Below, in pieces: positions 1-64,000 of a stretch of 64,000 nt of DNA. The DNA comes from Paraspadella gotoi (Eukaryota > Animalia > Chaetognatha), in contig CM119263.1 in the NCBI GenBank assembly GCA_051294375.1, positions 31,174,335-31,238,334 of the forward strand, given 5' to 3'. Both the position numbers and the translations under genes were made by a program. Each line of letters begins with the position of its first letter. The first letter of the stretch is position 1. The notes beneath the pieces were generated by a model. It was not told the origin of the DNA. It searched no databases and worked only from the letters and a program-made list of their open reading frames with translations.

Positions 1-332
1 TCTCGTTGAATCATGAACTTTTCCCGTTATAAAATTGATATAAAAATAGTTAGTCGGAGTTTTTGAGATTTTTAAATTTTAAAAATAGAAATCTTTATCT
101 TCCAATTTTGTCATCGGTTCCCTTTTTTTTTTTTGTTTTTTTTTTTTTCAAATTGAAAACAGATTACTGGTTCTCATGGAAAAGGACGAAGTTGAAATTA
201 TACACGATGTTATCCTTTCGGCATCCGTATGAAATTGCAAAAATAAAATCTGTTCTAGTCTCGTTTCTGTAAATTATTTTCAGATATTGAAATTTAAAAA
301 ATATTGTAACAAGAAAAAAGAAAAAGAAAAAA

Positions 333-3300
333 ATGGCGGACGGGGACGTAGATCTTTACGGCGACGATTTGGCCGAAGACGATTATCAAATGAAATCGGA
401 AAGTAAGAAAATTATATTGTATGAAAATTTGCAAAATGCAAATTACTTGTTTCACTATTTTCTATTTTTATATTTTATGAAGGATTGAGTATATAATCTA
501 TATTATTTAAACAAATATATATTGCTTTTTTTCTTAATTTTTTTTTTATCATTATATCTAATAACTCAATTTGGGAAGGGGAAGTCGGTGTTGTCTTCTG
601 GAAATAGAAGGAGTATGGCAACGGGAGGATAGCCTGTGATACCCGGGGCGCGGGGTATCTCACCAACTGGCGTAGGGGCTGCGGACCCTCAGTGACCGCC
701 TCCTGTCACTGGCATGTTTATACCGGCACCGTCACATTTAAGCCAGAACCGGGATACCCAGGGATTGAACCCGGGACGCACGGATGGAATGAGATGATTT
801 AGCCTGCTCAGCCATTGAGACGAGGCTGAGGACGGACAGCAGTGAGGCAGCTTTTTAAGTCTTGCTGCCACAGGATCCCCCACCAGACTTCTCCACAGGG
901 GCCTCAATCCTGAGGAGATGTCTGAGAGAAGGTTTTGATCTCATTGCCATAGTGAGAGCGAGCGGGCGAGCGAGCGAGCGAGTCTGGAGCGTTACCAGAG
1001 AAGTAGGGCATAGGCGTGATATGCATACCCTAAGCGATGTAAGCGTGGGCGCACGGTGCGCAGCGGTTGCGTGTTCGAGAGTCGGGCTCACCACTTATGG
1101 CAACGGGAGGATAGCCTGTGATACCCGGGGCGCGGGGTATCTCACCAACTGGCGTAGGGCTGCGGACCCTCAGTGACCGCCTCCTGTCACTGGCATGTTT
1201 ATACCGGCACCGTCACATTTAAGCCAGAACCGGGATACCCAGGGATTGAACCCGGGACGCACGGATGGAATGAGATGATTTAGCCTGCTCAGCCATTGAG
1301 ACGAGGCTGAGGACGGACAGCAGTGAGGCAGCTTTTTAAGTCTTGGCTGCCACAGGAGCCTCTATAATTGTGACAACCTTTATGAAATACATTTTCGCCC
1401 TTGAGGAAACGAAGGGGATCAAAATGGCGGCGAAGATTTGTACGACGACGTCTTGACGACGCCGGCTTCGCAGCCGCCGCCCGCCGAAGAGCCCAAGCCT
1501 GCGCCGGCGCCCTCCGTCCCGCCGCTGCTCATGGCCACGCCCATCAATCCGCCCACGGTGTCGTCGTCGCCGAGCGGACATCAGAACTCGCCGAGTGTCC
1601 AATCCGGACAAACGCAGGGAAAACGATTCTCGCTTTATATCGGTATGTCGAGGATACGGGATTTCATCTTTGACCTGGATATAATACTCTCTCTCTCTCT
1701 CTCTCAGGCAACCTGACCTGGTGGACGACTGACCAAGACTTAATCGACGCCATCAACTCTTTGCGCGTCAACGATTTGTTGGAGATCAAGTTTCACGAGA
1801 ATCGAGTCAACGGACAATCAAAAGGCTTCGCTATGGTCGCTTTCAGGTTTTGATTAAATTTCAAGACTTTATTATTAACAATATAAATCATATTAATAAG
1901 TATTTGCTAACTATTACCAGCACGGACGCGAGCGCCAAGAAGGTGATGGAACAACTGCCCAAGATGGAATTACACAACCAGAATCCCGTTGTCACGTGAG
2001 TAGATTTGACGAAGTGAACGACCAAAACGATGACGAAAACGACGACGACGAAGTGAACGACCAAAACGATGAAATGGACGACGTCTGCAACTTTTCTCTT
2101 CTTTAATCAGATTCGTGAATCGATCTGCGCTGAAGCAGTTTGAAGACGCAGCACCGAGTCGTCCCGATCCTCCGCCGCAGCATTACGACAACCGCGGCCG
2201 CAGCAGCGATAGGTAAGTGCATTTTATTCTTCCTCTCTCTCTCTCTCTCATTCTTCGCGTTTCATCTTTCAGGAACGAAAACGGAAGCGGCGCCTCCAAC
2301 TCTGGCTACCGCAGCTCGAGTCAGCAGCCACCGCCGCCGCTGTCCTCAGTGGCGCCTCCATTGTCGGGTCCTCCGCCTTTGGTGAGGCCTCCGTTGCAGG
2401 TAAGTCGCATCGACATTAATCCTTACCTTTTCTTCGCAGTCGATAAGTTCCTTCCATTCCTCCTCAAGCCGGGTTTTCATCCTTCCTCCGGGATGCCACC
2501 CGGTCTTCGCCCCGGTCTTCCTCCTCCGGGCGCACTCCCTCCGGGGATGAGGCCACACGTTCCTCCACCGGGAATGCCCGGCGCTCCGCCCGGTCTCCCT
2601 CCATCTCGAGGTCCGCCTCCGGCCGGCGCCCTTCCGCCGGGCTTCGTCCCGCGCCCCGGGATCGGCATGCCCGGCCTTCCGCCCGTCTCCGGCGCGCCGC
2701 CGCAGTTTCTACGCGGTCCGCCTCCCGGCGCTCATCTGCAGCCGACACAGCTGCAGCATCGACCGCACGGACTCCCGCCGCCGGGAATGCCGCACCCGCA
2801 GCCGCCGCCGGGCGGATTTCCTCACGGATCCATCGCTCCGGGTTAGTCGAGTCGATGGGGCGATTTTTTTTGTGCGTCGGTGATTTCACGTTGTTATCCG
2901 ATTCTTTCCTTTCAGGCGGACACTCTCAGCCACCAGGCCTCCGTCCTCCAGGACCAGGGGCTCCTCCCATGACGTTGCCGCAAGTGGGCGCTCCGCAGCC
3001 TCACATAAACCCCGCGTTCCTGCCCCCGAGGGGACCAGGCGTGCCGCACGGGTCTCTTCCCGGGGCAGGCCCCTCCTCGCATCCGCCGCCGTTCGGCGTC
3101 AGACCTGGAGCCCCGCCTGTCGGCTACCCCGGAGCTCCTGGCCTGGCACCGGCCTTCCAAGGGGATCAGGCGGCCGCCGCGGCGCCGCCGATGTCCGAGT
3201 CGGAGATGGAGGAGCATCTGCAGAGAAACAAGCAGGTGTCGTCCAACGCCATCTCTAGGGCCGTTCAGGTTCGTTTCTTGTTCGAGGGCGACCTTTATTT

Positions 3301-4277
3301 TTATTTTTTATTTTTTATTTTATTATTTATTTTAATATTTATTGTGATGGTCGGAATTGACAGGACGCGTCCGCGGGTGACTACGCTTCGGCCATCGAGA
3401 CTTTGGTCACAGCCATTTCACTTATCAAGCAATCCAAGGTCGCGCAAGATGACAGGTAATTAATCTCTTCAAGTATTTATAGTAGTAGTTCCGTCATTTT
3501 CCTATATTCCATTGCGATTAAGTTTTTTTTTTTTTTTTTTCAATCCAGATGCAAAATTTTGATCTCATCCTTGCAAGACACTCTGCAAGGAATAGAATCT
3601 AGATCCTACGGAGCCAAACACCGAAGCAGGTAACGCATTAAAAAAAAATTAAAAAGGCTGGATTGTATTTCTTTTAAATCATTTTTTGATCAATACCTGT
3701 GTCGGATACCTGGACAATACCTGGACAATCTTATGGACTTCAAACTTACCGATTCATAATATTATTAACCATTGTTTATTTGATTCGTGTTGTTTATATT
3801 TGTTTCCCTTTTAGCTCCCTCTAACACCTGGTTAATATTTCATTAATTATTACTTAATTAATACTTAATAAAAAAAAACTTGATCTCTTTCAGATCCCCA
3901 GTGGAATCGGAACGACGTGAGAAACGCGATAAATCTTCTCGATCTCGACGAGAAAGATCTCGATCTCGCGAACGAGGTCATCGCGAACACAGAGAGCGAC
4001 AGGGTGAGCGACGACGTTGAATCGGAGATACAAATGGAAATCCGCTCGCGAACTTGCTTTTTATCATATTGTACGTTTAATATTGGATATCGGTTATTTA
4101 GATTTTTAACCATTGGTCCGAGAAAATCTGTAATCTGGTTGCGAAGGAATGAATTTTATTCACAATCTTTGACTTTTTTCAGGCGAGTATCGCGAGCGCT
4201 CGCGGGAACGAGAGCACTATCGCGACGACAGCGAGTCCCGTCATCGCGAGCATCGGGAGAGAGAGAGAAGGCATTAA
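333..4277 (+). CDS. CPSF6: Cleavage and polyadenylation specificity factor 6 / CFIm68 (multi-exon span)
   Basis: N-terminus [12 protein letters not shown]...DLYDDV; RRM with [15 protein letters not shown] and [14 protein letters not shown]; long Pro/Gly-rich region; helical segment ([57 protein letters not shown]); C-terminal RS/RE domain ending TAA at 4275-4277; GT-AG introns join in frame. Confidence 0.93.
614..1354 (-). mobile_element. TRIM (non-autonomous miniature LTR retrotransposon) with tRNA-like LTRs, Helenus-like; copy 1, in CPSF6 intron 1
   Basis: Two ~259-bp near-identical direct repeats (614-872, 1096-1354) around a 223-bp non-coding core; on the minus strand the LTR runs TGTGGCAGC...GTTGCCATA; PBS TGGTGAGCCCGAC (1081-1093 rc) 2 nt after the LTR; purine tract before the second LTR; 4-bp TSD GGAG (610-613 / 1355-1358). 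Confidence 0.92.
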
Positions 4278-4834
4278 AATTTTAAGATTTCTTTTCACGA
4301 TCCCACGTTGACCGACCGACTAACTCGAGTCGGAATAATTAAGACTTTTTTGTTTTCGTTTTTTTGTTTCTCAGTTTGAAAAAAAAAAAACACTTTTCCT
4401 CCAGCCTATTGTAAATTTCACCAAATGTTTTATTAAAAGCATAATTGTTTTTACCACGAAATGAACGCCTCTAATAGCGATTTGTTTTTTGGTACGTCTA
4501 GTTGCATTAAGAATCAATTCGAAACGGAATATTGGATAGTTGGTCATTGAAGATTACAAAACTTCTCACATGAAAAATCGCCATAAACTTAATACGGAAT
4601 TTAACCGTGTCTGATGCGCGGCAACAACCTTAACAACGTATACTCAAACCAAAAAAGAATCGTTTTTAATCTTTGGAAGTTCAAAACTGTCGTTTCCATC
4701 CATTTGCAACTTTTTAAAAATATCTCCGTGTTTCCGCGATTGTTTGTTTAAAATTACATTTCGAATCGCTTTATTTTTTCGTAGCCTTCCGTCCATAACG
4801 AGATTGATCGTCAAATGACTCGGACGCGGTCGCG

Positions 4835-7800
4835 ATGCGTCATCAAATCTTCGTCGTCTGCGACGTGACGCGTCCGCCCGTCCGTCTCCTTCCCCGTGAT
4901 TCCTCCTCCTCCGACGACGCCATCTTGTCCGCCGTCGTCTCCGTCGCCGACGTCAACGATGGACAAATCGTCGCCTTCGCGCGTCTAATCGACGACGACG
5001 ACGATCTCGACGTCGCCCTTCGCCTCAAATTCAAACAACGAGATGTCGCTCTGGGTCGACTCTCTCGATGGAGCAGATGCTTGACGTGGGAGGGAGACGC
5101 GTTGAAGGCGTCGAGCGAAGATGAGGAAGAAGATGACGAGGTTACGATTTATTGCGTTTGTCAGGAGGAGGAGGAGGAGGAGGAGGAGAAGCCGAAGGTG
5201 AGGTCAAGGGTAACTTTAGTAGAGGGGAAATTTGACCTTTGGGGTTTTTTGGCTCAAAAATTTCGACGTGGCCTAACTCGCTCTTGTTTCCCTTTCAAAT
5301 TCACAGATGGGCTCATTATGAATCATCAAATTATTAATTTATTATTTGTCCAATCTAAATTTCCAGGAAGTGACTAAAGAAAATTCAACCCCGACGACGA
5401 CGACAATGACGACCACGAAGTCTTCCTTCAAGAGAAAACGCTCCGTCCTCTCCACCGTCAACGATAAAGAGGATGAGACGGAGTCCCAGTCAGATCCCTC
5501 CACCACTCCGCCCGCCTCCGCTCCAAAGAAAGCCAAAGCCGCTCAAACTCCTCGTGGCAGAAAGCCCAAAGTCAACGGCGGAACACCCAAGACGCCAAAG
5601 ACGCCCAAGACTCTTAAAACGCCCAAGACTCCGAAGACTCCCAAGACTCCTTCTCAGTTGAAAACATCGGGAAAGGTCTACAACCCCAACACCGTCTCGG
5701 GATGCTTCCTCAACATGCTCCTGGCCAAGTCGTCCGCGGCCGACGACTCTGAAGATGCGATGGATGAGAAGAATCTTCATCCGACGGCGACGTCGCCCGC
5801 GCACGCTGAGGCGCCATCCGAAGGCAAAGACGGTGCCAAGGAAGCAAAGAGCGAAAAGGCGCCGCCGACGCCGCGAATGGACAAAGACAAACAAAAAACC
5901 GATATCGTCAAAACAGAATCCGCCGTGCCGAGTGATTGCGGCGCCAAAATAGAGAAGGCGTCGGGGAAAGAAAAAGACGCCCCGATGGTGGAGAAGGCGC
6001 CGTCGAGAAACAAAGAGGGCGTTAAGGAGACGAAGGTGGAAAAGGCGCCGGGGACCAAGTTTTTGGTTCAAGCTTTGTTGGGCGACGATTCCGACGGTGA
6101 AGAGAAAAAGGAGGGGGAGAAGGCGGAAGAAGATTCGTGTGAGGTCAGTTGACAAAGAATGATTAACCCAGTTTTCCCATTTATTTCATTGATTTCATTT
6201 CTTTTCCCTTTTTTTTCGCCCACAGTTCCGCATCCTCTCCTCCACAGTCCTCACTCCATCGCCCACAGTCCGTTGGGGCCACAGTCAGTGCTTCGTCTCT
6301 TCCCCCTCTGGTAGTCACGTGGTCGTCGTCGGTGGACAGACGATCAAGAGCGCCTTCTGCCGCGACGCCGCTTGGCTCTTCGATCCCGGATTCGGAGAGT
6401 GGGAGGCGTTGGAGACCGGCGCCGCCGGATCCCAGGTATCTTGAGTGGGAGTGGGGTTGGTTTGTTATTTGCTTTGAAGGGGAAAAGGGGAAAAAAGAAT
6501 CATTTTTAGTGAAGAAATGGAAAAGTTAGGTATTTATTATCCTCCCTCGCTGACAAAGTATTAATCTACTATCTAGGAAAAAAGTATATCACACTTGAGG
6601 GGTATTGAAGGCGTGAGGAAATAGAAAAAAAAATAATAGTATATTTCGCGAAGAGTAAAAATTAAAGAATATATTGTGGCAGCAAGACTTAAAGCTGCCT
6701 CACTGAAACTGTCCGTCCTCAGCCTCGTCTCAATGGCTGAGCAGGCTAAATCTTCTCATTCCATCCGTGCGTCCCGGGTTCAATCCCTGGTATCCCGGTT
6801 CTGGCTTAAATGTGACGGTGCCGGTATAAACATGCCAGTGACAGGAGGCGGTCACTGAAGGTCCGCAGCCCCTACGCCAGTTAGTGAGATACCCCGCGCC
6901 CCGGGTATCACAGGCTATCCTCCCGTTGCCATAAGTGGTGAGCCCTACTCTCGAACACGCAACCACTGCGCACCGTGCGCCCACGCTTACGTCGCTTAGG
7001 GTATGCATATCACGCCTATGCCCTACTTCTCTGGTAACGCTCCAGACTCGCTCGCTCGCTCGCCCGCTCGCTCTCACTATGGCAATGAGATCAAAACCTT
7101 CTCTCAGACATCTCCTCAGGATTGAGGCCCCTGTGGAGAAGTCTGGTGGGGGATCCTGTGGCAGCAAGACTTAAAGCTGCCTCACTGCTGTCCGTCCTCA
7201 GCCTCGTCTCAATGGCTGAGCAGGCTAAATCTTTTCATTCCATCCGTGCGTCCCGGGTTCAATCCTTGGGTATCCCGGTTCTGGCTTAAATGTGACGTGC
7301 CGGTATAAACATGCCATGACAGGAGGCGGTCACTGAGGGTCCCAGCCCCTACGCCAGTTGGTGATATACCCCGCGCCCCGGGTATCACAGGCTATCCTCC
7401 CGTTGCCATAATATCGTTAAACAAAATATACCGAGGGAGGAGGAGGAAGAAAAAAGAGGAAGAAGAAGAGGAGAATGGGACAGCAAGCTAAATCTTCCTC
7501 TGTCATATAATTGTTAATAAAAAATATATAAAACATTGATAAAATATTTTTAATATTTGGTATGCCTTTCCTCGGCATTAATTACTGCTTGCATTTATCT
7601 GGGCATGCTTTCATACAGCAAATTGAGGTATGATAGTAAAATATTTTTTTATATCTTAAACGTAATTATTTTCAGCTCTGTTGTGCGTTTTATGTAGATT
7701 TGGAAACAATCTGATTTTTTTTAAAATCAAACAAGTTTTTGAGTAGATATCCTTTATTAAAAATGTGGTATACTTTTTTCCTAGATAGTAATTCTTATCT

Positions 7801-9111
7801 TCCTCCTCCGGAAGGCGCCCGGCATGCGAATGGGTCACACCGCCGTCTTCGACGCCAAGAGAAATTGTATCTTCGTCTACGGAGGATCGAAGAATCTTCG
7901 CTGGTTCAAGGACATGCACATGCTGGACTTGGAGAAGGGAGGCTGGAAAGAACTCAAGACCACCGGTGCTTAAGACTCGAGAGACTTTAAAGATGAGACT
8001 CAATCTTATTGCCCTTTTGTTGTTTTCTAAAAAAAATAAGGCAACGCCCCGACGCGATCTTACCATTCCGCCATCTTGTATCGCGACGAGATTTGGGTCT
8101 TTGGTGGAATCTTTCCTAATCCTGGAACCGAACCCGACGGTTGCAGCGATTCCATCGAGGTTGGGGGGATTGGAACCGTCGCCCTTTTGTCTCTTCTGTT
8201 GACTCTCAATTTTAGTATCTTATTCAAAGATGGTTCACCTCGTTCTAGGTCTACTCTTCCGCCACTGGTGGATGGTACACCCCCGAGGTGACGGGCCCCA
8301 AGCCAATGCCTCGCTCGGGCCATAGTGCGACGTTGCTTGGCGAGAAGATGCTCGTCTTCGGTGGGTGGGACATGCCCTCCATCTTCAACGACATTCAAGT
8401 CTTTGACCTTACCTTCGCCGAGTGGCAGGCGCCTCTGCCTATCCGGGTGAGGTGGATGGTATTTGATGCATTAATTTATTTTAACAATTTATTTTTACCG
8501 ACTGAGATAGAGGCAAAGTATATTATTTTTCCTCAACTTGTCCAAATTTAGGGGCAAGAAAGCTTCTATAAATTTATATTGTTTGTAACAATTCCATATA
8601 GTATCAAGAAAGAATGATCTATATGGATTCTTTCCTTCCTAGGGATCTCTTCCTCCTCCCCGCTGCTGGCACGCCTCCGCTCTCCTCCAACGCCCCCACC
8701 CTCGCCTCTTCGTCCACGGTGGCTTCAACGGCGACGCCCCTCTCGACGACGCTTGGGTGCTGGACATGCCGCAAGGGCTCAACTCGACCCCCTCGACCAA
8801 GGCATTTGTCAGCTGGACCAAGCTTGTTCTTCCTGGGCTCAAGCTCAGCGCCCGAGCAGGACATTCGGCCGTCTGCGTCGGAGTCAATGAGGTTTTTTGC
8901 TTTGACGATTTGCTGTCGTTGCTGCTGTTTCGATTAAAGTTAATGCTGTTGTTCCATTCATTGAGTTGTTTTTTTCCAGAACGACGACGACCACGACGGC
9001 TGCGAAGAGACGACGAAGGAAAGGATCGTCATCTTTGGCGGCGGAAACAACAATGGAAAGTTCTTCAACACGACGACAGTCATGGAGGCTCCGACTCGCG
9101 TCGAACTCTGA
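4835..9111 (+). CDS. Kelch-repeat (beta-propeller) protein with long low-complexity N-terminal half (multi-exon span)
   Basis: Exons from 6226 on encode kelch motifs: PSPTVRWGHSQC..VVVVGGQ, PGMRMGHTAV..IFVYGGS..WFKDMHMLD, PMPRSGHSATLLGEKMLVFGGWD, LSARAGHSA..IVIFGGGNN; they splice in frame to the upstream ORFs at 4835 and 5367-6143; stop TGA 9109-9111. Confidence 0.8.
6675..7410 (+). mobile_element. TRIM with tRNA-like LTRs, copy 2, in a kelch-gene intron (inverted relative to copy 1)
   Basis: LTRs 6675-6933 and 7157-7410; PBS TGGTGAGCCC at 6936; PPT-like GGAGAAGTCTGGTGGGGGA before 7157; TSD ATAT (6671-6674 / 7411-7414); reverse complement of 614-1354 with few differences. Confidence 0.92.
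6734..6786 (+). promoter_or_regulatory. Pol III type-2 internal promoter (A box + B box) within the TRIM LTR
   Basis: TGGCTGAGCAGG (6734-6745) fits the A-box consensus TRGYNNARYNGG; GGTTCAATCC (6777-6786) fits the B box; tRNA-like ~31-nt spacing; present in all four LTRs, and the B box is kept in the diverged solo LTR. Confidence 0.75.
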
Positions 9112-9632
9112 TCCCCCGACAATGGTTTCATTAGAACTCAGTCGTGGTCCGCTTTTGCGTTCGAATACGATTTTATTTCACGAAACATCACATCTGAATA
9201 AACGTTACATTTCATTAAACATCATCTATGATTACATTACATCTCTCTAAACATCATAAGTGCCTAATCTCCCCTTTTTTTCGTTGAATCTCTGGATTAA
9301 GTTTCTACGCTCGTCGTGATCGTTTGGGAATTTTCGCATATTTTCAAGCTTTGGTGGAATCATAAATGCCATAAATTTTGGTAATAATTTTTATCTGCCG
9401 ATTACGGATCGTGTATTCCGCATTATTTCTTGTGCCCTCAACTCATGAAGGGAAATTAAAACTTCTGACATTCTTACAATAGCCGAGAAAATTTTTTCTA
9501 AATAGTCGGTGTATTTTTTTTTTCACTCTGCCATTTCGATAATTTACTTGTTAATGTTAAGTTTGGTTATAGTTTACATTATTCTTTGCCTTTTGACTAT
9601 CAGATATACTATTTATACATATAAAAAGCTAA

Positions 9633-11032
9633 ATGACTTCTCAGGAAGAGGACGATGACGACTTCGTGAGCAACCTTCTCGCCGAAGGCAAGTCTTAATT
9701 AATTTCTTTTGTGATAAGAATAAATTATGATACATAATTGATTCGCAGCTGATGAAGAGAAGTTCCGCGCTGACGTCGACTACGATGATGAGGAAGAGGA
9801 AGAAGAAGGATTCTCGGAGAAAATTCGAGATCAAGATCGATTTCTTCCGATCGCGAACGTTGGGAAAGTAATGAAGGACTGGTGGGTAAGGGTTGGGAGA
9901 AGTACTCGCTCCATCCAATATATTGCGCTGCAGTTACTTTATATCCAGTGTATTTATGACACGCACTGCATCGTAATTTCCTTTTATTCTTTATAGTTAT
10001 AGTATATTTCCTGAAGGCCGCGCTCTCAGTCGCTTAGATCTGAGGTTTTTTTCTGTCTTAATAAATGTGAGCAACCGACTATAAGCGAGTTATGATAATC
10101 GAAACAGATCGAAAGACCGACCGAAAAGTGGCTTAGAGTTACTCCGCGAGTACTCGCGGCGCAAATAAAAAGGAGAGTCCTGTGAGACTTAGAGATTAGT
10201 TACGGGTGGAGGGGAGAAGGAAAGACTCGAAGAGGAAACTTGTATGAAATTGGTAGAACCAATTAAGAAGTATCTTGCCCCTAACTTAGGACAGGCTATG
10301 GTGGGTGAAGGCCCCATCCCTCTTACGAGATAATCACAAAGCTTTTAATCAAGACTCTCTCACAGTCTAGTCTATTCACTTTAGAGTACCTGGCTTCCCT
10401 AATCCCTATCAATGAAGCGGTATAATATTTTAAAGTAACTCAACTTCCTTCTCTCCCCTTCAGCCTTCCTTCCAACTCCAAAATGTCCAAGGACTCGAAG
10501 ATGTGCATCCAGGAATGCGTGTCCGAGTTCGTCTCCTTCGTGACGTCGGAGGCGGCGGAGAGATGTCATCTGGAGAAACGCAAGACGGTCAACGGGGAAG
10601 ACATCCTCTTTGCCATGTCCACTCTCGGGTTCGACTCTTACGTGGAGCCACTCAATATTTTTCTGACTAGATACAGGGAGACAATCAAGTCGGAGAAGAT
10701 GGGAATACCTGTCCCTTCTGTGCCGGAGAATTTGGTTAGAAGGGAAGAGGTAGTGATTTTGAAGTGGAAGGGATTACACATTGGTGAAAACTGACCAGTC
10801 GACCTTTACCATATCGTTAACGGGTTCATCCTCGACATAGGCTCCTGTTAAAGTGGCCCTTCCCACCCGGTTCATAGCCGCGCCTCCAACGATCCTTCAT
10901 GATGTCGAGTCCATCGCTCACGTGACCAACTCCCTCGTCGCGCCTCCGCAGCATCAGCAGCAGATGCCTGTCTACACCGCCGCGTATCAGCCGCAGGGTG
11001 ATCAGCAGCCACAAGTTCATTATTCAAATTGA
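9633..11032 (+). CDS. NFYB: Nuclear transcription factor Y subunit beta (CCAAT-binding, histone fold)
   Basis: IRDQDRFLPIANVGKVMK..LPSNSKMSKDSKMCIQECVSEFVSFVTSEAAERCHLEKRKTVNGEDILFAMSTLGFDSYVEPL; the first intron is GC-AG (9688-9748); stop TGA 11030-11032. Confidence 0.93.
10274..10435. repeat. Dispersed intronic repeat family (copies near 10274-10435, 40813-40984 and a partial one at 41255-41290)
   Basis: Shared blocks CTTGC(C/A)CCT(A/G)ACTT(A/T)GGACAGGCT(A/T)TGGTGG..., ACTCTCTCACAGT, TATTCACT(T/C)T(C)AGAGTACCTGG and ATAATATTT in the NF-YB and taxilin introns. Confidence 0.7.
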
Positions 11033-11841
11033 TGAATCTCATATATATATTTTTTTTTTTAAATTTAATCTTTTTTAGATTTTTTAATATACGTAATATT
11101 CTTATTGTTAAACTTCAAAACAACAAGGTTCATGCTGCGTCTGTGATAACACTGATACCTTAATTTTAATAGTTGATCTTTTTGAATCCAATTAGCTGTA
11201 AAACATTTTTTGGCTTACTGATTTGCTGTTTTTTGCTTCTATGTTTTCGAAGCGTGAGCAACTATACAATGTATACATGTGTGCCAATTTTTTTTTCCTT
11301 CTTTGATGCCAATAAATTTTTCGTCTGTTATGTTTATCGTTTTTTTTCTTTAGGTTTTACATTTTTTGTAAATTTTTATTGTTGGAAAAAAAATGAGTTG
11401 CATCCCTTGCCGTCAAATAACAACAACAACATTCCCTAATTAAAACAACAACAATCGGGTAAAGAAATGAAAAAAACTATTCTGACCATCTTCCCTTTCT
11501 CGCGTCCTTCCTTGATAATCCTCAATTCCTTTTGTTCAACAGGAAGTAAAACATTTTTCTCTCTTCACTATTCGCTCAACAAACACGAGGAAAAAGACTC
11601 TAAGTAAAAATCATCTCTACTCAAAGAAGTAATAAAAGAAACTTAAATCAGCCCAAGCATAAAAATACCAAAAAAATAATCACCGTCACCAATTTTGACA
11701 AAAGAATATTACAAAAGAATTCCCGACCGAGTTTTAATCGTTTTGGTTTGAGATTCTTCTCGTTTCGCTTTTTGTCAAAAACCAACTCGATATTTCGCGG
11801 TTGTTACAACGACGACGACAACAACAACAACAAGTAGTACG

Positions 11842-14236
11842 ATGGCTCTCAGGTTAAGAGACAACGCTCTTAGCCAAGGTAGGTCGATGCGAAGACGATC
11901 CTTTGATCGAGGATCTAATCTTAGTTTTAAAAAGTCTTTTATCTCCTCGAATTCAAGGCTCGGAAAACGCGACCGTCTCCTCCAAGTCGGTCGTCATGGG
12001 AACGCAGGCTACGGCCAACGTGACGACTCGGCGTCGGTTGGCCGACGTTTCCAATATCAACGGCGCCGGGATCGTCGAAAGCTCCAAGCACGGACAAGTG
12101 AGAGTCGAATCAAAATTTGGTGGGAACCAAATTTGACAGCTCTAATGTTGGGAAAATATTTGAACTTGAGATAACTTCGTGGAGATTATTTAACGACTGA
12201 AAGCCTCATTTTAACATAAATAGTAAAGATAGTGAAAGTAAGAAGTTAGTAAAAAGATGAGCCGTGACTCGTCAGGCGAGAGACGCGCGCGCGGGAAGAA
12301 AGAGAACTCGAGCTTCGCCGTCGGCGATGAGAGTTTGGGCGGATGACTCGATGGAGTCGGTCGTGGTGAGGCTCACGGCTGAAATCACTTTCCAAGAGAA
12401 CCATCACTTACACGTATCCCTTTTTTGAGGACAGAAACCGACGGAGGTAGCGAAACCAACTTTGGGACTCAAGAAGTCGTTAGCCACTCGCAATTTGCTC
12501 GCGCCGCTTAAGGTGGAGGAGACGAAGCCGTCGAAAGCCTCTGCTGCAGCGGCCTCGGCGACTGCGGTGACAGTGAAGCAGGATGCGGCGTCGGCGGTAG
12601 TGAGGAAGGAGCAGGAGGCGTATTCGGGTGAGAGAGATTAGATGATTTTTAAATGGGGAGCGATTATTGACTTTTATCTTCTCTGTTTCTCTATCTCCCT
12701 CAGTTCACTCCCTTTCAACCTTCGTCGAAGACATCGACATCGTCGACGGCGACAACCCTCAACTCTGCGCCGAATACGTCAAGGACATCTACGTCTACCT
12801 GCGCCGTCTCGAGCGAGAATACGCCGTCGCCGAAGATTACCTGGCGGCGAAACCTGGAGCGAAGGTCAAGCCCGAGATCAACGCCAAGATGAGGACCATT
12901 CTCGTCGATTGGCTCATTCAGGTTGTTGGGGCTTTGGGAGATGGAGAGTAAATCGTGAGTTAGATGCGAGTTAATGAGTGAAAGATAAATTGTTTAAAAT
13001 ATTATGTAAAATAGGACGTAAGTAAATGAGTCACTTAAATAGTGCTAAGAGGTAAAAGTGCAAGAGCGGTTAAGGGAAATTACACGAATTGTTTTTTTGT
13101 TTTTCTTTTTTAGGTCCACCAGCGCTTCAGCCTCCTTCAAGAGACTCTCTACCTCACGGTTGCCATCCTCGATCGCTATCTACAAGTCCGCTGCGAAGTT
13201 GTCAAGAGAAAGAAGCTTCAATTGGTTGGGGTGACCTGCATGTGGATCGCTTCAAAGTACGAGGAGATGTACGCGCCGGAGATCAACGATTTTGTCTACA
13301 TTACAGACAACGCCTATAACTCGGTGCGTGGGTGGTATTTTAGGGTTAAATGCTGGTGATTGATGTACTTGGATTGCATCGCGTCAAGTTGTCCATTTTG
13401 CAGGCCGAAATTCGCCAGATGGAGCTGGATGTGTTGAGGCAGTTGGACTTCAACCTCGGAAAGCCGCTGCCGCTTCACTTTCTTCGCCGCAATTCGAAGG
13501 CCGCAGGAGTCGATGCGACGCAACACAACTTCGCCAAGTTCTTCATGGAGATCACGTTGCAGGTTCACTAGCTGAATATTTTTTTGACCAGATAAATGAT
13601 ATTCTCAGTAAGTTTATCGAGTGACTTTTGATTCGCCTGTAATGAGCTATAATGTGCAGCAGTTAAGATTATTTCTGGCATCGTTGAATTCTTTTTTTCT
13701 AAGAAGATAATAATATTATTTTTCGGTTACTTTACATCACTTGTTGGAATTATTTGGTTTATTAACGAATATTAGAACCCTCCCTTCCTATAAATGCCTT
13801 TTAATTCAATGCTTCTGTTTTTTATTTGGCGCCAGGAATACGCGTTCGTCCACGTGTCGCCCTCTCAGCTGGCGGCGGCGGCGCTTTGCCTCTCCTGCCG
13901 CGTCGTCAACGAAGACTTCGCCAAAAACGGCGGCGACGTAGAGAAGCTCAAGTGGGAAGACAAGATGGTGCACTACTCGGGGTAAGTTTTCTTTTTAGAG
14001 GAGAAGAAGAAGGTAAGTTTCTTTTATATTATTAATCAATGACGAACAATGATCCCAGGTACAAAGAATCGGAACTGGCGAAACTAATATCGCTCATCGC
14101 TTCTTTCGTCGTCAAATCCGAGACGAGCAAGTTGAACTACGTCAAACAGAAATACCAAAGCAGCAAATTCCTGCGCATCTCTTCCTCGCCGCTGCTTAAG
14201 ACCGAAGCCTTTCTGCAAATCGCCGGAGGAAAGTGA
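11842..14236 (+). CDS. CCNB: G2/mitotic-specific cyclin B (multi-exon span)
   Basis: MALR N-terminus; destruction box RRRLADVSN; cyclin box [82 protein letters not shown]; [13 protein letters not shown]; C-terminal [10 protein letters not shown]. Confidence 0.95.
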
Positions 14237-15315
14237 ATTGGGAGCGAGGAAGACGACGACGACGACGAAGTCTGAGAGACAAAAGAAAAGGGGGGGCCTC
14301 GAGAGTCGCTCATGAGGCCCCCTCCACACACCCCCGAGCACGCCGCTTTCAACGTCGCCCTTCGGGACTCCCGCTTTTTCTTCAGAATCTCGTCGCTTCG
14401 TAGAAAAAAACAAAACTGTTTCTTCCCTAAATTTACGTTTTTAAATTGAAAGACTTTTTCAAAACATTTTGATGATTACTTGATTACCATTAGTCTGTTG
14501 TTCTGTGTCCTTTGATTAAAAACGATTTACACTCTACGCGTCCCGAGTTCTGATTTGTTGAGCAGGTTTTTAAATGTTTTTTATTCTCTAAGGATGCAGC
14601 GTTTGTATTTTTGTAAACTTTTTTAGAAATATATTTTTGTACTAACATTCCACGTGGGTTCTGTGAAGAACGTATAGCTTCATTTTATTCCCTTCAACCT
14701 ATTATTGTATTTTTTCCACGACGTCTAATTTTACGAAGCCTATTTAACTTTATTTTTAATATATTTAACGGAATATGGACGTCCTTTTCAGACTTACAAT
14801 TTTGTTGGCAATAATGTTATATCTCGAACTGAGATAACTCTTTTTTTTAAATTGTTAAGCATTTTTAAATGCTTCTCCATTGTTAAACCTATCAGTTGCG
14901 TTACTTAGTTAAAAAGAGTGTTGTTTTATAAAAATTAATGGCTTTGATTTAGCTAACCTGTTTTTGCTCGGTTGTAGTTGTTAAAGCACATATTATGAGT
15001 GTTAATAATTTCATTACTCGGCTGACAAATTCCATTGTCCAATTCATTTACATTTATTTGTATAGTTTTGTTATAAATTGATGAATCGCGAGCATCGAAT
15101 GGAGACGTGAATATCCTCGAGAAAACATTTACAGAGATCTTTGACTTTGTAACTGCAATTGCATCTCATTGATTCTGGATCGACGATCATCGCCACGAGT
15201 TCATATCGATCGTTCTTGTCTTTTGTTTTTATTTCTTTTCGCAACTTCGATCATTCGATCCCAATTTATATCTTCATCTTTTCCTCATCGTTCCTTCGCC
15301 TTCAACCCCACGTTA

Positions 15316-15317
<2 letters not shown>

Positions 15318-15372
<55 letters not shown>
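15318..15372. repeat. (CT)n microsatellite
   Basis: Uninterrupted CT dinucleotide run in the cyclin B-RPLP0 spacer. Confidence 0.95.
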
Positions 15373-15376
<4 letters not shown>

Positions 15377-15808
15377 CTTGCTTTCGCCCTTGTTACGCGA
15401 CTTCTCCGTTTACCATAACCTCAACATTTCAACTTCTCTCGTCTGCTTAAATCGCTTCATTCTCGCCGACTCATCTGCTAACTATACAACCACAATCATC
15501 TGCTTTTTTTATTCTTGCTTCCATATTTTCAAACTCACGCGTCTCTTTTTGTTTTAAAACGTCAACTTGCGTATTTGTTACTATGGCAACTGTTTCTGTG
15601 AACTGAAGTATTTCATTTTTTTTCAGTCCCGCTCTCTTTTCCCACAAATTTTCTGTTCACTCTTCCTTAGTATATAATAACTTAACCGTTGGATGATCCA
15701 TCTATTTCATTCTTTAACCTCTATTCCCATTTGTAGGAATAAAGTTTATAAAATAAAGCGTCACTGACGAGTCGAATTCATCCCTAACTCGATTCCGCTT
15801 GAAAAAAA

Positions 15809-18441
15809 ATGGGGCGAACTGGAGACGAGAAGTTTCAGTGGAAGACGAACTACTTCATGAAGTTGATTCGACTTTTTGACGAATACGAAAAGTTTTTTAT
15901 CGTCGGCGTCGACAATGTGGGGTAATTTGATGCATAAAAATTGAAAAAGATTGTCCTCGAATGCCCTGAATGCCGTAAATCTTTGTCTAGGTCCAACCAG
16001 ATGCAGCAGATCCGCATCTCCCTTCGCGGTTCCGCCGATGTCCTCATGGGAAAAAACACGATGATGCGAAAAGTCATTCGCGGTCGTTTGGAGACGAACC
16101 CCACTTTGGAAAAGGTCTCCCTTAAATCTTGGGATACGTATTTCGTGTCTTTTACCAAATTATTTCTATACTAAATGATGACAAAAATTTATTCATTGAT
16201 TGAATCTGTGATTCATGATCTTTTCAGTACCTTTACCGACTGAAGACAAAGAACTTTGACGACTCTGCCGACTTTTTCAAATCCTTTCTTTCAACATTCT
16301 CTCGTTTCTTTTCCCGCCCTCCCTTTCTCTCAACCCTGTTCCAATTCCTCCGTCCACACCGAAGATCCTCCCCCACATCGTCCGCAACGTCGGCTTCGTC
16401 TTCACGAAGGAAGACTTGACCGAAATCCGCGACCGCCTCGTCTCTAACCGGAAGCCGGCGGCGGCCAAAGCCGGCGCCTTGGCTCCGGTCGACGTCTACG
16501 TTCCTTCGCTCAACACGGGCCTCGGCCCAGAAAAGACTTCCTTCTTTCAGGTTTTCCTTTTTTCCTTCTTTGAAATTAAGGAACCATGGCTCGTCTCTGT
16601 TTGACGTTTTTTTTTTCATTTAGATTTGCCGTTTATTTTTATTTTTTATACTCCGCTTTTGCATACAAACGCTTTTCTCCCTGTGAACTAAACCTCCTCG
16701 TTTTTGCAGTTTTTCTCTCCGTTCCCCAAAATCGGTCCAAGCGTATTTCCCCCTCTTCGCTCGGGACACTGAAACTGGAGGGAATGACCCGTGAAAACAA
16801 ATCTGCGGTAAATTTCGTTGACGTGTTTCCGTCTATCCGTTTGGTGTTAATGAATTCCCGTTTGGTTACCAATTCATCATTCGTCCGTCGGCGACATTCA
16901 ACTCTTTCTTAAATGTCCAGGCTCTCAACATCCCCACTAAGATCACGAGAGGCTGCATCGAAATCCTCTCCGCGACGAAGATGTGCACCGAAGGTGAGAG
17001 GGTCGGCGCCTCCGAGGCCACCTTGCTCGCCATGCTCGGTATTCAGCCTTTTTCCTACGGCTTAGAAGTCAAGGTTCGTAGCTCATGTCCATTTTTGTGA
17101 CGCGAGCTGTCTATGCCACGCCCCACCTGTCTCATCCCCAGATGGTCTACGACAACGGGTCCCTTTACCACCCGTCGATCCTGGACATCACCGACGACGA
17201 CGTTCGCGCTCGATTCCTTCAAGGCGCCGCCACCGTCACTATGGTCTCCCTTGCCATTGGGTACCCGACCAAGCTCTCCGTTCCTCATATGATCGCTAAT
17301 GGATTCAGGTGACACGAATTTGACGACGTATGGATGAACCTCATTACTCATTAGTGCGTAACAGATGTGCTTTTAGTATAGCTTGGGTAAACCAGTGTGT
17401 AGATCTTGGAGAAACGGTCAAATATTCTTATCAAAACTTGACTCGGTTTTTAAAATTAATGGTTAATTTTGAAGGAGCCGAGGAAGGATCATTGCGAAGC
17501 CGGGGGTTTTTCAATTACGGCTTGATTTCTTTTCGATTGTTAACATTTTTTCTTGCACCAGACGGCTTATAAAATAATAGAAATTATGACAAGGCAATGC
17601 CAATACGACAATATGCAAATGAGGTTGATGAACTCAATCTCATTCTTGGTTGCATCAAAAGTTCCTTCCTTAGAATAACGCTCACTCGGCTGGAATGAAG
17701 AACATGTTATTAAATACGAATCAAAGAACATTAATATGAAACGAGAGAATAAAGAAATAAAGATTAAGTCTTTAAATAATCATATAGTATGGCAACGGAG
17801 GGACATGTGTGATGCCTGGGGTGTGAGGCATCTCCCGACAGCTGGCGCTCAGGGCTTTGGACCCTCAGTGACCACCCCATGTCACTGGCGCGTTTATGCC
17901 GACACCATCACACTTTAACCAGCCTGACCGTGAGGGGATTGAACCCGGAACTCACGGTTGGTGAATGAGTTCTTGGCTGTCCAAGCCAATGGGACGAGCT
18001 GAGTTTCACCAAGCTATACGGGAGGCGAATTTAGGATTCGCCACAATAGTCTATTATTGAAGATCAATATCGAGAATCCGATTTCAATCCACGAGAAACC
18101 CGATTTCCATTCGTGAGACTCTGCTTCCAACATTTTCACGTCGTCGTCCCAGGAATTTATTGGCCGTCGCCGTGGAGACCGACTACACTTTTAAAGAGGC
18201 GGCGGGAATTAAGGAGTTTCTATCTGATCCTTCGAAGATGGAGGCTTTGGTCGCCGCCGCCTCCGCCGCCGCCGCAGCCGAGGCTCCTGCCGAAAAGGAG
18301 GAAGAGGTACCTCGATATCAAAAAATTAAATTCGTTAAAAATTAATTTAATTAATTAATTGGTTCATAGGCCCCACCGGCCAAGGAGGAGGAGGAAGAGG
18401 ATTCCTCGGAGGAGGACATGGGATTCGGACTTTTTGACTGA
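15809..18441 (+). CDS. RPLP0: 60S acidic ribosomal protein P0 (uL10)
   Basis: [87 protein letters not shown]; C-terminal [18 protein letters not shown]-stop. Confidence 0.97.
16175..16243 (+). ncRNA. Candidate intronic C/D box snoRNA in RPLP0 intron
   Basis: Perfect C box ATGATGA (16175-16181) and D box CTGA (16240-16243) spanning 69 nt in an enlarged ribosomal-protein intron; no clear terminal stem and no verified target. Confidence 0.35.
17788..18045 (-). mobile_element. Solo LTR of a diverged subfamily of the tRNA-LTR TRIM, in an RPLP0 intron
   Basis: 258 bp; minus-strand termini TGTGGCG...GTTGCCATA; B box GGGTTCAATCCCC; colinear with the 259-bp LTRs; 4-bp TSD ATAG (17784-17787 / 18046-18049). 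Confidence 0.88.
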
Positions 18442-18843
18442 AACTTTTTTTTTTTGACGCGTTTTTGACGTGAACTTTGTCATTTTTTTGGTAAAATTTT
18501 TAATTTATTAAGTAGTGAGAATATTTCTAACATTTTTCTCCAAACAAAAACAAAAACTAGATATCTAGTTTGGCGTGCTTCTTATGTTTTTTACGTTTAT
18601 TATCACTTATATAATTTCTTATCGTTATATATTTTAAGAATTACCTCAAAATTCAAACCATATTTTTTATACGTTTGCAGTTATATTACAAACGTTGGAA
18701 CTTTATCAAGATTCCATCCATCGATTCATCGACGTTGACGAATCGATGACCAAAGATGCGACTCGTTTTTCTCAATCGAATGAAAAGGAGACAAAAAATG
18801 ACATTTGTGATTTAAAGGAAATTATTGAGTCGTAGAAAGACTC

Positions 18844-20658
18844 ATGGCCTCCTTGGATAACGAGGAGGGATTGTTGGATCTCCACTGGGATGACATTCTC
18901 ATTCCACGGATCCTCCCTTTTCTCTCTGTCAAGGTTGGTCCACTAGTTAATTTTCTAAAATGTTCAAAGATTCGCATTAATAACTAATAAAAAGGAGAAT
19001 AAATTGTCCTTGCTTAGGATTTATTCATCCTTCGCGCCGTCAGCAAAAACTTTTCCGAATTGATCGATAGATTTTTGAGCAGAAATCGTCGTTTGGTTTT
19101 GGACGAAAGGATTTATCAGAGACTCTCCGTGGCGGGTTATCAGGTTCGAGGAAATTGGAAGGGTGGACTAAAATCCACAAACCCTTCACAGCGGCCATTG
19201 GTGCAGGAGGCAAGTCATTCGCCTCCCAACCCAAAGGCCCTGTGGCCGATTCTCAGTTGACAGGGACGGGGCGCTTAACCCGGCTGCAACTTGGTGTTCC
19301 GGCCCGATCGGAAGCTCAAGGACTGCTTATATTGAACGGTTCTATCACTAACTCATAACAAATAATCTGTCTCTTCTTTTGATTTATTTAATTACGACTT
19401 ATGATTGAGCCTTCAGCACTTTTGTAGAAAGCTCGTTCCTTAATTAAGTCCTCTGTCAATTCATTTCCTTTTTCAACGCTCCACTTCCAGCTGATCTCCT
19501 CCACCTCCACCAACCTCCGTCTAATAAACCTCAGCGGATCCTCGATCAGGTGGCTCCGCAACGAGGTGCTACGTCCCACCTTATTCATAAACCCGCACCT
19601 CACTCACCTCGATCTCTCAGATTGCAATGGCCTCACTGAGGAAATCCTCTTGGATTTGGCCGCTTGCGAGTGCGCCAAAAATTTGAAAAGTGAGTCGTTG
19701 GATGTCATTTTGTCACGACTGTATCTTGTCGGTCAAAATTATTTGAATAACTTCCTTTGATTTTATTTTTTCAAAATATCAATTTGATCCTATTTGAGAT
19801 TAAAAATTATGGTAGCCTATCAGAAACCTCTGTGAGTGTGCTTTTGGTAGCACACTAACAGTAACAACTGCTTCGGCCTTTTTAGCCAATGGGAGCACAA
19901 GGGATAGTAATCTTTACAAACATGATTACCTTAGCCGTTTCTCAATAAGCCTACATATTTTCCATATCTCACCAAAGCCCTTTGCCTCGCGGGTTGCGGC
20001 TGGGCCGACGCCGCCGCTGTCACCACTCTTCTCTCGGCCACCGGCTCTCTGCAGCGTCTCGACTTAAAGGGCTGCTGGGGCTGCGGCGACGAGTCCGTTG
20101 CGACCGCGCTCGTAGCCAAAAATCCCGCCATCAAGTCCGTCTGTCTGGCTAAAATTTATGGATTAAGGGACGGGAGCGTACGGATTCTGGCCCAGGGAGC
20201 GAGAAGCTTGAAGTCTGTTAATCTGAGGTATTCAAAGATCCTTTTGTAAAGCGCTTCTTCTTTATGATTTTTGAGGTTTTAATTATTTTGAAGGTGTAAA
20301 GAAACATCGAAACTTTCCATTTCATTTTCAATTAAATGATAAGTTCTTCCGTTACAGATCTAACCAAATATAATCTAACCGTTCAGTCCCCTTTTCCCCT
20401 AACCGACGTTTCCACCATTTTCCCTTTTTTTTTTTTTTGACCCTCAGCGAGTGCTACCGACTGACCAACACCTCCGTCTTCTACTTGACCGAGTACTGTC
20501 CATCCCTGACGCAGCTGTACGTCCGGGGCTGCCGCGACATCGACGCAGCAGGAGTGGAGCGGCTGCGGCGGCGCGGAGTCGAAATCGACGTCGAGGACGC
20601 GACGACGAAACTCGAACAGAAACAAGAAAAACCCAAAATGATTTTTTTGCAAATTTGA
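18844..20658 (+). CDS. FBXL15: F-box/LRR-repeat protein 15-like
   Basis: F-box LLDLHWDDILIPRILPFLSVKDLFILRAVSKNF, followed by cysteine-containing LRRs (LTHLDLSDCNGLT, LQRLDLKGCWGCGD, LSECYRLTNTSVFYLTEYCPSLTQLYVRGCRDI) and RLRRRGVEIDVE. Confidence 0.8.
19158..19330 (+). other. GC-rich structured intronic insert, possibly a degenerate tRNA-Gly-derived SINE head
   Basis: CATTGGTG...TCGCCTCCCA...AGGCCC resembles the 5' two-thirds of tRNA-Gly(CCC); no B box; several short hairpins (GGAGGC/GCCTCC, GAAGGGT/ACCCTTC). Confidence 0.3.
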
Positions 20659-20921
20659 ATTTTATTTTTGGGAATAAAGCGAATCAAGATTTGTTTTCAA
20701 TATCGGTCATCTTTTACTGACTCCCCCTCCACATCAGTCATTCCTTGTGCTAATCGTAGTATTTATGGTCCTCCCAGTTTTACCAGAATATTTAATTATT
20801 TATTATTGTTACGAAATGTTTTTTTTTTTCGTTTTCTTTTCTCGTTATCGTGGATTCGTTGTTTTTTTTTAAGGGAGCAGAGTTTCTAGGTCTAGATAGG
20901 GAAGGGAAGGCTGACCAAAGC

Positions 20922-22179
20922 ATGTCCGACACCAGAACATGCCGAAGATGTGAAAAGGTGAGTGAAGGCGGAGTTTGAATTGTCTCGTCCCAGAAAGACT
21001 CATCGATTTACTCGTTCCTTTGAGGTGGGCCACATCGCCCGTAACTGCCCCTCGAAACCAGCGGAGGGCGCACCGGGCGCGATGGGCGAAGGCGGAAGAG
21101 GCGGCGGCGGCCGGGGGCGCGTCTTTACTCGGGGAGGTGATTTTTGGTCGCATAACTTGCATATTATTAAATTGAAAAAATATCTCTCCTGACTCGTTAA
21201 TTTATATCCCGTTTTTGTGACGAAATAACCGGTTGACCGTCATTGTGTAATAGAATAATTTGTGGTTCATTTCAAATGAGATTGAACAACTCAAAAGAAG
21301 AATCACAAAATCTCTTCCGATCCACGACCCTCATTTCTGCATCCAATTTGATCATAAATGCAGGCGGTCGCGGTCGAGGTGGGCGTGGAGGCGGATTCGG
21401 CAACATGGCCGATGTACAGTGTTACAACTGCGCCCAGATGGGTCATATCGCCAGGTAAGGTCGTTTGGAGTTTTTTAAGTTATTATGTGGAATTTTTAAG
21501 TCCTACCCTTTCTCATTTATTTTGTAGCCAACGAAAGGAAGATGAGGAGAGAGAGAGAGNNNNNNNNNNAGAGAGAGAGAGAAAACGCAGGATGACAATT
21601 AATGCCTTTTTTAAGAAAAAAAATAACGTTTTCCAATCTTAAGCAAATGCGAGAACGAGCGCGTGGAAATGTCTCGGCCGCGTGGCGGTCGTGGTGGCGG
21701 ACGCGGCGGCCGCAGAGGGGGCGGCGGTGGAGGAGGAGGATATGCCGAAGTCGACTGTTACAACTGCGGGGAACTCGGCCACATCGCCAAGTTAGACTCT
21801 GGAAGGTTTTTCATGTGATGTACGGATAAAAGAGTCTCATTCTTGTTTGTCTTCAGTGATTGCACGAACGAGCGCGTCGAGGGGGCGGGTCCATCCCGCG
21901 GCCGGGGACGCGGTCGCGGCGGCGGTGGTGGTGGCGGCGGCGGCGGCAGCGGAGTCCCCATGGAGGACGTTGTGTGCCACAACTGTTCGCGCACGGGACA
22001 CTTCATGAGAAACTGCCCCGATAAGTCACTCGACAACATCAAGTGTTACAGGTCAGGGATGTGATAGTTTAATAGTTTTACGTTGTGTAATAGTGTCACG
22101 ATTGACCATAACCTATCTTGTGATCAGATGTAATGTTATGGGCCACTTTGCGCGCGACTGTCCCAACGAGGAAGAGTAA
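20922..22179 (+). CDS. CNBP/Gis2-like protein with five CCHC zinc knuckles separated by RGG-rich linkers
   Basis: Spliced exons give CRRCEKVGHIARNC, CYNCAQMGHIARQC, CYNCGELGHIANDC, CHNCSRTGHFMRNC and CYRCNVMGHFARDC with GRGRGG linkers; stop TAA 22177-22179. Confidence 0.85.
21560..21569. other. Assembly gap (10 N) inside an intronic (GA)n tract
   Basis: Run of n characters flanked by GAGA repeats. Confidence 0.99.
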
Positions 22180-24058
22180 AAGGAGAAGAGCGAAGGCCTT
22201 TATCCAAAACGGAATAAAGTCGCCACCTCAAAAATGGAAGAATACTGAGTAGCGAGTATTCTTCGTCGACCACTTTTTTCGGATAATAAATGTTTCGCCG
22301 GCAAGAAGGATAAAATGGTTTTAAAAAAAAAACGGATAAATAGATTTACTGAACCTTCTCGCAGAATCACGGATTTTTCTATCTCTTAAACTGAATCAAT
22401 CCGTAGTGTAGATAGCAATTTATTTTAATTTAAAAAATGGGAAACAATTTCTTTTGATTTGTCTTTTAAAGTTGAAGTATAATTTATTTTGACTTATCAA
22501 TCAAATTAATGAAATTCAGATGAGTTTTAAACATTTAATTACTTTTCTTAAAAGATCCAGTTTTTTATCTTTTAAATTTGTTTTATTTTCGACTATTTTA
22601 TGTGTGACTTCGACGATTTGTGCCGATTGTTCGTAATATATCAATATGTTAAATGTTTAATTTTGCACGAGAGCATTTTAATTATCTAAATGCTAATTAT
22701 CTAGAATTTTTTTTACATAATAGTCTGTGTTTTACTCTTAGCTTTAATGCAGTTTTTTTTGTTTTGTTTTTTTTGCTACAAACGGCACGCTTTGTCTCTT
22801 GGTGTTTGGAAATACCCACTCGGGATTTGGTTGATTTTCTTGTAGAGAAGACGAGAAGGGAAGGCATCGCAAGAGCTTTATACGAAATAATTAATAATAC
22901 GAAATAGTTATTATTAATTATTGAATATTGAACCAAAGAGAAAGAGCGCACGTTTCACGTTTCCTCCTCTCGAGATCCGTGTGTCCAAGTCGTTGAAGTG
23001 GTTTGAACTTTTTTCGAGAGGCGAAAATGACCCGGCGTTTTTTCTTGGTTAAAAAACGAAAAGGAAGGAAAAAAATCAGGACGAGTTTTGTCTATGAATT
23101 TTTTAAGCTGAAAACAATCGGACGATTTTTTGGTCTCTAGTCTGATTTATTTGCGTTTAAATCGATTGCAAAGCAATTCTTTATTTTTGATAGGATTTCT
23201 GTCTGCAGAGTTTTCTCGGTAGATTGGCGACATAGTCGAATCGAACGAGTTTAAAAATAAAAATAAACATTTTCAGTAAAAATTGATAAAACTGTCGCGA
23301 AGTTGCGTTTGATTCTTCTATGTGGTGCCCACAATCAGAAATCAATTTTGAAGATTATTTAGATGTAAGTTTATATTGATTAAAGATTTTAGTGCTGTGG
23401 TGTTTGAAACGGAAACTTTATTCTCCAGCGATAACGTCATGGAGTTTTGGGTTAAAATGATTTTTTATAATATAGGTGTGTAAAGATTTCGGGGTGAAAA
23501 GCTTAATTATTATTGAAGGATGCCCTTCAAAATTGACTTCTGTCAGCCTTATTAGCTAAGTATCGATTTAAGCTTGAAGATATGCCCGCCTCGCGAGACA
23601 GAGAAATCGTGGCGGTGAGAAATGACAACGTAGACATTCCATTTGTTTCTTTGTAGATCTGATGTGTATTTTTCGACGGTCATTTTTTTATCGCGACCAG
23701 AAAGAAAATACGAATAAGTACACCGAAAAGAAAAATCAAACCGTAAATTTACATTTTTTCTTTGCTAATTTTGCTTTTCACGCGTAGTCAATATAAAATA
23801 CCCACCCCATTCCTGTTGTAGCGAAAAAGTTCTTGACAACGGGTTCATCTATTTAAAAAAAAAATTGCAAAAAAAACTTATTACATTGTTTTAAACTCTT
23901 GTTGTTGTTTTTCTTTTTCAAAAAACAAAACATAACCAGGTTAAGCGAGTTTAATATACTAAGGCTATTAGCTTCTGTCGTTCACGCCGCTGATCATTAT
24001 CATAAGGGAACAAGAAAAGAAAAAAAACTGCGCAATTTTAATAGAAAGAAAAAAGAAA

Positions 24059-28295
<4,237 letters not shown>

Positions 28296-29302
28296 AAACG
28301 TACGGTGACTTTTGTTTGACTTTATAGACTCTGGAGTTTTGGTGGCTGACCGGCAGAGGGCGGAAACGAAAGCCGCGACGTTTTATTATTATTTTATTAA
28401 TATCATTTGGGAGAAAAAAACTTTTGGATGGAAGTTTAAGGACTCGAAAACTGAAGTGAACTTTTTTACATTTGTATTCAGAATCATGTTGAGATAATTT
28501 TTTTGGTTTACTTTTATTTTTATCATGATTTGAAAATGTTGCTTGACGAATGTGATAATAAAACGACCTTAATCACGAATCTAGTCAATTCCTTTTGTTT
28601 TATGAGATTTTCATTTTGATAATGACGACGAAATGACTTATTAAGTTTAATGTCTTAGAGGAAAGTTTGACCGTTTAACGCACGGAGCTCTTAACTTGGA
28701 ATTTTAGTGAGGAAAAGAGACATCTTATATTCCCGTGCTGGGTTTCAGAACCTCATAGAGCGTCTTAAATTTTATTTGGAGTGAATGACTTACGGGCATC
28801 AATTTTTTAAAATTTAAAACTAATTAGAAACTTCGCACGCGCAGTATTCGTGTTATGCTAATTTCCCGAAAATAAAAACTATTACCAATTTCTTAAATGA
28901 ACCAAAATTAAACATTATTAACCTAAGAAAATTAGTAATATTTAACTTCTCGAGCAACCGAACGAATATACCATTACTTTATCACAACACAAATAATATT
29001 GAGGGATTGAAAGTCCTCAAATTGCTACAAATATAGTATCGAGAAATTCGTCCATTTCGATCCTTCGTCTCAGTTGCTTTCTTCATCTTCGAGCTGCCCA
29101 TTTCATTTGAATGCGTTTATACCTTAATACTTTAATACCTTAAGATCTCGACACTCAATGAAAGAACTGTCTCCGAACTCCATTTTCATTCCACCGAAGA
29201 AAAAAATTTTTTCAATAAATTTTCTTGCAATTTATTAATTTCAGACATTTATATTTATCGAGAAAGAACTCGTTTTTACAAACAAATATTTCACGCGTGA
29301 CG

Positions 29303-32300
29303 ATGGGTCACTTGAGACACAGTTCAACACACTTCGTCTCCGCTTTCGCCGCCATTCACGGTTTTTGGGTCAAAGGTCAAAAACTGTGCGACGTAACGAT
29401 CGTCGCCGACAGAGGGAAAACTCGCATCCTCGCGCACAAAGTCGTCCTCGCGGCCGCCTCGACCTTTATGAGGAAGATCTTTCTAGACTCGCCCGCCACA
29501 ACTGTCACGAGTAATCGATGAAAAACATTGGAATAAGCGCTTTATGATAAATATTAACTAATATACTATTGTAATTATGAATCAGTCAGCAACGACATCG
29601 CTCCCGAAGCCCTTCGTCAACTCGTCGCCTTCGCCTATACGGCCAAACTCTTCGTGGACGAGAGAAACGTCGTGTCTCTCCTAAGAGCGACGGAAGCGTT
29701 AGGATTTCCGGAGGCGGAAAAGTTGTGTCTGGAGGCGATCGGAAACCGACTCGACGTTGCCAAGATTGCGGTCTGGAGAAGAGAATTAAAATCTTGTTTG
29801 AAGTTTGAATATTTAAATTTAATCTTTATTCTCAGGATCTGGATTTGAATTGCGTCCTCAAGATTTTAGGAGATAATTCCTTGGAAAGGAAGGGCGCCGG
29901 ATTCCTGCCGCGAATCAGAGGCGGCGGCGGCGGCGGCGGACGGCAATTTGTTCTGCTGCGTCGATTCTCGCCGCTGCCAACAAGTTGCGTCGTTGGTAAG
30001 TTAAGATTTCTTGCTTTCATCTTTCTTGCACAACTGTAGACCTGTGTTGGAGAAACGGTGCCAACATAGGGGGATATCTTGTGCGAGACCATAATGTTAT
30101 GGGATTGTTATAGTGGAGATGTTTTCTGTTTTTTCCACAATTCAGTTCGTAACAACACGATGGCTAATTAATATTAATGCGATCTGTAACGAATGAAATC
30201 ATAATTAATCAAGGCAATGAAATAACAATGAACTGCATTGTTTTTAAACAAATATCGATTGTTTATATTTTTAAATACTTTTACAAAAGGTAAATAAGAT
30301 CGACGGATTACGACGAGAGTTTATGTCCAACAAACATACAAATTAAACAAATTCAATTTAAAAATACTCAATTCTGTACTTATTTCCCTAGAGCCACAAT
30401 TTGATGCCAGTGGACAACGAAAGCCCACTATCATGCTCTCTGGTGAGTGAAAAGTCAATATTTTCTATTCTTTTGGATGCACATCTGTAGACCTGTGTTG
30501 GAGAATCGGTGCCAACATAGGGGGATATCTTGTGCGAGACTAAAATGTTAAGGAATTATTATTGTGGAGACTTTACTTTTCTTGTCTTCATCTAATGTTT
30601 TCCCTAACGACAAGCGACTGGATGCGATTTACCTCGACGAGCGCATGGAGATTTTTTCAATCGTTCTTATCTCGCAGATTCGGTGCCTCAAGTCGGAGCC
30701 AACACCGTCGTTGGTCTTCACATCAACACAGAAGAATCCAGACTTAAGAATCAAAACTCGGAGGTTCGCTCGAATCTTCTTTGAAATTCTCATCTTTAAA
30801 TCTTTTCGATCTCAAAGGATCGCATTTGAATTGAAAAAAAAAGGTCGTTGAGTCGGCCGAGGATGTGGTGACGATTACGGCCGCCGACGAAGCAGCGACT
30901 CTGGAGTCGGAAACGGAGGGCGCTGCGACACTGCAGCCTCCGTCGCAGCCTCCACTCGGCGTTTCGGCTCGTCGCGATATTTCCTCGTTTCCTCAATCGA
31001 AAGACAAATCCGAATTCGAACATAAAGTGAGGATGTTGCAAGAGTACGAAGAGAAACTGTCCCCATCGGGCAGAGCATCCATGGACGCTTGGCAGAAAGA
31101 ACCGCTTAAAAGGTCACTTCATTGACTTTTTAAATAAAATAAAATCTGTGTATGAAGTAAGGCGTACTAAGATTAGTTATTACATACTATCTCATTCTTT
31201 CAGGCAAAACATCGTTTGCGCTTATTGCGAATCCTCATGTTCTGGAGTCTTTAACGACTTTATGGAGCACATCTGGAACTTCCACGAAGCGGGGGAACAA
31301 GAACAAAGCAAACGTAAAGAACGAATAGAACAAGAACAACCCGCGTCTAATGAGAGAACAAGAATCGTTAAGTCGACGAACGAAAACCCGGAAGCGAAAA
31401 TGACAAAAATGTGTCCGCAGAAAAAAGTTTGCCGTCAATGTGGCCACAAATTCCGTCGAACGTACAACTTGAGAATGCACATCAAGTATATTCACGAGGG
31501 TCACACGCTAACCTGCGAAGAGTGCGGTCGAACTAACTTCGCCACCAAGAAAACTTTGCGCGATCACCTGGAAAACGTTCACACTCTCGCCGAACCACGA
31601 AAGTGTCCTCAGTGCAACAAGTTCTTCAAGAACGGGCGGACCCTCAAGGCACACTCTCGCTGCACCCACGAAAAACTCAGATTTGCGTGCGAATCGTGCG
31701 GCGAAGGATTCGCCTCTCGCGCACGACTCGATGCGCACGTGAATCGCGTGCACCTCGGACTTAAAGAACCGCCGAAGCCGTGCGCTCTCTGTGGAAAGCT
31801 GTACACCAAGCAGGCGATGCGAACTCACCGACGACGAGATCACGAGGGACTGCGGTTCGCCTGCTCGGCCTGCCCCGCCACCGCGGCCTTCTCTACCCAC
31901 GCCGCCTTGGTCAGGCATCGCGAAGTCTTTCACCAAAAGAGACGATTTCGTTGCACGATCTGTCAAGCGGAATTCGCCGATCGATCTACATGGAAATCTC
32001 ATCACGAATCGGAGCACATGGGAAAACGTTATCCTTGCAAACTCTGTGACAAACTCTTTAAACGTTTAGGTACGTTACTATTTGTTGGGGATTCGGCGAT
32101 TTTTAGTCTGATCTGCTGATAATATAATTCACTTTGTCGGTCCGTCGGTCCGCCCCCTCAATCTTGTCGGGCATTCGCATATATTATATATATTATGTCA
32201 GAACATATAATTATGATAAATTATGCAAAAATAAAACGATGTTCGATTGTTCGTCCGTCTGTCTGTCTGTCCGTCCGTCCCACCTTAGCAAAAAACTCCA

Positions 32301-33958
32301 ATTACTCGTGATTGAATGGATGGATTGGAATGAAATTTTGTGTGTGGGTAGGGAAATGTTTGAATGAGTTAGATATGAAGTTTCGATGGAATCGTGCGAG
32401 TGGAAAAGTGTAAATAGAAAAAACAAAAAAATATATTTCACTATTTGAACGCCAATTACTCATTATGACAATTGACCAAATTATGACAATTGACCAAATT
32501 ATGACAATTGACCAAATTATGACAATTGACCAAATTATGACAATTGACCAAATTATGCAAGTTGACCAAATTATGCAAGTTGACCAATTATGCAAGTTGA
32601 CAATTGACAAGTTGACCAAATTATGCAGTTGACCAATAGTTGAATGCAATTGACCAAATTATGCAGTTGACCAAATTATGCAAGTTGACCAAATTATGCA
32701 AGTTGACCAAATTATGCAAGTTGACCAATATCATGACAAATTATGCAAGTTGACAATTGCATTGACAATTATGCAAGTTGCCAAATTATGCAAGTTGACC
32801 AAATTATGCAAGTTGACCAAATTATGCAAGTTGACCAAATTATGCAAGTTGACCAAATTATGCAAGTTGACCAAATTATGCAAGTTGACCAAATTATGCA
32901 AGTTGACCAAAATTATGCAAGTTGACCAAATTATGCAAGTTGACCAAATTATGCAAGTTGACCAAATTATGCAAGTTGACCAAATTATGCAAGTTGACCA
33001 AATTATGCAAGTTGACCAAATTATGCAAGTTGAAACAAATTATGCAAGTTGACCAAATATGCAAGTTGACCAAATTATGCAATGTTGACCAAATTATGCA
33101 AGTTGACCAATATAGTTGCAATGTTGACCAAATATGCAAGTTGACCAAATTATGCAAGTTGACCAAATTATGCAAGTTGACCAATTATGCAAGTTGACCA
33201 AATTATGCAAGTTGACAATTATGCAAGTTTGACCAATTATGCAAGTTGACCAAATTATGCAAGTTGATTCAATTATGGAAATGTTGATTCAATTATGAAA
33301 GTTGATTCAATTATGAAAGTTGATTCAATTATGAAAGTTGATTCAATTATGAAAGTTATTCAATTATGAAAGTTGATTCAATTATGAAAGTTGATTCAAT
33401 TATGAAAGTTGATTCAATTATGAAAGTTTGATTCAATTATGAAGTTGACTCATTGATGAAAGTTGACTCAATTATGAAAGTAAGTATTGGCACAGCTACT
33501 GGTAATGAATAATAGATAAATTGATTTATAGATTTTTTCATAGATTTATTAAGAAGTCTGTTATGATTTGTTATAATCACAAATTGAGAGTCAGAAAAAT
33601 TACCATGATTTATCATCGGATTAGCTTAGATCCGACATTGTTTGCTCAAACTTGTTAATTGACAAATGACATATAACGATTCGATTCTCACAAAGGTGAC
33701 CTTCCCCGCCACATGAAGGAAGTTCATCAAGGGAGACGCTATCAATGTCAGTTTTGTGATAAAAATTTTTCTCAAGAATATAAGCTCAAGCTTCACATCA
33801 AATCGTGTCACTACGGGCGATTTCCTCACAACTGCTCTTCCTGTTCTAAGGGCTTTCTTCGTCCGGGTGCCTTGAAAGATCACATGATTAAGAAGCATCA
33901 AATGGTCGTCGAAACTAAAAAGAGAGAGAATCTCATTATATTAAAAAAAGCAGGGTAA
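29303..33958 (+). CDS. BTB/POZ + C2H2 zinc-finger protein (ZBTB-like)
   Basis: BTB motif LCDVTIV..ILAHKVVLAAASTFMRKIF..LRQLVAFAYTAKL; about 11 C2H2 fingers in exons 31204-32069 and 33696-33958; one finger (CKLCDKLFKRL|GDLPRHMKEVH) is split by the satellite-bearing intron. Confidence 0.85.
30034..30570. repeat. ~85-bp direct repeat in two consecutive introns (30034-30120 and 30485-30570)
   Basis: CTGTAGACCTGTGTTGGAGAA(A/T)CGGTGCCAACATAGGGGGATATCTTGTGCGAGAC occurs twice; it contains a TGTTGG/CCAACA hairpin. Confidence 0.85.
32134..33480. mobile_element. DINE-1/Helentron-like non-autonomous element carrying an internal tandem array
   Basis: GTCY microsatellite (GTCCGTCTGTCTGTCTGTCCGTCCGTCC, ~32252-32280), then a GGAATGAAATTTTG core-like block and a tandem array; this layout is typical of DINE-1/HINE/pearl elements. 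Termini are not resolved. Confidence 0.5.
32463..33480. repeat. 18-bp tandem satellite (~1 kb) with three ordered unit variants
   Basis: Units TTATGACAATTGACCAAA, then TTATGCAAGTTGACCAAA (majority), then TTATGAAAGTTGATTCAA; no unique spacers. Confidence 0.97.
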
Positions 33959-34395
33959 TCTTTATTTATTATTTATTAAACCGCGTTTTCGCTTAATTTA
34001 ATTTTTACCTCTCGAGTTTCTGGAATCAGTTGTTATTAGTTTATACTTTTTAGTTTATAGCGCTATTTGTATCATAAGCTATTTACCAGTCTATTACAAT
34101 TTTATATTCATTTTTCTTTCCTAAAGAATCCTTTTCTCCATATATGTCCACTTTTAGGTAGCTAAGTGACTCTAGGATGCTCAAGCGAGGAAAGTTGCCA
34201 AACTAGTTCCGTTTATGTCTAATCAGAGCTCGACTCACTCACTTCGCCTCAACTCACTTTCCTTTTTCGTTCTCTCGTTGATGAGACTAAGAACGGGAGA
34301 CAAAAGGCGACATTTCGCATCAGAATGACAGATTTTGGCGACGCGACTAACGCTCGAGTTCTTCCGTCCTCTTAAGACTAAACCTTTCGTCGAGA

Positions 34396-37300
34396 ATGGC
34401 GTCGCGAGGAGCGAACGCCTTCCTCGGGGCGCTTCCATCCGCGGGACTGCGTGCGGCGCGACAGCGCAGTGCCGCCTCTGCCATTCTCGAGAATAATAGA
34501 TCTTTTGTTTACAATTATATTAGGTATGTGGGGAGAATTTTTAAGTATCCCGTCCTCGGCGTTATCTGCTACCGAAAGGGGAAAACCGTAAGATTTATTA
34601 AGAAATCATTTTTGCGTCGACTTTCGTCAGGCGCGCATCGACTAGTCACGTTTTATTTCGGCGAGACGTTTTTCCGACTGAGTTGGCGGCGGCCGGCCAA
34701 AGATTAATCGACCTTCGATTCGCTCGTTGCTTCCACACGAGCCGGCCGAATTTCCTGCCTCATCACTTTAAGATCGCCCTTCCCGCGCTGAGGTGGGTCG
34801 CGTTATTCTCTTATCTAGACGTCCACTTCCGCTTAACTATCCCTTAACCTACTTTTTTAGTCCTACCATGGAGATGGGGACCCTGGTCAGTTGGGCTAAA
34901 GCGGAAGGGGATGAGCTGGCCGAGGGTGACTTGCTCGCGGAAATCGAGACCGACAAGGCGACCATGGGATTCGAAACCCCCGAAGAGGGATATTTGGCAA
35001 AGATTTTGATCCCGGCGGGAACCAAGGACATCCCGTTAGGCAAAGTAGGCGCCATTTTATTATTTCTTGCTTTTTTAAACTATTAATTATCTCTTATTTT
35101 TCTCAGTTACTATGCATAATAGTTGAGAACGAGTCGGACATAGCGGCTTTTAAAGATTACACTGGAGACGATGCAGCTTCGGCGCCTGCTGCGGCTCCTG
35201 CCCCTGCCAAAGCACCTGCGGCAGCGCCGGCAGCTCCTGCTCCAGCGGCCCCTAAAGTGAGTCTTGCCCCTAAGGCTGGTGGAGCACCCACGCCATCTGC
35301 CGGCGGTCGCGTGTTTGCAACTCCATTCGCAAAAGCGTTGGCAGCGGAAAAAGGAATTGACATTTCTGTAAGTTGACCATTGACCAAGCCATTAGTGTAT
35401 ATTTATAATGTAAATTATAATTACATATAAATATATAATTATTATTTAAATTGCAATTGAGTTTTATTTTTTAACAGACACTTTCGGGTTCGGGACCCGA
35501 TGGTCAAATTCGCGCTGCTGATATTCAGCAGGCCCCAGCTGCAGCGCCAGGCGCCATTGCTCCAGTTGGTGCTCCAGCGGCCGTTCCAGCCCCAGGACCT
35601 GGTGCACAATATATTGATATTCCTTTGAGTAATATTAGACAAGTAAGCTTTTACTTATTCTCCTTATCTTGGAGAATACTCGCTTAAATAATTCTATCTA
35701 TTTACAAGGTCATTGCAAAGCGACTTTTGCAGTCAAAAACCACAATACCACACTATTACTTGTCGGTAGAAGTAGAAATGGATGACGTGTTAGCAATTCG
35801 AAAAGAGTTAAACTCCTCACTCGGAGAAGGTACGAAATTTGGGTAACTATCAATTTTCTGCTTTAACTCATTGCTTTTAATATTTCTACGTATGTTTTTA
35901 TCGTCGCAGTCGCTTTGCGTTTGCGACGATATTGCTGTGGTTTTGCACATAAGTGGCGTCGTCGTTGTCGTCGTCGGCTTCTTTATGAATAAATTTGGGT
36001 GTATGAAGCTGAAAATTTATATACAGCTTCTCATCATCGATGTGCTTAAAATTGAGTGAGGACAGTTATTAAATATGTTTTGTTTATGTTTTATCAAGAT
36101 CTGATTTGATTTGATTTTTCTTTTAATTATATGTTTCTCTCCCTCTCTCTTTTCCCTAGTCACTGATTCATAGGGAAAAAACGAGTCTGCAGCTGGCTCT
36201 GCAGGGGCTTATTCTTTTTCTCTCCTTTCTCCTGCTGCTTCTGCTGCTGCCTTTTGATTTCTTTCTTTTTATCGTCGCAATCCTAAGCGTTTGCGATGAT
36301 ATTGTAACACTTTTGCGCATAAGTGGCGTAGTCGTCGTCGGCGTTCCAAATTATAGATCGCCTTTTTTATGATTAAATATAGGTTTATGAAGCTGAAAAT
36401 TTATATACAGCTTTTCATAATCCATGTGCTTAAAATTAAGTCTGGACAGTTATTAAATATGTTTTGTTTACGTTTTATCAAAACAAATAAATTTTCTCTC
36501 TTTTATTTTCATATTTCTCTCTCTCTTTTCTTTTAATTACATTTCTCTCCCTCTCTTTTCCCTATTCACTGATTCATAATCATAAGGAAAAAAAACGAGT
36601 CTGCAGCTGGCTCTGCAGGGGCTTATTCTTTTTCTCTATTTTCTCCTGCTGCTTTTGCTGCTGCCTTTTGAGTCTGCAGCTGGCTCTGCAGGGGCTCTCT
36701 CTTTTTCTCTCTTTTCTCCTGCTGCTTCTGCTGCTGCCATTTGATTTCTTTCTTTTCTCTTTCTCTCTCTCTCTCTCGATATCTCTCTGTGTTTTTATTA
36801 AAAAAAAATTTTGAATTGGGATTGAACTCGTAAAATTAGGCATCGCATTCGTGCATGTTATCATTTTGCTATAGTAACATCGGGTTTTTATTTCACTTTA
36901 GTCTTTACTTCACTTTGTCAGTCTGATTCAAGTTTCACTTTGTCTTTTGTTTGGGAATGCTGACAGTGTTTAGAGAGGTTGCATTCGATCAAACTGCTCT
37001 CTTATGCGTGCTTAAAGTAAAACAAAAGTACCTTCAATAATGTTACTCCAGTCTTAGCACTTGCTAAAAATTAAACTCGAAAATAAGTTATTTTATTGTT
37101 TTATATTTATTCTTTTGACAATGAAGAATTTTTTTTTTTTTCAGAAACTGTAACTGTAAATTGACAATCGCAAAATAGAATTTTTCTTAGTATCAAAATT
37201 TGTTGTTAATCCAGATTTTTCTTATGCGATTGCGACGATCCTTATACTTTAAAAATTGTTTAAAATAGGAGGACCAAAGTTGTCTGTCAACGATTTTATT

Positions 37301-37936
37301 CTAAAAGCCTCGGCGTTGGCTTGCATGAGAGTCCCCGAATGCAACTCGAGTTGGCAAGACACTTATGTTCGCCAGTTCAATTCGTGTGACGTGTCTGTTG
37401 CCGTAGCAACTGAAAATGGACTCATCACTCCAATTGTGTTTGGAGCAGACGGCAAGGTTATTATTTCACATAAAAATTAATCTCTTATTCAAAATAAATA
37501 TGACAAAGTGTTCTTAGGGTCTCACAACCATCAACTCTGAGGTTTCGTCATTGGCAGCGAAGGCTCGGGAAGGAAAACTTCAGCCCCACGAGTTTCAAGG
37601 CGGAACTTTCACCGTTTCCAATTTAGGGATGTTTGGAATCAAGAGCTTTAGCGCCATCATTAATCCTCCACAAGTTAGTTTTGTCTACTACTAGAAATTG
37701 AGCTAGCTTTTTGTTTGATATTAAAAATGAATTTTAAGGCTTGTATCTTGGCCGTGGGAGGCGCGGAGCGTCAACTTGTTCCCGCGGGGACGGATTCTGG
37801 GTCGAACTGGCGGACAGCTCATGTGATGTCGGTGACTCTCTCCTGTGACCATCGTGTCGTCGATGGCGCCGTGGGAGCACAGTGGTTGAAGGAGTTCAAA
37901 CAATATTTGGAGAAACCAACTACGATGTTGTTATGA
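34396..37936 (+). CDS. DLAT: Dihydrolipoamide acetyltransferase (PDH E2), single lipoyl domain
   Basis: Presequence; lipoyl domain [36 protein letters not shown]; Ala/Pro linker; E3-binding [18 protein letters not shown]; catalytic domain [43 protein letters not shown]. Confidence 0.96.
35900..37252. mobile_element. DINE-1/pearl(Helentron)-like MITE family, composite copy in a DLAT intron
   Basis: 5' subterminal repeat ATCGTCGCA(A/G)TCGC forming a local hairpin (second start at 36271), (GTC)n microsatellite, conserved core (TTTGGGTGTATGAAGCTGAAAATTTATATACAG), 3' inverted copy GCGATTGCGACGAT at 37226-37239; T-rich flanks. Confidence 0.75.
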
Positions 37937-38793
37937 AGGAACTGAATCATGGAGTGCCGTATTCTTTTTTTAATTTAACAGTGTCGATATTCTTATTACA
38001 AAAGCGAACAATATTTAGCAGATCAATTTTGATACCACTTATCCCCTTTAGATCTCATCGCAACGCTCTGGATGAAAGTCAACTCTCGTTTTTACAGAGA
38101 TTTTCTTTTGTATCTAGGTTATTCATTTTCATCCTAAAGTTTACTGTGCTGGTAACACATTTTAATATTTTGCATGTATATTATATATACATAGATTCCT
38201 CGATAAGTGGTGAGAAAAAAAGAAGAACTTTAAAATTTATGTATTGTATTTATTTTTTGAGAAGTTAAACTATTTCAAAGTAGGGCTAGTGTGGCGGCCC
38301 AAGCGAGTACGTGAAGGAAGTTTTGTTGTGTGCCTTCATTTCATTAGTCTCTTCAGTCATCAATCATTTCTTCTTTGGCAGACTCATTGACCGGAATAAA
38401 ACTTTAGATACATTTAAAAAGCTATTTGATAAAACCACGGATTATTTTTTTTCCCGTTGTGACTAGTCACGCTGCTAAATGTACAAATTGGAGCTTCTAT
38501 AAATAATCGAACACGAGGCGATTTCTATTTATTATTCGTTTCTTGTGTTCATTTTAACTTTCTTCGCCAGACGGATGCTCTACATGATTTTGTAGGACTT
38601 TTTTTTAATTTGGCCGAAAATTTGTCAAGTTTTTAAAAACGCTTTGATTTCTAATTAAATCTCATCATGCGCAATGAAGAATTGAATGCTCGGTAATTTT
38701 CGGTAAAATTGCATTAAAAAGAAAAAACTGACTGTCCTTTGCTTCTCGCGGTTTTTTATTTTTATCGCGCCGCCGATTTATTCACGAATCAAA

Positions 38794-41700
38794 ATGAGCG
38801 CCAACGAGGAATCGGGCAACGATTCACAGGTAAGATTTTTCCCTCATATTTTATTTTTACGTCACGTCTCAGAATCACCAGTCAAAGAATCTGGATTGTT
38901 TTCTTTTTTTTTAATCGATGTCATTAGTTGTTTAATTAGTTCATCATTCATGTCGTCACATGAACCAATGAGACTATCTTGATCCTTCGCATAACGTATT
39001 AAACTTTGGCACCGCGATAGTCAGCAATTGTGGTTAATTGGTTAACGAGAATTTTTTGTCAGGCGGCAGATGCAATGATTCTTGAGCTGGAGGCTCTGAT
39101 GGCCGACGTTGACAAAGCGCAGAAGAACATCGATAGTAGGAAGGAAGGTTATCGGCAGAAGGAAACTGACCTCGCGGTGAGACAACAGCGAGGCTAATTA
39201 CTTTATACTGCTTCGACCTCATGCGATATGCATACTGGCATCTGAACTTTGTGTGGCGCTATTGCTTTATTAATACCTTCATTATAACGCCCTTAGCTAA
39301 GTTGCATTTAAAAAATGTATTGCTTTCCATTTCCTTAACCTTTTCAACTTTGAACTCTAATTAATCTTTTCTGCTTATAATTTTGTAGTCGCATTGAAAC
39401 TTGGCTCAATAAGAAGCTTTTTTATCTGTCAGCCCGTAGTTTGTCTGTCAAAAAAATCAATAGTTTTATTAAAATAAAAAAAAATGTCACATACGTTTTC
39501 GATTTCGAATAAGAAAAAGAAAAAGAAGGAAAAGGAAAATAAGGAGCAGCTCAAAAAAATAATAATAAAAAAAATGGTTTATGATTGAGCCAAAGTTAAA
39601 AATGGGAGAGATGTGACTGAAAACTGGATTTGTTTTTTATCCCTTTTATTCTCTCTTTTTTCTTCCTTTTTTCATCCTCCTCCTCCTCCTGGGCCTATTA
39701 GTCTCTCCTTTTAGTCCTCTTTCGATAGTAATAAAATTTTGGAAGATGGGAGTCTGAATGCCAACCTTCCAATATCCCTATCATTTTATCTGTGTGAATA
39801 TCTCTTGGCTGTTCCTCACATTACTTGGATTCAATTGTATACATAGATTCATTCCTCTCTCAAAGTTCATTTTCGAATTTCAAAGTTTCTTTTCTCACAA
39901 CGCAAGATGACGGAGGATAACGGCGCTGGGGAGTGTCCCATCGAGATGTCGCCCCCGGCGGTGGAGGAAGAGGAGGAGGAGGAGGAGGGGAAGCGAGACC
40001 CCGAGTCGATCTTCCGCGAGTTGGAGGGCCTCACCTCAATGATGGACTCTGTCACTCAATCTCTAATCAGCGCGAGAGACGGGACGACGGATTGCGGCGG
40101 CGGAGAGGAAGGAGCTCATTGTGTCGCGGGTAAGAGAATCGATTTTCATTGCGCTTCGTTTTAATATTTTGTTTTGTTTTAGTTATTTTTGTTTTAGTTA
40201 TTTTTGTTGAGATCAGTCCTTTACGACGGAATCGATTATATTTCCATCGCCTTTTTTTTCGCCCGCAAATGTCCCATTTGTACACTCTAATCTCGCTCAC
40301 TCGCACGCAATTGACACGCGATTCAATTCCTTTCGTCCGAACGATCTCATCTCCCATCGACGTCCAAAGGCTCGTCCGTGCCTAACGCCACTTCTCTCAC
40401 CGCCGACTCTTCTTTGGCTTCTTTTCTCGAAGCCTTTGAAGGAGTCGTCGGGAGTTCTCCGTTGAACGTTCCTCCTCCGGCCAAGATAGAAGAGTTGACT
40501 CTGTCTCACGACTTAAAACCGATTATTTCATCTCCCGAAGTCGATTCCACTCCAACTCCTGCTCCCGAGGTCGTCGCTGCATCTTCCGCTCCTGAGGTCG
40601 TCGCTCCATCTTCCGCTATTGAAGCTAAGGAGTCCGTCACCACCGGCTCTCCCAGTATTAATTTCTTCTCTTATTTTCACGCGTTCGTTTTTTAAACTTG
40701 CACCGAATCGCATCGCATTTTCACGATTCGCATCGGGATTTTCTTTCCTTTTTATCATCGACAACCAATATAAAAATTATCCAATATCCATTCAGATAAT
40801 AAGCTCAAAAATGCTTGCACCTGACTTTGGACAGGCTTTGGTGGTTTTAGGCCTCCATCACTCTTAAAATATAATTACATGGCAGGTCCTTGCAAGCTTT
40901 CAATCCAAACTCTCTCACAGTTTCGTTTATTCACTCTCAGAGTACCTGGTTTCCCCATCAATAAAGTGGCATAATATTTCAAAGAATGTTTCAATATTAT
41001 GAAAAGACCAATTCTTTTTTATTCAATTTTTTCTGCCAGACGACGGAGATTCACTTCCCCTGACGACCTCCTTCATGACATCCTCCGGCGCTCTCCCTCC
41101 CGGCGCCACCGCCGTCGACTTCAATCCCCTCGCCGGGTCCGCCGCCGCCTCCCTCACAGTATCTCAGGTACTTAAGACGAGTCATTATAAGATTTTATAA
41201 AATTATTACAACCAATATAAAAATTATCCATTCTTCCGATAAATAAGCTCTCTCTTGCCCCCGACTTTGAACAGGCTTTGGTGGGTTGAATATTACAATT
41301 TGATCGGGGAATTCTGTATTGTACTCCGCACTTGCATCAAAATACATGGAGCTGACTTACATGAATTTAGAAAATGGGGAAAAAGAGAGGGAAGAAAAGA
41401 GAGATAAAAAAAAGAAACCTACCTACCTATTCTCCTATCTCTCAGATGTCCAACGAAGGACTGGCTTCCTCCGTCGAAGGGTTAAACATCTCGCAAATAT
41501 CTAACGAAGGGATGGCGACGTCGGCGGTCATCGATTCCGTTGAAATCCCCGTCGAAATCCCTTTCAAGTGAGGAATTGCTGCGTCTCTGTCACCGTTTGA
41601 GATTTAGTTTTGGGCGAAAGCTTCTTCTGAGACTTAACGACGCTTCTTAAACTTTTAATTGCAGCGAATCTCCAAAAGAATCGGAAGCGCCTTCTGAATT

Positions 41701-44093
41701 TAGGGAAATTCTCGCCACGGATCTCCAAGTGTAAAAAGCGGCGATAATGATTTCGTTTCTTTTAGTCCTTTTATTCCTGCTATTCAATTATTATATAAAT
41801 ATTATATATATTATTATTCCTCATCCAAGTCTTTCCTCCTCCTACAGAGGCGCCTCCAAACTTTCGCCCGAAAATCCTCGATCGCCGGAGAATGACTCCG
41901 CCTCGACGGGGCCCACCGACGCTAAGGCCGCCGACGAAGATGTCGGCTTGTCGGCCTCGAACAAAGTCGGCAAGAAGAAATCTCCGTTGTCCGCCGCAGC
42001 CGCCAAAGCGTCGGTCAAGTCGGCCAAAAAGAACAAGAAGGGCGCATCGCCTGTCGCCCTCAACACCGCTGACGCCAACGAAGCGTCTCCGGTCATCAAA
42101 GAAACGCCGGAAGCAGTGATGAAGTCGTTGCACGGTTGCGTCACACCGGAGGTGTTTTGGGAGTTAATTTAGAGAAGTTCAGACCTTTGATCATATAAAA
42201 GATATAAAACATGAGATAGCTATTGAGAATACGATAAATATTACGATTTGTAGACCTATTTGGAGAACTGAATAATCATTAAACGTTATTAAAAGTATCT
42301 CTATGTTAGAGGGTGATTGATGTTCCACAAAGAATTGTCTCAATCATCTACAATAGTAAACTAATATTTCTCTGAAAATCGAATCCAAAGATATGAGAAA
42401 TAATCTAATCTGCTACAATATGTAAATCAGATTGAATTAATCACTGATTGACTATTTTCCATTTTAGGCTAAATTGCAAGAGCTCTCTTCTCGACACGCG
42501 GCGACACTGACGCAAAATCGGGAACTCGAAGCTCAAATCAAACTCGAGCAACGACGGAATCTGGCGACGCTCAAGGAGAAGGAAGTCTTGAGTTCGGATC
42601 ACCAAAAAGCTCTCTTGGCCAAATCCAAGCTGGAAAGCCTCTGCAGAGAATTGCAAAAGCACAGCAAGATGGTCAAAGTACGAGCGGTTAAATATCTTTT
42701 TAAAAAAAATTTTCCTTTCATATTTTTTCAATAACCTTGGCGGGTTTTTTTTTCCATGTCAGGACGAATCCATGAAACGAGCTCAAATAGAAGAAGCTAA
42801 ACGGAAAGAAGTCGCCGATTCTTTTCAATCGACGATAGAGGAGGTAAGGAAAAGACCCTCTCTTTTGTAATTGATGTAATTGCTGTTGTTTAAGGTTAAT
42901 GATTGTGTTCGCAGGTCACGAACCGCATGCAGAACAATTCTGAACGGAACCACGCCCTCCGGGAACAGAACGAAGAGTTGGCCTCCAAGATGAAGCATCT
43001 CGTGGAGCAGTACGAGAAGCGGGAGGCGCACATCGAGAAAATCCTCAAGCACAAGGACCTAGAACAGCAGCTGGGGCAGGCCAAGCTGGACAAGGCAGAG
43101 GCCGAGAAGAAGGAGATCGTCGAGAAGACCAACAAAGAGAGAGAGATGTTGATGGGGCAAACGCTGGAGTCGGTCAAGAGGACTCAGGTCGGAGGAGATT
43201 TAGATCAATCTCATTTGCATGTTGCGGGCATCTTTAATTATTTTATACAATATTAAACAAAATCGTAATTTGACGCTTTTTTTGTTGGAATTTAAGCAGC
43301 CGAGTTTGTTGTTATTTTAAAGATTTACTATCTTTTATTCTCAGGTGCTGGAACAAAACGAAAAACACCTTCGAGCGCAAATTGAACTTTACACCGAAAA
43401 ATACGACGAATTTCAATCCACGCTCGCAAAAAGCAACACGGTAATATTTGCACTGCTAAGATAAAGCTATTTTATTTTATTATTCAATGAATCTGTTTCA
43501 TATTTGTACCTTTTTGTTTTGTTTTTTTCTTTTTCTGAATTTTTTTTTTCTGAAAAGAAAAATAAGGCAAACAAATAATTAGGGGAATGGTTGCAAAAAA
43601 TTCACATAATCCAAACTATAAAAGCGAAGCGAAAAATTTAGAATTTTTATGCTTTTAGGTTTTCAACAACTTTAAATCAGAGATGGCGCAGATGACAAAA
43701 AAGATTAAAAAACTGGAAAAAGAGATTCAAATGTGGAGAGGAAAATGGGAGACGAGCAACACTCAGTTGGAAAAGGTCACCAAGGAAAAAGAAAGCACGG
43801 AGGCCGAACTCAAGGAAACGAGAAATAAATCCAGCAAATTAGAAAAGCTTTGCCGAGCTCTTCAACAAGAAAGGTAAAACTCTGACGGAATAGTTTATTT
43901 CTCTCTCTTTTCGTAACCAAATGGGCTAAATTGATTTTTTTTTTCTTCCAGACACAATTTAAGCAGTCAAATGAGCAAGTTGTCAGTGGCAAAGGATGCG
44001 TTGGGTAATAACGTTGCGTCGTCGGAAGCCACTGGTCCCGATGCCGTGGACAACGCCGTCGAAACGGATGCCACTTCGACTGTTGCTAATTGA
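38794..44093 (+). CDS. Taxilin family coiled-coil protein with long multi-exon N-terminal extension
   Basis: [123 protein letters not shown]; the upstream exons (38794, 39063, 39907...) join in phase. Confidence 0.9.
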
Positions 44094-45029
44094 GGAGAGT
44101 CGTCCCTTCCCGCCAACGGAGCAGTTGATGCCCGATCGCCGCTGTGGGCGGGTATTCCCGCAGTAGATACGTATATTTTTATTTAGTTAATGTGGTAAAC
44201 GCCGTAACTTAAGTTGATAAAATTCGTGGGCTCTTTTCTATTATTTAGTTATTACAGAGTTAGAGAATCCTAACCTATATGATCTATCCCTAACGATTTT
44301 TATGGTGCCATTTTGGTTTTTTCTCTTCCCGTGCCTACTGCCTAGTCCGGATGATAATTATTATTTTTGCATAAACTCTAATCGATGTCTCGAGTCGATA
44401 TATATTCCATTGTTTGTTTTTTTTTTTGTCTCGCCTTCGTGTACTTATAACCAATATTTGGTTGCTTATTTTTTTATGCTTTTTATAGACAACGAATTAT
44501 TAATTTTGACGGGCAAAATCGTACATATACTAATATCTTTGACGTTAGTTTTCGTCTGTACATAAATTAAATCGATCCAATTTGTATGACGAGTTTTTTC
44601 TTCGCTTTAATTCGAGTCCGACTTTTTTTAGTTTTTATTTCCGTTGAGATGTTCACTTGTTTTTTTCTCTATTGTTTCCCTTTTTTTTGCTGCAGCGAAG
44701 GTTTTCTCTTTCTTCTCATTCTTTCGCTATTTTTGAGTCATTATTGCGTAGAATAGTGATAAAGATTATCTACTTTATATGGTTCTCTTTCACAGTCGAA
44801 CTTAATCGGAAAACAAAATTTATCAATCAATGACATTTATCGTCCAAATCGAAACAGAAAAAAAAACTCTTTGGTAATGAACTCATAAAATCAAATGCAG
44901 ATGTTTTTGATCGGAAAATTTTCATTGTCAAAATCATGTGAAAAGCAAAATATATTAAATAATTAAACGATTCAAAAATCTACAATAATCTGTTTTATTT
45001 TTAGATTTTAGCTTAATACGGTTAGCACG

Positions 45030-48000
45030 ATGTCGTCTCCCGTTGTCGCTTCAGTCGGCAGCGCGATGACCGACACCAGCGACACCGTGACCAAAGTCTC
45101 CAAGAAAAACTCGCAGCCTTTCGACCGACAAGTCCAGACGGACTTTCCCGAGTTCTTCAAGAATTCCCTCAAATACGTTAGGAAGCATTTGCCCTTTCCT
45201 TCCGCCGACGGATCAGTCCCCCCCTCTCGCAAGAGACGCCGCAAATCGTCCGGTGGGAGGGACCGTCAGGCCACGCCCACTCCGAAAGACGTCACCCTCT
45301 TACCGACGGAAAAGAAGGAATGCGTGGAGGTGGACGAGGTAACGATCGTTGAGGCGAGGGAAACGGAGCCGCAGGAGCAGCAACAGCAGCAGCAGGGATT
45401 GATCCCCGTCTGCGATTCGACGACCTCCAATTTGGATTATCGATCGGAAACGAAGATGGACGAGGATCGAGCCAAGAAAATGGGGAGAGTCTCCGACGAG
45501 ACTGAAGTCACATCCACGACGACCCTCGATGTGGGAAAGGGATTCGTGAATGGAGAAATTGAAGAAGAGACTCCGATCCGAGTCTTGGATCAAGTTGAAA
45601 AACCCGACGAGGAATCTAATCCACTCAATTCTTTCTCAATCGGATTCTCTTCCACCGGCGAAATCTCTCCGACTTTTGACAAAAAGTTTTTTCATTCGTC
45701 GACGAAACAAAATTTAAAAAAACCTTCGGATCTCAAGTGGATTGTGTTAGAATCGCTTGCTCCTAATGGGATGGAATTCCCGCTTTCAATTCCTGGGAAA
45801 TGCGTGACCAATGCTAAGTTGGAAGATGTTCCTGATGTCGTTGAGGTTAAGATCAACCTCGTTGACCTAGAAGGCGAATCTGCCGATGAAGTGGTTTGCT
45901 TTGACTCCCCTATACGTAAATTCGCTCCTCCGCAGATTTTCTCTGATTTGGAAAGCTCCTTTTCCGCCGCCGGAGTTTCTTTCAAAAAGAATCCACCAAG
46001 AGGAGCCAAGACCCATCATCGATTGGTCTCTGCCAGTCCTGAGAAAAACCCTCCTATCATAGGGGCTTCTCCCCAACAACTCGTTTGGAAGGCATTTGGC
46101 AATATTCAATTTGCTCTCGTTCGTGGTTTACTGAAATGCCCCCTTTGTGATGTATTGGTGGCTAACTATGGGAAAATGAGGGATCACGTGATGGCGGTTC
46201 ACGATGAAATAAAGCATTTCCAATGCGGTTTTCAAAATTGTACCTCCGCCTTTTCGCATAGATCTTCCATGAGGAAGCATTTTAAAAAATGTCATCAAGG
46301 TAATGTTAGTGTACAAGTCATTCCCTTCGATATGCAACGGTTCTTGAAATCTAAAAAGGTTTCGAACGTCAAAGTTAAGAAAATTCAAAAAGACGACCTC
46401 AAAAAAGCTGTGAAGCCCGGTGATCAACTTCCGACTACTCCCGCGCGCGTTATTGATGGTTATCAGTTCGAAGTTTTGTCTGACAACATGCTTAAATGTC
46501 CAATCTGCCCGAAAACTCTCCAATCGGCCGAGAAGATTCGCAATCACATACGGGGAATCCATCACCGTCAAAAACATCTCGTTTGTAAAGTGAAAAATTG
46601 CGGGGCTCGTTTCGATTGGAGAAGCAGCATCATCAGTCATCAGTTGAAAGCACATGGCAAAAACTTCGGCTTTGATATGGTGCAAGTTGTTCCAATTCAT
46701 CTGGGGAATTATATTCGACGCAAACTATTGAAAATTAAACTGGAAGAAAGTTCGCTGAAAGAAAAAGACGTGAAGAAAGAAGTTGAAGACAAAAAGATGC
46801 TGAACGAAAAATCGTTAAGGATATGTGATAAAACGTCCTCAGGGCTGAGTCCTGCTAAATCCGTGATAAATCAATCTTCAAGAGTTAACGTCAACGGAAA
46901 ATATAACTGTCCTTCATGCGATTTTGTGACCGATAAATTTTCCAAGTTGCGTAGCCACGCTATGGCAGTTCATTCGGAGAAGAAGCATTTCGTTTGTGAT
47001 TTTCAAAATTGTCACTCGAGTTATAAATGGAAAACCGCAGTTTTCATTCATCAAAAACGAGCTCATTCGACGGAGCCAGAGTTGGGAATGACCAAAATTA
47101 GGGTCATTCCGTTTGATATGGAAGCCTTTTTAAATCCTAACAAAAACAAAATTGAAGCGGACAACATCTGCCCAGTTTGTAATAAAAGTTTCAAATTTAG
47201 AGGAGATCTTAAAAAGCATTGTATGGGATTACATTCGAATAAGAAACATTACTTGTGCCTCATTCCCGGATGCATGGAAAAATTCCGTTGGTCCTCGGGC
47301 CTGTCGAAGCATCAAAGATGCGTCCATGGAATGAAACCTTGTTTCTCAAACATAGCCAAAGCAAAGATTTTGCCTTTCAATATGGCCTCTTTGCTTCGCT
47401 TGAAGGAAACTTCAAACGTTGTTGAAGTCAAGAAAGAGAAATTGTCCGCTGGAGATGCAATAAAGGACATTTTGCAACGAAGTCTTGAAATTGCCAAGCG
47501 AAGATTGGTCGGGAAAGAAGAATGTTTCTCTTTACTTGATATTGCAGATTGGGGCCAAAATCTTCCTTCGGGTTCTGAAACGGAAGTTGCGGAGAGTGAG
47601 GTGTTTATAAGTCCTAAGCCAAAGAGACGTTTAAAAAGCTCAATTTCCAAAGAACAATTACATGTTTGCGATTTATGTTCCAAATCTTTCGTTAACTATT
47701 CTCGATTGAGTGAGCATGTCAGAATTTTTCACTCGCCTTCAGAAAAAATTCCGTCGTGTGCTTCGTGTTCTCAGTCGTTTTCCAGTCCAACTGCTGCCAA
47801 GAGACATTCAAAATATTGCCGTGGTTTAAATGATGTGAAACCGGTTGTGAAGAAAACCAGTTTAAACTCGAATTCACAGACGCTGAAAATTTCCAACATT
47901 AAACTGGAAACCACTGATCAAATCTTAGAGAAAAGCTTGAATAATTTTCAAACAGAAACTTTACGCGTGAACCTGGGTGAGCAGAAAAGGGAGAGCGATT

Positions 48001-49295
48001 TTTTGAGTTCACAAAGTGAGAGCGCTAATATTGAAACGAAGGATAAAAAATCAGAGATTTTTGACGATTCAGATTCTGAATATGAAACCATTCTTTGCCA
48101 TGAATCCAATCAGGTTATGAATGGACCCGCGAAGATTCAAACCGATGAACTTGGTGAGAGCGAAGCCGTCGCTGAAATTTCTGCATCAAGAGAAAATTAT
48201 GACCCACAATCTCCTCTTATTTTGGAGGATAGTTTTGATGAATATCCGGATTTTTATTCAAATGAAAAAAATGTCAATTCAGACTTTAAATTAAAAGATA
48301 AGCAATCGAACTTTGGCTATTGTTCCTTTGAGTCGTTTCCTAACAACCTTAAAGCTGTGCAAAATTTCAATCTGTCCCACAAAAATAAACCTCAAGTAAT
48401 GACTCAGAAACATGGTGCTCTCCCCGAAGGAGACAAATCTTGTGATCAAGAAGTCGACAAAGTTGAAAAGAAAAGATCGGAAGTGATTAAAAGCGACGGT
48501 GATAATGGGTTTTCTCGGCCATTTCCTTGCTGTTTTTGTTCGTGTTCATATTCTCAGTATTTCAACCTGAAATATCATGTACGAAAGAAACATCCACGGA
48601 GATCTTGTCCATCTAAATCATCATTTTGTGAATCTCCAAAAGATTTCCCTGATGATATATCCGAGATAGTTACTGAAGAATCAGTGAATACTTCTGCGAA
48701 TGGTTGCTATAAAATCACGTCTGATATCCCCGTCACGACGTTGGAATCTTCCAACTCTGCGGTCGACAACATGAAATACAAAAAAGATATTGGCGGCTTT
48801 TTTGTTTCCATCACAAAAGATAACTCGATCGAATGCCCCATTTGTCATAAATGTTTCTCCGGGTTCCTCGGTTTAAAGCAACACACGTTAAGATCTCATC
48901 ACAAGTCTTACAAGCCTTTCCGCTGCCAAGTTGGGAAATGTGGAAAGAAGTTTGATCAGGCCAGAACCGCGTTGCGACACATCGAAAATGTTCATAGAAG
49001 TAGAAACTTTAAGAAACACATCAAACCTATCCCTTTTCATTTGGGTGTCTTTTACAAGAAATGCCTCTTAGAGGCTCCAACTCCTCCTCCTTTGAAAGAA
49101 AATGAGAAGAGAGAATCCGTTGTTCTTTCGCCCGAAATTCCAGTCGCTTTGAGTTTACCTCAAACTCGTCATTCGTCGCCGCTCGTCCTCGAGCCTTTCC
49201 AAGATCCATACCTCTCGTCCAGTGGCTCCACCAACGAAGCCCAACTCAAGGACACTTTCTTGGAAAGTTTGACGATCGAATCTCTATTAGATTAA
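45030..49295 (+). CDS. Intronless 1421-aa multi-C2H2 zinc-finger protein
   Basis: Single long ORF with ~13 C2H2-type fingers, mostly as dispersed pairs; acceptor-like TTTTAG just upstream of the ATG. Confidence 0.9.
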   Translation: MSSPVVASVGSAMTDTSDTVTKVSKKNSQPFDRQVQTDFPEFFKNSLKYVRKHLPFPSADGSVPPSRKRRRKSSGGRDRQATPTPKDVTLLPTEKKECVEVDEVTIVEARETEPQEQQQQQQGLIPVCDSTTSNLDYRSETKMDEDRAKKMGRVSDETEVTSTTTLDVGKGFVNGEIEEETPIRVLDQVEKPDEESNPLNSFSIGFSSTGEISPTFDKKFFHSSTKQNLKKPSDLKWIVLESLAPNGMEFPLSIPGKCVTNAKLEDVPDVVEVKINLVDLEGESADEVVCFDSPIRKFAPPQIFSDLESSFSAAGVSFKKNPPRGAKTHHRLVSASPEKNPPIIGASPQQLVWKAFGNIQFALVRGLLKCPLCDVLVANYGKMRDHVMAVHDEIKHFQCGFQNCTSAFSHRSSMRKHFKKCHQGNVSVQVIPFDMQRFLKSKKVSNVKVKKIQKDDLKKAVKPGDQLPTTPARVIDGYQFEVLSDNMLKCPICPKTLQSAEKIRNHIRGIHHRQKHLVCKVKNCGARFDWRSSIISHQLKAHGKNFGFDMVQVVPIHLGNYIRRKLLKIKLEESSLKEKDVKKEVEDKKMLNEKSLRICDKTSSGLSPAKSVINQSSRVNVNGKYNCPSCDFVTDKFSKLRSHAMAVHSEKKHFVCDFQNCHSSYKWKTAVFIHQKRAHSTEPELGMTKIRVIPFDMEAFLNPNKNKIEADNICPVCNKSFKFRGDLKKHCMGLHSNKKHYLCLIPGCMEKFRWSSGLSKHQRCVHGMKPCFSNIAKAKILPFNMASLLRLKETSNVVEVKKEKLSAGDAIKDILQRSLEIAKRRLVGKEECFSLLDIADWGQNLPSGSETEVAESEVFISPKPKRRLKSSISKEQLHVCDLCSKSFVNYSRLSEHVRIFHSPSEKIPSCASCSQSFSSPTAAKRHSKYCRGLNDVKPVVKKTSLNSNSQTLKISNIKLETTDQILEKSLNNFQTETLRVNLGEQKRESDFLSSQSESANIETKDKKSEIFDDSDSEYETILCHESNQVMNGPAKIQTDELGESEAVAEISASRENYDPQSPLILEDSFDEYPDFYSNEKNVNSDFKLKDKQSNFGYCSFESFPNNLKAVQNFNLSHKNKPQVMTQKHGALPEGDKSCDQEVDKVEKKRSEVIKSDGDNGFSRPFPCCFCSCSYSQYFNLKYHVRKKHPRRSCPSKSSFCESPKDFPDDISEIVTEESVNTSANGCYKITSDIPVTTLESSNSAVDNMKYKKDIGGFFVSITKDNSIECPICHKCFSGFLGLKQHTLRSHHKSYKPFRCQVGKCGKKFDQARTALRHIENVHRSRNFKKHIKPIPFHLGVFYKKCLLEAPTPPPLKENEKRESVVLSPEIPVALSLPQTRHSSPLVLEPFQDPYLSSSGSTNEAQLKDTFLESLTIESLLD

Positions 49296-49586
49296 TGATT
49301 TTTTTCTTTAAGATTTAGAAGTTGTACATTTTTTCTTCTTGACAAATTTCTCTTCCCGTTATTGTTGTCTTGACAAGATCACTCGATATAGTTTATTTTA
49401 CTTTGTTTTTTAATTTTAGATTATTATTTTCCTTTATGGCTTGTTATGAAATTTACAAGAAAATTTATAATATGGCCCCTTTTGCCTTGTGATCGAACTA
49501 AAGAAAAGATTTTAAACATGATTTGGCGATGACGTTATACGATGTCTTTTAAACCGATACAGTCGCTGATTGACCAACCTACCATC

Positions 49587-52500
49587 ATGGTCACTGGTAA
49601 GAATTGTTTTTTAATACTTCAAAAAGGTAGATAATTCATAATGATATTAAGAATATTTATCTTAAAGAATCTCGGGGCTTTTCCAAAATGGGTCCCGCCG
49701 ACGCGAGTCCGTCCGAATCTGTCGGCGCCAAATCTTCCAAGCTTCAGTTTCCCAGTCAAATCATCACCGTCTCCAATTTTCAAGATTTGTTGCAAGGCAA
49801 GCAATGGGGAAAAGCAAGCTCAGAGAGTTCCCCTGCAGCCCTCCGAGCATTCCAAGATCCTAAATCGTTTATTCAAATGATTAAATCAGTTTTAATCTTT
49901 TTTTAGGCAAAGTCACCGCCGCTTCTTCCAAACAAAGTATTCCGCTTACGGTGATAAATCGACAAAATAAACATGTCGAGACTGGAGGAACTTACGCGAA
50001 ACGTCAACAGGTTTTCTATTCGACTTTAACTAGAAATATGTACGTACGTATCTTTGTTTTGATTTTTTAAAAATTCCCCTCCCTCAAATGCTGCAGATGA
50101 AGCAGAAGCAATACCAGCTGCTACAGCAGCAGCAACTTTCACAGCAACACCAGCTGTTAACGTTGCAAGGTCCTTCTTCGAGTCTCATCCTCGGTTCTCG
50201 ATCGAGTCTTCAACGACTCGAGGACGAGACTTTCGAGGAGGAAAGAGACTTGAAGCCTTTCGCTCTTCAACTCGACCACGAGGAAATTGGAGGAGGAGAA
50301 GGAGGAACTTTCAACGGGTTAGCCTCTCCAAAAAGACTCATGTCTAATGTCTATACAATATACATTTTTGATTGTTGGCCGCTACAATGTTAGTACTCGG
50401 GGATCAACTATATGAGACACTTGGGGGTCGGTCGGTCGGTTGTTATGTAGGAGTGGGACTCGGGTTATGTTTGTCCGTCGTTAAAAATAACTCGGTTAAT
50501 ACTTCAATATTATCATATTTAATACGATAGTGAGTTACCATAACACCTTTAATGTGCATATGTATCATACTTGTGAAGATACGTGATGGCCTGAAAAAGG
50601 GATCACATGTCCAAAAATTTAATGCCACTGAAATTCGGCTGCTATTTTGTTGAGTTTGCTGAACTTCGAATCTGAGAAGAAATATAAAAAATAAAAGATC
50701 GTATTCCGATGCAGAGCGTATCAGGTATTATCACCCAGATATACACGTCAAAAACAGTAACTGCGGCGCAATACATTAGAATTGCCGTTGTCTTCTTTAT
50801 TATTAGGAATCTTCAGTACGTCACGGTTATGGAGGCGAGCAGGAACGCGGGTGAGTGGTGTGTTATTTTGAATTAAAATAAACATATTTTTAAATCTTGA
50901 TATAATTTAATTTCCCCACAGAAAAAGATTTGAAACCCATCAAAATGAAAGAGGCGACGGTTGACGCGTCATCCTCTTTTCTCGCTCAGTCCAGCGCCAA
51001 TTCTCTTTTCTTTCAAGACTCGTTGCCTGGCAACGATAAGGTGTGGTTTCAGTGGTACGGTTCTGATTAATCAATAATCATTGATCATGTTAACAATAAA
51101 TTGATTATTATTTTCAGTCCAACGCTGAAACTGTTTTTCTCGAGGACGTCGGCGACGATTCTCAACTCGCCCAGATCGTCTATCAAGACAATTTGGAAAA
51201 CGCCCAACTCCAACCGACTGTCGCCGGTAAATTAATAATTTAATAATCATGTTAGCTCATTTTTTAAATGAATGGATAATTATCGTCGCAATCGCTTAGC
51301 GTTTGCGGCGATATTGTGACGCTTTTGCGCATAAGTGGCGTCGTCGTCGTTGTCGGCGTTCCAAATTATAGATCGCCTTTTTTATGATTAAATTTGGGTG
51401 TACGAAGCTGAAAATTTATATACAGTTTCTCATCATCGATGTGCTTAAAATTGAGTCAGGACAGTTATTAAATATGTTTTGTTTACATTTTATCAAAACA
51501 AACAAATTTTCTCTTTTTTATTTTTATATTTCTTTCTCTCTCTCTTTTCTCTTTTAATTATATGTCTCTCTCCCTCTCTCTTTTCCCTAGTCACTGATTC
51601 ATAGGGAAAAAAACGAGTCTGCAGCTGGCTCTGCAGGGGCTTATTTTTTTCCTCTCTTTTCTCCTGCTGCTTCTGCTGCTGCCTTTTAATTTTTTTTTCT
51701 TTTTTTTCTTTTTCTCTCTGCGTTTTTATTTAAAAAAAAAAGAATTAGGATTGAACTCGTAAAATTAGGCATCGCTTTCGTGCATGTTATTTTTTTTATC
51801 TTTCTCTCTCTCTGCGTTTTTATTTTTTTAAAAATGAATTAGGATTGAACTCGTAAAATTAAGCATCGCATTCGTGCATGTTATTTTTTTTTTTTTTTCA
51901 GAAACTGTAACTTTAATTTTTCTCGGTACTTTATTATTTTTTTTAATTGACAATCGTAAAATAACATTTTTCTTTGTTTATAAATTAATTTCTTTTCTCA
52001 AATTTTTTTTCTCAGGGGCTGCGTCTGTTGATCAGTTTATTTGACAATGACAATTGACAATGACAAAAAGAAACATTTTTTTTTTCAGAAACTAACATTA
52101 ATTTTCCTTGGTACTTTTTTTTAACTGACAATCGCAAAATATAGTTTTTCTTTCTGTTTATAATTTTTTTTTTCTCAAATTTTTTTTTTGTATCAAAATT
52201 TGTCGTCAATCCAGATTTTTCTTATGCGATTGCGACGATCCTTATGCTTTTAAGATATTTTATATTTTAGCCACGTCTCTTACGAACGACGGCGGCGCCC
52301 TTTTCGCCTCCGACGGGCGACTGGAGGTGGCGTCGATAAATTTCGACGCCGCCGTCGATTCCACGATCGAGATGGAGGAAGCGTCGCCGCTCGACGTCAA
52401 AGTCGCCACGGCGCCGGAACTTCGATTCCAGTCGCCGCCTGGCGAAAGTGCGGACGAACAGATCAAAGGTAAAGAGGATTGAAAAAGGTTAATATAGGCC

Positions 52501-54869
52501 TTCATATTCAGTGGTATATCTATTGTCAAATGAAACAAATTCTTAATAAATTAAATAGAATAAAATGAAACATTTACTCTTAAGGTTCGACGACTGTGAT
52601 GATCCCCTCCACCATTCCCGGCGGCCAACCGCAACGACTCGTCATTCCCACCTCCACGTGGCTTCAAATCACCGGCGCCACGCCCACCGCCTCGTCCTCC
52701 AGCAAGCCTCAGCCTATCGCCCCTAAAAGCCCTCTTCCAGCCTCCTCCAAATCCGCGTCGCTACGGACGACGAGCTCTTCCACCTTTTCCGCGCCGCTCA
52801 CGGTTTTGTCGCCCACAAAAAACGGGGCCAACTTCATCGTCGTCCAAAAACCCAACTCTTTGTCAGGAGTCGTCGGCGGCGGCGGCGGCGGCGCCTTTCC
52901 GCCCATCAATCTCCATGACATTCCCGCCGCCCCCAAGCCAAAGAGTATGTTATTTGGGGCAGAGAAATAACCTACAATGGGTCTTTATAAGAGGGGCTCT
53001 GGGGAATGAATTCCTAATGAATTCAGCATCGGTCAGTCAGAGTCTCTGGGACATCAATTGAGATAAAAGAGTTGAACTTAATTGTAGGATGGGGAGACCT
53101 TCATGGAAATAGAATAAAAAAATTTTAATACTCAATCAAAATACGACAATATGCAAATGAGAATTATAAACTTAATCGCAACTGAAATAATTCACAAATG
53201 GCTTTGCTACATCTTGAGTTAAAAAATGACAACTTTTGGTTCAAATAATAAGAATTAATGAATTAATTTACTTTAATCAATTCAATTTAACGAATTAATT
53301 TAATCATAAAAATTATAATATCTTCGAAATTATCTTTTTGAATTCCCGCCCCCTCAGGCGTTCGTTTCGTTCCCATCACCGCAGCACCAGTACATTCCGC
53401 CGAAAATTCTCGTTCTCAGGACAGTTTTGAGCTGAACGGATTGCCTTCACCCAACCGAGGCAAGGATCATGCAATGCGTCTAATTTAGTAATATAAAAAT
53501 ATTAATAGTAATAATGATAATAAAATTACGGTAATATAAATGATTAATTAAAACAAATATTTTTTCGATTTCAGACGGATCTAATCGTCTTCCATCTCCG
53601 ACGCTCGGGATTTCTCCTTCGGACGCCGGAATAAGCCGACCTCGCAAACCCTGCAACTGCACAAAATCCCAGTGCCTCAAGCTCTACTGCGATTGTTTCG
53701 CCAACGGTATGGACAACAATTTATTAATAAATATTAATTATATTCCCTAACATCGCCCTCGTCTCTTCCGCAGGGGAATTCTGCTTCGGCTGCAACTGCA
53801 CCAACTGTTACAACAATCTGCAGCACGAAGAGATGCGGCAACGGGCGATCAAGAGTTGCCTCGACCGAAATCCTTTCGCCTTTCATCCCAAAATCGGGAA
53901 GAGCAAATCCAACGGGAACGAGACGCGACGTCACGCCAAAGGCTGCAATTGTCGGTCCGTACTTTATTGAGGGGGGGTAATGGGTGGGTGGGGATTATCG
54001 CGTCATTACCGGGTCAATGATGAGTTTTATGGGTCATTTTCGACTCAATGGTGGCTTTGATGGGTCATTGACGGCTGTGAAGGGTCAATTATAGCTTCTA
54101 TGAGTCATTGACGGGTCAATAATGGCTTTGATGGGTCATTGATGGGTCAATAATGGCTTTGATGGGTCATTGACGGGTCAATAATGGCTTTGATGGGTCA
54201 TTGACCGGTCAATAATGGCTTTGAGTTATTTCCGTGTCATTGTCGACTGAATCGTTCCCCTTCCTCCAACAGAAAAAGCAGTTGCCTTAAAAATTACTGC
54301 GAGTGCTACGAGGCGAAGATTCCTTGCACGGCTCATTGCAAATGCGTCGGATGTAAAAACTACGACGAAGACGACGACGAAGAGACGTCGAGCGGCGGCG
54401 GAGTCCTCGTCTCTCGAGACTCTGGAACGGTCGAGGCCATTCCCGTTTCGCGATTCTTACCGCAGGTAGCGGATTTCTCTCTTTAATTTCTTTATTCAAC
54501 ATTTATTAATATTCAATCATTACATCCGATTTATTTTCTTTGTGTTAACTTTTACTCTCCCCTTTTCTCTCACTCGATCCCTAGGCCAATAATCCCGACG
54601 GCCCCCTTTCATCCGTGCCCGCGCGACCACGTCCCTTCGCCGAAAACGGACAACGCCAACCCTTCAGCCTCATATCCCAGGACGTGGTGGAGGCGGCGAT
54701 GTCCTGCATGCTCTCGCGATGCGAACGAGTTGAGCGGCATCACTCTACGCGACCGACGACGACGCGGGAAGACGAGTTGGAGGCGGAAGCCTGTGTCATG
54801 GAGGAACTCGGTCGATCCTTGCGTCAGATCATCAACGCCGCCGCCAAATCCAGCTTTGGGCCTTCTTGA
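49587..54869 (+). CDS. LIN54: LIN-54/tesmin family CXC-domain protein (MuvB/DREAM DNA-binding subunit)
   Basis: [92 protein letters not shown]; C-terminal [31 protein letters not shown]. The 5' exons are inferred from phase (ATG 49587; GC-AG intron 49797-49906). Confidence 0.9.
51281..52253. mobile_element. DINE-1/pearl-like MITE, copy in a LIN54 intron
   Basis: Same family as 35900-37252: ATCGTCGCAATCGC...GCGATTGCGACGAT subterminal inverted repeats, (GTC)n tract, shared core. Confidence 0.8.
54010..54225. repeat. 31-bp minisatellite in a LIN54 intron
   Basis: About 6-7 degenerate copies of GGGTCAATAATGGCTTTGATGGGTCATTGAC. Confidence 0.9.
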
Positions 54870-55383
54870 GGGATTGACAGAGATATAGAGACACTCGGTG
54901 AAACGCCTAGATTCACCACAGATCCTGTTACACGTTAATGCCTTTTTTGGATTTTTATTGTTAGAACATGGTTCCCTTGTTTGATCTGCATTTTATATTG
55001 ATCAATGTATTTCCCATTGTTTCGTATTTCTCCATATTTTCATTTGGGAGGTCATTTCATAACATTTATAATCATCAATGGCAAATTTTTGTCACATTTC
55101 TCTTTAGAATCATCATTTCATTCCTTATTTTATTTAGGTGTCAATGTGGGTGTTTCTCAAAGAAATGATCGATTTCAGCGGTGATTCGAGCAAAATAAAT
55201 ATCGAGGCAAACAGTTTGACAAAAAAAAGAAAACTGAATTATGAATGGTTTTTCACTATGGCTTCAGAAAGTCTTACCGTTACAACATGAACGAACAGTT
55301 CGCGACTTACCCTGACTTTTTTTCTCTTTTAATGCCATTCCCTCTCACCCTATTTTAGTTTTTAATTAAGACTTATTTCAGTC

Positions 55384-56385
55384 ATGGCGTCATCTTCCCC
55401 GAGTCAAACCAAAATATCCGCCTTTTTCGCTTCCGCTGGAAAAAAAAAGAAAAGAGGAGAAAAATCAGAAGACGCGAAAGAAAAAACTCGACCAGCGAAA
55501 AAGCAAAAAGTCGAGGACGCCTCGACGCCGATAGAAGGCGCCGCGACGCCAGATACCGAGAAGGCTCCATCCAAAACCGAAGAGGCCTCGCCTAGCCCGG
55601 CGCCGGAATGTCTCTCGGCCGAGGCGAAGCAAATGATCGAAGGGAAGAAAATGTCGGCGAAATTAAAACTCGTTTCCTCAAAGACAAAAGGACTCGTGAC
55701 CAACTTGGGCGCCTCCTGGTTGCCATCGCTCGAACCCGAATTCGCCAAGGACTACTTTCTCAAGTTGTCGGATTTCGTTGCCTCCGAACGCGCCGCCAAA
55801 ACAGTGTTTCCTCCGGCGGAGAAAGTCTTTTCTTGGACGGACATGTGTCCCATAGATAAGATCAAAGTGGTCATCCTCGGACAAGATCCTTACCACGGAC
55901 CCAATCAAGCGCACGGTCTTTGCTTCAGCGTCGGCAAAGGCGTCCCGCCTCCGCCATCGCTAATCAACATGTACAAGGAACTGGAGTCTGATGTGGAGGG
56001 ATTCCGTCGGCCCGATCACGGATATCTGGGCGGGTGGGCCGAGCAAGGGGTTTTGCTTCTCAACGCTTGTCTCACCGTGAGACGAGGTGAACCCAATTCG
56101 CACAAGGACAAAGGATGGGAGACTTTCACCGACGCCGTCATCAAGACTCTCAGCAAAACTCGACCTCCTGGACTCGTCTTTCTCCTCTGGGGATCCTACG
56201 CTCAAAAGAAAGGGAAGGTCATCGACAGAAAGAGGCCTGGACATCACGTGATCAGCGGCGTTCATCCCTCTCCGCTTTCTGCTCATAGAGGATTCTTTGG
56301 CTGTAAACATTTCTCCAAAGCCAATGAGTTGCTGGAGCAAGAAGGCGTGGATCCCGTTGACTGGACCAAATTGCCTTCACCGTGA
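55384..56385 (+). CDS. UNG: Uracil-DNA glycosylase (family 1, nuclear UNG2-like), intronless
   Basis: PIP box QTKISAFF; RPA-binding-like helix LSAEAKQMIEGKK; catalytic motifs VVILGQDPYHG, PPPPSL, GVLLLN and VHPSPLSAHRGF. Confidence 0.97.
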   Translation: MASSSPSQTKISAFFASAGKKKKRGEKSEDAKEKTRPAKKQKVEDASTPIEGAATPDTEKAPSKTEEASPSPAPECLSAEAKQMIEGKKMSAKLKLVSSKTKGLVTNLGASWLPSLEPEFAKDYFLKLSDFVASERAAKTVFPPAEKVFSWTDMCPIDKIKVVILGQDPYHGPNQAHGLCFSVGKGVPPPPSLINMYKELESDVEGFRRPDHGYLGGWAEQGVLLLNACLTVRRGEPNSHKDKGWETFTDAVIKTLSKTRPPGLVFLLWGSYAQKKGKVIDRKRPGHHVISGVHPSPLSAHRGFFGCKHFSKANELLEQEGVDPVDWTKLPSP

Positions 56386-56712
56386 TAAGACTCTTCATTT
56401 TCTGCTTTTCAATTACAACTTTCGTCTTTTTCGATATCAGTACCAAATTTTGGCACATTTTTAAAATCATTTTGATTAACATTTAACTTATCCCAGTTTT
56501 TTCGTTCCTCTTCATCTTTCGTTATTTTTATCGTGAAAAAGAAGAATCCGTGCAACTTTTCTACCTGATCTTTTTCTTTTCAGAAAAAACCTCTGGCGAT
56601 GTCACGAGGTGATTTTTAATTGGATATTCAATTCAATATCAATTCCGAACAAGTCTTGACAGAGTTTTTTTACTTAATTGGTAAGCAATACTAATTTCGG
56701 CATTGAATATGA

Positions 56713-60000
<3,288 letters not shown>

Positions 60001-60017
60001 CGAATTGCTCAGAAATG

Positions 60018-60127
<110 letters not shown>

Positions 60128-60604
60128 GACAATGGACAATGACAATGGTATTGTTGACTTATGAAGGAATCGTGTGCCATAAGATGGATGAAGAAAAATC
60201 ATTCCTCTTTTTTGTTTTTGTTTTTTTAACTCAACTTTTATTTGTTAGGCTATTCGAACTTCATTTTTTTTTTTGGTTCGTTTCGTTACTCAAATTGTTC
60301 TGTTTTTTCTTCTTCAATTTTGCAATGTTTTAACAAGAATGTAAACAATATTGTATCGCGATAAGATCTCGGGCAAAAATATAGATACAGTTATAAATCG
60401 TTAATTCGTTAAATAATTGCAAAATTTCTCTTTTTTCTTCCCCGCGCATTGACGTTTTGATTCCACCACCCAACCAACTCTGTACAAAACGATTTAATTT
60501 TCACGTCGCATTTAGGCCCAATATATATTTTACTTAAAAAGGACACGCCCATCGAATCCTTTCCAATTTCAATCTGTTAAAAATTAAAACAAAAAGAAAA
60601 GAAA

Positions 60605-60982
60605 ATGGCGTCTTTCGGAATCTCGGTGGAAAACTCGAAATTCTCCTGCTTGCCCTGCGACGACGAAGCTGAAGTGAAGAAGGGGAAGAACAGAGGGAAG
60701 AAGAAGGAGAACGCCGCCGCCGCGGGCAAGAAGGAGGAGAATCAGACTAAGAACAAGAAGAAGAACGACAAGAGGTCGGTGAGTTTCAATTCTTTTGGTC
60801 AATTAATTCGATTTTTTATTAAAATAAAAGTTTTTTCGCAATTTCAGCTTCAGTCGATGGCTGTTTTGCCCAACAAAAACAAAAAACAACAGACGACGAC
60901 TACGACGACGACCACGACGAAGCGATCGGAGTCAAGCGAACCAGACGCCGACTGGCAAACGTGGCATGAACGCGACGTCGAG
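60605..60982 (+). CDS. GKAP1: 5' exons of a G-kinase-anchoring protein 1-like gene (continues past the window)
   Basis: MASFGISVENSKFSCLPCDD (cf. the SRFALL motif), Lys-rich stretch, LQSMAV and DWQTWHERDVE resemble the GKAP1 N-terminus; recognised from memory only. Confidence 0.55.
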
Positions 60983-60999
60983 GTCGGTGGCGGTTATTT

Positions 61000-61530
61000 T
61001 ATCGTCGCAATCGTCTTCTTCTCTCTCTCTCTTTTCTTTTTTAATTATATGTAGCTATCCCTCTCTCTTTTTGGAAAATACAATTGCGACGATCCTTATG
61101 CTTTTAAGATTTTTGATGATTAAATTTGGGTGTATGAAGCTGAAAATTTATATACAGCTTCTCTTCATCGAGGTCCTTTAAATTGGATGAAGACGTTTAT
61201 TAAATATGTTTTGTTTGTTTTATCAAAACAAACAAATTTGCTCTACTTTTATTTTTATGTCTCTTTCTCTCTCTCTTTTCTCTTTTAATTATATGTAGCT
61301 CTCTCTCTCTCTCTTTTCCCCAGTCGCTGATTCCTTGGGTTCTGCAGGGGCTTTCTTTCATTTTAGCTCTTTTCTCCTGCTGCTTCTGCTGATTCGTCCG
61401 AAAACGATTTGGCTTCTCTCTCTCTGCGTTTTTATTAAAAAAAAATTGAATTAGGATTGAACTCGTAAAATTAGGCATCGCATTTGTGCATGTTATCATT
61501 TTGCTATTGCAACATTGGGTTTTTATTTCG
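61000..61530. mobile_element. Rearranged copies of the DINE-1/pearl-like MITE (another fragment at ~63885-64000)
   Basis: ATCGTCGCAATCG at 61001, ATTGCGACGATCCTTATGCTTTTAA at ~61083, the shared core to ~61530; a 3' end GCGATTGCGACGAT plus a new (GTC)n head at the window end. Confidence 0.75.
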
Positions 61531-64000
61531 TTCTTCTCGTCACTCTCTTTTTATTTTTATTATTCTTTCTTTCCTTTCTATTCTTTCTTTCCTTTCTATT
61601 TTTTTTTTATATACGACACAATGAAAAATAACGTGGCGAAATGGTCTCGTGCTGATTTTGTCCCTTTAAATTGTTCTGAGCAAATTAATTGATCATTACT
61701 TTTGGTAATATGTGCGATATATACTACTGGACATTACTGTATCTGACATAACCCTTGACCATCAACAAAAAACGCTAACGAGATCAAAAATAGTAAAAGA
61801 TAAAGCAATATAGCTCGAAACGCTTACAAAATTTTAGACCATTGCTTTTATAAATGCAAAAAAAATATTAATATTATTAAAACAAACTTTAATGATAACC
61901 TATAGTTAACCGAGACCAAGAAGAATATTTTACCCATCATTTCCTCAATTTATATGAATCATTTGTTTATAATTAGTCAATTAATCTAAAATAACAGTAT
62001 GACAAATTCATTTCAATTTTCTTTATGAATGGGAAGTTTTCTCTGCTTACTCCCCTTGTGTCTAATTATTTAATATTTTAAAGGTATTTTCAAAAACTTT
62101 ATATAATTACTATATTTTTCACTTTTTTCAATTCTTTCAAACAAAAACAACATTATAAAAACATTTTAAATTAATAAAAAAAAATTGATTGAATGATTTT
62201 GGAAAAAAATATTTTGAAACTGAGAATAATGGATTATGAGTCAGAAAAAAATTTTGCAATTCTAAAAAATCAGCCTCTAGCCTTTTTGATTTTTCTAGAG
62301 GCTGATTTTTTTATTTTTTTGATATTTTGATTTTCTATGCAAAACCATTATTCTCAATGAGCATAGGTCAGATGAAATTTTTTCCCAACAATTTGAAGAA
62401 ATTTTAACTTTTTTAATTAGGCTTTTTTGGGGAAATAAAATAAATAAATATTTATACGATGGTACATCTGAAGAGATATGTCTCTAAATGACAAAAAATT
62501 TTCTTCAAGTTTTATTTTAAAATTTAAATATTGTACCAATAGAAATAAGTGAGATACTCCCGCTTTGTCGAAATTTTTATTTACAAAGATTGTACTGCGT
62601 AATCTAAAAAAAATATTTTTTTTAAAATAACTTTTGAAGAAAAGAGGTAGCAAGGTGGATGTGGTATCAAATTAAAGCCCATCATGGACACCTATTCTAA
62701 AAGCAGTTTTATTAAATTTAAATCTATAAATCTTACACTGCTTTTGTTTAAATCAGAGTTAAAGTATAACAGTTTTTGCTTAAAATTGCAATGAAGGCAG
62801 AAATTTTTTCTTTTTCTTTTGTAATTTGAAAAAGGAAAGACTGAATTTACATTTGTTTATTATTAAATTTTTTTTATTCATAAAATTGCTTATATTTTTC
62901 AGTTAAAGTAAAAAACAAGCAAAAATTTATTGTGTAGCTGATAAATGTATTTTTAAATATTAAAAATGATAAGTACAAAAATGTTTTCAGCTTTGATATA
63001 AACAGTCTGACATCTACCTTCTTGTCTGTGAAAAAAAAATCGTCATTTTTCATTATCTTATACTGCAAACTAAAAGCTTGACACACTGTTGTTTATCATA
63101 ATAAAAGTTATAAAAAATTATATAGGCTGGTAACCATATTTGACAAAGCAAAACATCATTGTGTTAAATTGTATTGATAATTTTCTTTTAAATTATAGCA
63201 GAAATTTAATTCTATTATTTATCACCATTTTTAATTAGACCAAAATATTTCTCGTTAATTAGCCCATTGGAAGGTTCATTGACTGACTTAATGATGAAAT
63301 TTTTTTTAGATTTCTTTACTGCAAACCCCATTTACAAGAATATAAAAGGTCATGGTTATCATGTCAATAAGTCCAGATTTATCTGTACCCTTTTCTGCAA
63401 CCTGCATTCCAAATTTTCTTTTTTTTCCCTTTCAAATGTATAAATAAAAAAAATTATTTGAGAGAACAAACGGCTGTGGCAGGATGCCATTGGTAAGCCT
63501 TTAGTTTCACCCACTTCCCGATCGAATTTTATAAATGAGGTTTTTTTCCATCTATTTGAGACATAACATTAACTATAGTACTATTATTTTTTTTATTTTT
63601 TTCTATTACAATTCTTTGAATAATATGAATAAGTACTTTTAAAAAATTTATCATCTTTCACCTATATTCAGTCATATCTAAAAAAAAAAAAAAGATTTTG
63701 CATGATATTTTGGAATATCAACATAGAAACTATAACGTTCAAAAAATAAAAAGAAATATAATAATATTGAACAGGTGAATTTTTTTTATGCACGAACAGT
63801 AAACGTTAACGCCATTTGTTCATTGGTGTCATACTTATTCTTTTTTTTTTCTGTTTATAAATTTTTTTTTTCTCAATTTTATTTTTTTTAGTATCAAAAT
63901 TTGTCGTCAATCCAGATTTTTCTTATGCGATTGCGACGATCCTTAGGCTTTTAATATTTTTGTGGTTTTGCACATAAGTGGCGTCGTCGTCGTTGTTGTC

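Follow-up and report, generated by a model that had tools for sequence, protein, structure and literature searches.

A predicted type-P5 twister fold in the LTRs of a Helenus-type miniature retrotransposon

How is a short LTR element with tRNA-type promoter motifs in its LTRs transcribed, copied and reinserted? The question is raised by a family of elements in a 64-kb stretch of animal DNA (64,000 nucleotides, hereafter the window). Re-analysis upheld the two full copies of the first-pass annotation, with their coordinates, their order of LTR, primer binding site (PBS), 223-bp core, polypurine tract (PPT) and LTR, their TG...TA ends and their target site duplications (TSDs). Copy 1 occupies 614..1354 on the minus strand (5′ LTR 1096-1354, core 873-1095, 3′ LTR 614-872) and is 741 bp long (259+223+259 bp), with the TSD GGAG at 610-613 and 1355-1358. 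Copy 2 occupies 6675..7410 on the plus strand (5′ LTR 6675-6933, core 6934-7156, 3′ LTR 7157-7410) and is 736 bp long (259+223+254 bp), with the TSD ATAT at 6671-6674 and 7411-7414. Both belong to family 1, are 96.9% identical and have LTR termini of the form TGTGGCA...TGCCATA. The LTR pair of copy 1 differs by 0 substitutions and 2 gap columns and that of copy 2 by 5 substitutions and 7 gap columns, and variants private to a copy are common to both of its LTRs. The proposal that copy 1 is recent agrees with its substitution-free LTRs, but "recent" is softened by contigs from two further samples that bridge the junction. A spliced host transcript that points away starts ∼50 bp from the start of copy 1.

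A third insertion, flanked by two exons of a ribosomal P0-like gene, is a solo LTR of family 2 (17788..18045, minus strand). It is ∼73% identical to family 1, and the two families differ at about a third of positions. Its TSD, ATAG at 17784-17787 and 18046-18049, extends the duplications to a copy absent from the first-pass annotation, and all three insertions in the window have 4-bp TSDs. That annotation had overlooked both the solo LTR and the twister fold that we describe below in every LTR. Its statement that the element lacks coding capacity stands insofar as no frame of the element matched Pfam, but antisense stop-free frames of 105 and 146 codons span it. No tandem arrays of the element were seen.

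In sequencing runs from the same animal, the LTRs of both families are highly repeated, and thousands of contigs from independent runs (the run data being contigs, not single reads) map on both. In run X9, presumed to be RNA, GT..AG skips were seen and both families are present, in contigs that show neither level, strand nor ends. Runs X10 and X11, from organisms B and C, gave no match on the solo LTR at an 80% likeness threshold. DNA-pattern searches for relatives returned no match in JGI metagenomes or in prokaryote genomes; the first pattern used on the metagenomes is narrow, fitting only family 1 and the solo copy in the window. The element is a real, high-copy, non-autonomous LTR element with Helenus anatomy in an animal.

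Each family 1 LTR has an A and a B box, as had been annotated. Box A reads TGGCTGAGCAGG and box B reads GGTTCAATCCC, with a start-to-start distance of 43 nt. They lie at 1284-1295 and 1242-1252 in the 5′ LTR of copy 1 (span 1242..1295, minus strand) and at 761-814, 6734-6787 and 7213-7266 in the other family 1 LTRs; box B of the copy 2 3′ LTR carries one change. The strict A+B pattern arose in 5 of 20,000 LTR shuffles, and the four strict box-B matches in the 64-kb window all fall inside these LTRs. The idea that the boxes are kept across family members survived in part: box B, which contains GGTTC and lies at 17935-17945 (minus strand) in the solo LTR, is identical at 11/11 nt in both families with tRNA-like spacing, and box A starts with TGGCT in both, but the strict box A pattern has no match in the solo LTR, box A being degenerate in family 2. 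Family 1 box A has AGG instead of the YGG of the Helenus pattern (TRGCY...YGG). ARAGORN and Rfam detected no tRNA in the LTRs, which rules out a functional tRNA there; judged by their sequence, the motifs are promoter boxes and not a cloverleaf. The sense strands of copy 1 and the solo LTR contain no run of at least three T. TTTT is absent in 37% of shuffles and TTT in 25% of dinucleotide shuffles, and we rejected the missing T-run as proof of selection because it is so common in shuffles.

We found that each LTR of the element carries a conserved, covarying predicted twister fold of type P5. The LTR stretch after box B, ∼146 nt long, holds this circularly permuted fold, 24 nt behind box B. 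Its order is identical to the Rfam Twister-P5 consensus (RF02684, clan CL00120), namely P2′-GANGG-P1 hairpin-UAA-P2-GC-P4-L4-P4′, and it shares with RF02684 the conserved bases and both pseudoknots. It differs in a 22-nt P3 insert, a P1 of 2 bp versus ∼8 bp in the consensus and a closed P5, the Rfam P5 model having no P3 and a long P1, and it scores below every Rfam threshold. The fold in the copy 1 3′ LTR (667..746, minus strand) has all pairings intact and a predicted cut between 720 and 719. In the copy 1 5′ LTR (1149..1227, minus strand; predicted cut between 1201 and 1200) it lacks one base within a G/C run of the assembly, and that base is present in many family contigs. The copy 2 5′ LTR (6801..6880, plus strand; predicted cut after 6827) has one P4 mismatch. 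The twister of the copy 2 3′ LTR (7281..7357, plus strand) is damaged by three single-base gaps, which may be either decay or assembly error, and was missed by the descriptor. In the solo LTR (17842..17922, minus strand; predicted cut between 17896 and 17895), P4 is imperfect here and fully paired in most family 2 contigs. The permuted order and the conserved bases (UAA, GA, GC, GU...AGCC) are present in four of the five LTRs, with the catalytic bases intact, and T1 (3/3), P2 (4/4) and P1 (2/2) are paired in four of five; P4 is paired 3/3 in one of the five window LTRs, and both pseudoknots (T1 and T2) are able to form. In family 1, P1 is weak and the trans A.A pair carries an A-to-C change; according to sections of PMC11662667, tested twisters tolerate both. 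Behind the ribozyme stands a 7-bp hairpin (638..659, minus strand) with two compensatory pair changes between the families.

The descriptor for the twister fold was written after the sequence had been seen, and its strict form is passed by one of the five window LTRs. It matched 0 of 600 shuffled window strands and 0 of 100,000 shuffled LTRs, also with P4 and P5 dropped. In a viral control of 19 loci with the sequence motif alone, T1, P4, P1 and at least 3/4 of P2 were paired only in L005 and L014, the two viral loci scored Twister-P5 by Rfam. Between families 1 and 2, which are two lineages only, T1 changes from C-G to U-A and P2 from A-U to G-C; this pair count excludes P4 and T2, where the solo LTR is offset by one base in the alignment. 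In run X4, ∼80% of the depth at 17864-17865 and 98% at 17891 has letters other than those of the assembly, and with these letters P4 is fully paired in family 2 (CAG/CUG versus AGG/CCU in family 1) and P2 is Watson–Crick. The best Rfam match in both families is twister-P1, with 16.8 and 14.5 bits versus a gathering score of 67.2. No Twister-P5 match was listed in the Rfam search of the window, in which overlapping clan matches are suppressed; searched by itself, the 5′ half of the solo-LTR twister had no Rfam match, and no hammerhead match was found in the element. Rfam matches to mir-767, SNORA61, CRISPR-DR36, sR1, sR14, mir-921, GHRLOS and Guanidine-I were discarded as chance level. Nearest-neighbor folding, which does not model pseudoknots, favors alternative structures by 6.5 and 14 kcal/mol and gives P2 and P4 low probability.

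The PBS of copy 1 (1081..1093, minus strand) lies 2 nt behind the LTR and is Trp-like and TGG-led; that of copy 2 lies at 6936-6948. An imperfect PPT, with purines at 15/20, precedes the 3′ LTR (873..894, minus strand). Against the tRNA-Trp end as printed in Fig. S2 of the Helenus paper (PMC10886601), the 12/13 match originally noted is true of copy 1 but not of copy 2 or the family, which match at 11/13. At 1083, a letter other than that of copy 1 occupies 483,771 of 487,728 depth units of run X4 and all depth of runs X5, X7 and X9. The candidacy of Trp as primer is weakened by the 11/13 match in the family. Half tRNA-iMet priming as in fungal Helenus was set aside, since the TGG-led Trp end matched better by eye. 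We found no RT, integrase or gag in the window among 14 of its 23 frames of at least 150 aa and 142 of its 187 frames of 80-149 aa. In each family, the consensus of the flanking sequence is ATAT on either side of the LTR. Spoink, of the gypsy/mdg3 group, has TG...TA ends, 4-bp TSDs and an ATAT target motif (PMC10965091). The element resembles it in these three points, as compared by features and not by sequence, whereas Spoink is autonomous, 5.2 kb long and from Drosophila (PMC10965091). By this analogy, a Gypsy-type (mdg3-like) helper is our best guess for the element. A Penelope-type pseudo-LTR is ruled out by the PBS, the PPT, the terminal inverted repeat and the 4-bp TSDs.

Since the 3′ half of the LTR is a twister fold, the replication route is likely retrozyme-like and not that of an ordinary TRIM. 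We propose, with a probability of roughly 0.6, that the element is transcribed by Pol III, cut in both LTRs, circularized and mobilized with Gypsy help. Transcription would start from the A/B boxes of the LTR, and RNA cleavage at U|AA in both LTR twisters would free a unit of 481 to 482 nt, predicted at 481 nt in the assembly (720..1200, minus strand). The unit runs through twister 3′ half, LTR end, PBS, core, PPT, LTR start, A/B boxes and twister 5′ half. The ribozyme would thereby provide the RNA end that a T-run provides in most Pol III units. Because the piece between the two cuts lacks a terminal repeat, it would need closing, as argued for plant retrozymes, and a host RtcB-type ligase could close it; sections of PMC4918200 and PMC7229834 offer precedent for an RNA circle and RtcB. 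A tRNA, with Trp as the best match, would prime at the PBS, copying round the circle would rebuild two LTRs, and the mdg3-like Gypsy helper would supply reverse transcription and integration. Structure of the circle is modest (z of −2.3; 63% paired versus 60% in shuffles).

The competing folds predicted above and the retention of an ordinary PBS and PPT would also suit a twister that is active only as a 3′-end former, with the 5′ copy blocked or slow, the 3′ copy cutting and the RNA linear, without a circle. Such an RNA would have a ∼100-nt repeat and undergo ordinary LTR strand transfer. The variants private to a copy and present in both LTRs fit either route. We consider this account unlikely: both LTRs have the same motif and the same upstream head, and P5 closes within the LTR with a probability of 0.9-1.0, ahead of PBS transcription, so no 5′-specific blocker is evident. 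It is improbable, in our judgment, that cutting and circularization hold while Pol II or read-through supplies the RNA and the A/B boxes are a leftover. That box B is identical at 11/11 and TGGCT is shared across diverged families, at tRNA-like spacing, argues against it, although family 2 has a degenerate box A, no tRNA is recognized in the LTR, copy 1 sits close to the start of a host transcript (pointing away) and plant retrozyme LTRs contain their own mapped promoter, according to parts of PMC12029980.

The twister could instead be a captured and now inactive LTR tail of an ordinary Helenus TRIM (taken, for example, from the head of an RTE element or the tail of a Penelope-like one), given that RTE elements are known to carry twisters at their 5′ ends (PMC8501958), that four of the five window LTRs have some imperfection and that Rfam scores are low. 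This is decidedly improbable: two diverged high-copy families have kept the catalytic bases unchanged while T1, P2 and P4 changed in a compensatory manner, a pattern that speaks for selection within the LTR. That the fold arose by chance or that the element is an assembly artifact is scarcely credible; the descriptor was post hoc and several single-base gaps resemble sequencing errors, but the shuffle and viral controls and the thousands of contigs from independent runs have largely refuted it already.

Animal Helenus elements (TRIMp3) have been known as a kind since 2024 (Kojima 2024, PMC10886601). The element shares with them a length of <1 kb, the non-coding state, LTRs with boxes A and B, a PBS, a PPT, 4-bp TSDs, solo LTRs and several families per genome, and its host lies outside insects and molluscs. 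A Gypsy helper has been proposed for Helenus, and Helenus-2_SyJa has a Trp PBS (PMC10886601); Pol III transcription is likewise putative for known Helenus. In Data S1 (parts 1, 5, 7 and 9 of 11), most Helenus LTRs extend only a little beyond their tRNA part, and many close with a T-run, whereas fish families there lack a T-run and the tail of a Mnemiopsis LTR is long. No match to any of nine spellings of the twister loop occurs in Data S1 of PMC10886601, and that paper makes no mention of a ribozyme in Helenus. In print we found no twister-bearing LTR element, in a search that extended neither to the supplements of two bioRxiv preprints nor to the twisters listed by Roth et al. 2014. What is new, on the predicted structure, is a type-P5 twister fold in the LTRs of a Helenus-type TRIM.

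As described in sections of Cervera et al. 2016 (PMC4918200), plant LTR retrozymes resemble the element in being non-coding, with a ribozyme per LTR, a PBS, a PPT, 4-bp TSDs, a Gypsy helper and a cut-to-cut unit without an R repeat. They differ in type III hammerheads, a tRNA-Met PBS and LTRs of 300-400 bp; tRNA-type boxes are not reported in those sections, and cleavage and circles are shown there but predicted for our element. With a predicted twister and no hammerhead in its LTRs, the element is retrozyme-like but is not classed as an LTR retrozyme. Perere-3 twister T-variants (PMC8501958) likewise have a twister in a retroelement, and Schistosoma hammerhead SINE-like repeats (parts of PMC6765202) likewise place a ribozyme behind a Pol III promoter, but both are non-LTR, without an LTR pair, PBS, PPT or integrase-type 4-bp TSD.

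LTR retrozymes have been described mainly from plants, with hammerheads, and animal retrozymes are non-LTR (PMC7229834; 10.64898/2026.07.22.740005). The evidence leaves evenly balanced whether the element represents overlooked animal Pol III LTR retrozymes, in which a ribozyme of interchangeable class replaces the terminator and small circles are mobilized by mdg3-like Gypsy machinery. If so, a tRNA-type LTR promoter, a twister and Gypsy-type integration, until now separate, would be joined in one animal element, and twisters would have a second role in retroelements. The puzzle of how the RNA of a Pol III LTR element begins in one LTR yet terminates only in the second, identical one would become testable, with small circular RNA from a high-copy family as the prediction, and catalogued Helenus consensuses would be worth rescanning for ribozymes.

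The interchangeable classes in that reading would be the twister here and a hammerhead in two catalogued wasp Helenus. By eye only, and within the portions of PMC10886601 that give them, the gall wasp consensuses Helenus-2_SyJa and Helenus-2_SyUm appear to carry a hammerhead in the same LTR slot. The 5′ half of their LTR has a tRNA-like head, which is followed, with no T4 run between them, by a candidate self-cleaving motif that looks complete; the PBS is of Trp type. The motif reads as a type III hammerhead with 11-bp loop–loop pairing, not a twister, and goes unremarked in the paper; no sequence likeness between the two consensuses and the element was seen.

Both full copies of the element proved to be as the first-pass annotation described them, with copy 1 at 614-1354 (minus strand) and copy 2 at 6675-7410 (plus strand), each consisting of an LTR, a 223-bp core and a second LTR, bordered by GGAG and ATAT target site duplications (TSDs), respectively. 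The copies are 96.9% identical. Self-BLAST of the window returned as a third match a 258-bp solo LTR (17788-18045, minus strand), which is 73% identical, represents a second family (family 2), and has the same end motifs as the full copies and the TSD ATAG. The claimed 4-bp TSD length thus extends to all three insertions in the window. The two LTRs of copy 1 differ solely by two single-base gaps. Both may be assembly errors, since none of the three aligned DNA runs has the 1345 gap in its junction contigs and many family contigs fill the one at 1156. Between the LTRs of copy 2 there are 5 substitutions and 7 gap columns. Each copy carries private variants that are common to its two LTRs and missing in the other copy, as expected if one RNA templated both LTRs.

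The 5′ half of the LTR holds box A and box B at a spacing of 43 nt. Of 20,000 shuffles, 5 gave a strict A+B pattern and 933 the minimal Kojima pattern; the solo LTR matches the minimal pattern and not the strict one. No tRNA was recognized in the element. The annotated 12-of-13 match of the primer binding site (PBS) to tRNA-Trp, counted against the tRNA end printed in Fig. S2 of PMC10886601, stands for copy 1, whereas copy 2 and >99% of the family depth match at 11 of 13 positions. Among the tRNA ends printed in that figure, Trp was the best match by eye.

The LTRs also contain a putative twister ribozyme. In a permissive Rfam scan, the best match of the solo LTR was twister-P1 (16.8 bits, E 0.58), as it was for the family-1 LTR (14.5 bits, E 0.85). 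Both matches span the 3′ half of the motif alone, and the other half was found upstream. The complete motif runs P5, (U/A)AA, P2′, GA(C/U)GG, a short P1 hairpin, UAA, P2, GC, P3, P4 (with a 10-nt loop) and P5′, matching the Rfam Twister-P5 consensus in element order; compared to that consensus, it adds a 22-nt P3 and shortens P1 to 2 bp. Twisters occur in three permutations, with P3 and P5 optional, according to excerpts of PMC5408937. The LTR motif scored below the Rfam thresholds. A descriptor derived from the Rfam consensus matched four of the five window LTRs (one with a perfect P4), with no other match within the window, none in 600 shuffled window strands and none in 100,000 shuffled LTRs. 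In a viral control, the sequence motif alone matched 19 loci, and the 2 that paired properly were the Rfam Twister-P5 matches (43.9 and 34.1 bits). One viral Twister-P5 locus combines the pseudoknot T1 variant of family 1 with the P4 of family 2. Pseudoknot-blind folding favors other structures, with high pair probability for P5 and P3 alone. One of the two viral type-P5 twisters, under the Rfam cut-off (L014:298-348, minus strand), overlaps a match to the M23 RNA family, which may be twister-related.

Pairing holds in 98.6% of the 138 cells from the five LTRs of the window. Four two-sided changes were counted (one in P2, one in T1 and two in the hairpin behind the ribozyme), from two lineages and with the structure drawn from the same sequences. 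Among the contig variants listed, most family-2 depth has a Watson-Crick P2 and a P4 that is paired throughout and differs from that of family 1 in two pairs. These readings add independent support for the fold. Roughly 18% of the listed depth at the family-2 LTR carries the family-1 P3 loop, likely from family-1 contigs aligned onto it. In the solo LTR itself, a family-1-like patch at P4 (17859-17873), where most family-2 contigs differ, possibly reflects recombination or conversion between the families. At the trans A.A pair, family 1 has changed an A to C. In a bulk test of natural twisters, excerpts of PMC11662667 indicate that cleavage was lowered neither by this change nor by P1 defects, in type-P1 forms as distinct from the type-P5 order of the LTR motif. 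We consider it highly probable that the twister fold is under selection and quite likely that the predicted twister cleaves.

If both LTRs are cut at LTR position 153/154 as predicted, the released unit would be 481 nt long (482 if the missing base is counted) and would contain the PBS, core and polypurine tract without a terminal repeat. In plant retrozymes, the identical geometry is taken to need a circular template, and animal retrozyme RNAs are closed by RtcB in vitro (excerpts of PMC4918200 and PMC7229834, respectively). On its sense strand, copy 1 lacks any TTT, and the first TTTT lies 177 nt past the element; termination of a Pol III unit by a ribozyme is consistent with this, though chance also explains the lack. 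Since Spoink, of the gypsy/mdg3 group, has the same TG...TA ends, 4-bp TSD and ATAT target (PMC10965091, in part), a gypsy/mdg3-type helper is pointed to. We infer every step past the anatomy, and assign the full route of Pol III transcription, cutting and circularization a probability of roughly 0.62.

Kojima's definition, as worded in excerpts of PMC10886601, allows the element to be classed as Helenus-type. Term searches of the accessible Data S1 consensuses from that source with the LTR end motif and PBS spelling gave no matches, and the element appears to be none of the listed Helenus families, as far as these terms can tell. It is built like an LTR retrozyme, yet lacks the defining hammerhead. 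The same Data S1 search found a hammerhead core in the Helenus-2_SyJa and Helenus-2_SyUm consensuses, the two families with a Trp PBS. By eye, their LTRs hold a full type III hammerhead (7-bp stem I, GUC site, 6-bp stem III) with 11-bp loop-loop pairing, directly behind the tRNA-like part. The accessible text of PMC10886601 names the hammerhead in one reference title only and leaves this motif unremarked. In the literature searched, a scope outside most subscription papers, Repbase and Dfam, we found neither a twister-bearing LTR element nor one with the Synergus hammerhead. According to excerpts of published sources, twisters are located at the 5′ ends of RTE elements and in viroid-like circles, and it is mainly plants that harbor LTR retrozymes (PMC6765202, PMC7761336, PMC8501958, PMC13570524, 10.64898/2026.07.22.740005, 10.1101/2022.07.19.500677). 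The element is real; its outer kind is already known and its predicted inner machinery is new.

The region is present in nine runs from three studies of one organism. Summed contig depth, which is not a copy number, reached 626,803, 142,763 and 134,035 for the family-1 LTR in runs X4, X5 and X7 of the same animal, compared to about 180-235, 38 and 27 for flanking DNA; the family-1 core bin gave 349,306, 9,210 and 12,432. Family 2 reached 400,000-740,000 in X4, versus about 190-400. At one LTR end, at least 34, 24 and 21 different flank contigs were counted for family 1 (X4, X5 and X7) and at least 85 for family 2, and the flank consensus was ATAT at either LTR end in both families. Because contigs of X5 and X7 bridge the copy 1 junction by at least 31 letters (28 in X4, left uncounted), this insertion is common to several samples.

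About 50 bp (1354-1406) separate the start of copy 1 from the first base of a contig of a spliced host transcript (1406-5155), and the copy is oriented away from that contig; copy 2 likewise seemingly lies upstream of a minus-strand gene. Copy 2 is inside a ~484-bp, TA-bounded element with 30-bp terminal inverted repeats (6567-6596 and 7761-7790), which has elevated depth and variable flanking sequence in reads and is probably a Tc1/mariner-type MITE. The intron that holds the solo LTR has another high-depth repeat (17581-17688) just next to it. The genome is compact with short introns and has no annotated close relative, and SPT16 (56713-60000, plus strand) is intronless, with at most 66% identity to any named animal protein. 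In a 47-row tree without nemerteans, ctenophores and vertebrates, SPT16 fell outside molluscs and arthropods, beside Priapulus; this position is unsure despite a support of 92, because the branches are long. An isolated zinc knuckle at 21819-22061 (plus strand; Pfam E 1e-5) may represent a host gene or a gag remnant.

Follow-up and report, generated by a model that had tools for sequence, protein, structure and literature searches.

Both LTRs of a multi-copy, non-coding retroelement in the chaetognath Paraspadella gotoi carry a motif that, judged by its strand order, invariant letters and compensatory changes, is a real RNA structure under selection and a circularly permuted (type-P5) variant of the twister ribozyme. 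We are highly confident that the motif belongs to the twister class, and think it probable that it actively cleaves. An earlier, sequence-only reading of this DNA had pointed to selection on an RNA structure downstream of Pol III boxes, which compensatory changes between LTR subfamilies bear out, and had suspected a retrozyme-like self-cleaving motif, for which the type-P5 twister layout now provides a concrete candidate. Its statement that the structure fits no ribozyme consensus does not hold, as both a type-P5 descriptor and a model of natural twisters recognize the LTR. We propose, with a modest degree of preference, that each LTR twister, located a short way downstream of the tRNA-like Pol III boxes, would pair with a second copy through stem P1 to form a strand-swapped double twister that cuts both LTRs and releases an RNA of roughly 480 nt.

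The host element and its copies

The window, by which we mean the whole 64,000-nucleotide stretch analyzed (contig CM119263.1), contains two full copies of the element and one solo LTR. Element E1 (6675-7410, forward strand), of a roughly 740-bp class, consists of a 5' LTR (6675-6933, with loose ends of contigs marking both 6675 and 6933/6934), a non-coding internal region of 223 bp (6934-7156) with a short purine-rich tract (PPT, 7145-7153), and a 3' LTR (7157-7410) that, as assembled, has three single-base gaps within the ribozyme; a 4-bp target site duplication (TSD) occupies 6671-6674 and is repeated at 7411-7414. Element E2 (614-1354, reverse strand; LTRs 1096-1354 and 614-872) lies 5.3 kb away in inverted orientation, is near-identical to E1 (interior 98.7%), and has one twister motif per LTR (1152-1225 and 671-744). 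The solo LTR (17788-18045, reverse strand) represents a second subfamily, is 72% identical to the TRIM LTR over the aligned part, and carries its own twister motif at 17847-17920, with a predicted cut at 17896/17895. All three insertions are flanked by a 4-bp TSD. Both LTR subfamilies are multi-copy in contigs of public sequencing runs: in one run (X1), 58 contigs exit the TRIM LTR 3' end into unrelated DNA and 86 exit the solo-type LTR 3' end, while the contig depth sums used below are not copy numbers. Single-base gaps are scattered in two LTRs and may be assembly errors; none appears among the variants where contigs gave coverage. E1 is surrounded by a 30-bp inverted repeat (6567-6596 and 7761-7790; 93%) and may lie within a small DNA transposon. 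Elsewhere, the window holds a tandem array of an 18-bp unit with several sequence variants (32406-33505) and copies of another dispersed repeat family, which has a palindromic end (35899-37260, 51281-52260, 61000-61573 and 63833-63961).

On these sequence features the host is a Helenus-type TRIM in an animal. Open reading frames and UNG homologues place the window in an animal, the best named UNG matches being about 59% identical. Like the Helenus/TRIMp3 elements described by Kojima (2024; PMC10886601), it has two LTRs, a short non-coding interior, a primer-binding site (PBS), a PPT, here short, and tRNA-like A and B boxes inside the LTR; its 4-bp TSD is that of the animal families, and its size falls within the published range. 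The LTR opens with a 5' hairpin (6678-6699) upstream of the Pol III boxes, noted in the sequence-only reading and confirmed here, with three double changes relative to the solo LTR. An A-box-like stretch (6725-6736) follows in a tRNA D-arm-like hairpin, with the YGG of the motif given in PMC10886601 intact and the TRGCY imperfect. The B box (6777-6786), with a GGTTC core in a T-arm-like hairpin, is invariant in all five LTR copies; ARAGORN reports no tRNA. The LTR is followed by the PBS (6936-6948), which probably corresponds to tRNA-Trp; its E2 copy agrees with the beginning of Helenus-2_SyJa-I at 12 of 13 letters. In all copies the LTR ends are TG...TA, not TG...CA (6675-6677 and 6931-6933), and two published Helenus LTRs end in ATA as well. 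Part of the interior (7069-7092) can pair with the 3' end of the LTR plus the PBS (6916-6945), forming a duplex of -26.7 kcal/mol that appears in monomer and whole-element folds and could gate primer binding.

The element differs from published Helenus in two respects. PMC10886601, in which Pol III transcription is not validated for Helenus, reports no ribozyme in these elements, the word occurring only once, in a reference title. Furthermore, in the supplement passages covered, the tRNA-like part of the published elements mostly lies close to the 3' end of the LTR and precedes a T run, whereas in the present element another 145 nt, including the ribozyme motif, come after it, and four consecutive T are absent from E2. 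When we searched one file of the Helenus supplement (108,717 characters) with 11 short motifs, none of the canonical P4/L4 12-mer variants that we tried was found, a result from which line breaks or other L4 letters could hide matches; twisters may exist in published Helenus families.

A type-P5 twister motif in each LTR

In the 5' LTR of E1, the motif occupies 6801-6880 of the forward strand and comprises the conserved letters, helices and both pseudoknots of a type-P5 twister (RF02684, clan CL00120; PMC5408937, PMC6154101). The sequence-only reading had placed the start of the conserved unit at 6811, but it begins upstream, at 6801. Within P5 (6801-6805/6876-6880) follow, in the type-P5 strand order, a linker (6806-6809), P2 (6810-6813/6830-6833), the conserved G6814 and A6815, the 3-bp T1 pseudoknot (6816-6818/6863-6865), an 8-nt P1 segment (6819-6826), UAA (6827-6829), the 2-bp T2 pseudoknot (6834-6835/6868-6869), a 7-bp P3 (6836-6857), and P4 with an 8-nt L4 (6858-6873). 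T2 is invariant, as are G6814, A6815 and the UAA in all five LTR copies. By alignment to model R2 (below), G6814 is the equivalent of the general base (G45 in rice, G48 in env22), a role assigned in PMC5408937. The twister consensus predicts cleavage between U6827 and A6828, and, in the 3' LTR of E1, at 7306/7307. The L4 consensus U-N-N-N-A-A-G-C is complete in the solo subfamily; the TRIM subfamily has C for the first A (6866), a position occupied by A in nearly all twisters and equivalent to A34 of env22, which belongs to a base triple (PMC5408937). This C recurs in one of 42 natural loci (L044, which scores 46.9 bits and passes Rfam), in a collection for which most search patterns required A. 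The LTR motif further departs from known type-P5 twisters in that a P3 and a closed P5 are both present, in its short P1, and in an additional hairpin, P6 (6888-6909), on the 3' side of the ribozyme, whose loop is able to base-pair with that of P3 (6845-6850).

Much of what the sequence-only reading described can be placed within this layout, and every sequence letter it quoted is present. Its CAGTGAC/GTCACTG stem is P3, which is indeed invariant in five of five copies apart from one gap, and its GATACCC/GGGTATC stem is P6, with two compensatory pairs relative to the solo LTR. The AGGG/CCCT stem equals P4, although in the solo copy it is one base out of register. The kissing loop fares less clearly. 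In the solo LTR all six pairs can form, one of them compensatory, but TRIM LTRs form five of six (one A.C), and the compensatory pair falls at CpG sites; among 20,000 composition-matched shuffles, 32% (TRIM) and 6% (solo) pair as well. The contact is possible, plausible but weak.

We built a descriptor from two sources, the consensus line of Rfam and PMC8501958 (Table 1), and rearranged it to P5 order. After one letter of L4 and one pair of P4 had been loosened with knowledge of the LTR, it matches four of the five LTR copies and no other site in the window, with no matches in 300 window shuffles (38.4 Mb) or in 50,000 shuffles per LTR; the fifth copy, the gapped 3' LTR of E1, is unmatched. 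As a reference set, we searched public collections with nothing but the conserved letters and recovered 105 loci (L001-L105) from phage and metagenome contigs, of which 68 have no more than a single mismatch across P2, T1 and P4; the 42 unique sequences among these are termed natural P5-order twisters here. The Rfam Twister-P5 gathering score is passed by 13 of 14 reference loci tested, and T1 covaries strongly among 23 of the natural loci. One locus (L035) contains two twister copies, and in another (L028) a type II hammerhead lies close by. Model R2, built from 10 non-LTR microbial and viral loci that were hand-picked with knowledge of the LTR (six with a P3 hairpin, and all 10 passing the Rfam gathering score), scores the four intact LTR copies at 24-29 bits, in register, with rough E-values of 4e-6 to 8e-5; the gapped copy scores 12.2 bits, and the best unrelated site 12.1. 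With model R1, built from 23 viral twisters mostly lacking P3, the LTRs rank high, yet reach 9-11 bits and align out of register. A pattern specific to the LTR has no matches in the metagenome contigs, and in an nhmmer search at E 0.01 none of the 105 reference loci resembles the LTR.

Rfam itself detects the motif poorly. A search with twister-P1, of the kind that the sequence-only reading had called for, gives a weak match on the solo LTR (16.8 bits, E 0.85) that aligns the UAA, P3 and P4 and finds no 3' strand, because that strand (linker, P2', GA and T1') lies upstream, before the cut site; such a strand order defines the type-P5 permutation (PMC5408937, PMC10085705). Rfam Twister-P5 (RF02684) has no match on the LTRs up to E 10, in a search where one query ended short of the ribozyme's 3' side, likely because its consensus expects a long P1 and no P3. 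Since the gathering score of RF02684 is not reached, we class the motif as a twister variant and not as a member of the Rfam family. Searches for hammerhead, HDV, pistol and hatchet ribozymes and for twister-sister found no Rfam match up to E 10.

Covariation provides evidence of a different kind, in a pairing register set by the external twister consensus and not fitted to the LTRs. Between the E2 3' LTR and the solo LTR there are 9 changes over 54 paired positions with one pair broken, for a simulated chance of 0.004 in what is one subfamily contrast, the two subfamilies being compared as full sequences. P2 and T1 each show one double (compensatory) change, and P5, P2 and P1 each show one one-sided change that retains the pair. 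Unphased contig variants add to this contrast. The broken pair in the solo copy is atypical, because about 80% of its subfamily depth has two other letters at 17864/17865 that produce an in-register 4-bp P4 and add two compensatory P4 pairs (phase inferred from equal depths). At these positions, the start of P4, the solo LTR carries TRIM-subfamily letters, unlike most of its own subfamily, possibly as a result of recombination between subfamilies. P2 is perfect in 98% of solo-subfamily depth. In the TRIM subfamily, 6859 is G in 99% of contig depth, so that the P4 mismatch is private to the E1 5' LTR. The fourth T1 pair, which is formed in 23 of the 42 natural P5 twisters, is U.U in both main LTR subfamilies; minor variants with A at 6819 (12% of depth) and C at 6826 (6%), linked on one low-depth contig, would form it. 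In P6, a U-A pair becomes U.G at 17817 in 37% of depth. RNAalifold on the five copies returned a positive (unfavorable) covariation term, with the fold dominated by four near-identical rows.

The P1 palindrome and competing readings

The P1 segment is 8 nt long in the LTR, compared with 14-26 nt in all 42 natural twisters, and in both subfamilies its entire length is self-complementary if G.U pairs are counted; a self-complementary inner tetramer is expected by chance in about 14% of cases, and the two subfamilies are not independent. P1 can form either a 2-bp hairpin within one copy, at +5.0 and +2.9 kcal/mol, or an 8-bp duplex between two copies, at -10.9 and -9.5 kcal/mol, its predicted partner being the same segment of a second copy. 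Unconstrained two-strand folding of the E2 3' LTR core and the solo core yields a strand-swapped pair: P5, P2 and P1 each join the two copies, whereas P3 and P4 form within each copy. The dimer gain for these two cores is -13.3 and -15.3 kcal/mol, against a median of -5.5 and a best of -11.6 among the 42 natural twisters; the third core analyzed, from the E1 5' LTR with its private P4 mismatch, has an ordinary gain of -6.7, and the E2 5' LTR was excluded for a gap. In the whole E2 transcript the swapped helices are nested, and forcing them costs 1.4-2.4 kcal/mol, versus 11.5-12.5 for two monomeric P2 helices. Their probability in the unconstrained whole-element fold is 0.07. All of these folding energies omit pseudoknots and Mg2+.

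These predictions suggest that if the motif cleaves, it would rather do so as a dimer, a mode we favor moderately. The same twister could instead cut in each LTR on its own during transcription, with the 2-bp P1 and its tetraloop sufficing and with P6 and the loop-loop contact stabilizing the monomer. This is the less likely course, but a serious rival: P1 is dispensable in mini-twister constructs (PMC5408937), so that single-copy cleavage may suffice, Schistosoma variants with a poor P1 still cleave (PMC8501958), and the solo core, when trimmed at P5, adopts a twister-like nested monomer fold. The P1-less constructs, however, had free ends and no 8-nt tether, and cleavage without P1 is called inefficient in PMC8501958. 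In TRIM-subfamily monomers, moreover, the probability of P2 is at most 0.01 and an AAAC hairpin dominates the core, whereas the median P2 probability in the natural twisters is 0.88 (n=42).

There are two further explanations. The motif could be a twister-derived relic that no longer cuts, retained as a dimerization or packaging signal in which the palindromic P1 and the kissing loop join two genomic RNAs in an LTR-retrotransposon particle. The C at 6866, the U.U at the fourth T1 pair, the very short P1 and the strong predicted self-dimer would all suit such a relic. LTR reverse transcription requires a terminal repeat, and a linear Pol III transcript would already carry one. We nonetheless regard this explanation as unlikely, given that the catalytic G, the UAA, T2 and T1 pairing (with its compensatory pair) are kept in both subfamilies although the LTRs are only 72% identical, and that a pairing signal would need none of these twister features; L4 is also canonical in the solo subfamily. 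More improbable still is that the non-twister multi-branch fold of the sequence-only reading, with an AAAC hairpin, an enclosing TGTGA/TCACA helix and the kissing loop, is the functional structure. The AAAC hairpin is favored in many TRIM LTR monomer folds (0.03-0.93), the TCACA is invariant in five of five copies for reasons that a twister does not explain, and P6 covaries. While P3 and P4 of that fold are true twister helices, its AAAC hairpin would cover the cut site and its TGTGA/TCACA helix the catalytic G, blocking the active site. Neither of the latter two covaries: the AAAC hairpin, described as conserved, contains a mismatched A.C in the solo LTR, and the A-to-C variant at 6826 disrupts it, and the TGTGA/TCACA helix, though invariant in sequence, has a pair probability of at most 0.1 in every fold that contains it. 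The fold also leaves the compensatory changes in P2, T1 and P4 unexplained. It may represent a state in which the ribozyme is off; when the monomer was folded in circular and linear form, no consistent off state emerged.

For the dimeric twister, we propose the following sequence of events. Pol III would transcribe the element from its LTR boxes, by analogy with plant retrozymes. Folding predictions suggest that a lone TRIM LTR would misfold into the AAAC hairpin, with its cut site hidden, and that the 5' and 3' LTR copies would pair through their 8-base P1 segments to form the swapped dimer. Cuts at both sites would then release an RNA of 479 nt (E1) or 481 nt (E2). By further analogy with plant retrozymes, a host ligase would close this unit-length RNA into a circle, a tRNA would prime at the PBS with reverse transcription proceeding around the circle, and a Gypsy-type helper would integrate the product. 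The released piece would have no terminal repeat, so that standard LTR strand transfer would require a circular form, and a circular template has been proposed for plant retrozymes (PMC4918200, PMC7761336). Given cleavage, a circular intermediate seems to us moderately likely. Tentatively, and with less confidence than in any single step, we suggest that the element is an animal LTR retrozyme with a naturally dimeric, swapped twister, whose LTR copies would complete each other's active sites, so that cutting would occur only after transcription of the full element, at both ends together, to give a unit-length circle.

Relation to known ribozyme-bearing retroelements

A close parallel is with plant LTR retrozymes (PMC4918200, PMC7761336), which are likewise non-coding LTR elements with a 4-bp TSD, PBS, PPT, solo LTRs and one self-cleaving motif per LTR, the last being predicted here. 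By analogy, then, the element would work like a retrozyme. The differences are that plant elements carry a type III hammerhead and have a unit of about 700 nt, compared with a twister and about 480 nt here, and that the present element has an animal host and tRNA-like Pol III boxes, with circles only proposed. The original definition of an LTR retrozyme requires a hammerhead in each LTR, and the element falls outside it, as its motif is a twister and no Rfam hammerhead match was found. Animal retrozymes, as described in PMC7761336, lack LTRs, PBS and PPT.

The predicted dimer has its own counterpart in hammerheads that act as dimers in Penelope-like elements and in metazoan non-LTR retrozymes (PMC6765202, PMC7761336), where a short palindromic helix, unstable in the monomer, is completed by a second tandem copy; Penelope-like hammerheads whose stem III is palindromic and very short probably act as dimers when they cleave (PMC6765202). 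The ribozyme class and the element type differ, and the dimer here is only predicted. Among twisters, those of the Schistosoma RTE element Perere-3 (PMC8501958) also serve a retrotransposon and have a degenerate P1, but they are of type P1 and mark the 5' end of a non-LTR element that is autonomous, in contrast to the type-P5 motifs found in both LTRs of the present non-autonomous LTR element. Truncated twisters in RTE elements are mentioned as unpublished in PMC7761336. In the literature covered, outside subscription journals and bioRxiv supplements, our searches turned up neither a twister within an LTR element nor a naturally dimeric one.

Twisters are widespread, yet few have been assigned jobs; PMC8501958 describes one such job, for an element without LTRs. 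If a high-copy Pol III TRIM has a twister in each of its LTRs, the retrozyme strategy would reach beyond hammerheads to another class of ribozyme, and also to animal LTR elements. If the dimer model is true, the dimeric twister would represent a natural, RNA-only checkpoint acting from end to end of the element, in parallel to the double hammerhead. Finally, because this form of twister is missed by Rfam, others are likely hidden in animal repeats.
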